The notes below the pieces were generated by a model that did no database searches, was not told the origin of the DNA, and worked only from the letters and a program-made list of their open reading frames with translations. From a virus (lineage: Duplodnaviria; Caudoviricetes): DNA of 64,000 bases. The stretch covers positions 7,247 through 71,246 of the IMG/VR virus record IMGVR_UViG_3300033073_001149. One strand, written 5' to 3'. Positions 1-64,000 of this stretch are shown piece by piece. The translations under genes and the position numbers were made by a program. Numbering within the stretch: the first letter of the stretch is position 1; each line of letters begins with the position of its first letter.

Positions 1-798
1 GTCTAACTTTTTATTAGCCTCATACACCGCTTGGAAAGGTAAAGGCAACGCTTGTTCGGCTGCCGTATCTCTGATTATATTAGTCAGTTGTTTACGTGAA
101 ACACCGTTATCTTTAGCAAACTTATCAAGGTTTGTAACCCGTTCAACGAGTGCTTTTTCTTCGGGTTTCTCAAAACGAATAGAGCCGCCAACATCAACAG
201 CTTCGCCTGATTTAAGTTTCTTCTCAACCCCGCCAATAATATCCATTCCTGTTGCGTCGGGGGCAACATCAGCATAGCCTTTTAGTTTGTTTTGACCTTG
301 TACTACTGCGGGTTGCTCAACTGTATTAACAGCCGTTAAATTATCAAGTGGGGCGTTTATGTCAACTACCTCTTGTGTAGGTTGCCCTACCCCTAATATA
401 TTCTTAGCAATATAATCTTTAATATGTTGAGGTACGGTTACAGGCTTGCCACCCTTAAATACCTCTTGGGTCTTAGGGTTAACTTTGTAATCTTCGCCAC
501 CAAATTTAACCGATAGTAAGCCCGAAGAACCACTGCCCGCAGGCAATGCCCCAACGTTTTTTTTTTCGGCAGGATTAGTGCCGCCTATAAGGGTAGATTG
601 AAACTTTGAAAAATTATCAGGCACTTCTATTGTGCCTTTAATATCATTGTAAAACTTTTGCAAGTTATCCCCTTTAAGCAACGTGCTTTCAAACTTTTCA
701 TAGCTATCAGGAACTTCTACGTGGTCTTTAATATCCAAGTAAAACTGCTTTAAAGCAGGGGTTGGCTTTCCGCCGTCTAATATTTGTTCTTCTGCCAT
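1..798 (-). CDS. N-terminal part of a large virion (ejection/polyvalent-type) protein, runs off the window
   Basis: Not in the ORF track. My translation from ATG at 798 (TAATG overlap with the upstream stop) is open for all 266 codons to base 1: MAEEQILDGGKPTPALKQFYLDIKDHVEVPD... It follows ejection-type genes. Confidence 0.75.
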   Translation of the reverse strand, partial: MAEEQILDGGKPTPALKQFYLDIKDHVEVPDSYEKFESTLLKGDNLQKFYNDIKGTIEVPDNFSKFQSTLIGGTNPAEKKNVGALPAGSGSSGLLSVKFGGEDYKVNPKTQEVFKGGKPVTVPQHIKDYIAKNILGVGQPTQEVVDINAPLDNLTAVNTVEQPAVVQGQNKLKGYADVAPDATGMDIIGGVEKKLKSGEAVDVGGSIRFEKPEEKALVERVTNLDKFAKDNGVSRKQLTNIIRDTAAEQALPLPFQAVYEANKKLD

Positions 799-2240
799 TA
801 GTTACCAAATACACTTGTTTTTACTTTTGTCCCCCCGCTTGTTGTTTTTACACTTGGTTGCGAGGTTTTAGGTGTTCCAAATAAATTAGGGTATTCTTGC
901 TGATACCTTAATTTGGTATTCATTTTACTTTGGTTCGCTTTGTATTTATCGTAGCCCTTAATACCCCATTTTTGATTAGTGCCAATAATATTTTCAGCCT
1001 CATTCAAATCAAAAGTAACTTGGTCTGCGTCGTCTATTAAAGCAGTAGCCATTTTCTTGAAAGTAACAGCGTCTTTGTATTTTGCTGCGTCATTATTCAT
1101 TACGCTAAAATACTCTTTAGGTATTGGCTGCCCTGCTCTGAAAGTCCTACCGCCTATATTTATATCTTTGCTTGCAACAGGCATATCTAATACCGAACCG
1201 ATAGACATATTAACTATACCTTGTCTTGTGTATGGTGTACCGTCAAGCGTATAGGTTTTAGACGGAACAGCCCTGCTTGCTTCAACGGGTGTAAATGAAT
1301 ACCCGTCAGCGTCAAAAGAAAGTGTTGTTTTAGTATTGCCGTTTTGGGTATCGGTCAAATTCATATCAAAGGTTTGCGGGGCTACATCGCTAACGCCTGT
1401 TCCTTCATTGCCACCTAAGTTTACGTTTACATTAGTACTCCCACCCGTTGTGTAGCCTTTTGCTTGTAGGTCTTTTTTAAGTGTGTTAAAACCATATTGG
1501 TACGGGTCGTTACCTGCTGCCTTTGCCCCTACGGGGTCAGTTTTCATAACCTTTTCAAAGTGTACAATAGCTTCGGGGTGTCCTATTAGTTCGTTCTCTA
1601 CAAAGGTATTTATTATCTTGTCGGAAGCCTCCCAAGATTCACCTTGCATATTGTCTTTAGCCCACCCGCTTATTTGGTCTTGCAAATCTTTCTTTGCTGC
1701 GCCTGTATCGTAAATAGGTACGGTCTTAACGTTATTTAAAAGGGTTGCCTTGTTGCCAATAGCTTGTCCAAACTTATTTGTATCTTGAAATGTGGCGTAG
1801 TCAATAGGGTTTACCACGTCTTTAACAGCCTCGTCAAAACCTAAAAAATAATTCTTGCCTTGTCCTTGTTGAACAAAGTCGGACTGCTTTTGTAGGTTTG
1901 CTTTTAGGTCGGCAGACATATTGGCTTTTGTATTTAAGTCAGCCATTTTCTGCTTTAACTTAAACTCTATTAATGGGTCGTCAATATTTTCTACGGCAAA
2001 ATTAACCACATCGTTATACCCTTTGGCAAATAACTCTGCGTGTTGTGGTAAGCCTTTAAACTGAAAATCTGCTATACTTGCTGCTGCTTTCGCTTTCTTT
2101 GCAGCCGCCTCTTGTTGAGCCTTTTGTTGTGCAGCCATTACCGACCCGTATTGCTGCGGGGTAACGGGGCTTTGAAAGGGCTTTATTATCTGCGCCTCTC
2201 CTTGCCCTATGCCTGTTGATATGCCTAATGCTCCTTCCAT
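798..2240 (-). CDS. Putative internal virion/ejection protein (480 aa)
   Basis: Ala/Gln/Lys-rich helical N-terminus; lies downstream of the tail muzzle gene, as podovirus cargo genes do. Confidence 0.5.
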   Translation of the reverse strand: MEGALGISTGIGQGEAQIIKPFQSPVTPQQYGSVMAAQQKAQQEAAAKKAKAAASIADFQFKGLPQHAELFAKGYNDVVNFAVENIDDPLIEFKLKQKMADLNTKANMSADLKANLQKQSDFVQQGQGKNYFLGFDEAVKDVVNPIDYATFQDTNKFGQAIGNKATLLNNVKTVPIYDTGAAKKDLQDQISGWAKDNMQGESWEASDKIINTFVENELIGHPEAIVHFEKVMKTDPVGAKAAGNDPYQYGFNTLKKDLQAKGYTTGGSTNVNVNLGGNEGTGVSDVAPQTFDMNLTDTQNGNTKTTLSFDADGYSFTPVEASRAVPSKTYTLDGTPYTRQGIVNMSIGSVLDMPVASKDINIGGRTFRAGQPIPKEYFSVMNNDAAKYKDAVTFKKMATALIDDADQVTFDLNEAENIIGTNQKWGIKGYDKYKANQSKMNTKLRYQQEYPNLFGTPKTSQPSVKTTSGGTKVKTSVFGN

Positions 2241-3010
2241 TATTGGAAATTATAGTATGGCTCTGTTTGCATCATATTACCTTGTGGCATTACGGGTTGC
2301 ATAAACAGAGAATTGTAGTCATATTGATTTGTTGGAATTAACGCTTGGCTTGGCTTGGTAAACTGTAAGGGATTAACGTAGTTTTGTTGTCCTTGCATAG
2401 CCATATTATTTTCTTGACCGCCAATTAATTTAGCCATTGGATTGCCTGTGTTTCCACCATACGCACCTTTTAAAAAGTCCATATACTTGCTTTGCATCAT
2501 ACCGCCCATAACGTTGTTTGCACTACCATTTATGTTTTGTATAGCACTCCCCGCTAATGCTTGTTTGGCTGCGGCTTGCTCTAAATATTTCTGCTGCTCA
2601 TTCCACCCCCAAGCCTTGTCCTTATAGTTGGCCATATTTTGCCTTTGCTGCATAAGAATTTGCTCTTGCTGTTGGCGTTGCTGTGCGTCCATACTTGCAA
2701 TATCCCTGTTAGCGTCGGTTGCGGTACGCGCCAAAGAAGCCACACCCGCTATGCCTGCTCTCCTATCTCCTAAAGCCTGTAAGCCTGTTGCCATAGTCCT
2801 TGTTAGTTGGTCTATGTAGCGGTTGCGTACATCTTCGGGCATACCCTCAATAGCGTTTAACTGCGCTTGTGTTAGGTTTTGCTTAACCTCGTCGGGTATC
2901 TCATAGGTAGGGCGATTTGCCTCAATCTGCGAACTGCGGACTGCTTGGTAAATACCTGTTCCTAACTGTATTCCACCGCTTATTAAGGCTGATATGGTAA
3001 ATGGGTCCAT
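2240..3010 (-). CDS. Putative ejection/DNA-pilot protein (256 aa)
   Basis: Hydrophobic Gly/Ala N-terminus (MDPFTISALISGGIQLGTGIYQA) followed by a Gln-rich coil, typical of podovirus ejection proteins. Confidence 0.55.
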   Translation of the reverse strand: MDPFTISALISGGIQLGTGIYQAVRSSQIEANRPTYEIPDEVKQNLTQAQLNAIEGMPEDVRNRYIDQLTRTMATGLQALGDRRAGIAGVASLARTATDANRDIASMDAQQRQQQEQILMQQRQNMANYKDKAWGWNEQQKYLEQAAAKQALAGSAIQNINGSANNVMGGMMQSKYMDFLKGAYGGNTGNPMAKLIGGQENNMAMQGQQNYVNPLQFTKPSQALIPTNQYDYNSLFMQPVMPQGNMMQTEPYYNFQ

Positions 3011-3023
3011 GCTACAAATATAG

Positions 3024-6000
3024 TTAAATTCCGTTTATAGGAGAGTTTACAAAATTAAAATTAACAGCGTATAGTCGAGAAAGGGTGTTTGTTCCCATTT
3101 CTATATTGGCGGTTAGCCACCTGCCACGTAGCCTATTGCCATTTAGTAAAGGGAATTGAACACCAACGGTTCCTAAATCTCGCTTAAAGTTAGTATAATA
3201 TTTGCCCTCATACAACCTAAACATAGTAGGCGTTAGCAAACTTGTCTGTTGCAGAGAACTTGTTATAGTTGGTACGTTAGGGGCTTGTGTTCCCTCTACG
3301 GTAAACGTTTCATAAACCTTAGTTTCGCTTGGTGCTGCGTTTGACACCGCTACAAGGCTTGCTACATATTGAGTACCATAGTAGTTACAATACTGCCCTG
3401 TGTTATGCACCCATACACGCCCGTTTTTAAACGATACCATATCGTCATTACCGTTGCACATATTTTCGGGGTGGTACGAATAGTAAGAACTCCAATAGTT
3501 TTCGGGTTCAAAGTAAGCCAAAGTAACAGCCTGTAAATTATTGCCCCCACTAAGCCTTGTTTGTTCAAAGGCTATTTCATACTGCCCGAAGCGTTTGTTA
3601 AACACCCCATAAATATTCACCCTTTTGCCCGACTTAGAAATCTGCCCCAATAGGTCTTTAAAGTAATTGTGCATACCGTTGTCCGATATAACATTCATAC
3701 CGTCTTGCCCTAAGCGCATTACCTCGCCTCTTAACACATCAACATAGTACATATTGCCTCTGTCCTCTGCGTAGCTTTCGGGGTTTTTACCTATGCCGCT
3801 TTCTTTGTCGTAGTAGGTCATAGGGTTAAGAACATCATCGGTCTGCAACACGAATGTTCCACCGTTGCTGTCCCTCGCCACTTGCTGATTAATCATCAGC
3901 ATACCTACTTTTAGTTCTTGGAATACGGTAAGGTTTCGGTTTTTGTTTTTAAGCAACTGAATACCCCTGTATTTCCTTTCATACTGCCTAAAAGAACTAT
4001 CGTAAACCCTTGACAAACCGTTAAGGTTGGTTTCGGGAACAAATGGCTCTGAATAGCCTATGTTAGCCTCTCTTACTACCCTTTTAAAGTCGGGGTTGAA
4101 TATACTTGCCCTGCCTTTGTCCCATACAATGCTTGAATAAAAGTCAGAGAAATTCCTATCCTCTACCCAATAGTTTTGGAACGTATTGGCATTGGTTGTA
4201 GCCATTCTGCGAGGTCTAATCCATACATCGCCCCTGTCAAATATTCCCGTAGCGGGTAAGGTTGGCGTTTGGTCTTGTGTTTCGCCTTTATGGTATCGGG
4301 TATTAAGCCCTGCGTCGCCTATCTCATATACCTTACCAAACTCATAGAAAAACGATTGCCCGTCTGTTAGCGTTGGTTGTGGGGTGTATATCCGTACCAA
4401 AGCACCTGCTGTTATAACTAAAGAGTTAAAATCTACTTGGTCAACACTTAATATACTTGTTCCCTCATCAAAGGCATTAACAGCTACGTCTATGTAGTTA
4501 GGAAAAGGCACACCTGTCGGAGTAGTTAAAAACTGACACCTATCGCCTGCTGTAAAATTGTAACTTAGTATGCTACTTGGGTTTGCGGTACTATAATCTA
4601 TTATGGGTTCTAAACTTAACTCTGTTTGTGTCCCCGAATTAGATACGCTACGTATAGAAAAATCTATAAATGACGGGGCTGAATACTTAACAACCCATTG
4701 GTAGTGTGTTGCGTATATCGGGGGTGTATGGTTAATACCCCACCCTATAAAATTGCGTTTTAAGTACAAGCCTGTGCTACCTTGAACAGAGGGTACTTCT
4801 ATTTCAAAGTTGTTATCTGTTATTACCGATGTAGCCCTATTGCCCCTATCGTAATAGCGTAAGCCAAATGTTTTTGTAAAGCCCGAAAGCCAATTGCTGT
4901 AACCACTATCAAAAGAATATACATTAAATGTTAATGGGGGTATAGGATTAAACTGAGCAGCTAACCCAAAGACAAAAAATTGATTTGGTAGCAGCGAGTT
5001 AAATACAGGCGGGGGGGTAGTTAAATAATAACCAACTGTTTCAACAGTATGATATAGCCCGCTTGGAAAAACGCTTTGCAGAAATGCAACTAAATTTGTC
5101 CTAAATGTGTTTATATTGTCTATATCCGCCTGCGTAACTACGTATGCTACGTTACTATCAGAAGTGAGCTGCATTACACTACCTGCGGGATAGGGATATG
5201 GATTAGGGATTGAAACAAGTTGTGAAAATTGAAAAGGCTCACTTGGTGGCGGGGGCTGTGATACCCATACAGCTTCTACCGAGGTAAAACTTCCTAATAG
5301 TGTAGCGGGGTCGCTTAACCTCTGCTCTATATTAGTCAGAAATATATCGGGCGTAGGGAGGTCAAACTGTTCCGCATAATTTCCCCATACCATTCTATTG
5401 CTATAAATATACTCCATAGCTTTATTATAGATAGGTACATTGTCGAACTCTAAGTCCTGCTCTCTTAAAGGTATTGGCAGTAAAGCCCTATTATTATAAA
5501 AGCGATAGGTATAGGTAGAGTTGCTTGGTATTAAAATGTTACCATTTTCGTCGTACTTGTTTAGGGTGTCAACTAAATAAAAGTCCCCCTCTGTATCTGC
5601 TCCGCCATTGTTACTACGCCTTACCGCTACATACAAAACATCTACAACTTCACTTCCTGTATCAAAAGTAATATCAATAGCATTATTAAATGTAGTAGGT
5701 AGATAGGTGGTGTTATCAATTACCGCTTCGTTTATCGGGTTTACAACTTTGCTTATTGGCGACCACGCTGTTTTTTCAAAATCATCATAACGCCAAGCTG
5801 TCCTAAACTGAAATAGGTTACCCTTGATATTGTTCTTATTGGTAGTGGTGTCATTTATCATAGCCACACTTGGGCTGAATACAGGAGGCCACTTGATATA
5901 GTCCATTATCTGCACATCAATAGTCTGATACGCTTCTAAAGGGTTGGGGTTGCCTAACATATACTGTTTTGCCTTGTTGATATTTAGCTTACGCATAGGG

Positions 6001-6467
6001 TTCTCTAATACAGTAGAACCACACATCGGGTCGGGCAATCCATTTGGCGCACCACCGTCAGTCCAATATAACAAAGGCTCGTTGCTCTCTAAATAAACTA
6101 TGGCAATACCTGTAATCAAAAAGTCGGGGTCAAAGTTTAAAACCGAACTTTCTAATACGGTAGAAATAGAATTTGTTGATATATCGTATTCTATTATCCT
6201 GTGCGCCGTAAGGGAGTTAAACAGAAAGCCATATATCTTATTAGCTGTTACGTCTAAACGTGAGCCTATGCACTTATAAACGCCTGTATTGTACGGAATA
6301 TCAATAGCTGTTACCTCGGTGTTGCCTAAAGCGTTTTCCACCGTACCCATATTGTCGTTATCGCTATAACCTACCCTTACGTTTAAGGATGTACGGTACT
6401 GCCCCTGCGGTACAAACTCCACCGCAAGGTCTGTATTCATTCCCTTGTTAAATATGCGCTTCTCCAT
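3024..6467 (-). CDS. Tail muzzle/stabilization protein (P22 gp10, T7 gp12, crAss muzzle-like), 1147 aa
   Basis: N-terminal FNKGMNTD...ALNVRV motif, beta-rich, C-terminal NGNRLRGRWL motif; located after the portal. Confidence 0.7.
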   Translation of the reverse strand: MEKRIFNKGMNTDLAVEFVPQGQYRTSLNVRVGYSDNDNMGTVENALGNTEVTAIDIPYNTGVYKCIGSRLDVTANKIYGFLFNSLTAHRIIEYDISTNSISTVLESSVLNFDPDFLITGIAIVYLESNEPLLYWTDGGAPNGLPDPMCGSTVLENPMRKLNINKAKQYMLGNPNPLEAYQTIDVQIMDYIKWPPVFSPSVAMINDTTTNKNNIKGNLFQFRTAWRYDDFEKTAWSPISKVVNPINEAVIDNTTYLPTTFNNAIDITFDTGSEVVDVLYVAVRRSNNGGADTEGDFYLVDTLNKYDENGNILIPSNSTYTYRFYNNRALLPIPLREQDLEFDNVPIYNKAMEYIYSNRMVWGNYAEQFDLPTPDIFLTNIEQRLSDPATLLGSFTSVEAVWVSQPPPPSEPFQFSQLVSIPNPYPYPAGSVMQLTSDSNVAYVVTQADIDNINTFRTNLVAFLQSVFPSGLYHTVETVGYYLTTPPPVFNSLLPNQFFVFGLAAQFNPIPPLTFNVYSFDSGYSNWLSGFTKTFGLRYYDRGNRATSVITDNNFEIEVPSVQGSTGLYLKRNFIGWGINHTPPIYATHYQWVVKYSAPSFIDFSIRSVSNSGTQTELSLEPIIDYSTANPSSILSYNFTAGDRCQFLTTPTGVPFPNYIDVAVNAFDEGTSILSVDQVDFNSLVITAGALVRIYTPQPTLTDGQSFFYEFGKVYEIGDAGLNTRYHKGETQDQTPTLPATGIFDRGDVWIRPRRMATTNANTFQNYWVEDRNFSDFYSSIVWDKGRASIFNPDFKRVVREANIGYSEPFVPETNLNGLSRVYDSSFRQYERKYRGIQLLKNKNRNLTVFQELKVGMLMINQQVARDSNGGTFVLQTDDVLNPMTYYDKESGIGKNPESYAEDRGNMYYVDVLRGEVMRLGQDGMNVISDNGMHNYFKDLLGQISKSGKRVNIYGVFNKRFGQYEIAFEQTRLSGGNNLQAVTLAYFEPENYWSSYYSYHPENMCNGNDDMVSFKNGRVWVHNTGQYCNYYGTQYVASLVAVSNAAPSETKVYETFTVEGTQAPNVPTITSSLQQTSLLTPTMFRLYEGKYYTNFKRDLGTVGVQFPLLNGNRLRGRWLTANIEMGTNTLSRLYAVNFNFVNSPINGI

Positions 6468-8725
6468 TATTTTACTAAGTCGCTTTGCTGCATAGATTTA
6501 CTCCCCGCCACGTCCATAGCTGTTTTGTATTTAGCTGCCGCCTGCGCTTCTATCTTCTGCATTTCAAGCTGATGAATATACTCCTCGTACTTTTTGTCTA
6601 TCTCTTTTTTGGCTGCGTAGGTCTGTATCTCCAACTGCGCCTCTACCTGTAAAGTTTGTTGCTTGCTTTGCTCTGCCGACTGTGCGCTCATTCGCTGCTC
6701 GTCGCCTGTCTGCTGAACTACCGCCATTTTTTCCTGTTGTAGCTTTGTCCTTTGCTTACGCATATACATATACGCTAACTTCAAGTTGTCGGTGTCCCTT
6801 ATCCAAAAAGCATCTTCGGGGCGTAACTCTCCCCTGTCAATCATTGCTTGCAATTGGGCTTCTAAATAAGCCCTCTCTTTCATATCTAACTCGTACTCTA
6901 CAAATATGTTGAAATCCCTTAGCGGCAATTCGTCCATATCTTTTACCACGCTCTGATTTTCAGTGCTGAACGCTAAAGAGTATTTCTCTAAAGTCCCCTC
7001 TTTTTGTAGGTACTGTATGTAGCGGCTTATTTGAGTACACATTCTTACTGTGATACTTTCCACACCGTAACTGATAGGGCCAAGTGCATTGTCGGAAGCC
7101 ATTTGAGCCATTTCCTGTACGCCAACAGCCGCCCTGTCGGGTGCAGATGAACCCATACCTACCGCTTGTCCACCTATGCTTCTCTCTAATTCATTCCTTG
7201 CCCATTCGTACTGTTGCATAAGGCTGTTTAGCTGCGCCAAATCAATACCTTGTGTGTATGTTAGTGGGCTTGGACTTGGCGAGCCGTCGTCTTTCTGTCC
7301 TTTGTAGAATAAAATACCTGTTTGTAAGAACATAGACATTGCGTCTAATGGATTTTTAATATCCTTTACAAACTCTTTTATTTCAAGTAAAGCGTTGACA
7401 TTCACAGCGTAACCGCCCGGACTTGCCTTAGCTATAAGGTGCTGCATACGCAATTCCACCAAGTTCATTTTCTTGGCGTAGGTTATCATACGCATTACAG
7501 GGCTTACATTAAAATTGTCGTAGTTGTTCGGTTGGAACACACAATATCCTAACTTGCCTGTAAGGTCATACTTGCCGTTAAACCTATCCCTCATTTGGAA
7601 TGGTTTTTTACCGTAGTTGTAGATTATTTGTAAGTCGGGAATATAACAACCTGTGTAAACGTACTCTACCTCTTTATCTATACGATAATGTTTGTCGGTT
7701 TGAACAACATCGCCCTTAGCCCTGTAAACACTCTTACGCCCGAAATGATTTGTCTTACTCTCATAAGAAAGGTTTGCTGCCGCCCTAAACTCACCCATTA
7801 AAACGGGTACGTCTAAGTTGTCCCACTCTTGGTAGTTAGTAATTGAGGTTTGGTAGTAAGCCCCGTTGCCGAGATTATACCCCCAAATGCCTGTATCGTT
7901 ATAGCTTAATGCTACTTGTGCTATCTGTTTGTATTGGTCTTCTGTAATTTCATTACCCGCAGCCCTTCGTATATCGCCAAGTGTCAACCACTCTATATGA
8001 CAGATATACTTAGCGTTCATAAAGTCGTTAGACTTAGTTTGAGGCAAGATAGCGTTTATAGCGTCTACATACTTAACGGTAATGGTGTCCCCGTCTGTTG
8101 AAACGTGCGTAACCGCTTTACCAATAGTCCAAAGGTCGTCGTATAGCTTCCTGCGTATATCTTGAAACCTGTTTAGCTTTAGGAAATAGTCAATACCTAA
8201 TTCCATAGCTGTTTCTACGGATAGCTTAAATTCACCCTCCATAAATACGTCTACATCTTCTTTGGTATCAAAATCTTCCTCTAAAGAGTTTTGTAGTTTA
8301 AGATTATATTCTTCCTCAAACTGTTTTCTGTATGGCTTTAGTAAGGCTTTGGCGTAAAGTTTTTTTCTTGTACGGTCTTTCTCTGTTATAGAAAGGCTAT
8401 CAGCCCCGTCGCATTTTACCTTATACTGTTTTTGGTGTAGGTACTCAATAACCCTATCAGATTTTTCAAGAATAACCCTATTAGGCTCCCAATCAAGGTT
8501 AAGCCAAGAGGTATCTCCCGCAGTCCCCATAAGGTCTTTCATATCTTGAATAGACTGCCCACCACTACGCCACCTGCGTAGGTCAAGCATACGGTTTCTG
8601 CGTTCAGAGTACACTTTCCACCCACCAAACTGCGACCACACAGCGTCAAAAAACTTCTTACCGTATTCGGGCTGTTGTTTTTCTTCGTCGCTTACAAACT
8701 CATTCGGGTATTTAAAAAATGGCAT
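6467..8725 (-). CDS. Portal protein (752 aa)
   Basis: Size, N-terminal R-x-WRSGGQS...LNLDW-P pattern and Gln/Glu-rich coiled C-terminus, as in portals of Bacteroidota phages. Confidence 0.8.
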   Translation of the reverse strand: MPFFKYPNEFVSDEEKQQPEYGKKFFDAVWSQFGGWKVYSERRNRMLDLRRWRSGGQSIQDMKDLMGTAGDTSWLNLDWEPNRVILEKSDRVIEYLHQKQYKVKCDGADSLSITEKDRTRKKLYAKALLKPYRKQFEEEYNLKLQNSLEEDFDTKEDVDVFMEGEFKLSVETAMELGIDYFLKLNRFQDIRRKLYDDLWTIGKAVTHVSTDGDTITVKYVDAINAILPQTKSNDFMNAKYICHIEWLTLGDIRRAAGNEITEDQYKQIAQVALSYNDTGIWGYNLGNGAYYQTSITNYQEWDNLDVPVLMGEFRAAANLSYESKTNHFGRKSVYRAKGDVVQTDKHYRIDKEVEYVYTGCYIPDLQIIYNYGKKPFQMRDRFNGKYDLTGKLGYCVFQPNNYDNFNVSPVMRMITYAKKMNLVELRMQHLIAKASPGGYAVNVNALLEIKEFVKDIKNPLDAMSMFLQTGILFYKGQKDDGSPSPSPLTYTQGIDLAQLNSLMQQYEWARNELERSIGGQAVGMGSSAPDRAAVGVQEMAQMASDNALGPISYGVESITVRMCTQISRYIQYLQKEGTLEKYSLAFSTENQSVVKDMDELPLRDFNIFVEYELDMKERAYLEAQLQAMIDRGELRPEDAFWIRDTDNLKLAYMYMRKQRTKLQQEKMAVVQQTGDEQRMSAQSAEQSKQQTLQVEAQLEIQTYAAKKEIDKKYEEYIHQLEMQKIEAQAAAKYKTAMDVAGSKSMQQSDLVK

Positions 8726-8728
8726 ACT

Positions 8729-9508
8729 CTATATTTTAGGGGATAACTTAGTTGACTTACGGATAGCTTGGTACGCTTCTTCCATAGTAAATCGGCTACT
8801 CCGCATTTTAGCTAAATCTCTTTGGTTATAATACTCTTGTCGTCTGTTCCTTTTCTCGTTTATTCCAAACGTTTGCGATTGGTTGTTTTGTACGTGCCTC
8901 CAAGCTATGTAGGCTAATATAGCCTCGTAGTTGTAATCGTGTACCTCAATCCTGCCCTGCTCGTCAAAATTAACATCAACCAAATACTCAAAGTAAACGG
9001 TTTCTATATCCCAAGCAGAGGCAAACTGTATAACACCCCTTTCGGTGTCTATCCTATAATACCCAAAGGCGTTATTACCACCTCCGATACCAAAGAAGCC
9101 ACCCATACTTTGTCCGTTGATAGTATGCGGGGTAAACATATTAAATCCACCCCACGATATGCCACTCAAAGGCTCTACTATATTGTTAGGCCAATTCTGA
9201 TAGGCTTGTATGTTACCACAGCTATCGTAGTTTCTGTTAAATGCTAAGTCGTTGTTTACCCCAAAAGGAACAACACGCCCCTCGTAAACAGTACCTATTC
9301 GCAAGTAGTCTACATAGTCATTAGGCAGTAATGCTGTTAGTGTGTTTTGGTTTACAGGCAGATTGATTGTTTTCATTTTAAACAACACATCTCTGTTTAG
9401 TTCCCGAACACCACGTACACCAAAGTTGTAGTACCTTACATAATTCTGCAAGGAACTATCACCCGTTTCAAGGCAATACTGTTTTACTATGTCGTCTAAA
9501 AAGTACAT
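8729..9508 (-). CDS. Tail ring/adaptor protein (259 aa)
   Basis: LPNDYVDYLRIG motif; one of three consecutive ring-type genes next to the portal. Confidence 0.6.
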   Translation of the reverse strand: MYFLDDIVKQYCLETGDSSLQNYVRYYNFGVRGVRELNRDVLFKMKTINLPVNQNTLTALLPNDYVDYLRIGTVYEGRVVPFGVNNDLAFNRNYDSCGNIQAYQNWPNNIVEPLSGISWGGFNMFTPHTINGQSMGGFFGIGGGNNAFGYYRIDTERGVIQFASAWDIETVYFEYLVDVNFDEQGRIEVHDYNYEAILAYIAWRHVQNNQSQTFGINEKRNRRQEYYNQRDLAKMRSSRFTMEEAYQAIRKSTKLSPKI

Positions 9509-10132
9509 CTATTTGTCTACTCTATCGTTAGATTTATCGTCTTTTATCTGTAAGCCAAAGGTTAGTTTTTTAATGCTCTCCTTTACTATCATATCCTCTA
9601 AGTCGGCTTGGCAGTAGGATATTCCATCGGGGGTATCTCCACCCGTTGTTACCATCATAACCATAATACCACAACCAAATCCACCTACGGGTACATTATG
9701 TAGCCATAGCTTGTTGCCTTGTAATCTCCAACCTATATTGCCACCTAACATATTGCCTTTTAGCGCAAATGTCATTGCAGAGCCACCAATAGGCACAAAA
9801 GGGTCTAATTGGTTTTTCATCGTGCTTAATTGCACAATATCTCTGTTGTTAGGCAGCCCTAAATTCCTTGCAGGGAGTTCGCTATACCAAAGGTTTAAAT
9901 GGTTGTCCCACAAAACGGGAACTTCCTCAAACCTTGCGACCATAGTATCGTCAATATTCCTTTCGGGATATGTAAAATACTCTTTTAGCAACTCTTGGCT
10001 TACAAGAACATCACGTATTTGGTCTACGTGCATACCTACCTCACGTTCATCACCCCAACGGAAAGTCCATTGAGGGTCGCCACCCGCAAGCTGTCGTATA
10101 ACCAATTCTATTATCTGCTCCCTTGTGGTCAT
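9509..10132 (-). CDS. Putative tail ring/adaptor protein (207 aa)
   Basis: Position, size, and alpha-beta-alpha layout similar to its neighbours. Confidence 0.5.
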   Translation of the reverse strand: MTTREQIIELVIRQLAGGDPQWTFRWGDEREVGMHVDQIRDVLVSQELLKEYFTYPERNIDDTMVARFEEVPVLWDNHLNLWYSELPARNLGLPNNRDIVQLSTMKNQLDPFVPIGGSAMTFALKGNMLGGNIGWRLQGNKLWLHNVPVGGFGCGIMVMMVTTGGDTPDGISYCQADLEDMIVKESIKKLTFGLQIKDDKSNDRVDK

Positions 10133-10827
10133 TATAAGTCAGTAGCTTGTTTTTGTTCTGCATAGCTTAAAACCATTTGGTCTTTAACGCTAATGCCTAA
10201 TATGCTTGCCATTTTAAGGGCTATATCTTGTATGCACTCATCGGGAAACTCGCTGTCAACACTTGTTAAAGGGTCGTAAACAGGCTCACCGTTCACTAAA
10301 GTATAGTTCCACACCGCAGGTATAGGTAAACGCAAATAAGTAAATACTACGTTGCCTAAATCTTTTGGGTATATTTGGTAGTACCCGTCGTACTCTATCA
10401 TTATAGGGTATGACTTTGTTGGGGGTACTATTGAACTGTTTAACCTTGCGCTTGCCTGTCCGTCTGTTAAAGGATATACAGGCACTTGTTTTACCGTTCC
10501 GTCTGTTTGGAAAGCCCTATGCCTAACCGAACTTAAATACTGCAAATTAGCGGGGCGCAATAGCTGTCCGTTCAAGGGAACAAAAAGGTCTAACGGCCCT
10601 ACTTTAAAGTTGTCAATAATAACGCTATTGCCCTCTGTGGCTTCGTAAAACATATTGTTAGGGTAGTTGCTGCCCTGCGACTGCTTTGCTAACCCTACCA
10701 TACTTTTCCATAACATTATCTCGCTTTGCTTTAGGGCTGTGTTTTTCTCGTCGGGAGAAAGTCCACCCGTATAGTCCTTTTGACAAAGCAAGTCAAAGTA
10801 TTTAATTATGTCGTTTACGTTTGCCAT
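10132..10827 (-). CDS. Tail ring/adaptor protein (231 aa)
   Basis: YLRLPIPAVWNY...Y motif and EFPDEC..DIA C-terminal helix, typical of crAss-like ring proteins. Confidence 0.6.
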   Translation of the reverse strand: MANVNDIIKYFDLLCQKDYTGGLSPDEKNTALKQSEIMLWKSMVGLAKQSQGSNYPNNMFYEATEGNSVIIDNFKVGPLDLFVPLNGQLLRPANLQYLSSVRHRAFQTDGTVKQVPVYPLTDGQASARLNSSIVPPTKSYPIMIEYDGYYQIYPKDLGNVVFTYLRLPIPAVWNYTLVNGEPVYDPLTSVDSEFPDECIQDIALKMASILGISVKDQMVLSYAEQKQATDL

Positions 10828-10829
10828 AA

Positions 10830-11849
10830 CTAAGCGTCAGCTAATATGTATAGTCCCGATACGGTAATGTCGCTATCGCCAACAGTAGGGTTGGCTGAAT
10901 TTACCGACCATAAAAGGTCAGCATTACTTACCAATTGTGTGTCTGTTGCTCCCGTTGCTGCTTGGGCTGTCATAGCTACCTTTCGGCTTACTGTTCCAAA
11001 CAAAAATCCATTAGCTGTACTTGTGAATAAAGGTATAGACGAGCCGTCTAATTCAACGTGGCAAACACCATTAGTAGCGTATGCTGCGCTGTTGTAGTCC
11101 ATAGATTGCCATACGTGAATAGGCTGTATAATCTTACCCGCCACAGCACCTACCAACACAACGGGAACGCTATGTCCTGTTAAAACCTCTGCTGTTGGTA
11201 TTGTTACACTAAAATATGCTAAGGTTTGTGCAGCCCCAAGATAAGCCTGTATGCTTGCTTCTAACTTAGCTACGGTAACATTCTCGTCTTTAATTGAGGC
11301 TGTACGCACTGCGTCGGCTGCTATCATTCCAACAGTTACCTTACCTGCGCCTATTGTTACTACGCCCGAATTGCTTATTGTAATATCGCCACTCATAGCT
11401 ACTGCGGTAAACTGTCCGCTACCGTTAGCTACTATAATATAGCCTGCTGTTACTAAGGCTAACTTACCAAGTGTGATAGTATTGTCAACAATATTTGTAT
11501 TAGCCACCACATCGCTAACTGTAAGCGGTGTAGAACTATTAACAACATACGACGTACCATTATATACTGCTGTAAAAATTGTGCCTTTTTGTAGTAACCT
11601 TTCGGGTATTGACGTGCCAAATACGGTAAGCGAACCCGCACCGCCAAAAGCAATATCTGCGTCTAATAAGATATTAAACGAGACCACTCCAACGGGAACA
11701 TCACTTGCCACAACTGTTGCTGCGGCTGTAATTGTTGTGTCCGTATATAAACGATACAGATTAAATACAGACGAGGTGGTAAGGGTTACTGCCCCGCCAC
11801 CCGCTACTGCGCTTAAATCGTGTTCTTCTATGCTAACTGCTTGTGCCAT
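10830..11849 (-). CDS. Virion fibre/decoration protein (339 aa)
   Basis: Val/Thr/Ala-rich; central AMSGDITISNSGVVTIGAGKVT and IKDENVTVAKL fibre-type repeats. Confidence 0.55.
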   Translation of the reverse strand: MAQAVSIEEHDLSAVAGGGAVTLTTSSVFNLYRLYTDTTITAAATVVASDVPVGVVSFNILLDADIAFGGAGSLTVFGTSIPERLLQKGTIFTAVYNGTSYVVNSSTPLTVSDVVANTNIVDNTITLGKLALVTAGYIIVANGSGQFTAVAMSGDITISNSGVVTIGAGKVTVGMIAADAVRTASIKDENVTVAKLEASIQAYLGAAQTLAYFSVTIPTAEVLTGHSVPVVLVGAVAGKIIQPIHVWQSMDYNSAAYATNGVCHVELDGSSIPLFTSTANGFLFGTVSRKVAMTAQAATGATDTQLVSNADLLWSVNSANPTVGDSDITVSGLYILADA

Positions 11850-13765
11850 TATTTTCCTAAGTATTCGATTGAAAAATCTTTGTTTATAATATCGCCTACT
11901 GCCGAACCGTCGCCTTTTGCACTTAATGTATTGGTGCTTGACGTTAAGTTGTTTACCGTTATCGGTGTAGATACCAAGTTCTCATAAGAGTAGATAGTTC
12001 CGCCAATAGCGTCCGTAGCCTTTACCTCTTTTACAAATACCTTTAGGGTAGTTGCGTCCTCACGATATAACTCGTAGTCAAAGTAAACAAATGCTATGGC
12101 TGCTTGGTTGGCTGTTACCGCACTAAAAATAGTAGTGGCATTTACCGCTAAAGAAACAATCTTATTGGTAGTATCTTGGTTTACAGCAAACAAACTTTTA
12201 AAACGTAGTCTGGTTGCATTACTCCCTAACATAGCCGCAGGTAAGGTATAAGTCTTTAAGGTTTCTGCGGTAGTTCCCGTAGTTGCAACGTCGCTAAATT
12301 GGCTGTCCAAAAGGTTAGTCAATCGAGGCTTGTAGTCTATAATAACACCACCGCTTGATGTAGTTGATATTCCAATACCGCTACCCGCAGTCAATCCCGC
12401 ACCTGTTACCGTATAGGTAATGTTAGGTACTGTTCCTGTGGCTACTACTGTAATGTTGGTGTTGCCAACTACAATATCTGAGCTGTATATTGCCGCTTGC
12501 AATGTGCTATCAAGAACATAGTCAACAGTAGTGTTTTGTCCTACTACGGTTTCTGTTAGTGTTAATGAGCCATCGCTGCTTGTAAAGGTAAATGTTCCGT
12601 TTTGAGAACCAATAGGAATAACCAAAGTAGGCTCTCCTTCGTTACCACAAGTACATTCATCATCGCAATTTAAAGAGGCTTTAAATGCTGCTGTGTATTC
12701 GTCAACTTTAGCCTGTCCGCTACCGCACATTATCGCACCTTGCACCGCTAAATAGTAGCTAACACCTAAAATAAGTTGTTGCCTTAATATAGCCGCTTCG
12801 TTCAAGTAACCATTGCATTGCAGTTGGTCTAAACGGGTTATTGCAGCACGTAGGCAACATTGTAGGTTGCATAGGTTGTTATCAATCTCAACAGGTATAG
12901 CTAAAGCGTCCTCTACCAAGCCTACTATTGTTACAAGGCTTGTCATATTCCAAGTTGCAGTAGTAGCTAAAATAGCCCCGTAAGAACCGCCCGTATAAAC
13001 CGTAGCTGTCTGAACATAGCTTCCGCTTGATGTTACGGGGCTTGGTATTGGGTTAAGGGTATTAGGGTAGTTTAATGTCAGCAACCTGCTCAATGAGGGG
13101 CTTATGCCATTAACTGTATATATCGTGTTGTCCGTAGCTTTTACATAGAACCCAAATGGGCTAACATCGGGGGTAAGTACTCCCGTAGGAAATGTAAAAG
13201 ATAGGTTGTAACCTAATGTAGTAGTGTAATACTGTGTTGCGTTGCTATCGTAAACGGTATAGTTAAAGGTATAGTTGCCTTGCACTAAGTCTGTTGTTCC
13301 GCTTACATACAACAACTGAATAGGTATCTGATTTGCTGTATTAGCCTCTATAAAAATATCGTTTCTGATAAATTTATAGGTAGTGGTATTATCAAAAGCA
13401 ACACCTACCGTACTTGCCAATGTTGCAACCTTAGTCGTTCCATTGTAAGCCGAAATACGTACCGACTGACCTGCGCCTGCACCGCCCGTTGCTAAAAGGT
13501 AATAGTTCTTAAAGTAATCATTTACAGAACTTGCACCTGCCGCAAGGGTTATGTTTGACGTAGAGCCGCCCTGCGCTGTGCCTGTTATTGCAGTAGGTAT
13601 AGTTAGGGTGTTGCTGTATATAACGCTACCGTCGGGGGCTATAATTTCTATATTGCCATTTATGTCCGATACGCTAATACCTTGACCTGCCCAATCCGTA
13701 ACATCTTCAAAATTAAAGTAACCTGTGCTTTTATTGAAAGTTACCTTTAATGAGGGTGTAGCCAT
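11849..13765 (-). CDS. Structural protein, putative fibre dock/fibre (638 aa)
   Basis: Thr/Gly-rich beta regions, GTAQGGSTSNITLAAGAS..DYFK module, Cys cluster (CNLQCC, CDDECTC). Confidence 0.5.
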   Translation of the reverse strand: MATPSLKVTFNKSTGYFNFEDVTDWAGQGISVSDINGNIEIIAPDGSVIYSNTLTIPTAITGTAQGGSTSNITLAAGASSVNDYFKNYYLLATGGAGAGQSVRISAYNGTTKVATLASTVGVAFDNTTTYKFIRNDIFIEANTANQIPIQLLYVSGTTDLVQGNYTFNYTVYDSNATQYYTTTLGYNLSFTFPTGVLTPDVSPFGFYVKATDNTIYTVNGISPSLSRLLTLNYPNTLNPIPSPVTSSGSYVQTATVYTGGSYGAILATTATWNMTSLVTIVGLVEDALAIPVEIDNNLCNLQCCLRAAITRLDQLQCNGYLNEAAILRQQLILGVSYYLAVQGAIMCGSGQAKVDEYTAAFKASLNCDDECTCGNEGEPTLVIPIGSQNGTFTFTSSDGSLTLTETVVGQNTTVDYVLDSTLQAAIYSSDIVVGNTNITVVATGTVPNITYTVTGAGLTAGSGIGISTTSSGGVIIDYKPRLTNLLDSQFSDVATTGTTAETLKTYTLPAAMLGSNATRLRFKSLFAVNQDTTNKIVSLAVNATTIFSAVTANQAAIAFVYFDYELYREDATTLKVFVKEVKATDAIGGTIYSYENLVSTPITVNNLTSSTNTLSAKGDGSAVGDIINKDFSIEYLGK

Positions 13766-13791
13766 TGCTATTTTTTAAGGGTAAAAATAAT

Positions 13792-13822
13792 AAAAAAAGC
13801 GTAGCCAAAAACCACGCTTTTT
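13792..13822 (-). terminator. Rho-independent terminator (bidirectional-looking)
   Basis: AAAAAGCGT(13794-13802)/ACGCTTTTT(13814-13822) stem with A/T runs on both sides. Confidence 0.75.
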
Positions 13823-13845
13823 CAAAAATAAATATATTTTATGTG

Positions 13846-14889
13846 TTACAAGTCAGCAATCTCGTCAACAAGTTCCGAAACTTTCTCTATAACACCTGCC
13901 ATACCTTTCTCATGTAGCATCTTATCGTCTACATAAAAACCATGCAGCTTTTGCTCGTCTACCTTAGAACGGATATGGGTATAGGTACTTTGTAGCTCCT
14001 CAAAAGACTTCTTAACAAAGTAGTCAATTGGGTCTATTCCTATCGGTACATTCAACACAATCTGACCGTTTAACTTTATCACGTTTGCGTCCCTATCTAC
14101 GTTAATGATGCCTGTTTTTTCAGCACGCATTACATAAAACTTACGATTGTGTGATTGGTTTTGGAAGCCCTCAATAAATGCTTTTGGGTCTGAATTTATC
14201 ATTCCGTAAAAAGCGTTCATTATTTGGTGGTCTTCCGCACCCTCTACATTTAGTCCTAATGTTACAGCGTAGGCTTTTAATGCTGCGTTGCCAAGTGGTT
14301 CTTTGTAGGTGTCATAAACAAAGTTAGTTACCTTGCTTACGGTTACAAAACTTGTTACCTTAGCTGTTTCTGCCTTTTCTGTGTTTAGGGCAAAGTAAAG
14401 TTTACGAGTGCCAAAGGGGGCGTTCTCATTATCTCGGCTACGTACATCGTGGTCTAAGAATTGCTTTAGATTGTATGATGTAGGGTGTACGGTTAAGTAA
14501 CCGCCCTCAAACAAAATATCCTCTACTTTCTTAGCCGCTTGTGGGGTTTGCTCGTCTGCAAAGATTGAACTTTCGCCCGGCACATAACGGATAACTTTCT
14601 CTATGTACCTCTTAGCTTTCTCGTCCCAAACAACAGCCATACTTTCACCCGATAGGGCAAAGCGGTTTACCTGATACTTAGCCTCTGAGGCTCGGTCTTT
14701 TTTACGACAAGAGTTGCCCCTTAGTAGTAGTTGGTAAATCTGCGGCTTGTTGTTGATTGACTTTGTACCCTCTTGTGATTTTGGGGTTTGAAATTTTAAT
14801 GAAGCGGGTACTTCTACCTCATGCGCTGACGCTATGCTTCCTTTTGGTGCAGATACAGTTTCCTCTGCTACCACTTTTTCTTTTGCCAT
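13846..14889 (-). CDS. Hypothetical protein downstream of the major capsid gene (347 aa)
   Basis: Long ORF in the morphogenesis operon; function not recognised. Confidence 0.6.
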   Translation of the reverse strand: MAKEKVVAEETVSAPKGSIASAHEVEVPASLKFQTPKSQEGTKSINNKPQIYQLLLRGNSCRKKDRASEAKYQVNRFALSGESMAVVWDEKAKRYIEKVIRYVPGESSIFADEQTPQAAKKVEDILFEGGYLTVHPTSYNLKQFLDHDVRSRDNENAPFGTRKLYFALNTEKAETAKVTSFVTVSKVTNFVYDTYKEPLGNAALKAYAVTLGLNVEGAEDHQIMNAFYGMINSDPKAFIEGFQNQSHNRKFYVMRAEKTGIINVDRDANVIKLNGQIVLNVPIGIDPIDYFVKKSFEELQSTYTHIRSKVDEQKLHGFYVDDKMLHEKGMAGVIEKVSELVDEIADL

Positions 14890-14913
14890 TTTGTTTTATA
14901 TTTTATATTATTT

Positions 14914-14946
14914 AAAAAATAAGCGGGGCAGCCTAAACCACCCCGC
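14914..14946 (-). terminator. Terminator after the major capsid gene
   Basis: GCGGGG(14923-28)/CCCCGC(14941-46) stem followed by a T run on the minus strand. Confidence 0.75.
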
Positions 14947-14955
14947 AAATTATAT

Positions 14956-16341
14956 TTACGATGCTAAAATGTAAGCCGCTTGACCTGCTGCACGTACTAC
15001 GGGCATAAAGGCTGATTTGTAACGGAACTTGATAACATCTTTACCGTCGTCGGTAGTTTGGAATGGGTTGATAACCGCTTGTTCCATACGTTGACCACGT
15101 TGGTATAACAATTCAACAGAGAACGATTTCTCGCCACCTGCGTTAACACCTGACATCGGGATTAGCAAGCCCTCGTTACGGAATGGCTGACCTACTGATG
15201 CAAGGGTTTGGTAATCGTTAAACAACTCGTAGTTTTTAAAGTTAAATACATAACCTGACCACGATAGTTGTTTGAAGTTAAGCGAAACGAATTTCTCTTG
15301 GTCGCCTGCAAACATACCATAGGTAATAGCACCATTCTTGAAGAAATCGGCTAAGTTAACCTCAATAGAACGGTAAAGATTACCACCCATTAAGCCCATG
15401 TACTCACGTGCGCCTTTGTTAAGCTCAATACCGCTAATCATGCTTTGGAAGTTAGCAACGGTAAAACCGTTAGCCAAAGTATATGATTGAGTGTAGCCGC
15501 TTGCAAGTACCTGTGGAATTACACCGTTGGTAGTTGTAGTAGCGTTGGTAATATCGCTTACGTTAGCGTTGTCGGTAGCTTCTGAAAGCAAGCACAACAA
15601 ATCACGTTGGTTAAGGAACTGAATGTAGGTGTTTTCTTCACCCGATGCTTGCCAATAACGCTTGCCATCAGAAGATGAAATCCATGTTTGAATACCTGCG
15701 GCAGTTTGTGAAATTTCAAACAACTTACGATGCTTGTGCATGTTGTTGTTGTACTCATTCACACGGTATGCCTCAGGATATGGGTCAGAAGAAACCTCAG
15801 GATTGGCAGTACCGATAATTGGTATCTCTTGCGCTGAAATAGCAGGGATAGCGTCGGCTGCAATAAGAGGAACTGCTGTAAATGTACCTGCTGTTGGGTT
15901 TACAGTTTTGATAACCGCTTTAATAAGAGTACCCGCATTTGCGCCTGTTGCAGGGGCTATTTGGATTACGTCGTTAATGTTAGCGGTAAAACCACCTGTG
16001 TAAGTAGAACCCGCAGGGTATGGTGGATTGTACTGTGATATGGTTACACTTTGAGAAGGAGAGGTAGCGGTAATGCTAAAGGTAGCCGATGCACCTGCGG
16101 CTGCGCCTGCGGTAGTTGCTACAATTTTACGCATAATACGGTCTTCTTCAAACCATGTGTGGTAGATTGCGTCTACCTCTTTGGTTAAGCCCATAAGCTC
16201 CATAGCGTCTGTGAAACGTTGGTTGCCGAAACGCTTAACGATAGAAGGGTCTACCGAGGGCATAATGGTATTCGATGCCCAAATAAAATTTGAGGAGGTT
16301 AACTCCGATAAGGCATAACTGCCCGGGGTGAAACTTGCCAT
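14956..16341 (-). CDS. Major capsid protein (461 aa)
   Basis: Size, position after the scaffold gene, a downstream terminator and HK97-like features (HTWFEEDRI early; GITYGMF and FKQLSWSGYVF late). Confidence 0.8.
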   Translation of the reverse strand: MASFTPGSYALSELTSSNFIWASNTIMPSVDPSIVKRFGNQRFTDAMELMGLTKEVDAIYHTWFEEDRIMRKIVATTAGAAAGASATFSITATSPSQSVTISQYNPPYPAGSTYTGGFTANINDVIQIAPATGANAGTLIKAVIKTVNPTAGTFTAVPLIAADAIPAISAQEIPIIGTANPEVSSDPYPEAYRVNEYNNNMHKHRKLFEISQTAAGIQTWISSSDGKRYWQASGEENTYIQFLNQRDLLCLLSEATDNANVSDITNATTTTNGVIPQVLASGYTQSYTLANGFTVANFQSMISGIELNKGAREYMGLMGGNLYRSIEVNLADFFKNGAITYGMFAGDQEKFVSLNFKQLSWSGYVFNFKNYELFNDYQTLASVGQPFRNEGLLIPMSGVNAGGEKSFSVELLYQRGQRMEQAVINPFQTTDDGKDVIKFRYKSAFMPVVRAAGQAAYILAS

Positions 16342-16354
16342 TTCTTAGTTTTTT

Positions 16355-17461
16355 TTATAATCGCCTATCACGGCTTTCGTTAGCTAATATTTGTTCCTTA
16401 GTCAAGTTGGCTTGTTTGTTTGGGTTGTCTGCGGGTCGTGCGTTTATCAAATCCTCATTGACAAAACGCTCCCTTTCATTACTAACCAAATTGTTAGCTA
16501 CTGCTGTAAGAAACTTACTTGGGTTCTTAGCAAATTCAGTTACCATTGCCAACTTCTCTTGATTTATACGTCCACCCTCGTCCGTACAATAAGATAGTAG
16601 CGATACCTTTTTCTGCGCTTCAACCAAATTTTGTTTTTCTGTTGCGTTAAGTTTCCACTCAAATACTTGCGGGATAAGTTTGTCCTTATCTGCGCTGTCT
16701 TGAACGGCAAACTCAAATTTAAGAGCGTCCTTTTCGGCAAAGAATGTATCTACCTCTTTAGAGTGGGTTTCCTCCCACGCCTTTTGTTGGGCAATATAAT
16801 CTTCGGCTGCCTTTTGTCTTTCGTCAACGGGCGGCTCTAACTCTTTTACTTTTTGCGTTTCAAAGAACTGTAATGCTTTTTTAGCTTCTAAGCGTTGTTC
16901 GGCTCTTGCCGCTACTGCCTCGTCGCTATCATCATCTGCGTCGTAGCTGCCGTATTTCTTGTTAAATAAAGCGTCTACTTCCCTCTGTGTTAGTTCGGGG
17001 TTGTCCTCAATAAGTTTTAACTTAATAAGGTCGTCCTCTTTGTATTGTGTGTAGTCTTTAGATTGGTACTCTAAGAACTTCTTAGGGTCGCCACCTTTTG
17101 CTACGTATTCGTCAAGTTGTTTTGCAAACTCGCTTTTATATTCTTTAGGGGAGTTGGCTTTAGCTATTAAAGCGTCTATCTCCTCTTTACTCTTTACTCT
17201 GCCGTCTGTCAGTTCGGCTAATATTTCGCTTACTGACTTTTCTGCTTTAGGCTCTACCTTTGGTTGTTCCGCAGGTTGTTCCTCTTTTTTTGGCTCAATA
17301 GGTTGTTCTACCTTTTGTTCTACCACTCCCTCTGCCTTTGGTTCGGGTGTTGGTAGTTCTTGTCCATTACCTACTGCCATTGCCTCTTTCAGCACATTTG
17401 GGTCTATCGCAGGAGCATTACTAACAAAGTCAGCAACATTGCTCTCTAACTCATTTTCCAT
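16355..17461 (-). CDS. Capsid scaffolding-like protein (368 aa)
   Basis: Highly acidic, Glu/Pro/Lys-rich disordered N-terminus, then helical; directly upstream of the capsid gene. Confidence 0.6.
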   Translation of the reverse strand: MENELESNVADFVSNAPAIDPNVLKEAMAVGNGQELPTPEPKAEGVVEQKVEQPIEPKKEEQPAEQPKVEPKAEKSVSEILAELTDGRVKSKEEIDALIAKANSPKEYKSEFAKQLDEYVAKGGDPKKFLEYQSKDYTQYKEDDLIKLKLIEDNPELTQREVDALFNKKYGSYDADDDSDEAVAARAEQRLEAKKALQFFETQKVKELEPPVDERQKAAEDYIAQQKAWEETHSKEVDTFFAEKDALKFEFAVQDSADKDKLIPQVFEWKLNATEKQNLVEAQKKVSLLSYCTDEGGRINQEKLAMVTEFAKNPSKFLTAVANNLVSNERERFVNEDLINARPADNPNKQANLTKEQILANESRDRRL

Positions 17462-17482
17462 ATATTTTATATTATTTTACAA

Positions 17483-17548
17483 CAAAAATAGGATTAGCTA
17501 TTGTTTATTAAATATTTGTGATTAAGTTTGTACCGTTATAGGGAAACC
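17483..17548. promoter_or_regulatory. Divergent promoters (scaffold operon / HTH-GroES operon) with a GGGAAACC box
   Basis: TATTTTTG on minus (17483-17490), TAAGTTTG on plus (17523-17530), both matching the Bacteroidota TAnnTTTG -7 box; TATAGGGAAACC at 17537-17548. Confidence 0.6.
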
Positions 17549-17550
17549 AA

Positions 17551-17796
17551 ATGGAATTAGACGAACACATTATTATAGCCTACAACAATACGTTGGCAAA
17601 AAACATTCAAGCCCAAATGAACAAGAGGGGGATTAACACCCCCGCTAAACTTGCTGTTCTTACAGGAGTTAGAAAAGACAGCCTCTACGGTGTTCTCTGT
17701 AACAGGCACTACGCACAAGGGCTTAGGCTTTCAAGCATTATAAAACTTGAAATGTTTTTTGGGTTAGAGAAAGGCGAATTACTAAAAGAAAAATAA
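17551..17796 (+). CDS. Cro/XRE-type helix-turn-helix regulator (81 aa)
   Basis: INTPAKLAVLTGVRKDSLYGVL...LSSIIKLEMFFG XRE HTH pattern. Confidence 0.7.
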   Translation: MELDEHIIIAYNNTLAKNIQAQMNKRGINTPAKLAVLTGVRKDSLYGVLCNRHYAQGLRLSSIIKLEMFFGLEKGELLKEK

Positions 17797-17798
17797 AT

Positions 17799-18074
17799 AT
17801 GGAAACTACATTTAAACCATTAGCTGACAGGGTATTATTGCTGCCCGACGCTGTTGAAGAAAAAACACAGTCGGGGCTTTATCTTCCGCAACAGGCAATT
17901 AAAAATCCACCAAAAGGCACAGTAATAGCTATTGGTAAAGGGTTTAACAACTACGAAATGACAGTCAGCGTTGGCGACCATGTTTTACACGCAGAGGGGG
18001 TTGGTATGCGAATAACCCTTGACGGTGTTGAGTATATCCTATTACGTGAAATGGAAATTCTTGGTGTTCTATGA
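17799..18074 (+). CDS. groES: Co-chaperonin GroES (91 aa)
   Basis: FKPLADRVLL...EEKTQSGLYLP...KGTVIAIGKG...VGDHVL...DGVEYILLREMEILGVL, canonical Cpn10 signature. Confidence 0.92.
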   Translation: METTFKPLADRVLLLPDAVEEKTQSGLYLPQQAIKNPPKGTVIAIGKGFNNYEMTVSVGDHVLHAEGVGMRITLDGVEYILLREMEILGVL

Positions 18075-18346
18075 TAGACGCTTCACCGCACTTTGGAATA
18101 ATCAGGGTTCTCAAAATAGGGCACGACCCCCGTAACGCTATGGCTCACACCGTTGGGCAAAAGCACGAAATACAAGGAACTACCGTTGAAATAGTAGATA
18201 TTACCGTTGACAGGTTTAACGCTGAAAATTATTCCGTTGTTACCTTTAACGTATTTGCTGAAATAAACGGCAAGCAGTTCCTTTGGAAACAATATATGAA
18301 CCAACCTTACAGCATAGAATACTTTATACCAAATGAAAACGCTTAA
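18071..18346 (+). CDS. Hypothetical protein in the GroES operon (91 aa)
   Basis: ATGA-coupled to groES; beta-rich sequence. Confidence 0.6.
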   Translation: MIDASPHFGIIRVLKIGHDPRNAMAHTVGQKHEIQGTTVEIVDITVDRFNAENYSVVTFNVFAEINGKQFLWKQYMNQPYSIEYFIPNENA

Positions 18347-19010
18347 AAACATATTTTACGTATCTATTGATACTGCCGAAGATGAATTTGTAAAAAGAGG
18401 CGACGGCTCTAACACGGGTTTAATTTGGTTAGAAAGTTCTTCTTTTAGCAAGTATCAGTTCCGCAACCAAAAGGCTACCATAGCTATTGTCCCCGAACAC
18501 TACGACCTATTTAACGAAACAGCATACGGCAAAATGCCGCTTATGAATGTAGAACTTAAAGTGGGCGATACGGTTTATGTAAATCACTTTACTGCCGATA
18601 AGGACTTTGAGGAAATAGTAGACGGCAACCCATTGTATCGTTGTCTTTACTCTCAAATATTCATATTGGAACGTGATGGGGAACTAATACCTATGCACAC
18701 CTATAACCTTGTAGAGCCAATCCTGCATACCTCTGACGTTCAAACTACCGAGAGTGGTATCATTACCTCGCTTAATGGCAAATACGTTACAGAGAAAGAC
18801 GCTAACGGCAAAGACTACCAAAAGTTTGTAAACGAGAAATACGTAAAAGGTAAAGGTATCGTTAGGGCTGTTGGAAATCTAAGCGCAGATGTTTTAGGTA
18901 TAAAAGAGGGCGACGAGGTGCATTTGCTACCAAGCTGTGAATACGAAATGGTAATAAACGACAAAATGTATTGGCGTGTGCCTATGGAGTTTATTGTAGC
19001 TACCGTATAG
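18333..19010 (+). CDS. Protein with two divergent GroES-like folds (225 aa)
   Basis: LKVGDTVYVNHF and LVEPI...TTESGII...GIVRAVG...GIKEGDEV...EMVINDKMYWRV each resemble Cpn10 barrels. Confidence 0.6.
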   Translation: MKTLKNIFYVSIDTAEDEFVKRGDGSNTGLIWLESSSFSKYQFRNQKATIAIVPEHYDLFNETAYGKMPLMNVELKVGDTVYVNHFTADKDFEEIVDGNPLYRCLYSQIFILERDGELIPMHTYNLVEPILHTSDVQTTESGIITSLNGKYVTEKDANGKDYQKFVNEKYVKGKGIVRAVGNLSADVLGIKEGDEVHLLPSCEYEMVINDKMYWRVPMEFIVATV

Positions 19011-21087
19011 CCTTACTTCTGTCCCCCGTGTTATCGTATCGGGGTATCTCTATCAAAGGAACATCATTGTTTTTTTTAGGCTTGGTAATAGTTCTTATTG
19101 CTGAAAGGCAATAAACAAATGCAACAACAAGGTCAGATGGCCCCCAATCGTCGGGGTCAAAATCTCTAAAATCCTCTAATAATTGATTAAAGAATATTTT
19201 ACCCATAGCCCCTGTTTCTTCGTTCACACCGACGTTCTCGTATATGTACGACTTGACATAGTTAACCCACGCTTCTCGTACTTCCTTTTGATAGTTAGGT
19301 GTACCCTTCACCAAATTGAGCCAATCGTACTTTCCTGTGGCGGGTTGCCTCGACATAAGATAATGGTAATAGTCGGTATGTGCGAAATGGGTAATTAAGC
19401 CCTCTGCCCTATTATCCTCTGCGTGTAAAGGCCACCCGTAAAACCTTGCTACACACTCCATATCCTTATGATGTATATCCGTATTAGGCAGTCGGCAGCG
19501 ATAGATAAATACAGGCATATTGCTTATCGGGTCTGTACCTAATAACCTTTCTGTATGGTCAAACTTCTGCGATATTCTCCTAAAGCCTATTGCTGCAAAA
19601 TCAGAGCCTTTACCTGTTAAAAACCTCTTGCCTACGGGGTCAACACCTATAACTCCCTCATAGTAATTTTTAGGCAACAGCTTCCCGTTGATTACCTCTA
19701 CTTTATTCCTGTCTTTTGGTTCGGGCAACCATATAACACTAAACCTACCATTTTCTTCATCAGGCCACCAATTTACTATTTGTGGGTTGGTAGTGTCCTC
19801 TAAGAAATTACCCCTCATAACTTTTACCCCGTCAACAGTATTTACGTGGAGGTTATTCCAATCGTACTGCTCTTGGATTTTTACTTGGTCAAAGTCATTC
19901 CCATTATTAATAGTTTGAAAAGCGTCTTTTAGGTCTAATGGGTTGGCTCTCCTTTCGGCAGCTAATGTTTCACCCCTTAAAGGTTTCCTTGTTTCTAAAT
20001 GGTAGTCTATGGCTTGTTCTTGCATAGAATAGCCGTAGTCGTCCATAGTGTATAGCCCCGTTTGTTTGTTGCGTAGCATATACCCATAGTAAGCAGGCAC
20101 AAACAGTCTTTTCATCTTGTTTACTGTCTGCCCGTATTTGTTAATGGCTTTTGAGGGGTCGGCTTCGTTCCACATCTTTAGGAAATTAGCCCCGCCACCT
20201 CGTTCCATTTCACCTACCGTACTTGTGGCAAAAATCTTACCTACTATCTCTCCCTCCTCATATAGACACTTCTCTACAATCTTTAGCCTGTTATAAGCGT
20301 CGCCCTTATTTAACTTACCTATCTCGTCGGATATATGAAACTTTTGAGGGTTGCCATCATAGGCTGTTTCTGTTGAAGCCCTAAAGTCTAACACACTATT
20401 TAATACCGTATTGTAAACCTTTTTTTGCTCTTTAATATTACGGCTTGACGGTTCTTCAAACTCTATCCTATCTCTTGGGTTAGATACGCCTGTATCAATA
20501 GGCTTGAAGAAATAAGGTAGCTTTCTCCACCCGTTAACTACTTTTTTAAATAACTCTTTGGCACTTGCGTCGTCCTTACTCTGTATTCCGCATTGAGCAT
20601 AAGGGGTACTTGTTGCTACATCTAATTCCGTAGCCCCCGCTAAAAATGACTTGCCAATACGTCGGTAAGAGTTCAATATCCCCCCGATACATAAAGGGTC
20701 TTTCTCTATCAAGTCCCACCAATAGAAAATATCTCTGTGTGCGTCCGTCCACTTAAAATACTTTCCGTCAGCGTAGAAATGCGCCAATAGAAAATAATGG
20801 TGTCCTGTAATGTACTCTAAGTTCCCGTTGTTGTAAAACCAATAGCCGTTCTTTCGCCTATCCCACTCCCTTGTTATTATTTCCATTTGTTCTTCTTCGG
20901 AACGGAACTCTAAATCGGGTGGTATTATCTCTCGTTCCCACTTTTGTTTGTGTTTGGGTAACTTTGAGTTAGCTATTGCCTTTTTATTTGGCGGGTCGGG
21001 TAGGTAAAAGGTGTATTCGCCAACAGTCCTTTCTTGTTGGAATTTATTGTACTTAGGAAATAATATATAGCCTTTATGATTTTCCAC
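19000..21087 (-). CDS. terL: Terminase large subunit (695 aa)
   Basis: Walker A YRRIGKS, Walker B ISDEIGK, nuclease GVDP and late D-LVVA motifs. Confidence 0.88.
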   Translation of the reverse strand: MENHKGYILFPKYNKFQQERTVGEYTFYLPDPPNKKAIANSKLPKHKQKWEREIIPPDLEFRSEEEQMEIITREWDRRKNGYWFYNNGNLEYITGHHYFLLAHFYADGKYFKWTDAHRDIFYWWDLIEKDPLCIGGILNSYRRIGKSFLAGATELDVATSTPYAQCGIQSKDDASAKELFKKVVNGWRKLPYFFKPIDTGVSNPRDRIEFEEPSSRNIKEQKKVYNTVLNSVLDFRASTETAYDGNPQKFHISDEIGKLNKGDAYNRLKIVEKCLYEEGEIVGKIFATSTVGEMERGGGANFLKMWNEADPSKAINKYGQTVNKMKRLFVPAYYGYMLRNKQTGLYTMDDYGYSMQEQAIDYHLETRKPLRGETLAAERRANPLDLKDAFQTINNGNDFDQVKIQEQYDWNNLHVNTVDGVKVMRGNFLEDTTNPQIVNWWPDEENGRFSVIWLPEPKDRNKVEVINGKLLPKNYYEGVIGVDPVGKRFLTGKGSDFAAIGFRRISQKFDHTERLLGTDPISNMPVFIYRCRLPNTDIHHKDMECVARFYGWPLHAEDNRAEGLITHFAHTDYYHYLMSRQPATGKYDWLNLVKGTPNYQKEVREAWVNYVKSYIYENVGVNEETGAMGKIFFNQLLEDFRDFDPDDWGPSDLVVAFVYCLSAIRTITKPKKNNDVPLIEIPRYDNTGDRSKAIR

Positions 21088-21403
21088 TTACGAAACTTTC
21101 TACCGATATAGGCTTGGCATCTTTCTTTTTAGAAATATCCTCTTTCTCCTTTTCTGTAAGTAATGCTGTGTACCTCTCTATTCCGTCAACAGCCTTGTCA
21201 ATAATATCAAATGCCTTGTTATGGCTATCTGTAATGTTCTTGTCGTCGGCTTGGTTGATAGATATAGCACTCTCCTTTAGCTGATTGGTAAGGGTTGCTA
21301 TTTCGTGCTGATACGCCTCTATAATATCCTTGTAAGGGCTACGCAGGTATTTATCGTGCCAATCCCTTAGCCTTTCTAATTCGGCTGCTTCTTCTTTTGT
21401 CAT
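21074..21403 (-). CDS. Putative terminase small subunit (109 aa)
   Basis: Small helical protein overlapping the terL start; call is positional. Confidence 0.45.
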   Translation of the reverse strand: MTKEEAAELERLRDWHDKYLRSPYKDIIEAYQHEIATLTNQLKESAISINQADDKNITDSHNKAFDIIDKAVDGIERYTALLTEKEKEDISKKKDAKPISVESFVSGKS

Positions 21404-21420
21404 ATTTTATATTAATACCA

Positions 21421-21490
21421 CAAAAATAAGCCAACAACCTTAGTTTAATATTTACTGCTTTCTTTATTCACTTAATCGGGAAACCCTATA
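21421..21490 (-). promoter_or_regulatory. Terminase operon promoter with upstream GGGAAACC box
   Basis: TATTTTTG on minus (21421-21428); GGGAAACCCTATA at 21478-21490. Confidence 0.55.
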
Positions 21491-21496
21491 AAGCAC

Positions 21497-21523
21497 AAAA
21501 GCAGGCTTTTTACACCTGCTTTT
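21497..21523 (-). terminator. Terminator
   Basis: AAAAGCAGG/CCTGCTTTT stem after the 116-aa gene. Confidence 0.7.
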
Positions 21524-21552
21524 ATACAAACCATTAAACTATGAACAACAAA

Positions 21553-21903
21553 CTATGCTAATGTTGCGCCTACGTTAGATAGGATAACCCATTTAGCTAA
21601 GTCGCTAACATAAAGTAAGCGAACACAATCGCCAACGTCATTTAAAGTAATAGTGCTGTAACCTAATAGAGCAGCAACAGTAATTGTTGCGTCGCCACCA
21701 TCTGTTTTCATATAGATAGTTTTTTCTACTTGGTGTCCGTCAACAGGGGCAGCAAGGGTTAGTGCAATAGCACCACTTGATACAACCTCTGTAATAGCAC
21801 AGTTAGGGTCAACTGCACCTGCGGCAGTAATTTTTTGTATGCCGCCTTTGTATTCTACTTGTCCGAAAACTTGGGCGTTTTGTAATTCTAAGTTACGTGG
21901 CAT
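21553..21903 (-). CDS. Small virion decoration-type protein (116 aa)
   Basis: Beta-rich, ALTLAAP...TITLNDVGDCVRLLY...WVIL pattern seen in phage auxiliary capsid proteins. Confidence 0.5.
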   Translation of the reverse strand: MPRNLELQNAQVFGQVEYKGGIQKITAAGAVDPNCAITEVVSSGAIALTLAAPVDGHQVEKTIYMKTDGGDATITVAALLGYSTITLNDVGDCVRLLYVSDLAKWVILSNVGATLA

Positions 21904-21923
21904 TGTTTATTTTTTTTTATGGG

Positions 21924-22874
21924 TTATACTACTATAAAGCCTATCTTCAATACTCCGCTTAGTGCGTTTGTTGCGTGGGCGTTGCTAATTACTACTTTAA
22001 ATGAACCTGAGCCTATGGTGTCTACTTTTACAACAGGAATACCATTGGTGCTATCTGTTCCTGCGTAGTCTACCAAATTGGCAATTACTACACTTGAAGA
22101 AGAAACAAAGGTATTAGTTACTGTAAACTCTGCGCTTGCTTGTGCCGCTAAAGTAGAACTTACGGTTGTTATTACCCCCGCAGGTGCGCTTGCTGTTACC
22201 CCTGTGGTAATGCTTGTGCCTTGCGTTACTGTGGTCTTAACAAAAGAAGGATAGCCTGTTGCCCCGTTATTGATTGAGGTAAGCAAAGAGGCTAAGGTAT
22301 TAGATACGTAAACGTATTCTACTACGCTATTATCAGCATTGTAGTAACCTATTTGGTTTACACCGCCTAAGTTAGCATTGCCAATAGTTAAACAACGAAG
22401 CCCGTTGATGTAACGGGTATATGATGTTTTGTATGTGTAAGTTGTTGTACCTGTTTCTGTCGCAGAAGCTCCGCTATCATTTCCCGATAACTTAGCTGCG
22501 GCAGGTAGTGGGCTTTGAAAATTATTTACTGTTAAAACAGAACCCGTATCAGCACCAATGTAGCCACCAAATACACCGTCAACAAGTAGTTTTTCGCCAA
22601 CTTGGAACGTGCCTACTAATGAGGTATAGGTTATTGTAGCTGTGATACCAATACCTTGCATACTACCGCTTACATCTGTTACAGATATAATGTTAGGTGC
22701 TAATGCTTGTATAGCTGTTGGGCTTTGGGTTACTGTTACTATATTGCTTTGCGCTCCTTGATAGAAATAGGAAACATCAGACCCGCTACCATTGGCGGTT
22801 ACTTCTACAATATTGGCTGCTTGAACGTCAAGCGTTTGAAGATTTGATGATTGCGTAAGTGCTATTACCGCCAT
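21924..22874 (-). CDS. Fibre/decoration protein (316 aa), N-terminal paralogue of 59895-61073
   Basis: Thr/Ser/Gly-rich; shares an N-terminal module with the 392-aa protein. Confidence 0.55.
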   Translation of the reverse strand: MAVIALTQSSNLQTLDVQAANIVEVTANGSGSDVSYFYQGAQSNIVTVTQSPTAIQALAPNIISVTDVSGSMQGIGITATITYTSLVGTFQVGEKLLVDGVFGGYIGADTGSVLTVNNFQSPLPAAAKLSGNDSGASATETGTTTYTYKTSYTRYINGLRCLTIGNANLGGVNQIGYYNADNSVVEYVYVSNTLASLLTSINNGATGYPSFVKTTVTQGTSITTGVTASAPAGVITTVSSTLAAQASAEFTVTNTFVSSSSVVIANLVDYAGTDSTNGIPVVKVDTIGSGSFKVVISNAHATNALSGVLKIGFIVV

Positions 22875-22944
22875 TGTTTATTATTTTGAGGTAAAAATAC
22901 TTACTTTTTAATTACCTCTATGCGGCTTACTAATATACGTCCCG

Positions 22945-23277
22945 CTATCGTGCCTTGTCCTTAAAGTACTGTTCAAGTCCTTGCCCAATTGCTGTTAAAT
23001 CGTCAAAGTCTGCTTTAGCTATCATCTCTGCTATTCCCTCGTATTCTGCTAATTTAGCTTGTATGGTAGCCTCGTCAGCATTAAACATTGTCTTGATAAG
23101 GTCGTTAGCTTGTAGTTCTATACTTTCTTTTGCTACGTTGATACGCCTCTTTATTTCTTGCCTGTAAAATGGCGTTCCCTGAAACTCGTCTATGCTGTAT
23201 AGCGTGATGTTTAAAGTCAACATCAGCTTTACCACTTTTAGAATGTGCTTTGCTGTTTCAATCTCTTTGTCGGTCAT
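22945..23277 (-). CDS. Hypothetical protein (110 aa)
   Basis: ORF in a tightly packed minus-strand run. Confidence 0.55.
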   Translation of the reverse strand: MTDKEIETAKHILKVVKLMLTLNITLYSIDEFQGTPFYRQEIKRRINVAKESIELQANDLIKTMFNADEATIQAKLAEYEGIAEMIAKADFDDLTAIGQGLEQYFKDKAR

Positions 23278-23280
23278 AGT

Positions 23281-23493
23281 CTAAAATTCCTCCTCTTTTA
23301 TAATATCCTTAATTCCATTTTCTACCTCCTTTAGCTTTTCTTTTGTTTCTTTGTCCTTAACGCTCCATTGTACTCTTTTAATAAGATAAAGACAGTATAG
23401 CATACTTAGCTGCCGCTTAATATATGGTAGCCCCCACGCCAACAGGAATATTATTGTCAATAGTGTTGCTGTAAAATTTATTGCTTGTTTCAT
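23281..23493 (-). CDS. Small membrane protein (70 aa)
   Basis: N-terminal hydrophobic helix, basic/acidic tail. Confidence 0.5.
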   Translation of the reverse strand: MKQAINFTATLLTIIFLLAWGLPYIKRQLSMLYCLYLIKRVQWSVKDKETKEKLKEVENGIKDIIKEEEF

Positions 23494-23496
23494 AGT

Positions 23497-23886
23497 TTAT
23501 AATGCTAAATAAAAATCTATAATGCTTTTGGCTTCCTTAAACCCAATGGCGAACTTAGCCATATAGCCTTTCTTTTCTAATTGGGTTAATATTTCTTGTT
23601 GCTCTCTAACGTGGTCTGTCTGCTTTACCGTTCCATTCTTATTCCCCGCTTTCTCCGACTTCAACTCAATCATCAGTCCACAATACCTAAACTCTCCCTC
23701 TCCTCTTGGTTCTAATATCATTATATCGGGCAAGCCTCGACTGCTCCTCATTTTGGCTGCTTTTACAGATTGTCCTATTGTTAGCTTCATCCCGCTTGCA
23801 AGGTCGCAAGTGAAAATTATGTCGGGGTATTGCAATTTAATATATTTGCATACCGCTAATTGTATGCCTTCTTCACGTTTAGCCAT
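23497..23886 (-). CDS. VRR-NUC/PD-(D/E)XK nuclease, Holliday-junction resolvase-like (129 aa)
   Basis: EEGIQ...GLPDIMILEP...GLMIELK...QQEIL..L...GY motifs. Confidence 0.75.
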   Translation of the reverse strand: MAKREEGIQLAVCKYIKLQYPDIIFTCDLASGMKLTIGQSVKAAKMRSSRGLPDIMILEPRGEGEFRYCGLMIELKSEKAGNKNGTVKQTDHVREQQEILTQLEKKGYMAKFAIGFKEAKSIIDFYLAL

Positions 23887-24114
23887 TTAGCTGTTATCGT
23901 GTTCGTTCTTGTAAAGTTCGAGTTCAGCTTTGGTAGCATTAAGTTCTTTCCTAAATGTAGCTATGTCGCAATCCTTTAGGCTTAGCATATTCCTAAGTTT
24001 ATTGTTGTCGTCGCTTAAATATTTGGTAAGCCGTACTTGGTCTGAATACATGCCTTTAAATATTACCATACCAAAAGCAAACAACACAACTAATATTGAT
24101 AAAAATTCTATCAT
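23887..24114 (-). CDS. Membrane-anchored coiled-coil protein (75 aa)
   Basis: One TM helix followed by heptads. Confidence 0.5.
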   Translation of the reverse strand: MIEFLSILVVLFAFGMVIFKGMYSDQVRLTKYLSDDNNKLRNMLSLKDCDIATFRKELNATKAELELYKNEHDNS

Positions 24115-24344
24115 AACCTTTCAATTTCTTGTTTGTATCTCTTTAATCTTCTAAAAGCTGCGATTACCTCTCTGCTCTTAGGGTTCTCCCCAATCCTATC
24201 GAGGTTTGTTGAAACGAACTTGTCAGGGTCAACCAACTTTTCGCAGCCCATTGTTAATTTAGGTAACTCTCTGCACGTAGAGAAATACTCTGTTAGGTTC
24301 TTGCGTTCCTGTTCTGCGTAGGCGGAAAGTTCTTTAGGTGTCAT
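24111..24344 (-). CDS. Hypothetical protein (77 aa)
   Basis: ATGA-coupled ORF. Confidence 0.5.
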   Translation of the reverse strand: MTPKELSAYAEQERKNLTEYFSTCRELPKLTMGCEKLVDPDKFVSTNLDRIGENPKSREVIAAFRRLKRYKQEIERL

Positions 24345-24544
24345 TTAGTTTCGTCAGCCCTTGCAAGTAATATAAAACCAAATATCCAAAACACGCCAAC
24401 AAAAAGAAATAAAATCATAACAATAGCAGGACTGTATGTTGCGCCTATATATTCTATATACACTTTGTGCAAAACAGGGCTAAAAAATGTAAACATTGCC
24501 GCAAAAAGCAAAACTAATATTCCTAAAGTATAATTGTTTTTCAT
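24341..24544 (-). CDS. Two-TM membrane protein (67 aa)
   Basis: Two hydrophobic helices. Confidence 0.5.
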   Translation of the reverse strand: MKNNYTLGILVLLFAAMFTFFSPVLHKVYIEYIGATYSPAIVMILFLFVGVFWIFGFILLARADETK

Positions 24545-24558
24545 AGTTTATATAGTGT

Positions 24559-24843
24559 TTACTTGGTTGTTTTGTCCTTAACCTTCATAGATGAAACTGT
24601 AACTTCTTGCCCTGCTAATGTAGCATAGTTAATGTAAACAGTCCCGTCCTTGTTCTTTTTTGTTTTACCCTTTACTAAGCACAACAAAGAGCGAACTATA
24701 TCTATATGTGCTATTATATTTTTATATGCGTTCTGCTTGGTATCAAAGCCCGAATTAGAGCTAATTATTTTTCCGTTTGCGGATTTTAGGGTTACGGTGT
24801 AATTTTTATCAGTACCGCTGATTTCAAAGTGCGAGTTTGTCAT
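24559..24843 (-). CDS. YegP/DUF1508-family protein (94 aa)
   Basis: FEI...YTVTLKSANGKIISSNSGFDTKQNAYKNI motif. Confidence 0.7.
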   Translation of the reverse strand: MTNSHFEISGTDKNYTVTLKSANGKIISSNSGFDTKQNAYKNIIAHIDIVRSLLCLVKGKTKKNKDGTVYINYATLAGQEVTVSSMKVKDKTTK

Positions 24844-24968
24844 TTTAATAGTGTTAGGTTATTACGCAAAAACTAATAGGTAGTATTTTTACAAGGCTTT
24901 CAACACGTCCACATATATTGCAATGTGGTAGCCTATCCTTTCGTTTTTGCGTTTTATGTTTAGTTAAA

Positions 24969-25313
24969 TTAAAATGGTAGCGTATCGGTATCGGGGGCTT
25001 TCCATTGCTCTTGTTTGTCCTCTACCGAGCCTCCTGCTGTGCTACGGGTTGTTACTATGTTGTAGGCTTTTAATTGGGTATACCACTTATTGTTATACTC
25101 ACGGCTTTCTGCGTCGTACTTAACAACTACTTCTGTACCTACGCCCTCTAAGTTAGAAATTTGGTCATTCCACACCTCAAAGGCTACTTTTTTAGGGTAC
25201 TGACTTTCAGTTTCTATGGCAAAGGTTTGTTTTTTCCATTCCTTTCCATTTTTACCTGTTCCTGTTTCGATTGGCAATACTGAAATTACCTTTCCTTTTA
25301 ACTCTGCGCTCAT
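24969..25313 (-). CDS. DUF3127 ssDNA-binding-like protein (114 aa)
   Basis: GKVI.VLP..TGTGKNGKEWKKQTF.IET..QYPKK..F..W...SREYN.KWYT, with an acidic DTLPF tail typical of SSBs. Confidence 0.8.
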   Translation of the reverse strand: MSAELKGKVISVLPIETGTGKNGKEWKKQTFAIETESQYPKKVAFEVWNDQISNLEGVGTEVVVKYDAESREYNNKWYTQLKAYNIVTTRSTAGGSVEDKQEQWKAPDTDTLPF

Positions 25314-25528
25314 TATTTCTGTTTTTCTTGTGTTTCAAATTGATTAGTTGTCCACCCAAAGTGGGTAAGTAGTTTGTATAGGGTGCAAATATGTGGTGTG
25401 CCGCCTTTTTTCATTATAGAATATAGCGTGTCCTCGTTTATGCCTACCTCTTTTGCAAATTTAGGATAGCTTAGTTCGCCCTTTTTTTTGAGCAACTCGT
25501 CCCTAAATGCTGTTGTGTTAAAAACCAT
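25313..25528 (-). CDS. XRE/Cro HTH regulator (71 aa, start re-assigned to 25528)
   Basis: LSYPKFAKEVGINEDTLYSIMK HTH; TATATTTG box lies 4 nt before this ATG. Confidence 0.75.
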   Translation of the reverse strand: MVFNTTAFRDELLKKKGELSYPKFAKEVGINEDTLYSIMKKGGTPHICTLYKLLTHFGWTTNQFETQEKQK

Positions 25529-25596
25529 AGGGCAAATATATGTGGTTTGATTTAATCCACCAAACAATTATGAAAATAAATATTTTTCGTTTTTCT

Positions 25597-25750
25597 CTTG
25601 CGTATATCAAAAACTTGTTCTTACTTTGCAGAGTTCAGTTCGCTGTGAGAGGCTCTGAACAGAAACAGTAACTACATTTACATACATATTTCGGTTTAGC
25701 CGAACAAAGCCCTTCAAAAAGCCTCTCACGTAAAAAACGAGGGGCTTTGT
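25597..25750 (+). promoter_or_regulatory. Promoter plus structured leader with loop-loop complementarity
   Basis: TTG...TTACTTTG (25621-28); stem GTTCAG/CTGAAC holding GTGAGAGGCT (25645-54); stem ACAAAGCCC/GGGCTTTGT holding AGCCTCTCAC (25720-29). Confidence 0.6.
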
Positions 25751-25754
25751 CGTT

Positions 25755-26090
25755 TAAGGGTATTTGCTAATACGGGTTGAAACTACGGCGGGGCTTATAT
25801 CTGATTAGAGTGGTGCTAACTGCGAAACGAACATAGCACCGAGGCGATACGAAAGAGAGGTGCCAAGATGTCGATGTCTGATTAAGGGACAGGAAAAAAG
25901 CTCTCAACTCAATGTAGCTTAGTCAGAACATTGGGCACTAAACGACGGCGGACTACGCTCAAGCAGAGCAAAGAAAGTTAAGTTGGGTGGTGGGTGCGAA
26001 CTTGAAGATTTTTAGTCTTTTCGGAAGGCATACTATCACCTTTACTCAAGCAAACAAACGCTAAGCAAGGATTTAACCTTAACTTAGTAA
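25755..26090 (+). ncRNA. Candidate large structured RNA (about 335 nt)
   Basis: ORF-free and GC-richer than its flanks; stems found by eye include GGTGCTA/TAGCACC, GTGCC/GGCAC, CTGATTAAG/CTTAGTCAG, GCTC/GAGC, TTGGGT-GGTG/CACC-ACTCAA, CTAAG/CTTAG. Family not identified. Confidence 0.5.
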
Positions 26091-26108
26091 GTAATATATA
26101 AAGTAACT

Positions 26109-26666
26109 ATGCAACGAATAATTTTCTTAGATATTGACGGGGTATTAAACTGCCAAACGTTCTATATAAGTCAGCAGCACTTAGATTACAAGTCTGCTAA
26201 AAAGACATTGCGTAAGTCCGTTAAATCAAAAGCTGTTGAGCGGTTGGATTATTACCAAGGTCAAATTTGTAGGGAACGTTTGGGTTGGTTATCCGACTTA
26301 TGTAATGAGTTAGATATTAAAGTTGTTATTTCAAGCACTTGGCGTATGGGTAAGACCATTGAGGAACTGCAAGAAATTATTAACTACTGTGGTGGCTCGT
26401 TTGAGATTATTGGTAAAACGGAACGATTAGGCTATGAAAGAGGTATTGAGATAAGTAAGTGGTTGCAAGATAACATTAAACCCGAAACACACGGCTGCTT
26501 TTCGTCTGATTTTTACTCCTATGTTATTATAGATGATGATAGCGATATGTTACTTAACCAAGCCCCTCACTTTTTTCAAACAGATGCTTATAGCGGGCTA
26601 ACGCCTAATACCATTTATAAAATAAAACGGTTTTTTACATTAAAAACTTTTGGATACGAACAATAA
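26109..26666 (+). CDS. HAD-superfamily protein of the Swiss Army Knife RNA-repair type (HAD_SAK_2-like), 185 aa
   Basis: IIFLDIDGVLN, VVISSTWR, RG.EI..WL, YVIIDDDSDML..Q..HF.QTD...GLT motifs. Confidence 0.85.
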   Translation: MQRIIFLDIDGVLNCQTFYISQQHLDYKSAKKTLRKSVKSKAVERLDYYQGQICRERLGWLSDLCNELDIKVVISSTWRMGKTIEELQEIINYCGGSFEIIGKTERLGYERGIEISKWLQDNIKPETHGCFSSDFYSYVIIDDDSDMLLNQAPHFFQTDAYSGLTPNTIYKIKRFFTLKTFGYEQ

Positions 26667-26680
26667 TAAATACAAAAACT

Positions 26681-26734
26681 ATGAAAATAACAATCAACTC
26701 AGACAAAGAATACAACGCTAAAACAATATTTTGA
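26681..26734 (+). CDS. Possible 17-aa leader peptide (MKITINSDKEYNAKTIF)
   Basis: A-rich leader AAAAACT-ATG as in neighbouring genes; its TGA overlaps the first stem of the downstream RNA. Confidence 0.3.
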   Translation: MKITINSDKEYNAKTIF

Positions 26735-26910
26735 GGCGGTAGGGTGATAAAAACACAACCTTGTCGGGTAGTGTGATGGCAGATATATGGGGGCAGTCAG
26801 TGAACGCCTGCGCTAATGCGTTTTCAATGGCTGATTGCTCTGAACTACGAAAACCCTTTAAATCATGTTTCGATTATCTGCAAAGACCGCTTGGTTGTCC
26901 GATAACAACT
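26733..26910 (+). ncRNA. Candidate structured RNA (about 180 nt)
   Basis: Nested stems GGCGGT/ACCGCT, GCAGATA/TATCTGC, GGGCAGTCAG/CTGATTGCTC (two G-U pairs), AACGC/GCGTT, CGAAA/TTTCG, then GTTGT/ACAAC. Confidence 0.55.
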
Positions 26911-26913
26911 ACT

Positions 26914-26940
26914 AATCCTCAGAAATGGGGATTTTTTATT
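26914..26940 (+). terminator. Terminator closing the plus-strand RNA/HAD unit
   Basis: AATCCTCA-GAAA-TGGGGATT followed by a T run. Confidence 0.75.
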
Positions 26941-27310
26941 TTATAATAAATTTATACAGCTCCCGTGTATAGAATTGAATTAGGTAAGCCCACGCCTCAT
27001 CGCTATCATCAGTCAATACAAAGCCTTTCTCTCTTAATATTTGGTCTGCTACGTGGAATATTTCGTGTTGCAACACCCCAAAATGCGCTGCTGTATATTC
27101 CCATTGATTAACAAATACAAAAAATAGCTGATTAGTATGAATAACAGTTAAGGCAACATCGGAACTATTGTTATCAATGGCTGTTTTTATCTCCTCGTTT
27201 GTATATGACTTAGGCAAGTGCTTTCGTAGATATTCATACGTAGCACTTTCTTTACCAAATACAAATACCGTAGTGTGGCAATAGATTTCACAATTAATAG
27301 CTTTTACCAT
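26936..27310 (-). CDS. HExxH-motif (zincin-like) protein (124 aa)
   Basis: LQHEIFH motif with downstream DEAWAY. Confidence 0.55.
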   Translation of the reverse strand: MVKAINCEIYCHTTVFVFGKESATYEYLRKHLPKSYTNEEIKTAIDNNSSDVALTVIHTNQLFFVFVNQWEYTAAHFGVLQHEIFHVADQILREKGFVLTDDSDEAWAYLIQFYTRELYKFIIK

Positions 27311-27495
27311 TAGTATTCCTCTGTAAAGCGTGGTGGGTTATTATCGGGCTTAGTAAAACTTTGAAGTATATCTAAATCCGCCTCGGATGCTACCTTATTT
27401 ACATTTTCGGGGGTAAATGGCTTGATAAAAATACCTTCTTTTAGTGCTTTTTCTTGCGCCTCAATAAGTTCTTCTATTCTGTTTCTATCTATCAT
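27310..27495 (-). CDS. Hypothetical protein (61 aa)
   Basis: Coupled ORF. Confidence 0.45.
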   Translation of the reverse strand: MIDRNRIEELIEAQEKALKEGIFIKPFTPENVNKVASEADLDILQSFTKPDNNPPRFTEEY

Positions 27496-27803
27496 TATTC
27501 CTGAGTGTATGTGTTGTTAAAATATTCGTCAAAGTTTTCAGAATACGCTCCACTATCTATTGTATGATTTGAACCGTTATCCTCGCTTGCTGTTTGCCAC
27601 CCCTTCTCGTCCCCGTCAAGCCACACCTCTCTCATCTGTTCTCGCTCTACGGAAAGATTAGCCTCTGCAAGTCTTATAGCTGCCGTAATTGCGCTAATAT
27701 AGCCATTCCAATACTCCGTGTCCTTTGTTTGATATTCGGCTGCTGACAGTAGTGTTTTCAGTCCGTCAATGTGCTTCTGCATTGCTGTTTTTTTCTTCTC
27801 CAT
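27495..27803 (-). CDS. Hypothetical protein (102 aa), related in style to 40555-40839
   Basis: TAMQ...EREQMREVWLDG...FDEYFNNTY pattern common in Bacteroidota phage proteins. Confidence 0.55.
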   Translation of the reverse strand: MEKKKTAMQKHIDGLKTLLSAAEYQTKDTEYWNGYISAITAAIRLAEANLSVEREQMREVWLDGDEKGWQTASEDNGSNHTIDSGAYSENFDEYFNNTYTQE

Positions 27804-27806
27804 AGT

Positions 27807-28034
27807 TTACAAATTTTTATCTAACAATTTCAATAATTCAACCCACAATTCTTTACTATCGTAGGACATTAAGATATTTTTACCCTCTGATACGGTTAAC
27901 TCAATGCAATATGTTTTGTCCCCGTCTATCCAAGACTGCATACCAACGTAGTTTTTTGATAACAAGTGAACGTGCAATAAGCCGTCAATGTATATCCGCA
28001 AGTCTTTTATGGTATGGGTAATATCGGCTGTCAT
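27807..28034 (-). CDS. Hypothetical protein (75 aa)
   Basis: ORF in the minus-strand run. Confidence 0.5.
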   Translation of the reverse strand: MTADITHTIKDLRIYIDGLLHVHLLSKNYVGMQSWIDGDKTYCIELTVSEGKNILMSYDSKELWVELLKLLDKNL

Positions 28035-28105
28035 AGTTATAGTATTGTTAACTCGTTTTTAATTAATGGGTGGTGGCTATACTTAGTTCTGATAGTTTTT
28101 TCATA

Positions 28106-28618
28106 TTACATATTTTTTATTCCAAAAATCCATTTTACTATACGGGGAAGTGAATTGATTTTTGCCCTCTCCTCTGTTATTAATTTTATAAAGTCGGACT
28201 TTTGCTCTCTTATATGTCTATTATCAATAGCTAACGCTTTTTGGTTTTGTTCAATTTGTTCCATAATATCACATAATTCTTTCTTAAATACATTGGCTTC
28301 GTCTTTAGTATTTAATATCTTGTACTCATTACGCTCTCTAACCTGAAACTCAATATCACTACGTATAGTGTTTAACGTACTTTCATAGTCAGGCTGTTTG
28401 TAGAAATCACCGCTTGATGATATATAGCCTATTTTTATAGGTCTGCGCTCAAAACCACCACCAAGAAACGAACTCACAATATCTTGTTGTGCTTGCACGT
28501 AAATAACGACATCCTTGCTTGCTAACTCGGACTTTAGCTGCGCATTCTCAGCCTCCATAGGCTTATACTTGTTTTCCCAAACTGAAAATGGGATTGATAT
28601 AAATTTCTCGTCGCTCAT
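28106..28618 (-). CDS. Coiled-coil hypothetical protein (170 aa)
   Basis: Heptad-rich ORF. Confidence 0.55.
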   Translation of the reverse strand: MSDEKFISIPFSVWENKYKPMEAENAQLKSELASKDVVIYVQAQQDIVSSFLGGGFERRPIKIGYISSSGDFYKQPDYESTLNTIRSDIEFQVRERNEYKILNTKDEANVFKKELCDIMEQIEQNQKALAIDNRHIREQKSDFIKLITEERAKINSLPRIVKWIFGIKNM

Positions 28619-28637
28619 AGTCTATTCTATATTAAGG

Positions 28638-28826
28638 TTACTTACCACCCCAACTTTTATTTCTTGGTGGATATATAGTTTCGTTATTATTTGGCGGCTG
28701 CCCTGTCAAACTACTAATTATGCGCTTGCCATTACAAACAGGACAAGTCGGAGTTGCTGAAGTAGACAGCCTATTAGCTTGGTCTATACCTGTTCCTCCA
28801 CAGGCGGGGCATTTTTGAAAGCTCAT
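28638..28826 (-). CDS. Small DnaJ-type CxxCxGxG zinc-finger protein (62 aa)
   Basis: CPACGGTG and CPVCNGKR. Confidence 0.65.
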   Translation of the reverse strand: MSFQKCPACGGTGIDQANRLSTSATPTCPVCNGKRIISSLTGQPPNNNETIYPPRNKSWGGK

Positions 28827-28841
28827 TTTTTCTATTTTTAG

Positions 28842-29123
28842 TTAGGCTACTGCCCTGTTGTTAATACGTTTATTAATATTTCTATCCCAATCAGGTATTA
28901 CGGGCTTAGATTGCTGCTCCATAGTTTTGTTGATTAAGAGTTTTGCAGCATCTTGATTGCCCGTATAGTCAAAATAAGACCACAACTCACTTAAAGTCAT
29001 ATCCTCTACCTTTTTATCGGTATGAACACCCTCTACTTTTAATTCAAAAGAACCTGCTTCCATATCTAAAAAGTTTACTGCAATAATACAATATATAATT
29101 GATATGAACAAATAATTATCCAA
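28842..29123 (-). CDS. Hypothetical protein (up to 93 aa)
   Basis: ORF; start uncertain. Confidence 0.45.
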   Translation of the reverse strand: MDNYLFISIIYCIIAVNFLDMEAGSFELKVEGVHTDKKVEDMTLSELWSYFDYTGNQDAAKLLINKTMEQQSKPVIPDWDRNINKRINNRAVA

Positions 29124-29325
29124 GTACTATTGATTTAACCCCAACAGCATCGCAATACTTTATAAAGCTACCTGCTGTCCAATCCCTTTTGCCGTCCTCA
29201 ATATACCGTATCTGCATACGAGTTAGCCCTGATAATTTAGCAAACGCTGTCTTGTCTAAGCCCATAGCCTCTCGCTTGGCTTTTAATTTCTGCCCTATGT
29301 ATTCTCTTGTCATATATAAAAGCAA
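29116..29325 (-). CDS. XRE HTH regulator (69 aa)
   Basis: LKAKREAMGLDKTAFAKLSGLTRMQIRYIEDGK; TATCTTTG box just upstream on minus. Confidence 0.8.
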   Translation of the reverse strand: MLLYMTREYIGQKLKAKREAMGLDKTAFAKLSGLTRMQIRYIEDGKRDWTAGSFIKYCDAVGVKSIVLG

Positions 29326-29452
29326 AGATATAACTTATTTTAACACGAACAAATATTTATTCAGCCTGTTTTTCAACACCCCTACTACCAAGCCTTTCAA
29401 GAACGGGGTATCGAAATTTACGGGGGTTAGACAAATCAACCCGATGCCAAGC

Positions 29453-29478
29453 TAAACTATTCCAACAAATATAGTTTA
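29453..29478. repeat. 26-bp dyad site 1
   Basis: TAAACTAT-TCCAACAAAT-ATAGTTTA. Confidence 0.7.
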
Positions 29479-29741
29479 CATATAAACCACTTAATCAACC
29501 AAACCCCTACTCTCCCTAACTAAACCACACAAAATACTAACATAATGCAATAAACCCCTGTAAGACACGATAACCCCCTTAAAGCATAAAGACTAACGCC
29601 AAAAGCATTATCTCGCAGCAGGGAGTAGATAAATAGCGTAGAAAAGCAATACATAGAATGAACGCATACTCCGTAAAAGGGGTACGCCTTAGACTAAGCA
29701 AGTTTACAATATAGCTCATCGGTGTTTACTACTAAGTCTAT

Positions 29742-29767
29742 CCCCCCTTTCCCGCAACCCCTGCCCC
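29742..29767 (-). other. G-quadruplex-forming motif
   Basis: Minus strand GGGG-CA-GGGG-TTGC-GGG-AAA-GGGGGG in an AT-rich genome. Confidence 0.55.
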
Positions 29768-29980
29768 GCTTGGCAAGTCAAAAAGCAGCCTCCCGTACCC
29801 CTTAAATATACTTTGCCTTTCTGCTTTACTATCTATGTAGTCCGACGTGTAGGACGTTGTACATGGCAAAGGCTTGGCTGACTAAGACTAAGACTTGATT
29901 AGTAATGGTAAAGCCTTGCTTGCTCCTCTTGCTCTCTTGTTGGTTGGTTAATTGCTGCCTGATAGCCTAAGAATAAGGGG

Positions 29981-30006
29981 TAAACTATGTTAGTTGTATT
30001 AGTTTA
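29981..30006. repeat. 26-bp dyad site 2 (inverted relative to site 1)
   Basis: TAAACTAT-GTTAGTTGTA-TTAGTTTA; its reverse complement matches site 1 at 22/26 positions. Confidence 0.65.
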
Positions 30007-30629
30007 CAGGTAAAAACAAGCATCTATCCGTATAATTATAGTTGGTTTAGTTTTGTGCTGGCTTGTTACGTCTTATCTGTTATAGTATTATAATGGTATT
30101 AAAGCGTATTGTTTTGTTTGGTTCGGGTTCGTTGCTTGCCTTGTTTCAGGCTTTGCCTGTTATCTCTCTCCTCTCTCTTATAACTATTGTTTGATAATCA
30201 GATGTTGTTTAGTTGCCATCTCTTATATTATTAACCTTTGCTTTGTGGTTTGTATTGCCTTGTTGTTTATCGTGGTTTGTGGGATATGTTTTAGGGCTTG
30301 TTATATAGTTGTTTTTAGTGTTGGTTTAATGCTTTGTTTTGCCTCTTATGCTTAATATCTTCTTTTGTTGGTTTGTTACCTCTTAATGTTTGGTGGCGGC
30401 TTGTTGTCAATTTGTGGTTAGATAGTCAATTTTGGGTTATTCTCTTACACGGCTTTTTATCATTGGTTAATTTTTTATTTATAGTATTTACAGGCATTGT
30501 GTTATTTTTCTTGTCAATCTTTGCCTTGTTTCTTACATCTGTAAGGTTTAAATATTTATTGACTTTTGCAGTGTGTTTGGTTGGTTCATCTTTGCCTTAA
30601 CAAATTACAACAACTAATAATCAAACGTT

Positions 30630-31250
30630 ATGAATGTGCTAAATTTTCAATCTTTAATACAGGCAATTACTAAGCGCCCGTTAATAATTAGAACCCAAGA
30701 TGTAGACCTTACTTTAGGTGCTGAATATATTGTAGGCTTGTTGTTGCCAATAACACAACGCCCTGTATATTTTAAATGGAAATGCGCAACCAATGAAGAA
30801 AAGGTTTTAAAATCATTTATTACCGCCTTTTGCACCAAGTATAAGGAACCCAACCCAAGAGCCTACGATTGGAGCGCAAAAACATACGGCGACAAATATT
30901 TATGGGTTAATATGTCAGAAAAGGACAGGGAGTACGCATATATGCATCATAGCAGCAATATGCTTAGTAAGCAAGAGTTAATGAAACAAGTGGAGGCTAA
31001 TTTTCAAAGTGAAGATATAAAAGCGGCGTATCTTAAATATGGCTTTTATTCTACTAATTACGGATTAGGTATTTTTGCCTTGTTTAGCAGCCAAGCAGTT
31101 GACAATGCTATTAATGCCCTAGATAAGTTTTTAACCGATAAGTGCATCCCATTTAGTAATGAATTTAGCGACGCAAGGTGGGTTTATAGGTTTAAATTAA
31201 ACATAAGCAAAGAAGCTCACACAAAAATACTTGCAAACTTTACAGAATAA
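30630..31250 (+). CDS. Hypothetical protein, first gene of the plus-strand early cassette (206 aa)
   Basis: Long ORF; CATCTTTG/-7-like boxes upstream. Confidence 0.65.
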   Translation: MNVLNFQSLIQAITKRPLIIRTQDVDLTLGAEYIVGLLLPITQRPVYFKWKCATNEEKVLKSFITAFCTKYKEPNPRAYDWSAKTYGDKYLWVNMSEKDREYAYMHHSSNMLSKQELMKQVEANFQSEDIKAAYLKYGFYSTNYGLGIFALFSSQAVDNAINALDKFLTDKCIPFSNEFSDARWVYRFKLNISKEAHTKILANFTE

Positions 31251-31282
31251 CACTTTAATCATTAACCCCATAAAATAACAGT

Positions 31283-31594
31283 ATGAAACGCATTAACACA
31301 AAGTTTGTAAAAACCGCATCAGATAATGGTACAGAATTAAAAGTATCAGTATATTTTACCAACGGAGATATTAGGAGCCATAAGGGCTTATATATATCAG
31401 TTGTTCCAGTTGTTCGCGAATATGTAGGCAACATAACAATTGAAAAATCAACTGCTTACTCAGGTATTAAAGAGTGTTTATTACCTATGCCACGTTGGAA
31501 CGAAAAAAGGGCTAACACTTTTGTTGTTCCTGCTGAAACGGAGGCAAAGTTAATAGGCTACGTTTGCGAAAAAAACGACCTTAGACTATGTTAG
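31283..31594 (+). CDS. Hypothetical protein (103 aa)
   Basis: A-rich leader, cassette gene. Confidence 0.6.
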   Translation: MKRINTKFVKTASDNGTELKVSVYFTNGDIRSHKGLYISVVPVVREYVGNITIEKSTAYSGIKECLLPMPRWNEKRANTFVVPAETEAKLIGYVCEKNDLRLC

Positions 31595-31698
31595 TATGCC
31601 CCACCTCCTCCCCTAACCTGTATTTATTGTATTACTACGATAAAGGGCAGTTAAAGCACAGGTATATAAGCCGTTTAGAGTATTTAAACATTAAATAA
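31588..31698 (+). CDS. 36-aa micro-protein, paralogue A1
   Basis: MLVCPTSSPNLYLLYYYDKGQLKHRYISRLEYLNIK; homologue at 33250. Confidence 0.65.
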   Translation: MLVCPTSSPNLYLLYYYDKGQLKHRYISRLEYLNIK

Positions 31699-31706
31699 AT
31701 AATACA

Positions 31707-31970
31707 ATGGAAAGCGACAAAATAGACTTATGTATTTGGTTGAATAACGGATACAGAAACATAAAGCTAACCGATAAAGTGCAAACAGCTAAGGCGGTGT
31801 ATAGTTTTTGTAATAGCAACCGATTAAGGCACGCAGTAGTTAAATCTGGCGGCGGTTGGTACATTATCCAGATGGATGGCACGTTAAAGTTTTGGTGCAA
31901 GGCATTAAAATATGTAACATTTGCCGACTTATACGAAGTGTTAACCTTAAAATCTTATAACAGTAAATAA
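31707..31970 (+). CDS. Hypothetical protein (87 aa)
   Basis: Cassette gene. Confidence 0.55.
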   Translation: MESDKIDLCIWLNNGYRNIKLTDKVQTAKAVYSFCNSNRLRHAVVKSGGGWYIIQMDGTLKFWCKALKYVTFADLYEVLTLKSYNSK

Positions 31971-31995
31971 CTAACCCCCTATTAATAATAAAGCT

Positions 31996-32184
31996 ATGAA
32001 TAACGCAGCAGTAAAAACAGGCTACCAACGTAAAACAAAGGACGTTTATTTCATTATGTGGAACGGTGAAGAAATAGACCAAGCCGAGACAAGGCAAGAA
32101 TCCCGATACTTAGTAAAGGAGTACAATATATCCTTTAAAGGCGGATGCAGTATTAAAACCAAGCGAGTAAAAATAAACAATTAA
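31996..32184 (+). CDS. Hypothetical protein (62 aa)
   Basis: Cassette gene. Confidence 0.55.
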   Translation: MNNAAVKTGYQRKTKDVYFIMWNGEEIDQAETRQESRYLVKEYNISFKGGCSIKTKRVKINN

Positions 32185-32196
32185 AAAAAAACAGCC

Positions 32197-32475
32197 ATGC
32201 AAAACACAGTAAATAATACCCGAAACACTTTTTTTATTAATGACTATGATAGGATTTTCACCGTCCGGTTAGCTTGAGATATTGCACAACCTTTTGTTTG
32301 CGGAACATTAACAGAGGTGGTTAAATATGCCCTGACAGCTAAAAACGGTATAGAATACTTTGCAGAGATTGAAGGAGGCAAATTAAGGAAGTTACCAAAA
32401 AAACTGCTAAAAAGCTTACTGTCTTACGGCGAGGAAAATCAAAAACTATCAGCCCAATTATTTAAACGTTATTAA
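32197..32475 (+). pseudogene. 92-codon gene interrupted by a single in-frame TGA
   Basis: ATG 32197; TGA at 32275-77; the same frame stays open to TAA 32473-75 (...FTVRLA*DIAQPFVCGTL...). Confidence 0.6.
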
Positions 32476-32505
32476 TCAAATCAAAACCATATAAAAAACA
32501 ATATT

Positions 32506-32964
32506 ATGAACATTGAAAAACTATATTCTCAAATAGAGAAAGAAACAGCAGCAGCGCACCCAAAAACAACCACCAATTGCCGAGTATTTAACGAGCGTGT
32601 AAACGCTTATATATTGGCTGCAATAGATAGCGAAGGCTACGACTTAGAGAAACAGCCAAAAACAGATAAGGAGAAACTGCAATTTCTTGCCGATACTTTT
32701 AAGGCGGAGTTTATGCACGATAATACTTTACGCTATTATGGCACGTATCAAAATTGCTTTGCTAATTGGCTTATGGGCTTACCGTCGTGTTTTAACATTG
32801 CCTTTGAGAATTACCGCATTATTGAGATCGCGAAAGAATGGGGTACATTGCCACAGGATGCCGACGATAAGCAAGAGGACAAGGTGCTTGATAATTGGTT
32901 TGCCCTTATAGCCCTTAAAGCTATGCGCCTATGCCAAGCTAATGATATAAGCCTATTTAACTAA
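32506..32964 (+). CDS. Hypothetical protein (152 aa)
   Basis: Cassette gene. Confidence 0.65.
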   Translation: MNIEKLYSQIEKETAAAHPKTTTNCRVFNERVNAYILAAIDSEGYDLEKQPKTDKEKLQFLADTFKAEFMHDNTLRYYGTYQNCFANWLMGLPSCFNIAFENYRIIEIAKEWGTLPQDADDKQEDKVLDNWFALIALKAMRLCQANDISLFN

Positions 32965-33021
32965 AACACAACCAACCAACAGCCCCGAAAGGTAACTAGT
33001 AGGGGCTATAAAAACAGAGCT

Positions 33022-33246
33022 ATGAAAGCAACTACAGAAAATAAGATACACGGCAGCACCCGATTTATAAACCATCTATTGTACGTTATTAAAACATCCC
33101 AAACAAGGGAAGAGTTAAACACAAATGTGCGGGCCTTGTTTAATGTATTTGTCGACTCTGATGCATTTATATATGGTTTTGGTGGTTCGCATATGTGGGT
33201 AGCAAATAAAGAAGGAGGAGAGCGCATAATCTTTGTAGAGCTATAA
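33022..33246 (+). CDS. Hypothetical protein (74 aa)
   Basis: Cassette gene preceded by an AGCCCC/GGGGCT hairpin (32981-33007). Confidence 0.55.
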   Translation: MKATTENKIHGSTRFINHLLYVIKTSQTREELNTNVRALFNVFVDSDAFIYGFGGSHMWVANKEGGERIIFVEL

Positions 33247-33249
33247 AAT

Positions 33250-33366
33250 ATGGTAACTATCACAGCCACAGCAAGCCCAAATCTGTACCTATTATATTAT
33301 TATGATATGGGAGTATTGAAGCACAGGTACATAAGCAAACTAGAGTATTTAAATCTTAAAAAATAA
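33250..33366 (+). CDS. 38-aa micro-protein, paralogue A2
   Basis: MVTITATASPNLYLLYYYDMGVLKHRYISKLEYLNLKK. Confidence 0.65.
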   Translation: MVTITATASPNLYLLYYYDMGVLKHRYISKLEYLNLKK

Positions 33367-33372
33367 AAGAAC

Positions 33373-33564
33373 ATGGAAACGATTGGAACGTATTTAAATG
33401 TAGGCCAAACGGTCTACAGGGTAAAGGATGAAAAAGGGAACAGTGATATAATTTGTATAGCTGTCTCCGATGGCATCGCTGAATTAATAGCTAATAAATT
33501 TAATGGTAACGGGCCTATTGTCTTAGGCGGTATACCTGATGAAAAACTACACACAAACAAGTAA
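33373..33564 (+). CDS. Hypothetical protein (63 aa)
   Basis: Cassette gene. Confidence 0.5.
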   Translation: METIGTYLNVGQTVYRVKDEKGNSDIICIAVSDGIAELIANKFNGNGPIVLGGIPDEKLHTNK

Positions 33565-33600
33565 AAGAGAAAGAACCAAATTAAAACAATAAAAAGAGCC

Positions 33601-33807
33601 ATGAAAATTCAAAGCATTGAAAAACTAAACGATAACAGCCTAAGCGAATTAGCCGACATGTTGGCTACTATTATAGGGCTAATTGAAAGGGACTATTTGC
33701 ACGTATCCGATAGCCTTCCAACATCTTATATCTCCGGCACAAACAAGCTACTTGAGCAGGTATATAAGGAACAGGAGAAACGGGAAGATGAAGAATATAA
33801 TTATTAA
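33601..33807 (+). CDS. Hypothetical acidic protein (68 aa)
   Basis: Cassette gene. Confidence 0.5.
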   Translation: MKIQSIEKLNDNSLSELADMLATIIGLIERDYLHVSDSLPTSYISGTNKLLEQVYKEQEKREDEEYNY

Positions 33808-33830
33808 CCAACCAATAAAAAACACACACC

Positions 33831-34304
33831 ATGCAAACAATAGCAGAAATAAAAGCAGCAGTATCAAAATTAGAGCGCATAATAATATATTTAGAAACCC
33901 GCTCATTTGCAGTATTATTAACAGAGGAACAACAAGCCGAGCTTGAAACAGCCAAAAAGGAACTGGATATATTAGAGAAAAAACAAAGGCTTGAAGAACT
34001 AAGGAAAGAACTACAAGACGGGCAATTAAGCTATGGCGAATTAGCCGAATTACAAAGCCTTGCACCCTATATAGAGAAAGGCGACGTTGAATTATTAGAG
34101 GCGGCAGGAGTCCCAGAGTTTGAAGAGGACGAAACAGCGGAGGAGCAGCCCGAAACTTACTATTATTATATTGATTATCTAAACGCCGAGAAAAACCACA
34201 CAAAAGATAGGGTTAATTTCAGCACCTATGAAGAAGCCAAAGAATGGGGGCGGGCAAATATTGAATATTTCCATTCTGATATGGTAATAATAAACCCAAA
34301 CTAA
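33831..34304 (+). CDS. Very acidic hypothetical protein (157 aa)
   Basis: Glu-rich helical ORF. Confidence 0.6.
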   Translation: MQTIAEIKAAVSKLERIIIYLETRSFAVLLTEEQQAELETAKKELDILEKKQRLEELRKELQDGQLSYGELAELQSLAPYIEKGDVELLEAAGVPEFEEDETAEEQPETYYYYIDYLNAEKNHTKDRVNFSTYEEAKEWGRANIEYFHSDMVIINPN

Positions 34305-34327
34305 CAACCCCTAAATAAATAGAAACG

Positions 34328-34606
34328 ATGAAAATAACAGCATTAAAGTACCAAAGAAACGGCATAAGCGGAGAGCCATTCTATCATTGTGCCTATACCG
34401 ATACACACGGCAGTTTTATTGCCACATTTACAACAGATAGCCAAGATTGCAAGGTTAAAACAACAACTTGCAGGGCTGTTAATATTGATGACTTGCAGTC
34501 CGCTTGGAGAGGCGACCATATAGGCGGAGAATTGCAGTCGGAACTTAGCAGGCTTATGGTAGCTAAAGGCATAGATAATATTTATGATATATCTAAAACT
34601 ATCTAA
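34328..34606 (+). CDS. Hypothetical protein (92 aa)
   Basis: Cassette gene. Confidence 0.55.
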   Translation: MKITALKYQRNGISGEPFYHCAYTDTHGSFIATFTTDSQDCKVKTTTCRAVNIDDLQSAWRGDHIGGELQSELSRLMVAKGIDNIYDISKTI

Positions 34607-34608
34607 TT

Positions 34609-34770
34609 ATGCTCTACTCAGACCTAAATTACACAGCACAGAAACAGGCAGAGCTAAACATCTTAGCCCGTTTTAATAACGATGAGGCAATGTTAGCCGA
34701 GGTGATACAAAGTAATTTTTTCCTGTTCGATATGGACGGAAATATTATAGAAGAAAACGACAATTATTAA
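34609..34770 (+). CDS. 53-aa acidic micro-protein, paralogue B1
   Basis: MLYSDLNYTAQKQAELNILARFNNDEAMLAEVIQSNFFLFDMDGNIIEENDNY. Confidence 0.7.
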   Translation: MLYSDLNYTAQKQAELNILARFNNDEAMLAEVIQSNFFLFDMDGNIIEENDNY

Positions 34771-34789
34771 CATTTAAAAACATAAGACA

Positions 34790-35116
34790 ATGAATAAAGC
34801 GCACGAAACAGCACAGGAATTAAACAAACCCTATGCCGACCTTTACGGGGATAGCTTAGCCCTATTTGTTCAACTGCCGCCAACCGCCACCCTAAATGAT
34901 ATTATACAGGTTGTAAACAGTAACAATATTATTGGTTACACCCATAAAATAATGGTTGGCAATAAGTGTGTAATAGCTAAAAGGAAATATACATACTTAG
35001 GCAAAAGGTCTATTAAAACTCAATATTGCCATATCTATCACGTAACAAGCTTTGAAAATCCAAGGGTATTGACTCATTGGAAAGAAACAAGCGAAGGTAA
35101 TTTTAAAACAGTTTAA
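34790..35116 (+). CDS. Hypothetical protein (108 aa)
   Basis: Cassette gene. Confidence 0.55.
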   Translation: MNKAHETAQELNKPYADLYGDSLALFVQLPPTATLNDIIQVVNSNNIIGYTHKIMVGNKCVIAKRKYTYLGKRSIKTQYCHIYHVTSFENPRVLTHWKETSEGNFKTV

Positions 35117-35128
35117 AACAGCAGACAA

Positions 35129-35323
35129 ATGACAAACTATATTAAATTAGGCGAGGTAATTGCCGCAAGACAAGAATACACCGACGAGGAACTGGCACAA
35201 ATAGCCCTTAACAACCTCAACAATGCGCACGTAGGCAAAACCGTCTTACCCCTTGATGATATAGAGGTAAACGCAAAGAACGTGCAGGAAATGAGCGAAA
35301 AACTAACAATCCGTACCCTATGA
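35129..35323 (+). CDS. Hypothetical protein (64 aa)
   Basis: Cassette gene. Confidence 0.5.
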   Translation: MTNYIKLGEVIAARQEYTDEELAQIALNNLNNAHVGKTVLPLDDIEVNAKNVQEMSEKLTIRTL

Positions 35324-35439
35324 AACGCTACCTAATTTTAACCTCAGAGGGCTACCGTATTGTAAAGGGTAGCTGTGTATGGGTGGCGATTTCTACTCTT
35401 ACTACACCGATTATATCAATCCAAACTTTAAACTATTAA
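35320..35439 (+). CDS. 39-aa micro-protein
   Basis: ATGA-coupled; MKRYLILTSEGYRIVKGSCVWVAISTLTTPIISIQTLNY. Confidence 0.4.
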   Translation: MKRYLILTSEGYRIVKGSCVWVAISTLTTPIISIQTLNY

Positions 35440-35443
35440 GACA

Positions 35444-35617
35444 ATGAAACTACCAGAATTAAGTATTGCCGACTTAGTGGCCGTTAAAAACGAATTATCA
35501 GGCTACATAAAACAATATCGAAGGGATTTCTTTTATAAAATGGCAGAAGAAACACTGCCAAAGTTGATGGCTGTTGAAGAAGAAATAAACAAACGTTTAA
35601 ACTCAATTAAATATTAA
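35444..35617 (+). CDS. 57-aa helical protein
   Basis: MKLPELSIADLVAVKNELSGY...; below the ORF-track size cutoff. Confidence 0.5.
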   Translation: MKLPELSIADLVAVKNELSGYIKQYRRDFFYKMAEETLPKLMAVEEEINKRLNSIKY

Positions 35618-35635
35618 CCCCCTAACATAAAGAAG

Positions 35636-35815
35636 ATGAAGCTATTTGAACTAATCAGCAGGGGCGTTAATTGGTCTATGTATAACCCGATTGGTAGGCT
35701 TATGATTGCAGAGGTTTACAAAGATAAATTTGGCAAAGAACTAATGATGCAAAGCCCAACAGAAATTTACAAGGCTTTTTTTGAGTTAGAAAAACTACTA
35801 AACACACCCGAATAA
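35636..35815 (+). CDS. 59-aa protein
   Basis: MKLFELISRGVNWSMYNPIG...LEKLLNTPE. Confidence 0.5.
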   Translation: MKLFELISRGVNWSMYNPIGRLMIAEVYKDKFGKELMMQSPTEIYKAFFELEKLLNTPE

Positions 35816-35817
35816 CC

Positions 35818-35976
35818 ATGCTCTACTCAGACCTCAACTACGCAGCTAAAAAACAAGCTGAACTAAACGTCCTTAATATCTGTGGCGATGAAAAAACAAT
35901 GGCTGAAATATTAGCCTCTGACTTTTACCTCTTTGATATGGACGGGGAAATAATCGAAGAAAATGATAACTACTAA
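35818..35976 (+). CDS. 52-aa acidic micro-protein, paralogue B2
   Basis: MLYSDLNYAAKKQAELNVLNICGDEKTMAEILASDFYLFDMDGEIIEENDNY. Confidence 0.7.
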   Translation: MLYSDLNYAAKKQAELNVLNICGDEKTMAEILASDFYLFDMDGEIIEENDNY

Positions 35977-35987
35977 AACTTGAAACA

Positions 35988-36209
35988 ATGGAACTTAAAA
36001 ACATAACATTTGAAACTGAGGGAGATGTTAACGTATCTCCACTAAATTACCACAAAGTAACTGTTAGTGCTGATAATGCCAATGGAACTGAAATATTAGA
36101 CCATTTTAAAGTATCTGATATATTAGAACACTTTGCCGATAGTGCAATACTTGATGAAATAGGAATAGACCGAGTAAAGCAATATTTTGACTTAACAGAC
36201 AACAACTAA
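35988..36209 (+). CDS. Acidic hypothetical protein (73 aa)
   Basis: Cassette gene. Confidence 0.55.
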   Translation: MELKNITFETEGDVNVSPLNYHKVTVSADNANGTEILDHFKVSDILEHFADSAILDEIGIDRVKQYFDLTDNN

Positions 36210-36220
36210 ATAATAAAACT

Positions 36221-36454
36221 ATGACACTATTAGAAATTGAAATGGACGCTACCACTTGCGACCTTCTCGTAACAGATTATACCTTTATTTTTTGGTGCTT
36301 TTGTTTTAATAAAAAGAACAAAGCCAAGATTAACAAATTAGCAAGGGAGTTAAACATATACCCACGTCCTGTTAGCGTTTACCACGCAGTATTAGGGTAT
36401 CTATTTGAGGGAACTGCAATAACCCCCTATTCATACCAACCAATATGCGCCTAA
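36221..36454 (+). CDS. Hypothetical protein (77 aa)
   Basis: Cassette gene. Confidence 0.5.
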   Translation: MTLLEIEMDATTCDLLVTDYTFIFWCFCFNKKNKAKINKLARELNIYPRPVSVYHAVLGYLFEGTAITPYSYQPICA

Positions 36455-36537
36455 TAGCCCTTCTCTCAATAACCATTCCAACCCTATACCTTATACTGGG
36501 GTTTATTATTAATGTTGCTAAAAAAATAAAGAAATGA
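36445..36537 (+). CDS. 30-aa single-TM peptide
   Basis: MRLIALLSITIPTLYLILGFIINVAKKIKK; its stop overlaps the next ATG. Confidence 0.4.
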   Translation: MRLIALLSITIPTLYLILGFIINVAKKIKK

Positions 36538-36974
36538 AAAAGGAAATGAAAGCAAAACTATTAAGGTTTTTAGGCATCAATAAGCCTATACCATTAACTT
36601 ATCAAGAAGTTAGGTGGATAAAGCTAATTAAGGGTCATTACGATAAAGATTACCGATATAAAGGCAATGAATGGACTGACTTATTAAAGCCTATGTTTAA
36701 CGAGGTTTATGGTTGGACGGCAGAGGAATTTTACCAAGATTTTTTGGCTTGTATGTTCACTAAGCTAATGGATATACACTTAAAGATAAAGGACGACCAA
36801 AGCGGACATAACAGAGAGTTGTATTGCATATTTTCAGCCTCTTTTTCTAAATCTATAAGCAGAGAGCAGGAGTTGCCGATTGAAAGGGCTATCAGCGAGG
36901 TTTGTGCCTTAATACAAAACACAACAGTAATTAAAAACGGAGTTCACAGATTTTACTTAGATATTAAAGAATAA
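36534..36974 (+). CDS. Hypothetical protein (146 aa)
   Basis: Cassette gene. Confidence 0.6.
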   Translation: MKKEMKAKLLRFLGINKPIPLTYQEVRWIKLIKGHYDKDYRYKGNEWTDLLKPMFNEVYGWTAEEFYQDFLACMFTKLMDIHLKIKDDQSGHNRELYCIFSASFSKSISREQELPIERAISEVCALIQNTTVIKNGVHRFYLDIKE

Positions 36975-37201
36975 TGAAAAGCACCCGCACCCAAACAAAG
37001 ATTGAAACAAAAACTGCCTTTGGTGTAATTGTTACAACCGATATACCAAAACAGCAGACCACAGCGCACCATAACGGTAAACTTATTTACAAGAAAAACC
37101 TATGCGGGGGTTTAGACTTGGGTTCGGCTCACTTGGAAAATGTACTTGACTTTATGAGGTTATCGAAACACGCTGACTTACGCAAACCTTTAAACTTTTA
37201 A
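36974..37201 (+). CDS. Hypothetical protein (75 aa)
   Basis: TAATG-coupled. Confidence 0.5.
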   Translation: MKSTRTQTKIETKTAFGVIVTTDIPKQQTTAHHNGKLIYKKNLCGGLDLGSAHLENVLDFMRLSKHADLRKPLNF

Positions 37202-37205
37202 AACT

Positions 37206-37643
37206 ATGAAGCTATTAAATATACTTAAACTTATCTCTTTTTGTACATTATGCTACACCCGATATTTGGGTATTGTGTTGGCTACCTTGTTTACCTTATT
37301 GGTGTACAATCCCAATATCGACCAACCGTCTATTTTTAATATGTGGGCAATATTCTACTTTGGCACACGATTATTCGGTTGGGTTTGGGTGCAAATAGTA
37401 TGTAAGCCAATATCTCGCTTTGTATTGAGTGGTATTATTATAAAAAAAGATTACGATACACCAAGCGACCAAATGTTACACTCTCATTCCGTATGGCAAA
37501 CAGAGGGAAATATAATGACAACAAAAAGCGGTAGGCAAATTAAATCTGTTTACAGAGGGGCAAGTATGGGTGGAAATACTTATGACTTTGACCTTAAAGT
37601 ACAACGCAGACTTGCTTTTGACTATTTATACAAATCTATCTAA
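37206..37643 (+). CDS. Two-TM membrane protein (145 aa)
   Basis: Two N-terminal hydrophobic helices. Confidence 0.55.
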   Translation: MKLLNILKLISFCTLCYTRYLGIVLATLFTLLVYNPNIDQPSIFNMWAIFYFGTRLFGWVWVQIVCKPISRFVLSGIIIKKDYDTPSDQMLHSHSVWQTEGNIMTTKSGRQIKSVYRGASMGGNTYDFDLKVQRRLAFDYLYKSI

Positions 37644-37653
37644 CAAACTAACC

Positions 37654-37947
37654 ATGAAAATCAAATACAACGACTTAGAGCGTATATTTATAGCTGCCAA
37701 AGATTGCAGCAAAGGCGCAATGGAAGAACTAACCTGCGAACTTGACATCGTGCAAACAAACCGCTCTATTGTGGTTTATAAAGACGACGAGGTAATCTAC
37801 CAAAAGACAGACGGCAAGGTGGTAGTTCCTAATGGACTTAACCCGATTGTTAAACTCGGCAGCGCAGCCTGCGGCACACTACAACCTGCTAAAGACTATT
37901 CGGGGCGCATTATTCCTCACCGTTGGATAAACACAAAGAACGTATGA
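37654..37947 (+). CDS. Hypothetical protein (97 aa, start re-assigned to MKIKYN)
   Basis: A-rich leader before ATG 37654. Confidence 0.55.
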   Translation: MKIKYNDLERIFIAAKDCSKGAMEELTCELDIVQTNRSIVVYKDDEVIYQKTDGKVVVPNGLNPIVKLGSAACGTLQPAKDYSGRIIPHRWINTKNV

Positions 37948-38069
37948 ATATAGATTGGGAGCAAATAGAAAAGGACTACCGACAAGCTAATCTCAAAATG
38001 ATGACAGACCGAGGCTATGGTATGCTTGCCCACGAAACAGTCAAATGGTTTAAGGAAAGAATAAGTTAA
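37944..38069 (+). CDS. 41-aa protein, last gene of the cassette
   Basis: ATGA-coupled; MNIDWEQIEKDYRQANLK... Confidence 0.45.
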   Translation: MNIDWEQIEKDYRQANLKMMTDRGYGMLAHETVKWFKERIS

Positions 38070-38074
38070 ATAAC

Positions 38075-38109
38075 AAAGCCCTCTAATTAACTTTAGGGGG
38101 CTATTTCTT
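38075..38109 (+). terminator. Terminator ending the early cassette
   Basis: AGCCCTCTAA/TTAGGGGGCT stem followed by ATTTCTT. Confidence 0.7.
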
Positions 38110-38171
38110 AATTAGCAGATGTGTTTGTGGGAAATCCTACCATTCAGCGAATTTTCGCTACCAAACCTTGC

Positions 38172-38197
38172 TAAACTATATAGGCTTTAATAGTTTA
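38172..38197. repeat. 26-bp dyad site 3
   Basis: TAAACTAT-ATAGGCTTTA-ATAGTTTA. Confidence 0.7.
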
Positions 38198-38243
38198 TCT
38201 TTCTAAAGAAAATCCTAATTACCATAGGGCAAAATAAACATAA

Positions 38244-39101
38244 CTATCTTTCCTCGTCTGAAATACCCAAGTCAGATAGCAAAATATCCAATGCCTGATA
38301 CATAGTTGTTTCTTTGGTTATGTCTATTAGTGGTTTTGATAACGGTATCTTCCTCAATGCTTTAGGTTCTTTTACCTCGTCTATTAGTTCACCTATATCA
38401 AAGGTTGGAACAGGCACAATATTGTCTACTTTATCGGGTCTTATATACACAAAACTATCCTGATTTCCAGTGTTTGATAAAAGCCTGTTGAGTGTTACCG
38501 AGAACTTTTGGTTCGTTAAAACACACAATCTGATAACGTGCAAAATAGTTAATTGGGTAGGCCACCTAAAATGGCTTGCTAAAGAGTTGCTGTTTCTGAA
38601 TTTAAGATATACTAAAAGCGATTTACCCGAAATGCCCAAAGTTTGGGTGTAGTAAATAAGCGGTGGGTTTCTTTCTATGTTATGATACGCCATAGGTTTT
38701 CTTATACCATACCTTTTTCGGTACTTAGCGTCCTCTTTAAGCATGAATTTCTTTGGCGGCTGTATCTTATAGTACCAAGCGGGTGTTTTCTTATTGTAGA
38801 TAGAGAACAAGAGGGCTATCATAACATCTAATCTAACCCCAACTATCCCGCATAGCTTAATGCAATAGTCAATAGTTAGTTTCTCTGGGCGCAGTATCTT
38901 GTTGGTAAAAACCGACCTGTTACCCTTAATGCTTGCTAATTTTTGCAGCTTGTCGGCACTTATATTCCTATACTTTGCCGAATAGTAGTAAAGAGGAACA
39001 GCGTATATTCTTCTTCCCTTTTGCCTTTCGCTTATATCAGGCTGTGCTTTTGGTAGTAGTCCTTGTTCTTTAGTATCTTGTCTATCGTTGTCGGCTGCCA
39101 T
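38244..39101 (-). CDS. Protein with two tandem HTH-like repeats (up to 285 aa)
   Basis: Repeats NISADKLQKL...RPEKLTIDYCIKLC and GISGKSLLVY...WPTQLTILHVIRLC; start overlaps the recombinase by 70 nt and is uncertain. Confidence 0.55.
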   Translation of the reverse strand: MAADNDRQDTKEQGLLPKAQPDISERQKGRRIYAVPLYYYSAKYRNISADKLQKLASIKGNRSVFTNKILRPEKLTIDYCIKLCGIVGVRLDVMIALLFSIYNKKTPAWYYKIQPPKKFMLKEDAKYRKRYGIRKPMAYHNIERNPPLIYYTQTLGISGKSLLVYLKFRNSNSLASHFRWPTQLTILHVIRLCVLTNQKFSVTLNRLLSNTGNQDSFVYIRPDKVDNIVPVPTFDIGELIDEVKEPKALRKIPLSKPLIDITKETTMYQALDILLSDLGISDEER

Positions 39102-39748
39102 TCTTTTGCTTTTCTTGGTTTGTAATTCTCCTCATTCATTTCACGGGCTATCACCCTAACCCCTTTGTTCTCTGATTTTTTGATAAAGATAGCTTTTAGT
39201 GCCGCTATCTCCGCTTCGTTGGGTATCAACCTGTCCTTTCTTTTTTTAAACCCATAGGGTAAATTCCCATAAACCAACCCCTGCTGTTTTTTGTAGTCAA
39301 GGGCAAACCTAATAGTCTTGGCCCCATCTTTGCGTTCCTTTTGGGCTATCATTGCGTGAATGGTGCTGCTCATTTCGTTTTCCTCATCTGTAATATCCAT
39401 ACCCTCGGCAATAGAGTATATCTTAATACCGTTTTTTCGGGCTAATTCAGCTATGGTTAACAAATCTATGGTGTTCCTTGATAGCCTACGTATATTGTAA
39501 ACAAGAACGTATTTTAGTTCGCCTCGTTTCTTGTTTTCCTTGATAAGTTCCAACACCTTTTGCAGCGATGGTCGTTTTGATATTGTACCGCCCGATATAC
39601 CCTCGTCTTTAAACACCGATATATCCTCTCTACTGTACGATAACACTTCAACCGCATATTTGTATAGTATTTCATCTTGGGCTGCAAGAGAAACGCCCTC
39701 TTTAGCTTGCTTGGTGGTAGATACCCTACCGTATAGTATTGCTTTCAT
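39032..39748 (-). CDS. Serine recombinase: catalytic domain plus recombinase domain, no zinc-ribbon/coiled-coil tail (238 aa)
   Basis: YGRVST (catalytic Ser), DEGISG...RP.L, VYNIRRLSRN, GNLPYGF, W..TTI..IL.N. Confidence 0.88.
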   Translation of the reverse strand: MKAILYGRVSTTKQAKEGVSLAAQDEILYKYAVEVLSYSREDISVFKDEGISGGTISKRPSLQKVLELIKENKKRGELKYVLVYNIRRLSRNTIDLLTIAELARKNGIKIYSIAEGMDITDEENEMSSTIHAMIAQKERKDGAKTIRFALDYKKQQGLVYGNLPYGFKKRKDRLIPNEAEIAALKAIFIKKSENKGVRVIAREMNEENYKPRKAKEWQPTTIDKILKNKDYYQKHSLI

Positions 39749-40233
39749 ATTTTCTTGCTTAATATTTGAGTTCCGAATAGTTCGGTTAGGTTGCGTTCTT
39801 TGATGAGGTAATCTCGGTTGCTACGCTTGGAGTGAAACCACTCATGGCACTCACGGCAGACGATTATTAGGTTGTTTACATGATGCAGGTTCTTGTGCTT
39901 TGGAAATTCGGATTGTAGGCATATATGATGGCAGTCAAGTTTCATATCTGACCTCTTGCACCTTTGGCAATAGGCGTACCCTTCGTTTTCAATCATTGAA
40001 TTGATAATAATATTCGCCTTTGCTGTATATGGTCGCTTAGATTTGTATGTCTTTAGTTTTTTTATTGGCTTGTTGGTCTTACCTCTTTCTGCATCGTACT
40101 TCTTTCCACAATCATAGCTGCAAATGCCTCTGTAAGAACGGAACAACTCAAACTCTTTACCGCATTGCTTACACTTGCCTTTGGTTCGGTCAATTTCTTG
40201 CTTTTCGGGTTTAGGTTGCGGGTTAAAACTCAT
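39745..40233 (-). CDS. HNH endonuclease with N-terminal zinc finger (162 aa)
   Basis: CKQC...CSYDC; CQRC...DCHHI...NNLIIVCRECH. Confidence 0.8.
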   Translation of the reverse strand: MSFNPQPKPEKQEIDRTKGKCKQCGKEFELFRSYRGICSYDCGKKYDAERGKTNKPIKKLKTYKSKRPYTAKANIIINSMIENEGYAYCQRCKRSDMKLDCHHICLQSEFPKHKNLHHVNNLIIVCRECHEWFHSKRSNRDYLIKERNLTELFGTQILSKKI

Positions 40234-40235
40234 TT

Positions 40236-40343
40236 TTATTCGTATTGGTATCGTTTATTGTTTAAAATATCGCTTATTGTGCTTTTTGATACACCAAATT
40301 TCTCTGCTATTAGGTATTGCTTAACTCCGATTGCTTTTAGTTT
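40236..40343 (-). pseudogene. Start-less HTH fragment (35 codons)
   Basis: KLKAIGVKQYLIAEKFGVSKSTISDILNNKRYQYE* lies in frame directly after the TAA (40344-46) of the upstream gene. Confidence 0.5.
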
Positions 40344-40574
40344 TTAATTCCATTTAAAAGGGTTTCCATCGGTTTCTTTTGCCATTCCAACTACTCCAAA
40401 CATTATTAGCGCAACTATCAACGCAAGAACGGCAAATAAATAACTTAGTGGATTAAATGGATTAAGCCTATATGCCTTATAGTAACCCTTACCTCGTTTT
40501 TTACAGTTTTCAATCTTACATTTCTCGTTATCGTGAACTTGAATAACAAGTAGTTTAATCATTAGTTTTTTCAT
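40344..40574 (-). CDS. Membrane protein (start likely MKKLMIK)
   Basis: RLNPFNPLSY followed by a TM helix. Confidence 0.5.
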   Translation of the reverse strand: MKKLMIKLLVIQVHDNEKCKIENCKKRGKGYYKAYRLNPFNPLSYLFAVLALIVALIMFGVVGMAKETDGNPFKWN

Positions 40575-40839
40575 TTTGTCCGTATTTGTTGGTGTAGTAT
40601 TCGGTTGCATCTTCATCGCTGCATGGGTATAAATCAGCTTTATAAGCCTCCTCAATTTGCTCTCGCTCTTTGGGGAGTTTGGATTTTAATACTGTTAGAC
40701 AGCTATCTATTGCTGATATAGATGATAACCATTCTTCTTTATCTTCATTAGTAGTAGCCGCTTTGTATTCAAAACTTGCCTTTTCTCTAAATACTTTTAT
40801 TTCTACAATTGCTTCCTGTAAAACTGTTAGCTGTTCCAT
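40555..40839 (-). CDS. Hypothetical protein (94 aa)
   Basis: EREQIEEAY...EYYTNKY pattern. Confidence 0.55.
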   Translation of the reverse strand: MEQLTVLQEAIVEIKVFREKASFEYKAATTNEDKEEWLSSISAIDSCLTVLKSKLPKEREQIEEAYKADLYPCSDEDATEYYTNKYGQNEKTND

Positions 40840-40840
40840 A

Positions 40841-40984
40841 TTACTTTATCTTATTAAACATACAGCAATCTTCACCGTATTTATCGCAACATTCATTAGC
40901 CTTAGAGATTGGCTTATTGCATATAGCAGTAGGCTCATTAGGCTTATTTTTAAATAGCGATAATATCCATTTAAATAATTCCAT
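40841..40984 (-). CDS. 47-aa Cys-rich protein
   Basis: MELFKWILSLFKNKPNEPTAICNKPISKANECCDKYGEDCCMFNKIK. Confidence 0.45.
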   Translation of the reverse strand: MELFKWILSLFKNKPNEPTAICNKPISKANECCDKYGEDCCMFNKIK

Positions 40985-40985
40985 A

Positions 40986-41147
40986 TTACTTTGAGTTTAA
41001 ATTATCAATTTCAATTATTACTTGTTCCCAAAAATATGTGTTATGATATTGGTCTAATAGTTTTAATTCCCCTGCTACTTCTTTTGCGTAGCTACCAAAC
41101 TTATCTATTAACCGTTTAGCTTCTTTTATTTCAACTTCGTTTTCCAT
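40986..41147 (-). CDS. 53-aa protein flanked by 17-bp direct repeats
   Basis: MENEVEIKEAKRLIDKFG...; ATATTACTTTGAGTTTA at 40983 and 41152. Confidence 0.5.
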   Translation of the reverse strand: MENEVEIKEAKRLIDKFGSYAKEVAGELKLLDQYHNTYFWEQVIIEIDNLNSK

Positions 41148-41249
41148 TGATATATTACTTTGAGTTTATTAGGTGGGTTATTTCTCGTTTAAAAGGTTGC
41201 GTATTTTATCAGCTTTCTTGCTAAAAATTATTACTACTTAGGTGTTTCT

Positions 41250-42143
41250 TTATGGCCTAGGCTTGTACTCCCAAATATACGGATTTGGTTTTTTTACCCT
41301 ACCTTGAGCATATCTAGAAATGTGTGAACGGCTAACACCTGTTGTGGCGGATGCTTCTGTTACTGTGTTATATTCGGCTATAATATTTCTATCTGCATCA
41401 TATTGAACAATGGGAGAATATCTTTGTAAACCTAAATTATTAAAACGATGCTCGTATGCCCATTTAAAGCCTCCCAATGTCTTTCTTTTCCCTTTTAGGC
41501 AGGTATTTAAAGTCCCCTGACTAACGCCTGCTTTTTTTGCCGCAATATTCTGATTGGCGTGTACTTCAACAATGCTACCACCTAACGTTAGCTGCACAAC
41601 GCTCCACCCCTTAGTTTTTCTTTTATATGGTGGAACATTTTGTTTCTCCACGCAATCAGATATTCTATACCACAAATAACCTTTGTAATACCTACTTCTG
41701 CGCTCCCTAGAAGCCTGCGCTATATTATTTGTAGAGCTTACCGAGCCATCAAATATTATGCAAGAGGCATCGGCACAGGACGAATATGTAGCTATGTACT
41801 CTCCATTAACCGAATATTGCACAACAACACAATCCCTATTGCTTTTCTCTAAATATGGTAGGCTGTATCCTCCACTCAAGTTTAGAGAATATTCTTGTAA
41901 TTTGCTTATTTGTATCTGTTCTTCGACTATTGCCTCCTGTTTTGTGAGATGTGTTTTCAGTATCTCTATTTTAAACTGTTGAAAGTTATACTTTAACAAC
42001 TCTGCATATAAGAGCCTTTGCTGTTTGCAGTTTTTATGATAATAGTGATTAAATCTCTTTACAATGTTTCTAGTTAATCCGACATATGAATAACCGCTAG
42101 GAGATGTCAATTTATATATCCAATAGCACTCGTTACTTGGCAT
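41250..42143 (-). CDS. GIY-YIG homing endonuclease with three NUMOD1-type repeats (297 aa)
   Basis: WIYKL...YVGLT...RF..Y, then three V/I-x-Q-Y/L...A...G...W.Y repeats. Confidence 0.85.
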   Translation of the reverse strand: MPSNECYWIYKLTSPSGYSYVGLTRNIVKRFNHYYHKNCKQQRLLYAELLKYNFQQFKIEILKTHLTKQEAIVEEQIQISKLQEYSLNLSGGYSLPYLEKSNRDCVVVQYSVNGEYIATYSSCADASCIIFDGSVSSTNNIAQASRERRSRYYKGYLWYRISDCVEKQNVPPYKRKTKGWSVVQLTLGGSIVEVHANQNIAAKKAGVSQGTLNTCLKGKRKTLGGFKWAYEHRFNNLGLQRYSPIVQYDADRNIIAEYNTVTEASATTGVSRSHISRYAQGRVKKPNPYIWEYKPRP

Positions 42144-42179
42144 AGAATTGAAATTATATTATATTGTAAAGATAACAAA

Positions 42180-42812
42180 TTATTTCACATTGTAAACACA
42201 CGATATGCTTTTATTTTCTGTATTAAATTGTATATCTATGTTATTGTCATTATTTTGTATCTTTTTTATAAGAATTGCCTTTAGGTGGTTAGATATTTCT
42301 TCGGGGGTGGGTTTACACAATATATTAGTATGCCACCATTCAAAACGCCCATCTTGAAAATCAACGTAAACCTTATTTTTATGGTCTGAAAATTCTTTAA
42401 CCAATCCTAACAAGGTTTTATTTGGGTTATTCCAAACCCAACTTCCAACTTCGGGTTTCCACTCTACCTCCTTTTGTTGGGCTAAATAACTTTTTTCATT
42501 TGATGGAATAGTAAAAGGATATACATCGGATAGCTTTTTCTCTTCAAATTTATAAATTACATCTTTTTTATAATTAATATAATGTTTTATAGCTTTCCTG
42601 TAAATATACTTCACATCCTCTTTAGGCTCTACAATAGGCTCAGAAGTGCCCCAAAATACAGAGTATATGCATTTTTTTTCGCAGTTTTTACCTCCGCAGT
42701 TTTTAGCACATTGGTTTGGTTTCCAACTATTATGCGGCATTAATTCTAATCGTTTTAGCCTAATATCCATTTGTTCTATTAAAGATAAATCTTCTTTTGT
42801 TAAGTTAGTCAT
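42180..42812 (-). CDS. Hypothetical protein (210 aa)
   Basis: ORF in the minus-strand run. Confidence 0.55.
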   Translation of the reverse strand: MTNLTKEDLSLIEQMDIRLKRLELMPHNSWKPNQCAKNCGGKNCEKKCIYSVFWGTSEPIVEPKEDVKYIYRKAIKHYINYKKDVIYKFEEKKLSDVYPFTIPSNEKSYLAQQKEVEWKPEVGSWVWNNPNKTLLGLVKEFSDHKNKVYVDFQDGRFEWWHTNILCKPTPEEISNHLKAILIKKIQNNDNNIDIQFNTENKSISCVYNVK

Positions 42813-43107
42813 TTGATACGGGGGTTAGGGTTTGTATTTCGGTTAAAAGGTTTTCAAAGTAATGGGCTTCTATTAAATAGCTACCTGCTAAATCTTTTTC
42901 TGTTTCAGATTTTACATAAGCCAATTCTATTTTCTTTTTTAACAAAGCCTCTACTGCATTGGCGTAGGATTGTGCGCCAGCATCGTAATCAACTGTGGCT
43001 GCGCTTATGGCATTATTATATAAATCATCTCTTTCAAACTCATTTTTATCGGTAGTTTCTTGTGCGTACTTTTTAGCCTCAATCCACCATTCTTCTGCTG
43101 TTTTCAT
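42805..43107 (-). CDS. Hypothetical protein (100 aa)
   Basis: Coupled ORF. Confidence 0.5.
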   Translation of the reverse strand: MKTAEEWWIEAKKYAQETTDKNEFERDDLYNNAISAATVDYDAGAQSYANAVEALLKKKIELAYVKSETEKDLAGSYLIEAHYFENLLTEIQTLTPVSND

Positions 43108-43430
43108 TATGCTTTGTGTTTGGTTAAAAGTTCGTTAATAGATTTATATATATCGTTGTTAGCATCGTTAAGTTTGCCTATAAATGCTTTATCCTTAATT
43201 TGAACAAGCAACTCTTTCATATCCTCGTTCTGCTGCTTTAGGGTATGGTAGCTTTCACGAATACCCATTAGATATTGATAGTTATCTTCCCAAATTACTC
43301 TGCAATCAACCTTTGGGTATTGCGGGTTTATTGCGCCTAACATAATTTTGTCGCTACCTGCTTTTATTAATTGCGGCTCAACAAATCGAAAATTATCTTC
43401 GGTACGCTTTTGTTCGTTATTACTTTCCAT
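43107..43430 (-). CDS. Hypothetical protein (107 aa)
   Basis: Coupled ORF. Confidence 0.5.
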   Translation of the reverse strand: MESNNEQKRTEDNFRFVEPQLIKAGSDKIMLGAINPQYPKVDCRVIWEDNYQYLMGIRESYHTLKQQNEDMKELLVQIKDKAFIGKLNDANNDIYKSINELLTKHKA

Positions 43431-43472
43431 TTTTTGTTTTTTAAGGATTTTAGAATAAATTTTGTTCGTCTT

Positions 43473-44642
43473 TCATATCGGCACGTTAATTTCAACTTCT
43501 TGCTTCATAGCCCCGCCTATTGGCGGCAACTCCACAAGCTCTTTGGTAATGCCTTTACCTGATAATGCTATATTTTTAATGTTAATGGCTGCGTTTAAAT
43601 CCCTATCGTGGACTTCTCCGCATTCACAAACCCATTTCCTGTGTTGTAATTTGAGGTCTTTATTAATCAACCCACAAACATTACAGGTTTTTGAACTCGG
43701 CTCAAATCTACCAATACGTATGATGTTCTTACCATACCAATTAGACTTGTATTCCAACTGTTGAGTAAACTCGCCCCAACTTGCATCGGATACACTTTGG
43801 GCTAACGAATGGTTTTTTAAAATTCCTTTTATGTTTAGGCTTTCCAAACAAATCGTATCGTGGTTATTGATTAAATTTGTTGAAAGTTTATGTAGAAAAT
43901 CTTTGCGTTGGTTAGTAATTTTTTCGTGTAGCAACGCAACCTTTTGACGTGCTTTGTTACGATTTGCGCTGCCTTTTTGTTTTCTTGATAGTCTACGTTG
44001 TAAAACAGCCAATCGTTTAGTAGAGGCTATCAGGTGCTTCGGGTTGGCTATTTCTTGCCCGTCCGATAAAACAGCAAAAGTTTTGATACCCAAATCAACA
44101 CCAACTACTGTATCTTGCAATATTGGTTTTTTATCAGGTATTGCTATTCCTGTTTCGCAAAGAATAGATATAAAATACTTGCCAGTTACGGTTTTGGAAA
44201 CGGTAGCTTGGCGTATTTCTCCAACAATGGGTTTACTTTCAATAAGCCTAATGCCTACCTTAAATTTAGGTATCGTTACCTTGCCGTTTTTTATTCTTAC
44301 AAAACTTCCGTTTGGGCAATTAAAAGAAGCCCGTTGGTTTTTCTTTTTATATTTAGGATAGCCTTTGCCTTTGTATAAATTCTTAAAAGCCTTATCCATA
44401 TTACAAACAGCACCCTGAAGTGCCCCTATGCCTATTTCATTTAACCAACCACAGTCTTTTTTTAATTGTGTTACTTGCCTTTGTAAGTCATAGGCTGTTA
44501 CAGACTTCCCATACTCTTTATATAGCCTTATTTTTGTTTCAAGCGCAAGATTATATACAAAACGACAAGTGTTAAAGTGTTTTTCTAGCAGTTCAACCTG
44601 TGGCTTTGTGGGGTACAATCTATATTTATATGCTCTTAACAT
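43473..44642 (-). mobile_element. tnpB: TnpB RNA-guided endonuclease (IS200/IS605-derived), no tnpA nearby (389 aa)
   Basis: MLRAYKYRLYPT N-terminus; RuvC D (GVDLG), E (CLESL), D (HDRDLNAAINI); zinc finger CNVC...CECG; omegaRNA-like GTGGAG...GAAGCAAGAAG overlapping the 3' end. Confidence 0.9.
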
Positions 44643-44763
44643 TACTTAAAAATACGGTTTTTATTTTACTTAAACAACTGATTTGTAGTGTATTTACAAC
44701 AAATATTTCATAGTTAGTTGTTATTTGGTTAATTGTTTTCAATTGCAATTTTCTACCCTATGA

Positions 44764-45678
44764 TTAAATATTTTCATCTTCTACACACTCTGTAAATATT
44801 TCACAACTTTCACTTTCAAACATATCTAATTGGTAGTCATATAGGTCTGCATCGTTTTTAATAGTTCCATTCCAATTTTTAGAGTTTTCTATAATATCAA
44901 TAGCTGATTTATTACCTCTAAAAAATGTAATATTTTTAGGTATCTCTTTGCTGTCTTTTTGTAGTTTTTCTAATCTTGTTTGTGGAATGTAGTTGCCAAA
45001 TTTTTTTTCCATTTTCATCATAAAGTCAAAAGCCTTTACATTCTCTTTAGCTATCTGATACAACTTATTATCTGACTTTTTCCAGCAGGTAGCACAGTTA
45101 CCTTGATAGCCTTTCAGTTCTAATCTAAATGGCATTGATTTCCAAAATAGGTTAACCATAGCCTTATTTGCGGGTAGCATACCTTTATATATCAATGGGT
45201 AAATAATTCCAAGCTCATCTGCTTTATCGTTCATTCTATCCCACTCATCTTTTCGTATTCCTATTGCTGTATGGTATTTTTCACCATTAAACCATTGTTG
45301 ACCAAATTTTTTAATTGGAACTGTTTTTAATTCTCTGCTACAATGTGGGGTTGCCCTGTTTGGTATTCCATATTTTGCTATTATCATTTCAAATGGCTCT
45401 CCCTCTCTGCTTGCATAATCAAAATCTGTTCTTTTGAAAATTGTACCGTAGTTTCTTAATAGTATTGGCTCTGCCTCAATCCATTGAACACCTAATTGAA
45501 AATGTTTATCGCACCTCTCTATAAATTCTAATGTTTCTTCATTCTCTAATCCCGTATTGGCAAATACAAATACTATATTCTCGTAACCATAATCTTCATA
45601 ATGATTATTTAACCATTGAGCCATAAACGCACTTGTTTCTCCACCTGAAAACGATACTAATAAATTATTAACTGCCAT
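44764..45678 (-). CDS. PAPS-reductase-family (PP-loop) protein (304 aa)
   Basis: SFSGGETS, FANTG.E..ET..F, CSRELK, GIRKDE..R, NCATCWKK motifs. Confidence 0.8.
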   Translation of the reverse strand: MAVNNLLVSFSGGETSAFMAQWLNNHYEDYGYENIVFVFANTGLENEETLEFIERCDKHFQLGVQWIEAEPILLRNYGTIFKRTDFDYASREGEPFEMIIAKYGIPNRATPHCSRELKTVPIKKFGQQWFNGEKYHTAIGIRKDEWDRMNDKADELGIIYPLIYKGMLPANKAMVNLFWKSMPFRLELKGYQGNCATCWKKSDNKLYQIAKENVKAFDFMMKMEKKFGNYIPQTRLEKLQKDSKEIPKNITFFRGNKSAIDIIENSKNWNGTIKNDADLYDYQLDMFESESCEIFTECVEDENI

Positions 45679-45721
45679 CTTCTTCTTATTAATTGGTTTG
45701 GTTAAATATTGTTAATAATGT

Positions 45722-45865
45722 TCATTTCTTCTCGGTTTTAAGTTTGTTTAATTTCTCGGTTATTGCCTCGCTAATAAAGTGTTGTAGCTTTATTCCGTTA
45801 TTATCGCAATAGGTTTTTGCGGGCAAATAGCACTCTTTCTCTTTTATCTTTACTGTTTTGTACAT
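45722..45865 (-). CDS. Ribbon-helix-helix-like regulator (47 aa)
   Basis: MYKTVKIKEKECYLPAKTYCDNNGIKLQHFISEAITEKL, Arc/CopG-like pattern. Confidence 0.55.
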   Translation of the reverse strand: MYKTVKIKEKECYLPAKTYCDNNGIKLQHFISEAITEKLNKLKTEKK

Positions 45866-45954
45866 AATGTTTTGTTTCTATGGCACTAAAGTAGAACTTA
45901 TTTGCATTACCTCCAACATATCCCCCTAAATTATTTCACAACTCGCTGATTGTC

Positions 45955-46248
45955 TTAGGGTTTAAATTTCTGTATTTCAATAATTATCAGAAGCAATCTG
46001 TTTTCCATTTTGGCTAATCCTCTGTTTGCTATCAAAATTTCTCTGATGTCCCGCTCATGTCGCTGAATGAATTTAGCCCACGCCAAGTCTGTTTTGTATA
46101 AAGCCTTGCAATAATCAAAGTCCTTAGCTATGCGCTCGTGTTTTGTCAGGCAACTAAATGTCGTCTTTCCAATATTCGCTGCCAACAACTTGCCTCTCGC
46201 ATTAATAAGCCCTTGTATAAATGATTTTATTTCTTTTGATAAGTCCAT
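45955..46248 (-). CDS. Hypothetical protein (97 aa)
   Basis: Helical ORF. Confidence 0.5.
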   Translation of the reverse strand: MDLSKEIKSFIQGLINARGKLLAANIGKTTFSCLTKHERIAKDFDYCKALYKTDLAWAKFIQRHERDIREILIANRGLAKMENRLLLIIIEIQKFKP

Positions 46249-46249
46249 A

Positions 46250-46915
46250 TTAAAACAGTTTTGGGTGGCTTTGTATGTGGTTTTCTACTCTTTGTTTGGC
46301 CGCGTTGTAGTAGTCGGCATCAAGTTCAAACCCTGTTAGGTTAAACCCGTACTCGTAACACGCAATCGCAATACTACCCGAACCTAAGTGGGTATCAAGT
46401 ATCTTATCACCCTCTTTGGCGTATTTATCAAGCAACCATTTATAAAGTGCTACTGGTTTTTGGGTGGGGTGAATTTTATCGGGTGCCGATGTTGATCCTT
46501 CAAGATTCCCGTAATACTTAAAATTAAAGCAGCTTGCTGGGTAAGTAAAAGAAGTCCACGCAAACTCCCCATCTGCAAAATTTGGCACAGGGTTTTGTTT
46601 GTACCAAAACACAAAGCACTTAGTTGGTGGCAAGTTAAAGTAATTGCCACCCCAAATAATTTGGTTTTTAGAGATCCTAAATAGCTGATTAAAATACTCT
46701 TCGGTTGGTATTTTAGAATCCCACGATTTTTTACCCTTTGATGTATGGCGGGTTTTAACCTTTTCACCCATACCGCCGCGCTCATAATCGCTAAATCCTA
46801 TACCATACGGCGGGTCAACAATAGCCAAGTCAAAAGCATTATCAGGCATTTCTTTCATTGCTTCTAAGCAATCTTGGTTGTAAATATTTATTCCGTAGTT
46901 TTCTAACATAATCAT
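46250..46915 (-). CDS. DNA N6-adenine/N4-cytosine methyltransferase, beta class (221 aa)
   Basis: DPPY before HPTQKP and LDTHLGSGS. Confidence 0.88.
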   Translation of the reverse strand: MIMLENYGINIYNQDCLEAMKEMPDNAFDLAIVDPPYGIGFSDYERGGMGEKVKTRHTSKGKKSWDSKIPTEEYFNQLFRISKNQIIWGGNYFNLPPTKCFVFWYKQNPVPNFADGEFAWTSFTYPASCFNFKYYGNLEGSTSAPDKIHPTQKPVALYKWLLDKYAKEGDKILDTHLGSGSIAIACYEYGFNLTGFELDADYYNAAKQRVENHIQSHPKLF

Positions 46916-47133
46916 ATTCTCGCTAAGTGTTTTTTAACCTGTTTGTGTTGTTCTAAATTTTTGGTGTCGTGTTCTATGTAAAAGTCTAACCAACAAAGGG
47001 CGAGTATCTTTGCATCGGAACTTGTCGGTTTACCTGTGCGTTGTAAGAAGAAAACAGCCTCTAAATAGAGTAGTGCTGCCTCTTGTTTCGGGGCATATCT
47101 AAAAAGGCGGCTCGCCTGTCGGGAATGGGTCAT
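46912..47133 (-). CDS. Hypothetical protein (up to 73 aa)
   Basis: Fills the gap between the helicase and methyltransferase genes; start uncertain. Confidence 0.35.
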   Translation of the reverse strand: MTHSRQASRLFRYAPKQEAALLYLEAVFFLQRTGKPTSSDAKILALCWLDFYIEHDTKNLEQHKQVKKHLARI

Positions 47134-49069
47134 CGAATTTTGTGTTTGGAGTTAATTGTGGTTTCGGGTACTCTGCTTGCCCCGCTATGTCGTTTCCATT
47201 TTCATCTACTTTCATTCCTGTCATTAAACAAGTTCCACCCTCATCTATAAACCTACAACCGTTTTTTAGGAATAGTTTTACAGGGCTATCGTCCTCACTT
47301 ACCTGTCCTCCTGTATCTGTATTTTTTACCTTTCGGGTGTATATAAGTGTTTGCTTTTTTAATGCGGGGTCTTTAATGTGGCGATGTACCGTTACAAAAC
47401 AATCTGCTCTATTCATATACATAGAACCATTTTCTGTGTCGTGCGCCTGTGGTGCGTCAACCAATCCGTCTGCCCTGCGTAAGCCCCTTGCTGCCCCTGT
47501 TTGCGGGTGAGCAATTAACCATATTCCACAACCTGTTCTGTTGCTAAAAGCCCTCATTGCACTAATACACTCATAGTGGTAAATGTAAGGGTCTTTACCT
47601 TTTGTTGATAAGCTATTGTATGGGTCAATTAAAAACCCCGATATGGGTCGTACCTTTAAAACCTCATCGCCAATTTTTAATAAGTCTGCTACGGTATAGG
47701 TTTTATCAATCCTAACAAACATATAATACTCCTTCACCCTCTCTTTGTAGAATACAGCCTCTTGCTCTGTCAAAGATTTTATTGGTTTTCCCGCCATAAA
47801 CTCTATCAATTTTGTTATGGTTTGCCCCGTTGGGTTCTCGCTTGTAAAAATCAACCATTTCCAATTGTGTCTTGCGCTGCTCACTGCGGTCATATACCAA
47901 ACCCAAAACGACTTCCCCAAATTTCCAAAACCATTGATAACGACAAGTTCAGATTTTTTAAATAAAAAGTATTCATCTAAATATGATGAACCTGTTGTTT
48001 TGCCCCTTTCTATTTTACCTAACCTCGCATTTTCAATATAGTCAGTATAATTGTCTACATTCTCTATATTTTCAAGTATTATATTATCGTCTTTTATTTC
48101 TGACTTATCCTCATACAGCCTTGGTATTGCAGGGGCTTGGCTATCCTCGGTATAGCCCATTTCTTTTAAACGCTCTGCCGTCTGCTTCCAATCTAAGTGC
48201 CTTTCTATCGTATGTAGTATGGCTGAGTTGTTATATCCTTTTTCGGGAATAAAGTCTGACGACGAGGTAAAAGCTACAAATATTCCGCTATCGGTATGAT
48301 AATATGCGCTATGCGCTGCTGTGGTATGTCCAGGTCTTAAAAACAGAATATCCTTGCCTCTTTGCCCTACCTCTTTCCAACCCGCAGCCTCTAAAAGATT
48401 AATACCCTCTTGTATGTCCTTATTAAATTGCTCAAAGATTGTACCCCCTACACTCACTTTTTGATGTTTAACCGAAGAAAGGTGCTGTGGGTTATAAGTG
48501 TTAAAAGAACGGCAAATGGTAAATATCAAATCCTTTTCTTCGGGACTTATGCTTGGTATGTTTAAAAAATCCCCTTGCAATAGTTTATAGTTAGGACTTG
48601 GGGCTATAAGTACCTGACCCCCGTTTTGCCTTGTTTCGGCAAGTACATAGCATTGGGCATTGGTGCTTATAAGTTCCTCACGGGTACTTGGTCTACGGGC
48701 TAACTTTTGATTACCCTCTGTGTTGGGGCAGCTAAATATAAAATGGTAGCCTCCCGATGGGGTGCGTTGCACGATAACACGCTTTAGTAGGGTGTTGTTC
48801 TCCTTTTTAATTACAGCGCATAATTCAGCAAAAAAAGTGCCTGTTAAATCATATTTAGTATCAATATCAACACATATTATTTGTTTTTCTCCCCCACACT
48901 GCAAGCCAACCCCTATATTTTCACCGTCAAAGTTTTTAAGGAAATCGGGTTTTTGACAATCCTCCTTTGTTAGATTTTGCCACCCCACAATAAGCGGACG
49001 CTTGGCTTTGTCAACGGGCAATATTACAAGCCCTGCGTCTATATATGATTTTAGTATAGCCTTATCCAT
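47099..49069 (-). CDS. Bifunctional Prim-Pol primase / SF4 (DnaB, Twinkle-like) helicase
   Basis: N-terminal VDIDTK, TPSGGYH, ETRQNGGQVLIAPS; Walker A GFGNLGKS; Walker B FLIDPYN; likely start MDKAIL at 49069. Confidence 0.85.
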   Translation of the reverse strand: MDKAILKSYIDAGLVILPVDKAKRPLIVGWQNLTKEDCQKPDFLKNFDGENIGVGLQCGGEKQIICVDIDTKYDLTGTFFAELCAVIKKENNTLLKRVIVQRTPSGGYHFIFSCPNTEGNQKLARRPSTREELISTNAQCYVLAETRQNGGQVLIAPSPNYKLLQGDFLNIPSISPEEKDLIFTICRSFNTYNPQHLSSVKHQKVSVGGTIFEQFNKDIQEGINLLEAAGWKEVGQRGKDILFLRPGHTTAAHSAYYHTDSGIFVAFTSSSDFIPEKGYNNSAILHTIERHLDWKQTAERLKEMGYTEDSQAPAIPRLYEDKSEIKDDNIILENIENVDNYTDYIENARLGKIERGKTTGSSYLDEYFLFKKSELVVINGFGNLGKSFWVWYMTAVSSARHNWKWLIFTSENPTGQTITKLIEFMAGKPIKSLTEQEAVFYKERVKEYYMFVRIDKTYTVADLLKIGDEVLKVRPISGFLIDPYNSLSTKGKDPYIYHYECISAMRAFSNRTGCGIWLIAHPQTGAARGLRRADGLVDAPQAHDTENGSMYMNRADCFVTVHRHIKDPALKKQTLIYTRKVKNTDTGGQVSEDDSPVKLFLKNGCRFIDEGGTCLMTGMKVDENGNDIAGQAEYPKPQLTPNTKFDDPFPTGEPPF

Positions 49070-49946
49070 TGTGTATAAATTTGCCGTCAATTAGTACCAC
49101 TCCCTCTTTCTCCAACATATTAACCAATATAGCCGTATGCTTGTCATTGTTCTTAGCTACTCGTTTAGCCCAATTATGCGTTTCACCAATCGCTGCACTT
49201 TTTAGTGTTGTTATGTCATTAAATATCTCAGGCAGTATTGTTGACTTAACATCTTGTGGTAGATTTATTTTGCCGTTCTCGTAGGCAATCTTACACCAAT
49301 TCCTTGCCGCTATTACCCAATTTGCGTAACGAGCGGTTGCATCGCTTTCTGTATAGGTTTTTGCTCTATCATAAAACCTACTAATAATATTCTCAGGCAC
49401 TAATACTAATTTGTCATTTACTTTTATTTCACCCAATCTGTTCCACTCCTTAAAAAAACTATCCCATAAAAAAAAAGGAGAGGCTTTAAACCTGTGGTTC
49501 TTTTCAGATACGTTAGTATCTATTTCTTTATTATTAATAGGTTCTATATTCTTAGGTTTATTTACATCTACGTTGCTCTCAACATTGCTTACTCGTTGCT
49601 TACTCGTTGCCCTGCGCAATGCTTGGTCGCTGCCATCAACAATTTGTATGGGGCAGATTTTAATAATATTAGCTTTGTGTTGATTAATTGATTGGTGAAC
49701 TATCTCTATAAATCCCCACTCTTTAAGGTCTGATAAACAGCCTGTAAAAACATCAGAGCGACTTATACTCATAGCTGTCCTTGCTTCGGACGATGGCAAC
49801 CCAAATTCTTTTGGCTGTCCTAACCTATTCCATAACTCTACACACCAAAAAAACAGAGCTGTGTGCGTTGGTTTGACCCTGCTATTGTTTTCCCAAGCAA
49901 ACTCAAACCAAGCCTTAGAAAGATTATATCCGTTAATTTCAGCCAT
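49062..49946 (-). CDS. Replication initiator-like protein
   Basis: N-terminal winged-HTH pattern (HTALFFW...NRLG...L...GFI), typical of phage replisome organisers; upstream of the primase-helicase. Confidence 0.65.
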   Translation of the reverse strand: MAEINGYNLSKAWFEFAWENNSRVKPTHTALFFWCVELWNRLGQPKEFGLPSSEARTAMSISRSDVFTGCLSDLKEWGFIEIVHQSINQHKANIIKICPIQIVDGSDQALRRATSKQRVSNVESNVDVNKPKNIEPINNKEIDTNVSEKNHRFKASPFFLWDSFFKEWNRLGEIKVNDKLVLVPENIISRFYDRAKTYTESDATARYANWVIAARNWCKIAYENGKINLPQDVKSTILPEIFNDITTLKSAAIGETHNWAKRVAKNNDKHTAILVNMLEKEGVVLIDGKFIHNG

Positions 49947-50545
49947 TAGTACCACAAGTTATTTTCTGAATTGTCTTGTATTTCATCACGTAGTTGCATT
50001 ATTTCCTTTTCTTGCCCATCACACAACCACTTAAGGTTTACATTGGCAGCTTTGGTTGATAGTATTTTAAATCTTAGAAACTCTATAAATTTTTTTTGAA
50101 ACGCAAGCAGCAGTTCGGGGGTGTATTTTGCTGTTGCTCCTTCTAATATGGTATCATAGTATTCATCAGGGTCAAGTGGGTGATTAGTTATTCCCTTTCT
50201 TACCTGAGTAAATGTATCACCAAGATAGTAAATAACTCCATAAATAGGAGGTATATCATCAAGCAATATAAGGTTTGGTGGCATTACAAATGTTAACCGA
50301 TTTGTTAAAGCACCCAAAGAAAACAATTGATGTTTGGTCATTCCATATTTATTTTTCTTTTTAAAATCATTATGATAGTCAGCTACGGTTGTTTTGATTT
50401 CAAAATCAATAAACAATAGTTCTTTGGTTATACAAAAAACATCAGACCTAAATCCGTTTATAGGAAATTCTTTAGACACTAAACAATCGTGCTTGCCAAG
50501 AAAGGCAACAAGGTCGTCAGCAATTTTATCAGAATACTTAGCCAT
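49946..50545 (-). CDS. MmcB-family PD-(D/E)XK nuclease (199 aa)
   Basis: RSDVF...DFEIK...ADY..D.KK...NRL.FVMP..L....IP..YGVI. Confidence 0.7.
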   Translation of the reverse strand: MAKYSDKIADDLVAFLGKHDCLVSKEFPINGFRSDVFCITKELLFIDFEIKTTVADYHNDFKKKNKYGMTKHQLFSLGALTNRLTFVMPPNLILLDDIPPIYGVIYYLGDTFTQVRKGITNHPLDPDEYYDTILEGATAKYTPELLLAFQKKFIEFLRFKILSTKAANVNLKWLCDGQEKEIMQLRDEIQDNSENNLWY

Positions 50546-50549
50546 AACT

Positions 50550-50716
50550 ATAAAAAAATAATCCCCCTTAGTAAGTTAAAATACGGTTGGACTGCGACAC
50601 AACTCGCTCCGTAGATTAACCCCAAGAGGGTATGTTTTATAAATGATATGAACTGCATAATGTTGTGTCAAAGAATTTGTCCGCAGTAAATATACTAATT
50701 ATTTTTTACCTACCAA
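50550..50716 (-). promoter_or_regulatory. Promoter plus structured leader with loop-loop complementarity, upstream of the replication operon
   Basis: TTG...TATATTTA box; stem ACTGC/GCAGT holding GACACAAC; stem TACGG/CCGTA holding GTTGTGTC. Confidence 0.55.
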
Positions 50717-50721
50717 ACATA

Positions 50722-50976
50722 TTAGGTAATTTTTACTTTCTTTTTTCCAACCCTACAAATCTGCTCTAAACTTATAAACATAAGACAGGGAGAGCCGTTG
50801 TAGAAAATATCACCTCCACGTTCTCTGATTTGTTTGGGTAGTGTTATTCCGAGGATATTCGCCATAACGTTAACAGAGTATTTTGTTTTTCCGAGGTCTG
50901 CTGCGTATTGGTTAGCTGTTCGGTCAGCCTTTTTTAGTTCGTTGCGGTCATATTCAGACCAATTTGCTGTTATCAT
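50722..50976 (-). CDS. Hypothetical protein (84 aa)
   Basis: ORF after the exonuclease gene. Confidence 0.5.
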   Translation of the reverse strand: MITANWSEYDRNELKKADRTANQYAADLGKTKYSVNVMANILGITLPKQIRERGGDIFYNGSPCLMFISLEQICRVGKKKVKIT

Positions 50977-50978
50977 AG

Positions 50979-51764
50979 TTATAGGGTTTGTAAATAAGTT
51001 CTCGCACTAATTACCTTTTCTTTTAGTAGTGCAATTTTGGTGTCGTCCCGTTCTGTTTTGAACACCATTACTCGGTCTTGTTCGGGAATATCAAAAGTCC
51101 ACTCCTTGCAGTCAAGGTCGTAGTATGGGTTATCTTTTTTGAACTGCCTGTAATCAAAAATCATATTCTTTTCAATCTCAATCCATTTTTCAAGGCAAAG
51201 TTCCCATAGTGGGCTACTTTCGTCGGGTTCACCAAGTGTGCGCCAAACACTGTTTTTCTCGTATATTATGTTTCTTACAGGGCTATTTAGCAACGTATAT
51301 ACAGTAGAACAGCTATCTGCGTCGTAAAGGTCGCAGTAAACCAAGTTTTGCCACTCATAATCAGGGTTTAGTGTTTCCCCCTTATAAGGGTACGACCACA
51401 AGTCCCAAGAGCATTTTATATCAAAGATTTTCTTTTGTCCGTCAATAACATAAACTGCGGTGTCAGCTTCGCCTGTAAAATATTCACTATTAACCCGTAT
51501 ATCGTTTTTCTTGATATGCACTCCTTGTACCAACGATAGTAGTTTTAACCCGTCAAGTTCCAACTCTTTGCCTTTATTTATAAACTTGTTGGTGTATTCC
51601 TTTTGGCGGTTATATGTAGCCGACCTGTGGGTTTCTCTTAGATACGATAAAGCTGTTGCCCCTAATCCATTAATAGCCTCGCTTGCTACTTTGGGTTTTG
51701 TTACCAATACCTTGCTTTTTGAGGCTCTGCAAAGCCATTTGCTCCAATCAATTAAGTTCTCCAT
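50979..51764 (-). CDS. YqaJ/lambda-exonuclease-family nuclease (261 aa)
   Basis: RAS, KG.ELE, TGEAD...DIKCSW, YEWQ..Y motifs; adjacent to the annealing protein. Confidence 0.8.
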   Translation of the reverse strand: MENLIDWSKWLCRASKSKVLVTKPKVASEAINGLGATALSYLRETHRSATYNRQKEYTNKFINKGKELELDGLKLLSLVQGVHIKKNDIRVNSEYFTGEADTAVYVIDGQKKIFDIKCSWDLWSYPYKGETLNPDYEWQNLVYCDLYDADSCSTVYTLLNSPVRNIIYEKNSVWRTLGEPDESSPLWELCLEKWIEIEKNMIFDYRQFKKDNPYYDLDCKEWTFDIPEQDRVMVFKTERDDTKIALLKEKVISARTYLQTL

Positions 51765-52464
51765 ATTTGCTGTTGTAAGCGTCCATTAAATCGTAACCCA
51801 TAGCGTCTTTTTTGTAGCCCTCAAGTTGCTCTTTTGAAGTAGCCCGTTCAATTAATTCCAAAACGGTTTCCTTTTGCTTGTCTAATACAGCGTCCTTTAA
51901 TACAACATCAGAAAAGTTCTGCAAGGTGTCCCTTCGGTTTAAATTAGCCCCAAAGAGATTTCCAAACATATCTGTTGCGTCTTTGATAGCTAATGTTTTT
52001 GCTAAAGGAAAAGCCATAGATACAGCCCCGTTATTTATGTTAGCTAAGTCGGCTGCACTTTTACCCGAAGCGGTTTGTAGTTGGCTTGCTCCTATGCCGT
52101 CGTGAAAAGACCATTCGCCCGTTGCGGGATTAAGATAATGTACCCTAACCGAAACCCAAACGCCATTAAAGGCTGTTCCCTGTCCTGTTATTTCAATTTT
52201 GTAGGCTTTAAAAATTCGCCTTAACAGATACTCTACCTTATCAATTGGTAAGTATTTGTACGGAACTTTAATCTTGTTGCCCCTGTCGTCTTTTACCTCA
52301 ACCTTAATATAAGGGTGTTCAGCTATCCATTCTTTTTGTGGCTGATTGCTTAGTATAGCATTAAGGCTATCGTTTGCAAATGCCTCGTCCAACTTGTCGC
52401 TACCCTGTAATAATTCTACTATTGTGGGTGGCTTATATGGAGTTACTTCGGTGTTTGTTTCCAT
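51748..52464 (-). CDS. ssDNA-annealing recombinase (Rad52/Sak-like), 238 aa
   Basis: YKYLPIDKVEYLL..IF, DGIGA, A..LAIKDA....G.LFG..LNR. Confidence 0.65.
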   Translation of the reverse strand: METNTEVTPYKPPTIVELLQGSDKLDEAFANDSLNAILSNQPQKEWIAEHPYIKVEVKDDRGNKIKVPYKYLPIDKVEYLLRRIFKAYKIEITGQGTAFNGVWVSVRVHYLNPATGEWSFHDGIGASQLQTASGKSAADLANINNGAVSMAFPLAKTLAIKDATDMFGNLFGANLNRRDTLQNFSDVVLKDAVLDKQKETVLELIERATSKEQLEGYKKDAMGYDLMDAYNSKYGELN

Positions 52465-52480
52465 TGTATGTGTTTATAGA

Positions 52481-52756
52481 TTAAATAAATTGCCAGTTTT
52501 CAAATTCACTATGCATTGTTTTAAGGTCAGCACCCGCAGGAATAAACTGTGTTCCGTCCTCAAAATCAATAATCAAAACTTTTGGTCTATTTTCTTTAGC
52601 AGGTATTTCAAATAACTTATTTTTAAAACCACACGTATTTAGGTATGCTGATAATGGGTCAGTAATTAACCAACCACTACCATTTAAAGGAATGCCTAGT
52701 CCATTTGCAAACTCTTTTGATATTTGCAGTATTTCTGATTTTGTTTTATCTGTCAT
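52481..52756 (-). CDS. Hypothetical protein (91 aa)
   Basis: ORF in the minus-strand run. Confidence 0.5.
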   Translation of the reverse strand: MTDKTKSEILQISKEFANGLGIPLNGSGWLITDPLSAYLNTCGFKNKLFEIPAKENRPKVLIIDFEDGTQFIPAGADLKTMHSEFENWQFI

Positions 52757-52766
52757 TGTCTTTATT

Positions 52767-53192
52767 TTAAGTGTTGTTGTTATTAGTGGTTGGTATATTC
52801 TCCTTTATGTATAGGGCTTTTAGGTTTTTTAAGCGTTCTAATAGTTGCTTTTTATCAGTTCCGTATGTTTCTTTTAGTTCGGCTTGGGCTACCTTATATC
52901 GGTTGATTATCCACGTTAAAAACACCCTCTTATCTTCATTCTGAATAGGTAAGGCTTTTTGTTCGTCAATCTTAGTATGCGCCGCAAGCCACCCCTTTAC
53001 ATACTGTTTTATCGTTCCATTAACTATGCCTCTCTCTTGGGTGTTGTGGTTAGAGAACTTCTTACGCTTTGGGAAATAGTCAACAGTCAAAACACCTTTC
53101 TTTATCCTATAAGAGCCTACATTAAATTCCTCTACGTTATACTTTTTACGCAGGTCTTTCAACTCATATCTTTTAAATCCATCAAGGCTCAT
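52767..53192 (-). CDS. Hypothetical protein (141 aa)
   Basis: ORF in the minus-strand run. Confidence 0.5.
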   Translation of the reverse strand: MSLDGFKRYELKDLRKKYNVEEFNVGSYRIKKGVLTVDYFPKRKKFSNHNTQERGIVNGTIKQYVKGWLAAHTKIDEQKALPIQNEDKRVFLTWIINRYKVAQAELKETYGTDKKQLLERLKNLKALYIKENIPTTNNNNT

Positions 53193-53212
53193 TATTAGTG
53201 GTTATAGAGGGG

Positions 53213-53572
53213 TTAATGAAAATCAACTATTTCGTTTTTTTCACTTGCTTCTAAGCAGCCGTCCCTAAACTGAATTATTTGCTTTTTTAAATTATGGCTA
53301 TGGGGTATGGTTTCATCAAAATTTTCAAGTACTCCATTTAGACCTATTACAATACTTTTACTTTCGTCAACCGATAACTCACCATCGCAATCTGAATGTG
53401 CCAATAAAGGCATTAAAGGGTGGTCTATCTTTTCTTCATCAAGCGTTCCGCCCTCGCCATATCCTATATAATCACTAAGATTTAACCCTATTTGTGCTGC
53501 TACCTGTTTACGAAAAGTCATAAAGCTGCTGTATGGCCCATGCCAACAATTGTGTGAAGTGTCTAATCCCAT
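53213..53572 (-). CDS. Hypothetical phage protein (119 aa)
   Basis: MGLD...YSSFM.FR and L.HSDCDGEL motifs. Confidence 0.6.
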   Translation of the reverse strand: MGLDTSHNCWHGPYSSFMTFRKQVAAQIGLNLSDYIGYGEGGTLDEEKIDHPLMPLLAHSDCDGELSVDESKSIVIGLNGVLENFDETIPHSHNLKKQIIQFRDGCLEASEKNEIVDFH

Positions 53573-53578
53573 TGTTTT

Positions 53579-53704
53579 TTAGTTTAATCCGCTATGCGGT
53601 GTTATTTTAATTGGTTTCTTTACTTTTTTAGGCTTAGTACCTCTTTGGTAGCTTTCCTTTGTTTCTATGTCGCCCGTTATGGGGTTGCGTTTAATTCGGC
53701 TCAT
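53579..53704 (-). CDS. 41-aa basic protein
   Basis: ATGA-coupled; MSRIKRNPITGDIETKESYQRGTKPKKVKK... Confidence 0.4.
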   Translation of the reverse strand: MSRIKRNPITGDIETKESYQRGTKPKKVKKPIKITPHSGLN

Positions 53705-54102
53705 TTAGCGTTATACTCGGTTTTTATTTTATCGTACAAATTACGATATTCTGCGTTTTTGTATTTATTTGTTTTTATCATATTGTCAATAGCCGCTATT
53801 GAATGTAGCACAGTAGCGTGGTCTCGTTTTAAACAATCACCAATAGCCGCTAAGGTTAAGGTTGGTTGATTTGTTTCTCTTTGATATTCTGTATAGTAAT
53901 ACATAACCCACTGCCTTGCTTCAACTAAATGCCTTTTTCGGCTACTACTAATTAACGCCGTGTGGCTGATAGACTTATTTTCGCAAATAAACCTAATAAA
54001 AGTATTAATATCTTTTAAGTCTTTTGCTAATCCTATTGGCACTCTTAGCACCATAGATTGCTGAACAAACTTAGGTAGTCCTAAATACATCTCTGCTTTC
54101 AT
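53701..54102 (-). CDS. Protein with a DnaA C-terminal (domain IV) HTH (133 aa)
   Basis: S.SRKR.LVEARQ..MY...TL.AIG..L.RDHATVLHS. Confidence 0.8.
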   Translation of the reverse strand: MKAEMYLGLPKFVQQSMVLRVPIGLAKDLKDINTFIRFICENKSISHTALISSSRKRHLVEARQWVMYYYTEYQRETNQPTLTLAAIGDCLKRDHATVLHSIAAIDNMIKTNKYKNAEYRNLYDKIKTEYNAK

Positions 54103-54284
54103 TATTTTAATTCCTTTTTTAATTTGTCAACTTTTTTATCAAACTCAATAAACAAAGCCTTTCCGTCGTCAATACTAATACTTGTATCGGTAATCAACAA
54201 CTCGATAAACTTTAAGGCAACCTCCGTTTGGTCGCCATTCTTGCAGCCGTTGATTATCTTAATGGCTTTCTCTGCTGTTGTCAT
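54102..54284 (-). CDS. Hypothetical protein (60 aa)
   Basis: Coupled ORF. Confidence 0.45.
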   Translation of the reverse strand: MTTAEKAIKIINGCKNGDQTEVALKFIELLITDTSISIDDGKALFIEFDKKVDKLKKELK

Positions 54285-54505
54285 TATGCGTTGATTAAAG
54301 CATCAATGTCGATATCGGGGCGTTTATTTTTGATAATCGCCAAGGCGGCAACAATCACCTTTTCCTCTTGGGGCTGCATAGGGTTTAATGCTCTGCTTAC
54401 AACCGTTGTTGCTACATTAGCTTTTTTAGCTAACTGTATGTTGGTTATTCTAAGGTCGTCTAAATGCGCCTTTATTTCCCGTTTTGCTTTTTTAGATAAA
54501 TCCAT
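54284..54505 (-). CDS. Cro-like HTH regulator (73 aa)
   Basis: ITNIQLAKKANVATTVVSRAL; TTACTTTG box 4 nt before the ATG. Confidence 0.7.
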   Translation of the reverse strand: MDLSKKAKREIKAHLDDLRITNIQLAKKANVATTVVSRALNPMQPQEEKVIVAALAIIKNKRPDIDIDALINA

Positions 54506-54602
54506 AGGGCAAAGTAAACACCTATTTTTGGATTACGCAAACTTTATGCAAGAAATATGCAAAGATATTTTTAATTAATTGAAAATAAGATGATTAAACT
54601 TT

Positions 54603-54824
54603 CTAACTATCGGTACTATGCAGTATCGCTTGTGCAAAACGTATTAGGTCGGGGCGGCACAAAGGCTCTATATTATACATAGCTATTAGTATGTCGTACA
54701 ACTCGTCGTTTTCGTAACACCCGCCATAGACAAAATCTTCGCTTTCATTTCCACCAAAGGCTGCGTAAAAATAAACATCTTCTGTTTCGGATAGAAATAT
54801 ATTGTCTATTAGCTCTGCGTTCAT
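54603..54824 (-). CDS. Acidic hypothetical protein (73 aa)
   Basis: ORF after the phosphoesterase gene. Confidence 0.5.
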   Translation of the reverse strand: MNAELIDNIFLSETEDVYFYAAFGGNESEDFVYGGCYENDELYDILIAMYNIEPLCRPDLIRFAQAILHSTDS

Positions 54825-54836
54825 AGGTTAAATATA

Positions 54837-56003
54837 CTAAAATGTTTCAATCCAATTGCCTATAATTCCTTTCTCTTTATCAATAATATGCGCTGTGCAA
54901 CTCTTTGGTATTCCAACGTAGCCATTTGAGTAATGCCAAGTATCGGTGTTGCTCATAGCCCTCATATAGTGCAGTTCAACACCCCGCCTATCTTCGTGGT
55001 TAAGGTACTTATATTGCTTGCTTGAATGGAAATGACCAAGCCACATACTACGGTGTTTAGTACGCCCCCACATTTCGGGTTGAAGCGAAGCCATTATATT
55101 ATGAAAGTCGTTTGTCTTACCACCATGACCGTGAGTTAGGGCCAACATACACTTTCCGTATTCATAAAACTTAAACTGAATACGCTGAAAATCTAAATTA
55201 ACATTATTATTCCCCTCGTATATCAATTCAAGGCACTTAGATAGATACCACAGCTTGTTTTGGTCGTGGTTTGAGTAAACGGTAATCAGGTCTATTTTAA
55301 CGCCCTTAGATAGGCTGTAATCAACGCACCAACGTATAGCATTTAAGCCAAGTGTAAACGAATTAGACCAATCGGGAAATACATCTTGCGGCGTTCCGCT
55401 TGTGGTAAAACCATGATTGTCGTCATTGTAGAAATCATTACCTATCGGGAATACAATCCTTTCTACATTATCGGCAAAGCACCTTTCGAAAAGAGAGGCA
55501 AATGCCTCCCTAAATATGCGCACATTTTCTTCTATTGAAGCATTGTGATTTGTTGTTTCGGCTACAGATAATTTTGAAATGTGGCAATCGTAGATGTTTA
55601 TCAGCCCAATCTTATCAGAGGCAACTTGCTTACCAAACTTTGGCACTTCAAACTTGTACCCCTTTAGTCCCGTGATAAGATTATCAAGGAAATCAACCTC
55701 GTGGTCTACCTTGAAAAACAGAGAATGTGAACGACCTTTCTCGTTAGGTTTGGTCTTTAGCCACCCGTGTTTAACCTCTCCATAATCTATCCCCTCGTTA
55801 TCTATTACAGGAATATAGCCCCTTTCGTTAGCCTCGTCTAATTTAATTTCTTTGAGGTGTTTCCAAATCTTACCCCTTGCATTAGCAAAGGTGGTTTTAT
55901 ACTTAATAGCCATTCGCCTGTAATACTCGTATGGTGTTTCACCCTCTGTGCGGGGTGTTTCGGCTATTCGTAAGTGCCAAACTTTTTGGTTTGGTTGTGC
56001 CAT
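54837..56003 (-). CDS. Calcineurin-like metallophosphoesterase with N-terminal extension (388 aa)
   Basis: IYDCH, GNDF, SNHD, THGH, GHFH motifs. Confidence 0.8.
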   Translation of the reverse strand: MAQPNQKVWHLRIAETPRTEGETPYEYYRRMAIKYKTTFANARGKIWKHLKEIKLDEANERGYIPVIDNEGIDYGEVKHGWLKTKPNEKGRSHSLFFKVDHEVDFLDNLITGLKGYKFEVPKFGKQVASDKIGLINIYDCHISKLSVAETTNHNASIEENVRIFREAFASLFERCFADNVERIVFPIGNDFYNDDNHGFTTSGTPQDVFPDWSNSFTLGLNAIRWCVDYSLSKGVKIDLITVYSNHDQNKLWYLSKCLELIYEGNNNVNLDFQRIQFKFYEYGKCMLALTHGHGGKTNDFHNIMASLQPEMWGRTKHRSMWLGHFHSSKQYKYLNHEDRRGVELHYMRAMSNTDTWHYSNGYVGIPKSCTAHIIDKEKGIIGNWIETF

Positions 56004-56078
56004 ATTTTAGTATGTAAAGATAAGTAGATTGTAAACTATCTATTTATACGTTTTATGTACAAATAAGCATTTTATAGG

Positions 56079-56741
56079 CTAATTTGCAATTAATAAAATA
56101 CCACCCGTCAAACCAATAGCCAAACCACTTAGTAACCAAGCTAATCGTTTCGGTTTCTTTTGTTCAACTACAACATTGCCCATTGAAACCAACCTTACAT
56201 TGGGGTTCGAGAAGCTAATATCAACAACAGGGGTGTGCTTTAATTTTAAGAAGCCTGAGCGTTTATCTGCTATTACGGTAGTCATTTCGCCAACACTGTA
56301 AGGGCTGCGGATAATCTGTACGCCCGTTGATAGCACCGTTCCGCTAATGGTATCGTACTTGCTTGCCTCATAGAACTTAGTCCCTACGGTTATGCAAGTA
56401 TCGTTTTGAACTATATCGGTATAGGCTGCTGTAATTGTATCGTGAACTATTACTATCTTAGTTTTTGTAACCGACTTGATGTTGCGGTAGTGCTTTGCCT
56501 CGTCGCCAAGCATTTTAATAGCTACGTCTTTAGAGGCAATTACTTGATTTTGTTGGTAGGCTCTTGCACTGTCCGATTTTATACGTTCCATAAACCGTTG
56601 GTCGTACTCTACCTTCTCTAATTTTAGTTCGGTTATTTCCTTATCCTTAGCGCAGGATTTGATGAATAAGCCCAATATTATAAAGCCAAATACAGCTATT
56701 ACAATATTCTTAATGTAGTGTTTTGCAGCGTTGGTTTCCAT
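56079..56741 (-). CDS. Spanin-like/DUF6549-like lysis-associated membrane protein (220 aa)
   Basis: N-terminal TM with SC, coiled coil, C-terminal TM; directly after the endolysin. Confidence 0.55.
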   Translation of the reverse strand: METNAAKHYIKNIVIAVFGFIILGLFIKSCAKDKEITELKLEKVEYDQRFMERIKSDSARAYQQNQVIASKDVAIKMLGDEAKHYRNIKSVTKTKIVIVHDTITAAYTDIVQNDTCITVGTKFYEASKYDTISGTVLSTGVQIIRSPYSVGEMTTVIADKRSGFLKLKHTPVVDISFSNPNVRLVSMGNVVVEQKKPKRLAWLLSGLAIGLTGGILLIAN

Positions 56742-56743
56742 AA

Positions 56744-57202
56744 TTATTTAAGTCTTTGTTCGATTGGTTTCTCCATTGCTGCTAACCATTGTGGCGTTTT
56801 GCTGCCATACAACCAACAAGCAGGGTTCGGTTTGCTCATATCAATATCAACGTGAATAAAACTCCAACCCAAACCGATACGCTTAAACCCTGCTTTTATT
56901 AGGGCTTCAATAAGTTTCTTTGCGTGGGCTTCGGTTGTGAACTCTATATCAACTGCCATACCGCTTGTGTGCGCTGAATTGGCTACTCCGCCAACAGCCT
57001 TATTTAGTTTCAAACAACGGTAGCCACTGCTAAAAACCATAGGCTCTCCAAAGTAATCACGGGCTATTTGTAATTGATTAGCTAATTTAGTTATATTGTC
57101 TAAAACCAATTGAGGCGGGTTAAACTGCTCTGCAATATCTAACCTTGTTGCGGTATTAGATTTCAGAAATTCGCTAAGACTAAAGTTTTTTGTTAGTTGC
57201 AT
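56744..57202 (-). CDS. Endolysin, peptidase M15 family (152 aa, start MQLTKNF at 57202)
   Basis: LTKNFSL.EF, SSGYRC..LN..VGG..NSAH..G.AVD, FIHVD. Confidence 0.85.
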   Translation of the reverse strand: MQLTKNFSLSEFLKSNTATRLDIAEQFNPPQLVLDNITKLANQLQIARDYFGEPMVFSSGYRCLKLNKAVGGVANSAHTSGMAVDIEFTTEAHAKKLIEALIKAGFKRIGLGWSFIHVDIDMSKPNPACWLYGSKTPQWLAAMEKPIEQRLK

Positions 57203-57231
57203 TTGTTTATATAGTTCGGTAAAGTTAATAT

Positions 57232-58323
57232 TTATACTGTATATCCTGCTACAATAGCACCTACATCGGTAATCAGTTGCGCCCTTGTTATTATTGAAAG
57301 CCCTGTTGTATTGTCTACGGGAACACCATAAGCCACACTTAAAGCAGGGGGGACATTGCAAGTACCCGTTAATGCTCCGCTTGCATATACCACCCCACTC
57401 CTTACATCTGTTACCGCAGGTTGCCCTAATACACTATCTGCTGTGTATAATATTTTTGATGTTCCGCTTTCGTTTTGGAAAGTCCAAGATGTTACGGCAG
57501 AGGCGTATATCTTAATTCTCAAGCATTGAATAGCCATAATGTTATTCCTGTTGACTATCGGGCCTGTAACAGTAACAACTGAATTGTTTGTATTGGCTAC
57601 TATTGCAGGTACACCTGTGCTGCCTGTTACACTGCCTATTACGTTTATTGTAACAACGTTTGACGAGCCTATTGCCGATGTATCACCTGCTGTAACATTT
57701 CCTGTAATGGTAGCCGTAGCTGCTCCACCCATTAAAATAGCGTTGGAGTTAGTTGCCCCTTGCACATTACCTGTAACACTTAAAGTAGCTGCGCTGTTTA
57801 TAAATACAGGGATATTAGCCGATGCTCCTGTTGTTCCTGTAATATTACCTGTTATGTTTAAGGTACAAGCCCCTGTTGTAAAAACCCCGTAAGAACTTGC
57901 AGTTGTAGAGGTGTTAAGATTACCAACGATATTAATAGTTCCCGTTCCACTACATAATACTGTACCCGTTGATGTTGCCGTACCCTGTGTGGGGCCAAAA
58001 TTGGCTGTTATGCTTAAACCTACTGTGCTACTTGCTGTTATTAATGGTGTTGTAGAGCCGTGTATTAAGCCCCAATTGAAAGAACCTACCGTTGTTCCTG
58101 TGGCTGTTATATTATTGCCATTGGTAGCAACAAAGCCACCACCCGCAGTTATAGCAGGTGAGGCATTTGATGTATTGCGTAGGGTTTGAACGGTAATAGC
58201 TTGGTCAACAGTAACAGTAAAAGCATTTGAATAAACATCATCTCCTGTTGTTGGCAAAGTTCCGCCATTCCAAGTAGCCCCTGCGCTCCAAAGCCCTGTG
58301 GCTACCGCATATTTTACAGCCAT
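57232..58323 (-). CDS. Beta-helix-like fibre/spike protein (363 aa)
   Basis: Repeated T/I-x-I-x-G-N-V/I-T-G units. Confidence 0.6.
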   Translation of the reverse strand: MAVKYAVATGLWSAGATWNGGTLPTTGDDVYSNAFTVTVDQAITVQTLRNTSNASPAITAGGGFVATNGNNITATGTTVGSFNWGLIHGSTTPLITASSTVGLSITANFGPTQGTATSTGTVLCSGTGTINIVGNLNTSTTASSYGVFTTGACTLNITGNITGTTGASANIPVFINSAATLSVTGNVQGATNSNAILMGGAATATITGNVTAGDTSAIGSSNVVTINVIGSVTGSTGVPAIVANTNNSVVTVTGPIVNRNNIMAIQCLRIKIYASAVTSWTFQNESGTSKILYTADSVLGQPAVTDVRSGVVYASGALTGTCNVPPALSVAYGVPVDNTTGLSIITRAQLITDVGAIVAGYTV

Positions 58324-58325
58324 AA

Positions 58326-58559
58326 TTACAGTTCTTTAGCGTTTATATAAGTTTGTATTGCTTGATTTATAGAGAAAGCCGCTTGTTGCATATCGGTATC
58401 TCCCGTGCTTGCATCGGCTGTTAGTACTTGTACATCATTTTCGGGATAGTAAACCTTTACACCATCTTCAATTTTATAAGCCTTTAGCGAAATGTTAGCC
58501 TGTAAGCCTGTTACATTCATTGCTAAGTCGTACTTAAATTCTTTACCTGTTAGTTCCAT
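58326..58559 (-). CDS. Hypothetical protein (77 aa, start MELTGK)
   Basis: TAATG overlap with the upstream gene. Confidence 0.5.
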   Translation of the reverse strand: MELTGKEFKYDLAMNVTGLQANISLKAYKIEDGVKVYYPENDVQVLTADASTGDTDMQQAAFSINQAIQTYINAKEL

Positions 58560-59434
58560 TATGTATAAATTAAAGAAGCCCTTAATGTCCACGCTCCTGT
58601 GGCATATTTTGTTACGGGTGTCGTTGTAGCCCACTCAATTCGGGCTATTCTCCATACTGCCGAACTTGTAGCCGAGCCTGTTGGTGCTGTCCCGCAATAG
58701 TCATAAAAATTAAGCGTATCATTGTCATTTAGTCGTATAAAGGTAGGAATATCAGCCGCAACTAAAGCCCTAAAGGTAGGTGTTCCCGACGAGCCATTTG
58801 GTGCAGCAAAAACCGTATTGGCTGTTTGGCTGTTAAATGTTCCCGTTAATGTTCCGCTACTTGTTACGGGGCTATTGGTTACGGTAAATATACTTGGTAG
58901 TGCCAACCCAACACTTGTAACAGTTCCACTTGGTATGGTTGGGAACGTAGCTAATGACCCGTCGCCTCTTACGTATTGGCTTGTTGTTCCTGTTGGTAAG
59001 GGGTAGTATGTGGTATTGTCGTAGCTTATTGCTGTTCCTGCAATCTTAACAAATCCCGTACCGTTTAATGCGCTCTGTTTGCCGTTAAAAGTATTCCAAT
59101 CGGTAGAACTTAAATACCCGTCTTGTGCTGTTGTAGCCTTTTGAATACTTATTGTGCCTGCTGTGGTTATCGTACCTCCCAATATAGGCGAGGTTGTCGC
59201 TATGCTCGTAACCGTTCCGCCTCCTCCTCCACCCGAATTAGCTAAGAGCCAAGCGGTCATTAACTCATTCTCGGTAATTGAACCCGAAGCGTTAGGTAAT
59301 ATACCTTTTAGTTTTTGGGTAAGATACGCTTGTACCGCAGTGCTATTTAGATTAAAGGCGTTTGTAGGCGAAGTTGTGTTGTTCGGGTTCTGCCGAAGTA
59401 CAGTTGATAATAATGTTTTGTATAGATTATCCAC
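58559..59434 (-). CDS. Fibre-like virion protein (291 aa)
   Basis: GTVTS repeats, GYLSSTDWNTFNGKQ, YVRGDGSL, PTFRALVAADIP fibre segments. Confidence 0.7.
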   Translation of the reverse strand: MDNLYKTLLSTVLRQNPNNTTSPTNAFNLNSTAVQAYLTQKLKGILPNASGSITENELMTAWLLANSGGGGGGTVTSIATTSPILGGTITTAGTISIQKATTAQDGYLSSTDWNTFNGKQSALNGTGFVKIAGTAISYDNTTYYPLPTGTTSQYVRGDGSLATFPTIPSGTVTSVGLALPSIFTVTNSPVTSSGTLTGTFNSQTANTVFAAPNGSSGTPTFRALVAADIPTFIRLNDNDTLNFYDYCGTAPTGSATSSAVWRIARIEWATTTPVTKYATGAWTLRASLIYT

Positions 59435-59437
59435 AAC

Positions 59438-59674
59438 CTAAACCCCTTTGTCTGCTTTGCTTTCTTGGTTATTTTGCCAAGTTTTTATACCCAACAAAAA
59501 ACTAACCAATACGGTAAAGTTAGGTAAAACTACTGTTGATGTTGAAACGTCTTTATATATTGATATGGAAGAAAGAATACAAAGAAAAACAAAGCCACAA
59601 GTGCCAAGAACGGAACGCTGCGAATACAGCCCGTCCTTACCTGTGTGCATATCTTTAAGGAGTTTTCTTACCAT
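59438..59674 (-). CDS. Holin-like two-TM protein (78 aa)
   Basis: Two TM helices, in the lysis region. Confidence 0.55.
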   Translation of the reverse strand: MVRKLLKDMHTGKDGLYSQRSVLGTCGFVFLCILSSISIYKDVSTSTVVLPNFTVLVSFLLGIKTWQNNQESKADKGV

Positions 59675-59891
59675 TTTTCTTTTTAATAGCGTCCTTTATC
59701 TCGTCTAAAAAAAACTTTACAAACCAACCAACCGCCCCACCTATTGTTGCGTATAGGGCTACTGCAAGTATATGTTCTGCGTTTATCTCTGTCAACTTAG
59801 CTGCTGCGTATGTGCCACCGCCTATTGTTCCTCCTATCTCGGCAAAATGGTTATGTACAAAATCTGTAAATTCGGCAAAGTAATGTTTCAT
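59655..59891 (-). CDS. Holin/antiholin-like membrane protein (78 aa)
   Basis: Gly-rich hydrophobic helices with a basic C-terminus. Confidence 0.5.
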   Translation of the reverse strand: MKHYFAEFTDFVHNHFAEIGGTIGGGTYAAAKLTEINAEHILAVALYATIGGAVGWFVKFFLDEIKDAIKKKNGKKTP

Positions 59892-59894
59892 TGT

Positions 59895-61073
59895 TTATTG
59901 TTTAACCATTACTATTCCTGCTGCGTTAAGAGGTGCTGCACCTAAACCCGTTGTTTGGTAGAAATCACCCGTAGCTAAACTTGCTGCGTCTGCATCGTCG
60001 TCAAATGCGGGTAGCGTAGTTCCTTTTATAGTACCCGACAAAGCAAGGTTTCCAACAACCTCAAGTTTTTCGGTTGGGCTGTTAGTGCCTATACCTACGT
60101 TATTTGAGGTGTCTAAGGTCATAGTATCAACACCGTTACTGCGCATACTCATAGTGCCATCTACCCTAAATCCCATCGTAGAGCCTGCCATTCCATTGTT
60201 AGAACCTACGTCTATATCATCGCCTACAAAATAAATACCTACATTGTGTGCTGCACTGTCTGTGTTACCTATCCATGTATAAGGGTCTGTGCCGTCTACC
60301 CCCTGCTGTAATTCTGACCTAAAGCCTACTGCGGGGTCGCCAACAAAGTGTACTTTATATTGAGGAGCAATTAATCCCACCCCTACATTCCCTGCATCGG
60401 GCTGTATAATAAAATCCTCTCCATCAGTAGTACCTATAAAGTTAGTAGCGGGGTCTGTTCCTGCGTTACCTGTTAAAGACCAACCCGAACCGCCCGAAGG
60501 ACTTAGCCCATTAATAGTGCTAACCAAAGTTGCAGGGGCTATGCCTATTTGATATTCCGCTAATTCAGCCGCCCCCTCGTCATATTTTACCAAAGAGCCG
60601 CCATAAACACCCAATGCGCTTATATCGTTTATCCTTAAAGCGTTTAGGTAAACATCGTTAGTTGGGTAAGAGTAACTTACAGATGAAACCGAAGCGTAGC
60701 CCGTGGCAGAGCTAATAGCCTGTGCTACTGTAATATTCTGAACCAACTGCGCTATTGCAGTTAGGCTGTTAGTGCCGTTATCGGTTAGTTTTGTCCAACG
60801 ACCTGCGCCTATATTAAAGACCTCGTCTATGCTGCTTACCAATCCCGAATAACCAATGGTAGCCTCTACTCTTGCACCTTGAATATCTGTAAGGGTTAGG
60901 AAGTAAGGGCTTAGTCCCGCTACCGTTGCGGGGCTTTGCGATGAAAATATAGAACGAACCTGTCCCGCCTCTACAACAACAATCTCGCTACCGTTGCTAT
61001 TAGATTTTATATTAGCTACAATATCTTCTGCGATATTATATGTGCCGCCTGTTTGTAAGTTTACCGTTATCAT
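59895..61073 (-). CDS. Fibre/decoration protein (392 aa), N-terminal paralogue of 21924-22874
   Basis: WSLTGNAGT...FIGTTD and GNVGIGT.SP..KL.V fibre repeats in the C-terminal half. Confidence 0.65.
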   Translation of the reverse strand: MITVNLQTGGTYNIAEDIVANIKSNSNGSEIVVVEAGQVRSIFSSQSPATVAGLSPYFLTLTDIQGARVEATIGYSGLVSSIDEVFNIGAGRWTKLTDNGTNSLTAIAQLVQNITVAQAISSATGYASVSSVSYSYPTNDVYLNALRINDISALGVYGGSLVKYDEGAAELAEYQIGIAPATLVSTINGLSPSGGSGWSLTGNAGTDPATNFIGTTDGEDFIIQPDAGNVGVGLIAPQYKVHFVGDPAVGFRSELQQGVDGTDPYTWIGNTDSAAHNVGIYFVGDDIDVGSNNGMAGSTMGFRVDGTMSMRSNGVDTMTLDTSNNVGIGTNSPTEKLEVVGNLALSGTIKGTTLPAFDDDADAASLATGDFYQTTGLGAAPLNAAGIVMVKQ

Positions 61074-61074
61074 A

Positions 61075-61713
61075 TTATGCGTATGTTAGTGTTGCTCTGT
61101 CGTCCCAAACGTAACTGTTGGCAAGTTCGCCACCAGCCCACAAAACTGTTGTTACTGTTCCCGCTACTGTTTCTTTTTGTACCGCCCAAACGGGGTCTGC
61201 ATTTGCCGAACCAACTAAAGCATACCCACGATAGGTTATTCCACCTACACCCGTTGCGTCTACCCTTGTAGCTTTTAGTACATCTAAAGGATTAGTAATT
61301 AATAGGAACGCTTGGTTTGGGGTATCTATATTTTGTACCGTAACGGTAATTTGTGAAGCACCTCCCGATACAACAGCATTGTCTACAACAGGAACATACC
61401 CGCCTAACTGTTCAAAGGTGATAAGTATCTTATACTGTCCGTAGTCGTTAGCGTTCTGTACCCCCGTTAGCTGCTTTGCTTGAAGTACTAAAGCGTTGCT
61501 GTTTAACTCGGCAACAATATCTTCTAAGGTTTGGTTGTTGCTTGTATTGAAAGGTACTTGGGTTATCGCCACGCCATCAATATCTAAATCAAAAGCGTTA
61601 CCCGTTATCAAAGAGCCATTAAATACCAATAGTACCTGTGCCGAGCCTGAATATACACCCGAACCTACTATTGCCTGACTGATATTCCCGTTAAAAGGAG
61701 TTCCTAAAGCCAT
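61075..61713 (-). CDS. Virion structural protein (212 aa)
   Basis: Beta-rich; C-terminal YxGxAxxGS...W...W..R..L.Y module shared with 58559-59434. Confidence 0.55.
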   Translation of the reverse strand: MALGTPFNGNISQAIVGSGVYSGSAQVLLVFNGSLITGNAFDLDIDGVAITQVPFNTSNNQTLEDIVAELNSNALVLQAKQLTGVQNANDYGQYKILITFEQLGGYVPVVDNAVVSGGASQITVTVQNIDTPNQAFLLITNPLDVLKATRVDATGVGGITYRGYALVGSANADPVWAVQKETVAGTVTTVLWAGGELANSYVWDDRATLTYA

Positions 61714-61786
61714 TTTTATTTTTTAGGTAAAAATAGGCATATTGTTAGTCTAATAGAAATATAGGCTTCCCGCTAAAGGGTTTATT

Positions 61787-64000
61787 TTATTTTAGCATAC
61801 TATTTAGCTTAGGTAATTTATATCCGCTACCTTCGGGTTTTTCTTTAGCACCCTCTATGGCATCAATAATATGTTGGCTACTTCCCCTTACTTTGTTTTT
61901 TTCAATACTTATTTTAGCTTGTGCATATTTACGACTTAGGCTACGCATTTTGCTTAAATCATTTTTTACCTTGTCAATATTTCCATTCTCTACAAAGTTC
62001 TTCTCTTTACTGTAATAATCTTCAACAAGTTTTTTGTATTCCGTTCCTGCGGTAACAGCAAAATCGTGGAACTCGTTGTCGTCCATAACCCTTAGTGTTC
62101 CGTCTGCGTTTAGTAGTGGATAGTCAGTGGTTTCTAACGAGGTGTTGTCGTCCCTTAGTGGTTGGCTGATGTTGATGTACCTCTTAGCTAATGCTAATTC
62201 AGCAGGTGTTGGTTTTACTTTAGAAGAAAAATCGCCCGTTAGGTTGTACCTATCTCCCCTGTTATACTCACGTCCAAATACATCAACTGCGGGGCGGTCT
62301 AATTTAAAATTAGTATAAATACCCCCTGCGTTATATAGCTGCTCAAAATACCCCTTTCTGTCCATTGCGGTAGGCTCTGTAAAGTTGCGAAGCTGTCGGC
62401 TCATACCCGCCCAAGGCAACGCTAAGTTTGAGGTAAAATTAGCCGCATATTTATCACCTGCTCCCGCTTTGCCCTTTGCTATATCTTGAGTAGCCTTTAA
62501 TCCTTGCAAGAAACTAAGGTCAAGTAAGTATTTTGGCTTGTGTCGGTATTCGGCTAAAGCGTCCAATATTGTTGGGTCTTTTACCTCTTGTTTCTTTTTC
62601 CTTAACTCGTTGTAAACATCACCATATTGTGCAAGGCTTATTCCAAATGGCCCGAACATATCAAGCGGTATCTCTCTACCAAATATTTTTAGGGTATTAG
62701 GTTTTTGATTACCTACTGTTTGAGAACCCGTTAAATAGGTATCATCATCGTCCTCTCCACTCATTTCAAGCAAAGCCCCAATAATAATCCAAGACGCTCC
62801 GCCAAGCATAGCTTTTGCCTGATATTCATAGGCACGTTGGCGTGATATATAAGATTTAACCTCATCTTTTTGAACCTTAGAGGCTATTCCATAACCAACC
62901 GCCTTTAACGTTCCATACAAAGGGTCAAACTCTGCTGCCCTTTCTAAGATATTAGCTACACCGTTAACAAAAGGAATAACAGAATTTGCCATAACACTTG
63001 CTGCCGACTGCGCTAATTTCTTTTTTCGTGTCGGATTTCCGTCGCTTAATTCCTCTACTACGTTGTTTAAGGTAGCCTTTGCCCGCATAGTAACAAAACC
63101 CATAAGGTTTAATATGCCTGTTGGTTTTTGTAATTTATATGTTACCTCGTCAGCAAATTGCTCTGCAACCATTCGGCTCTGTTCGCTCCTGTCTTGTATC
63201 AATATCTCGGCAACCCTGCGTTTCATTTGCGCCTTAGTGGGCTTTTTGCCCATTTTTTGATATTCTTTTTTGGCTTGCTCCTCTGCGGCTGCTGTATCTC
63301 CACCAAACATTTGTTCCCACGCCAAATCTCCCGCTTGTTTGCGAGATAGACTTGGGTTATCTTTCATTGCTTTGTACTTTAGGAATTTATACTGCTCCGA
63401 AGCGTTTACCAAAGCCCAATTGAAGCTATCTACTGCCTCAGCTAATCGAGGGTTGTATTTTTCACTCCTTAGTATGGTATTCAGCACATTTAGGTTAACC
63501 GTCTTATTGCCTATTTTTGCAAAGAAATCAGGTATCAGCCCATTGGATTTGGTTAGCTGCTCCATTGTACGTACAGGGTATTTTCTGCCAACACCGTTCA
63601 GTTCGCTTTTAGCTGCCCCGCTTGTTCCTATATCGCCCGAAAGTAAAGTAGATTTTAATGCGTTCCAACCATAACCCATTTCTTTAAAAGCCGCTTTAAT
63701 AGCCCTTACATCGCCTGTGGTTATCGCATTAAGCAATACCTTGCCAACAACGTCCATAAAGGCTGCGGTGTTCTTAGCGTGTGTCATAAAGCCATAAAAC
63801 CGCATAGTGTAAACACTTGGCATATTCATAGCCGCTAAGGTAGCCTCACCTTTTGCATAGTCCCAAGCCCCCTCAATGCGTTGTCCATAAACAACCCGCA
63901 TTAAAAATCCCTCTAAATTCTCGCCTGCAAGTGCCTTAATAAAGCCTACGGGTGCATTAGCGTACTCTTTAACCAACTGCTTAAACTCGGCTTCTTGGTC
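61787..64000 (-). CDS. C-terminal part of a very large virion (ejection/polyvalent-type) protein; starts outside the window
   Basis: The frame appears open to the window edge; helical Ala/Lys-rich sequence with a C-terminal GREIPLDMFGPF...DVFGREY region resembling LPD38-type tails. Confidence 0.7.
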   Translation of the reverse strand, partial: DQEAEFKQLVKEYANAPVGFIKALAGENLEGFLMRVVYGQRIEGAWDYAKGEATLAAMNMPSVYTMRFYGFMTHAKNTAAFMDVVGKVLLNAITTGDVRAIKAAFKEMGYGWNALKSTLLSGDIGTSGAAKSELNGVGRKYPVRTMEQLTKSNGLIPDFFAKIGNKTVNLNVLNTILRSEKYNPRLAEAVDSFNWALVNASEQYKFLKYKAMKDNPSLSRKQAGDLAWEQMFGGDTAAAEEQAKKEYQKMGKKPTKAQMKRRVAEILIQDRSEQSRMVAEQFADEVTYKLQKPTGILNLMGFVTMRAKATLNNVVEELSDGNPTRKKKLAQSAASVMANSVIPFVNGVANILERAAEFDPLYGTLKAVGYGIASKVQKDEVKSYISRQRAYEYQAKAMLGGASWIIIGALLEMSGEDDDDTYLTGSQTVGNQKPNTLKIFGREIPLDMFGPFGISLAQYGDVYNELRKKKQEVKDPTILDALAEYRHKPKYLLDLSFLQGLKATQDIAKGKAGAGDKYAANFTSNLALPWAGMSRQLRNFTEPTAMDRKGYFEQLYNAGGIYTNFKLDRPAVDVFGREYNRGDRYNLTGDFSSKVKPTPAELALAKRYINISQPLRDDNTSLETTDYPLLNADGTLRVMDDNEFHDFAVTAGTEYKKLVEDYYSKEKNFVENGNIDKVKNDLSKMRSLSRKYAQAKISIEKNKVRGSSQHIIDAIEGAKEKPEGSGYKLPKLNSMLK

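Follow-up and report, generated by a model that had tools for sequence, protein, structure and literature searches.

A lone HAD_SAK_2 phosphatase gene with long, unconserved flanks in a reversed island of a freshwater phage

Introduction

In phage T4, a 3'-phosphatase activity heals the ends of tRNAs that a host anticodon nuclease has cleaved, and the operons of Rsr (Ro), Y RNA and RtcB are an earlier case of a repair protein whose gene neighbours those of non-coding partner RNAs. Accessory genes, for their part, may be carried by phages as morons: single genes, each with a promoter and a terminator, that are inserted between the genes of an operon. We know of no member of the HAD_SAK_2 phosphatase family with a tested substrate. 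Healing of RNA ends is the role predicted for the family, a prediction that we take from its citation in PMC7824862.

The gene described here compares with these systems to different degrees. It is like the stand-alone phage HAD_SAK_2 phosphatases (PF18143; PHROG 1818) in its full-length profile match, its single domain of ~180 aa and its invariant catalytic residues, but their genes are packed into operons on one strand, a few bases apart, whereas this gene is alone, reversed and bordered by long non-coding flanks. With the 3'-phosphatase domain of T4 polynucleotide kinase/phosphatase (Pnkp; PDB 2ia5, 5uj0) the protein shares a cap-less HAD fold and the DxDG nucleophile motif, but identity is 12%, there is no fused kinase domain and the record holds no kinase or RNA ligase gene; the likeness is moreover non-specific, generic HAD phosphatases such as MDP-1 scoring equally well or better (Z 9.8). 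Like a moron, the locus lies within a cluster of co-oriented genes and consists of a single accessory gene, a promoter-like region and a terminator of its own, and its homology to other phages is limited to the ORF; unlike typical morons, its untranslated flanks are unusually long (~480 and ~270 nt), and its promoter is putative. The Rsr-Y RNA-RtcB operons are similar in idea only, that of an RNA-end enzyme next to structured RNAs: here no Y-RNA, tRNA-like or other Rfam match is found, RtcB is absent and the flanks are unconserved.

We analysed a 64,000-nucleotide stretch (the window) of a freshwater Bacteroidota-type phage, taken from IMG/VR virus record IMGVR_UViG_3300033073_001149 (71,246 bases; completeness estimate 61%). 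The original prediction for this locus was that an RNA-repair phosphatase and two large structured RNAs flanking it may form one module. That module finds no support in our analysis: neither flank belongs to an Rfam family or has a homologue, and homologues of the phosphatase gene occur without such flanks.

Results

The nearest cultured relatives of the phage terminase (~29% identity) belong to Flavobacterium, Cellulophaga and Maribacter phages, which makes a Bacteroidota host likely. The genome is gene-dense (88% coding) and its stop usage is ordinary under the standard code (TAA 67, TAG 16, TGA 11). The genes between 29.1 and 19 kb are tightly spaced on the minus strand, and within this region lies a 1.3-kb plus-strand island (25621-26945) flanked on both sides by minus-strand genes, a layout that had been predicted and that the ORF map bears out. 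The neighbours of the island are genuine genes, with matches to DUF3127 (E 1e-26) and phrog_1365 (E 2.9e-9). Divergent from the island is a small Cro/C1-type HTH gene (25313-25528, minus strand), which codes for 71 aa from the ATG at 25528; this 71-aa form is the one on record, in a cluster named 'DNA-binding phage protein', and the protein has weak matches to HTH_26/HTH_28 and to the phrog_4268 repressor. Convergent with the island is the 124-aa phrog_1365 gene (26936-27310, minus strand), the last gene of the upstream minus-strand cluster. Base composition sets the island apart, at 47-48% G+C in 25700-26000 and 45% in 26750-26900 against 31-39% nearby. On the minus strand, an exact TATATTTG box occupies 25533-25540; because the HTH gene's ATG at 25528 follows the box (read from 25540 to 25533) by just a few bases, the sequence suggests a leaderless or near-leaderless HTH mRNA.

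At the centre of the island stands a 185-aa phosphatase gene (26109-26666, plus strand). Its product matches PF18143 HAD_SAK_2 with an E value of 1.4e-22 and 81 bits (cut-off 27.5) across profile positions 1-137 of 139, and also matches PHROG 1818; the assignment to the Swiss Army Knife RNA-repair HAD family had thus been right. The protein has 1172 homologues, the closest 78% identical, apart from a near-identical one on a 917-nt contig. The catalytic motifs scored were the DxDG nucleophile, the Ser/Thr motif II and the acidic motif IV, and here D8, D10, G11, D142-D144 and D146 are invariant across a 40-sequence alignment and S75/S76 nearly invariant, every one of them being present in the window protein. 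An AF2 (AlphaFold) model (pLDDT 90) has a HAD Rossmann-like fold with little or no cap, and its best structural matches are MDP-1 (Z 9.8, 139 residues aligned, rmsd 4.2) and a wide range of HAD phosphatases; for the phosphatase of T4 Pnkp, Foldseek gives a probability of 0.99 but a TM score of only 0.46. Together, the profile match, the invariant motifs and the modelled fold point to an intact phosphatase of a family predicted to heal RNA ends, and the HAD fold, as modelled, would not by itself single out RNA as the substrate.

In searches whose controls were positive, RtcB (PF01139), Rnl-type ligase (PF09414) and AAA_33 PNK-like kinase (PF13671) were absent from the 71-kb record, whose completeness is estimated at 61%; the phosphatase stands alone there. 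ARAGORN, run over the whole 71-kb record with thresholds lowered to 80%, found no tRNA or tmRNA, so that the predicted absence of tRNA genes holds for the entire record. Distant relatives of the gene have a different neighbourhood: among those below 45% identity, a tRNA or tmRNA gene lies within ~3 kb in 23 of 52 loci and within 500 nt in 15 of the 52, often at a distance of 17-33 nt. Distant members are thus often found within phage tRNA arrays, which makes an RNA-end role for the family plausible. This RNA-gene neighbourhood does not extend to the clade of the window gene (at least 45% identity), where such a gene is present at only 1 of 108 loci. The tRNA-array loci, in each of which the HAD gene lies at ~3001, are L031, L035/L036, L049, L055-L057, L061-L063, L065 and L068-L070. 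Other RNA genes were seen near homologues as well, namely phage tmRNA genes at distances of 0.5-2.5 kb and, near another homologue, a group I intron (57.5 bits); the positions concerned are L060:67-452, L078 and L079:4004-4388, and L029:4768-4986.

A transcript of the island would begin near the string TTACTTTG (25621-25628, plus strand). A promoter had been predicted at 25621, and the string is indeed there, but it is a near match rather than an exact one to the Bacteroidota -7 box TAnnTTTG, from which it differs by one base. The window contains 84 copies of the box where 89 are expected, and hence shows no enrichment; the promoter function of the string is putative. For the promoter-proximal, AT-rich segment 25549-25630, 31 of the 401 Bacteroidota genomes sampled contain short matches (23-40 nt, 85-96% identical), where ~4 would be expected at the E-value limit, and the segment may be common promoter-like or low-complexity sequence; beyond such short AT-rich matches to the promoter region, the 401 genomes yielded nothing for the flanks.

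The leader proper (25630-25750, plus strand) contains two hairpins, the inverted repeats I8 and I10, with repeat arms at 25704-25715/25739-25750 and an exact 10/10 loop-loop complement at 25645-25654/25720-25729. Its fold z is -2.28 over 25620-25760, and in the window-wide scan it scores ~-1.9 on both strands, a symmetry at the DNA level. It is followed by a G+C- and purine-rich stretch (25750-26090, plus strand; 44-48% G+C) that has neither an Rfam match nor a homologue and that is most likely the remainder of a long 5' untranslated leader. This is the stretch for which a multi-stem, ORF-free element of about 335 nt had been proposed: it is ORF-free, with no plus-strand ORF of at least 30 aa in 25672-26108, but its structure does not rise above chance, the element at 25740-26108 having a fold z of -1.49 with 7 of 100 shuffles folding equally well. 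From 25764 to 26090 the plus strand forms one open frame if four internal TAG codons are read through, a feature plausibly due to chance.

Downstream of the phosphatase gene, the predicted 17-codon ORF is present (26682-26735, plus strand). Its start region is like that of the HAD gene, a direct repeat (D1; 40 nt, 70% identical) surrounding both ATGs, and its translation is putative. The trailer that follows (~180 nt; 26735-26912, plus strand) is most likely a 3' untranslated region. Its predicted fold is multibranched, and the whole-element z is -2.75 over 26667-26945, but this is not unusual against the window-wide scan, and because a 61-aa TTG-started ORF (26761-26946) overlaps the element and runs on through the terminator hairpin, the downstream stretch is not ORF-free. 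The island ends, as predicted, with an intrinsic terminator (26914-26945, plus strand), in which a hairpin at 26914-26933 (8-bp stem, 4-nt loop) is followed by a T-run; it closes the island against the convergent gene.

Known RNA families did not account for either flank. Rfam 15 gave no matches in the window at gathering scores, and relaxing the limit to E <= 10 over 25400-27100 gave one chance match, on the opposite strand; the scan that the original prediction had proposed as a check thus assigned neither flank to a family. A tmRNA tag region at 25940-25970 was considered and rejected, ARAGORN at 80% and Rfam at E <= 10 both being negative and an alignment with two phage tmRNAs revealing no acceptor or T-arm. 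A group I or II intron split by the ORF was likewise rejected, as there is no Rfam match and plus-strand exons are absent.

Folding was assessed locally and across the window. In a local scan of 25600-26099 at 50-nt steps, the plus strand had z values of -1.4 to -3.3 in seven of eight windows, with the minus strand at ~0; given this plus-strand bias and their richness in G+C and purines, the flanks may be under some selection for RNA structure. The window-wide scan covered 639 windows of 150 nt on both strands and had a background mean z of -0.2 to -0.3 (sd 1.15), with 7% of windows at z <= -2. Windows in the island scored -1.97, -1.43, -2.25, -0.78, -1.34 and -0.67 (trailer, -1.3 and -0.7), and the five-window mean of ~-1.2 lies outside the top eight stretches (~-1.7 to -1.8), most of which are coding. 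The thermodynamic signal for flank RNAs is thus weak. Among the most stable minus-strand stretches was the 3' end of the TnpB gene (43301-43750, minus strand), the expected location of a guide RNA, and the scan is therefore able to detect such an RNA signal. The strongest local fold of the neighbourhood lies inside the HAD coding region (26150-26299, plus strand; z -4.85) and rests on an inverted repeat of 17 nt (26153-26169/26267-26283).

We compared the locus with HAD loci from IMG/VR (80) and from metagenomes (80), the best of them 75% identical at the protein level. Searches of both flanks by blastn and nhmmer, which covered 168 loci, found no similarity. At the DNA level, 69 homologous loci resemble this one only over 26109-26700, the ORF, and the similarity ends at its borders. 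A six-frame tblastn search against the HAD loci, which served as a test for decayed neighbour genes, was negative, and such genes were rejected as the origin of the flanks, their six-frame translations matching no HAD neighbours in relatives. In ~130 loci the HAD homologues belong to operons on one strand, where the gaps to neighbouring ORFs have medians of 18 nt (upstream) and 2 nt (downstream), and an upstream gap of at least 400 nt occurs in only 1 of 130. Co-occurrence of the gene and its flanks, which the original prediction had named as a check, is not seen in these loci: homologues sit in tight operons, routinely without such flanks, which is the outcome that the original prediction had itself named as speaking against it.

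Wider searches gave the same picture for the flanks. There was no blastn match in 50,697 phage records and no flank paralogue in the phage's own genome; a 17-mer scan of IMG/VR returned four matches, all due to chance, and a two-anchor pattern returned 5 chance matches in IMG/VR and 109 in GTDB genomes, all without extended similarity. A single-sequence covariance model of the downstream element, run over 670 kb of related loci, matched only itself. By sequence comparison, the flanks are not conserved across a set that consists of distant HAD contexts rather than of close relatives at this interval. Close relatives of other parts of the phage do exist: the terminase cluster at 90% identity or above (91%) comprises 49 members, whose JGI contigs reach 67 kb, an 81%-identical terminase is found on a 46.6-kb contig, the HTH protein has relatives at ~85% identity, and a HAD protein 97% identical to that of the window lies on a 917-nt ENA contig; IMG/VR contains none of these. 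For another relative, whose terminase is 93% identical, the genome is represented by its structural side only, and GTDB genomes contained no close phage relatives. The genes flanking the island have no relative above 45% identity in IMG/VR and are singletons at 90% identity, so the accessory region is mosaic even among near relatives.

Discussion

We explain the island best, with about even confidence, as a moron-like accessory cassette, in which the HAD_SAK_2 ORF was captured alone and is carried with its own divergent promoter region, long untranslated ends and a terminator. Such a cassette would be self-contained and reverse-oriented, sharing its promoter region divergently with the small HTH regulator gene, and would be read as a ~480-nt 5' leader, the cap-less phosphatase gene, a ~270-nt trailer and the intrinsic terminator. 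The ORF alone would have been acquired from the widespread phage HAD_SAK_2 pool. The flanks match no family, lack relatives and fold unexceptionally, and are therefore most likely long untranslated ends; they would be lineage-specific, with roles, if any, as untranslated regions and not as conserved partner RNAs. Local hairpins in them could tune or stabilise the mRNA, or could halt transcription ahead of a collision with the convergent minus-strand operon, and the enzyme most likely dephosphorylates a macromolecular end, in keeping with the family prediction of RNA 3'-end healing. Some features count against an accessory cassette of this kind: a simple accessory gene would hardly need a leader of 480 nt, the fold energies of the flanks favour the plus strand, the promoter is no more than a near match to the consensus, and nearby non-coding DNA is poorer in G+C and purines than the flanks.

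This composition of the flanks, which is specific to the plus strand, speaks for an alternative in which one or both flanks would be real, lineage-specific structured RNAs working with the phosphatase, whether as decoys or substrates of host ribotoxins or as an RNA whose ends the enzyme processes. Plus-strand z values that are steadily negative beside a minus strand near zero, the z of -2.75 of the downstream element and the linkage of distant HAD_SAK_2 relatives to RNA genes (23 of 52 loci within ~3 kb, 15 within 500 nt) all lean the same way. We nonetheless consider partner RNAs rather unlikely, since no Rfam family, no homologue in any search and no paralogue in the genome was found, HAD homologues at 45% identity or more never have such flanks and carry a tRNA or tmRNA in 1 of 108 loci, the fold signal is unexceptional across the window, and RNA-repair partner genes are absent. 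If the flanks were real partner RNAs, the island would be a compact phage module of an RNA-end phosphatase and its dedicated RNAs. More specifically, they could be new lineage-restricted structured RNAs, co-transcribed with the HAD mRNA or processed from it, that serve a phage without tRNAs as decoys or substrates against RNA-cleaving host defences; this version we hold to be improbable, though if true it would amount to a protein-plus-RNA counter-defence cassette loosely like the Rsr/Y-RNA repair modules. Functionless flanks are somewhat easier to entertain, though still unlikely: recombination scars or decayed genes left by the insertion of a reversed HAD ORF, with the transcription and termination signals incidental. 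Homology to other HAD loci does stop exactly at the ORF borders, the flanks are unique, the 17-codon ORF has a gene-like start region after which its frame is broken by three TGA codons, and the upstream stretch is open only with four TAG codons read through. But the readthrough peptides have no homologue (0 matches in 1.8e9 proteins, no PHROG match), the six-frame translations are unlike the HAD neighbours in relatives, the unit is closed by a clean terminator, and ~750 nt of junk would be unusual because the genome is otherwise compact, at 88% coding.

That the flanks encode small proteins seems very improbable. Candidate frames are present, among them the 17-aa ORF, whose start context resembles that of the HAD gene, the 61-aa TTG ORF at 26761-26946 and frames recoded with TAG=Q or TGA=W, but none of the peptides has a homologue, all three stop codons are in normal use, the record has no suppressor tRNA, and the 61-aa ORF starts with TTG and passes through the terminator hairpin. 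An alternative genetic code, which would give a TAG=Q frame of 108 aa upstream and a TGA=W frame (three TGA) of 74 aa downstream, was rejected on the normal stops and the lack of homologues: the 108-aa TAG=Q peptide had 0 matches among 1.8 billion representative proteins, the readthrough peptides had no PHROG match, and no homologue of the 61-aa ORF was found. We give equally little credence to a role of the G+C-rich, ORF-free stretch as DNA, be it as an origin, as a packaging site or as a region bound by a regulator. The stretch lies ~4.5 kb upstream of the terminase gene, adjoins the divergent HTH regulator gene and contains short repeated words (AAACnACGGCGG twice, ATnTCTGATTA twice), but each word occurs in two copies only, with no iteron array, no skew shift marks the locus, and the two-word pattern yields chance matches only elsewhere.

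On this evidence, the accessory cassette adds one more stand-alone HAD_SAK_2 gene to the family, in an unusual isolated setting. The embedding of distant members in tRNA arrays is a useful by-product of the comparison and supports an RNA-end function for the family.

Another RNA came to light in one of these arrays. Contig IMGVR_UViG_3300028797_000007, a 111-kb phage contig with an 18-tRNA array, carries within the array, between tRNA-Glu and tRNA-Phe, a 155-nt element (L069:5663-5817, plus strand) that aligns to the Rfam OLE RNA model (positions 437-594) with 102.5 bits (gathering score 50) and keeps the conserved single-stranded motifs. By its sequence, the element would appear to be a free-standing unit of the OLE 3' domain, carried by a phage.

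Follow-up and report, generated by a model that had tools for sequence, protein, structure and literature searches.

Recurring 26-bp dyads beside a short serine recombinase gene and its overlapping partner in a freshwater phage: a possible early-promoter inverton

The phage and its divergent control region

The window analyzed here, a 64-kb stretch of DNA, comprises bases 7247-71246 of a 71,246-bp IMG/VR record classed as linear. It contained genes encoding a large terminase, virion proteins, a primase/helicase, an SSB-like protein, HNH and GIY-YIG endonucleases, and TnpB. Reading of the window sequence found Shine-Dalgarno sequences absent at the inspected start codons, and TAnnTTTG boxes exceed expectation on the main coding strand (44 vs 26 expected); both point, as hints, to a Bacteroidota-type host. 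Related phages were found in freshwater metagenomes, and the near-complete ones measure 66-77 kb, so that the CheckV completeness of 61% for the record is probably an underestimate. A tRNA search of the window gave none, no RNA family was detected with Rfam in the window at the gathering threshold or at 29200-30700 in E-value mode, and a blastn search with 28800-30700 found no match in GenBank phages. In the 40-64 kb part of the window, ten ORFs (199-729 aa) at 49-64 kb had no Pfam match at E <= 0.001, so that most proteins of the phage are uncharacterized. The 72-kb IMG/VR contig behind L011 (G001, also classed as linear) had terminase-like matches at both ends (16-666 and 70760-72355), which may reflect undetected circular permutation or overlap.

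Two modules diverge from the region that carries the inverted dyads S1 (29453-29478) and S2 (29981-30006). The leftward module begins with a gene for a 65-aa HTH_3 (Cro/C1-type) protein on the minus strand (29116-29313), with a -7 box, TATCTTTG, ahead of it at 29323-29330. The rightward early module begins with the widely conserved gene of a 206-aa protein on the plus strand (30630-31250), which served as a synteny anchor. ORFs at 29325-30630 yielded only TTG-start, low-complexity hydrophobic translations arising from the T/G bias, and the interval was taken as noncoding. These results agree with an earlier reading of this DNA made from its letters only (hereafter, the sequence-only reading), according to which the region divides minus-strand from plus-strand modules. 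The same reading had reported a plus-strand switch from A/C-rich to T/G-rich sequence, and the skew values show this switch to be real (GC skew -0.77 and AT skew +0.33 at 29460-29579; AT skew -0.5 to -0.6 at 30060-30480). An A/C-rich tract of the plus strand, G/T-rich on the minus strand, lies just inside S1 (29440-29640), and a T/G-rich, ORF-free tract of the plus strand extends from the core element described below to the first plus-strand gene (29800-30600). The switch is not symmetric about the midpoint of S1-S2, and L010 and L043 share a similar pattern in which both divergent arms are G/T-rich on the sense strand.

S1 reads TAAACTAT-TCCAACAAAT-ATAGTTTA, with perfect arms and the center AC, and S2 is an inverted copy of it, TAAACTAT-GTTAGTTGTA-TTAGTTTA, with one arm mismatch (in TTAGTTTA) and the center GT. 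A third dyad with perfect arms and the center GC, S3, was found at 38172-38197. The dyads, to which no strand is assigned, have an 8-N10-8 layout of 26 bp. S1 and the reverse complement of S2 are identical at 22/26 positions, as had been noted before, and a repeat search likewise returned the pair as an inverted repeat of 27 nt with 85% complementarity and arms 500 nt apart. The spacers of the two sites agree at 7/10 positions when inverted vs 1/10 when direct (binomial p ~0.004), and the central dinucleotides AC and GT are the same when one site is inverted. In the search of the 64-kb window for recurring dyads (7-nt arms, spacers 4-16), TAAACTA-N12-TAGTTTA was the sole result. The whole 71-kb record held exactly three copies of the dyad and none of a backwards control pattern, and ~0.0015 perfect copies per 64 kb would be expected by chance from the base composition. 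Among the 2.9 million contigs of IMG/VR, 87 stretches had a perfect copy; a single site was present in all but one of the 80 stretches listed, and tblastn over these 80 loci found the recombinase or partner described below in none. The dyads are thus genuine and non-random, and their layout suits crossover sites of serine recombinases.

A structural role of the dyads as hairpins or terminators was rejected on account of their weak DNA folds (-2.9 to -4.0 kcal/mol) without a T-tract, which makes protein-binding sites the better reading. The right (inner) half of S1 carries a -7-like sequence, TATATTTG, on the minus strand at 29466-29473. S3 lies beyond the partner gene, 46 nt from its stop codon (47 nt when counted from the codon's first base), and it follows, at 70 nt, an intrinsic-terminator-like hairpin (38077-38102, plus strand) that ends the plus-strand module.

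Within the S1-S2 segment, a core of 137 nt on the plus strand (29735-29871) shows 77% identity, in the same orientation, to L043. This JGI contig has the gene order of the window (replication module, recombinase, partner, and convergent module with the 206-aa homolog), followed by a 1.3-kb noncoding gap and a divergent module. The core holds TAAATATACTTTGCC at 29803-29817, a rightward promoter-like box, so that the -7-like box pointed out previously near 29808 falls in a conserved block; the best-conserved part reads CCCGTACCCC-TAAA-nn-TACTTTGCCTTTCTGC. Similar TACTTTGCC boxes occur at other intergenic positions in the window, and the core element is a candidate rightward early promoter on these sequence features. 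A sigma-70 promoter scan gave counts not above those of shuffles. S1 lies 256 nt to the left and S2 109 nt to the right of the core, and S2 is ~170 nt downstream of the promoter-like box. The possibility that the S1-S2 segment is a MITE-like insertion was rejected, since the core is conserved in L043, which has no dyads. The inner 10-bp inverted pair that the sequence-only reading had described, AAGGGGTACG (29677) and CGTACCCCTT (29794), is present as written, but it folds no better than shuffles (z = -0.67) and its left arm is not conserved in L043; it was discarded as a functional element and is probably due to chance.

A short serine recombinase and its overlapping partner

The recombinase gene lies on the minus strand at 39032-39748, 9 kb from S1/S2, and encodes a protein of 238 aa comprising a Resolvase domain and the first half of a Recombinase domain (PF00239, E = 2.5e-26; PF07508, partial, positions 2-55 of 102). 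HTH_7, zinc ribbon, and coiled coil were all absent in the Pfam and architecture analysis. The best PDB sequence match was the TP901-1 integrase. Homologs down to 48% identity are 235-239 aa long and conserved to the last residue, and across six lineages the C-terminus is kept to its final residue. These results indicate that the short form is genuine and not a broken integrase. In addition, the motif Y6 G7 R8 V9 S10 (YGRVS) is retained and is invariant among the homologs, and from sequence comparison the recombinase is judged to be a real, conserved, catalytically intact protein. Its AlphaFold model (pLDDT 80) matches large serine integrases over ~246 alignment columns, across the catalytic and recombinase domains, and γδ and Tn3 resolvases also match. 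The enzyme is therefore a truncated large-serine type and not Mpi/Hin-like, and the likeness to Bacteroides Mpi that had been drawn earlier does not hold, with the gene also 9 kb away from the sites. In IMG/VR, the sole relative of the recombinase was 25% identical, and relatives of the partner were not found. No prophage copy was detected in 185,579 species genomes, the only match being a 3-kb phage-like contig binned into a MAG.

Compared with the large serine recombinases (A118/LI, TP901-1, Bxb1, and φC31), the enzyme has the same catalytic domain, helix E, and first half of the recombinase domain, as judged from Pfam and integrase-DNA structures, and a conserved site lies next to its gene. 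In contrast, it stops at 238 aa, without zinc ribbon or coiled coil; its site is 26 bp and nearly palindromic, whereas theirs are ~50 bp with outer zinc-ribbon motifs; and neither prophage nor attB evidence was found here. In the Listeria phage integrase, the recombinase domain is a resolvase-like HTH core with a contact area of 13 bp, helix H lies on positions 9-11, and the zinc-ribbon motif is at positions 16-24 (PMC3783163). Given a core contact of 13 bp per half-site and the missing zinc ribbon, the recombinase fits 2 x 13 = 26 bp, and an enzyme ending after this core would have its specificity in the outer part, where the dyad arms occupy positions 6-13. By this geometric argument, the 26-bp layout favors the recombinase as the direct reader of the dyads.

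The partner gene, on the minus strand at 38244-39101, encodes 285 aa with two repeated helical HTH-like domains, and it overlaps the recombinase gene by 70 nt. Its homologs comprised only six cluster representatives among 1.8 billion, and the leads that connect it with Cro/C1-type HTH folds are weak. The overlap of 67-70 nt is kept in three lineages (39032-39101; L043:7929-7995; L133:3051-3117), and the overlapping N-terminal extension of the partner is conserved at the protein level. This arrangement suggests translational coupling and leaves room for a minor recombinase-partner fusion product, possibly made by frameshifting. As the main reading, a frameshifted large integrase composed of the 238-aa and 285-aa parts was rejected, because the recombinase C-terminus is conserved and the 285-aa ORF has no Cys-rich zinc ribbon; no Pfam match was found in this ORF either.

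Dyads and gene pair in relatives

Relatives with the gene pair carry a dyad after the partner gene, with perfect 8-bp arms and a spacer other than that of the window, in L031 (recombinase 95% identical), in L041 (81%), and in the L034/L040/L133 lineage (75-76%). In these three lineages the dyad lies ~47-50 nt past the partner gene. Perfect arms with differing spacers indicate selection on the arms only, as expected of a dimer-binding site. In L043, which is syntenic and shares ~72% DNA identity in the gene-pair region, both genes are intact, S1 and S2 are missing, and the dyad at the S3 position is half decayed (left arm intact, right arm 4/8). An intact dyad is thus not essential for retention of the genes. 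A search with a positive control found no recombinase in five relatives at a greater distance, of which three are at least 91% complete, and a recurring dyad was found in none of the loci of distant relatives examined (these five and others). Therefore, the motif belongs with the recombinase/partner module. The recurring dyad of L023 was set aside as a post-gene hairpin that is not analogous. The neighboring HTH_3 protein had no homolog in 5.8 billion proteins, while the dyad recurs in three other lineages; hence the co-occurrence of dyads with an adjacent HTH_3 regulator was not observed, and HTH_3 is not the conserved binder.

The centers of the sites vary. At the sites syntenic to S3 the central dinucleotides are GC, GT, CA, and CC, and that of S3 itself is GC, which precludes pairing with S1/S2. 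In the L034 lineage, the recombinase ORF itself contains another perfect TAAACTAT-N10-ATAGTTTA dyad (L034:5949-5974, L040:997-1022, L133:2852-2877), which encodes LNYKKENSL there and lies 1.1 kb upstream of the conserved downstream site. The centers of these two dyads, AA (intragenic) vs CA (downstream), do not match, so that they cannot be partners and look regulatory. On their central sequences, then, not every dyad can be a recombination partner.

Additionally, the S3 spacer resembles the flipped form of the syntenic spacers in L031 (9552-9577; 8/10 flipped, 4/10 direct, p ~0.0006), L041 (2294-2319; 6/10 vs 3/10), and L043 (8822-8847; 7/10 vs 3/10). In close relatives aligned on both sides, the S3 flanks are collinear despite the reverse-complemented spacer. 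A recombinase cutting at the center cannot produce such a flip; a neutral origin by template switching from one 8-bp inverted arm to the other is plausible. Since site polarity can change in this way, the matching centers of S1 and S2 carry less weight.

Copies of the dyad are also clustered in G008, an unrelated complete phage of 64,871 bp with terminal repeats. Within 130 bp of one intergenic region (L077:5782-5912), GTAAACTAT-N10-ATAGTTTAC occurs twice in perfect and once in degenerate form, and homologs of the recombinase and partner are both absent from that genome.

Inversion of the early control segment and alternative readings

The dyads are probably recognition sites of the recombinase/partner module, as the fixed position of the motif beside the gene pair in three related lineages suggests. 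That S1 and S2 form an invertible promoter switch of this module is a more tentative proposal, to which we incline without giving it even odds. Our full reading, at a probability of roughly 0.3, is that a zinc-ribbon-less large-serine derivative and its overlapping tandem-HTH partner read the 26-bp dyads and flip a 0.5-kb early-promoter segment of a freshwater phage of ~70 kb, as a virus-encoded developmental inverton that would redirect early transcription between two divergent modules. Each 26-bp site would be occupied by a dimer of the recombinase, 13 bp per subunit, with the HTH core of the recombinase domain reading the outer 8-bp arm and the catalytic domains placed over the 10-bp spacer to cut at the central 2 bp. 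S3 would serve the module as its conserved home site. S1 and S2, as two additional copies with opposed polarities and the same non-palindromic AC center, would enclose the conserved early promoter-like element that faces right in the divergent control region. If they recombined, the 528 bp between their centers would be inverted, so that the promoter-like element, now directed at the plus-strand early module, would point to the minus-strand module instead, and TATATTTG would move from the inner half of S1 to S2, where it would face right.

The arrangement resembles the serine invertases (Hin/hix, Gin/gix, Cin, and Pin, and Mpi of Bacteroides) in its two inverted, imperfect 26-bp dyads with a common non-palindromic 2-bp center, in the short segment between them with a predicted promoter-like element, and in the serine recombinase with an intact active-site serine encoded by the same genome. 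The hix and gix sites are likewise 26 bp. It differs from them in that the recombinase has a large-serine-type domain core instead of a small HTH_7 one, that its gene lies 9 kb away and not adjacent, that there is a third site with another center, and that an overlapping partner gene is conserved; moreover, an enhancer was not identified and inversion was not observed.

The orientations observed were uniform. Two Logan contigs (L003 and L004, from SRR32380202), identical in sequence to the window, have the window orientation, one running through S1 as far as 29889 and the other beginning at 29868 and running through S2; the assembly thus breaks at 29868-29889, inside the segment and not at the dyads. 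In L043, whose layout is ancestral-like, the core is oriented as in the window with respect to its two flanks. A flipped copy was not seen in the record, the two Logan contigs, or L043, which is a weak test as it covers assembled sequence only, and no other contig with the left flank plus the S1 half-site, in either orientation, was found in the JGI metagenome or IMG/VR collections. The comparison with relatives that the sequence-only reading had proposed thus yielded no alternative state. Of its suggestion that an inverton is acted on by a serine recombinase, the 238-aa enzyme is real and the dyad is conserved by the gene pair, but a flipped copy was not found. Further points that count against inversion are the 9-kb distance of the recombinase gene, the non-matching centers of S3 and of the intragenic L034 dyad, the retention of both genes in L043 with no intact dyad, and the dyad cluster of G008, a phage that has neither gene.

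To our knowledge, known phage inversion systems vary tail fibers. If S1 and S2 do invert, this locus would clearly exemplify a phage that uses DNA inversion to switch its own early transcription; viral invertons have so far been only putative (PMC13501310). If the dyads are the targets of the recombinase, they would belong to a compact system of 238 aa and near-palindromic 26-bp sites, possibly with a separate subunit for specificity or directionality. Its architecture would stand between the small invertases/resolvases and the large integrases, a position relevant to the way in which the latter acquired additional domains, and the system might be turned into a genome-engineering tool with a small footprint.

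Nearly level with inversion, although itself no better than a possibility of about one in three at most, is repression by the same binder without DNA rearrangement, in which the dyads would be operator or roadblock sites bound by the partner or by the recombinase as a repressor. At S1, the bound protein would occlude the leftward -7-like box; at S2, it would act on the rightward promoter-like element, by blocking it or looping it out; and at S3, it would keep convergent transcription from entering the recombinase operon. The Tn3 and γδ resolvases act as repressors at res. With these enzymes the present system shares inverted DNA-binding-domain motifs around a spacer, sites between divergent genes, and a possible dual role in recombination and repression; res, however, consists of three adjacent subsites with different spacers, whereas here single sites with the same 10-bp spacer length lie 0.5 kb and 8 kb apart. 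Repression agrees with the placement of the sites in a divergent control region, with TATATTTG held by S1 on the minus strand, S2 downstream of the conserved promoter-like box, and S3 between the plus-module terminator and the partner stop codon. The intragenic dyad of L034/L040/L133 would suit autoregulation, the centers vary among sites and the S3 spacer flips without harm, a single orientation was observed, and the partner has weak leads to Cro/C1-type HTH folds. Against it, the 18-bp spacing between half-site centers is unusual for compact HTH dimers and standard for serine recombinases (cf. PMC3783163). L043, moreover, has the partner gene but no operators, S2 and S3 overlap no recognizable promoter, and the similarity of the S1 and S2 spacers in the inverse orientation only would be superfluous. 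If the dyads are only operators, they would be a lineage-specific regulatory add-on of modest interest.

A less likely alternative is that the recombinase is an integrase or a Cre/lox-like enzyme for resolution or circularization, with S3 as its only working site and S1 and S2 as fortuitous or decaying copies. A site beside the recombinase gene is the classic arrangement of attP, res, or lox, and S3 has it; only the S3 position is conserved across lineages, and S1 and S2 are absent in L043. In Cre/loxP of phage P1, too, short inverted arms surround an asymmetric spacer beside the recombinase gene, and site polarity decides between inversion and deletion, but Cre belongs to the tyrosine recombinases, the arms of loxP are 13 bp and its spacer 8 bp long, and P1 has a single site. 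However, the perfect arms of S1 and the single mismatch of S2 have been kept in fast-diverging noncoding DNA, which argues for selection, and S3 has decayed in L043 with both genes intact. The survey of species genomes, with its single phage-like contig and no prophage, also speaks against an integrase.

It is improbable that the dyads are sites for a host-encoded regulator exploited by several unrelated phages. The G008 array, in a phage without recombinase or partner, is what this explanation would account for, but with millions of phage operator motifs a single chance match is plausible, and neither the fixed position of the site beside the gene pair in three relative lineages nor the lack of the motif in same-group relatives without the module would be expected.

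Least probable is that the region is a replication origin or a packaging (physical) end, the other option raised by the sequence-only reading, with the dyads marking it for an initiator or terminase. The strong strand-composition switch, the 1.3-kb ORF-free region between divergent modules, and the Logan assembly break would fit, as would the contigs of many relatives, from independent assemblies, whose ends fall in the T/G-rich tract ahead of the 206-aa homolog (first bases of L005-L009; ends of L013, L014, L015, L017, and L021), but we tentatively attribute these breaks to strain-level variability or odd composition and not to physical ends. No positive evidence for an origin or end emerged: the record reads straight through the region, which is internal in relatives that are 91-100% complete and whose contigs end elsewhere, a repeat search found neither iteron-like direct repeats nor long palindromes, the dyads form only weak hairpins and are missing from relatives with the same noncoding region, and S3 lies 8 kb away, beside the recombinase.

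Short elements outside the dyads were also shared with relatives. Between the partner stop codon and S3, GCCCTATGGTAA (38219-38230, minus strand) is invariant in 4/4 aligned sequences though its surroundings have diverged. Upstream of the first rightward gene, ATTGACTTTTG at 30558-30568 recurs at L005:267, L006:253, L007:377, and L008:252, in relatives whose 206-aa protein is 57-80% identical, and it possibly serves as a further early promoter or as a leader element.
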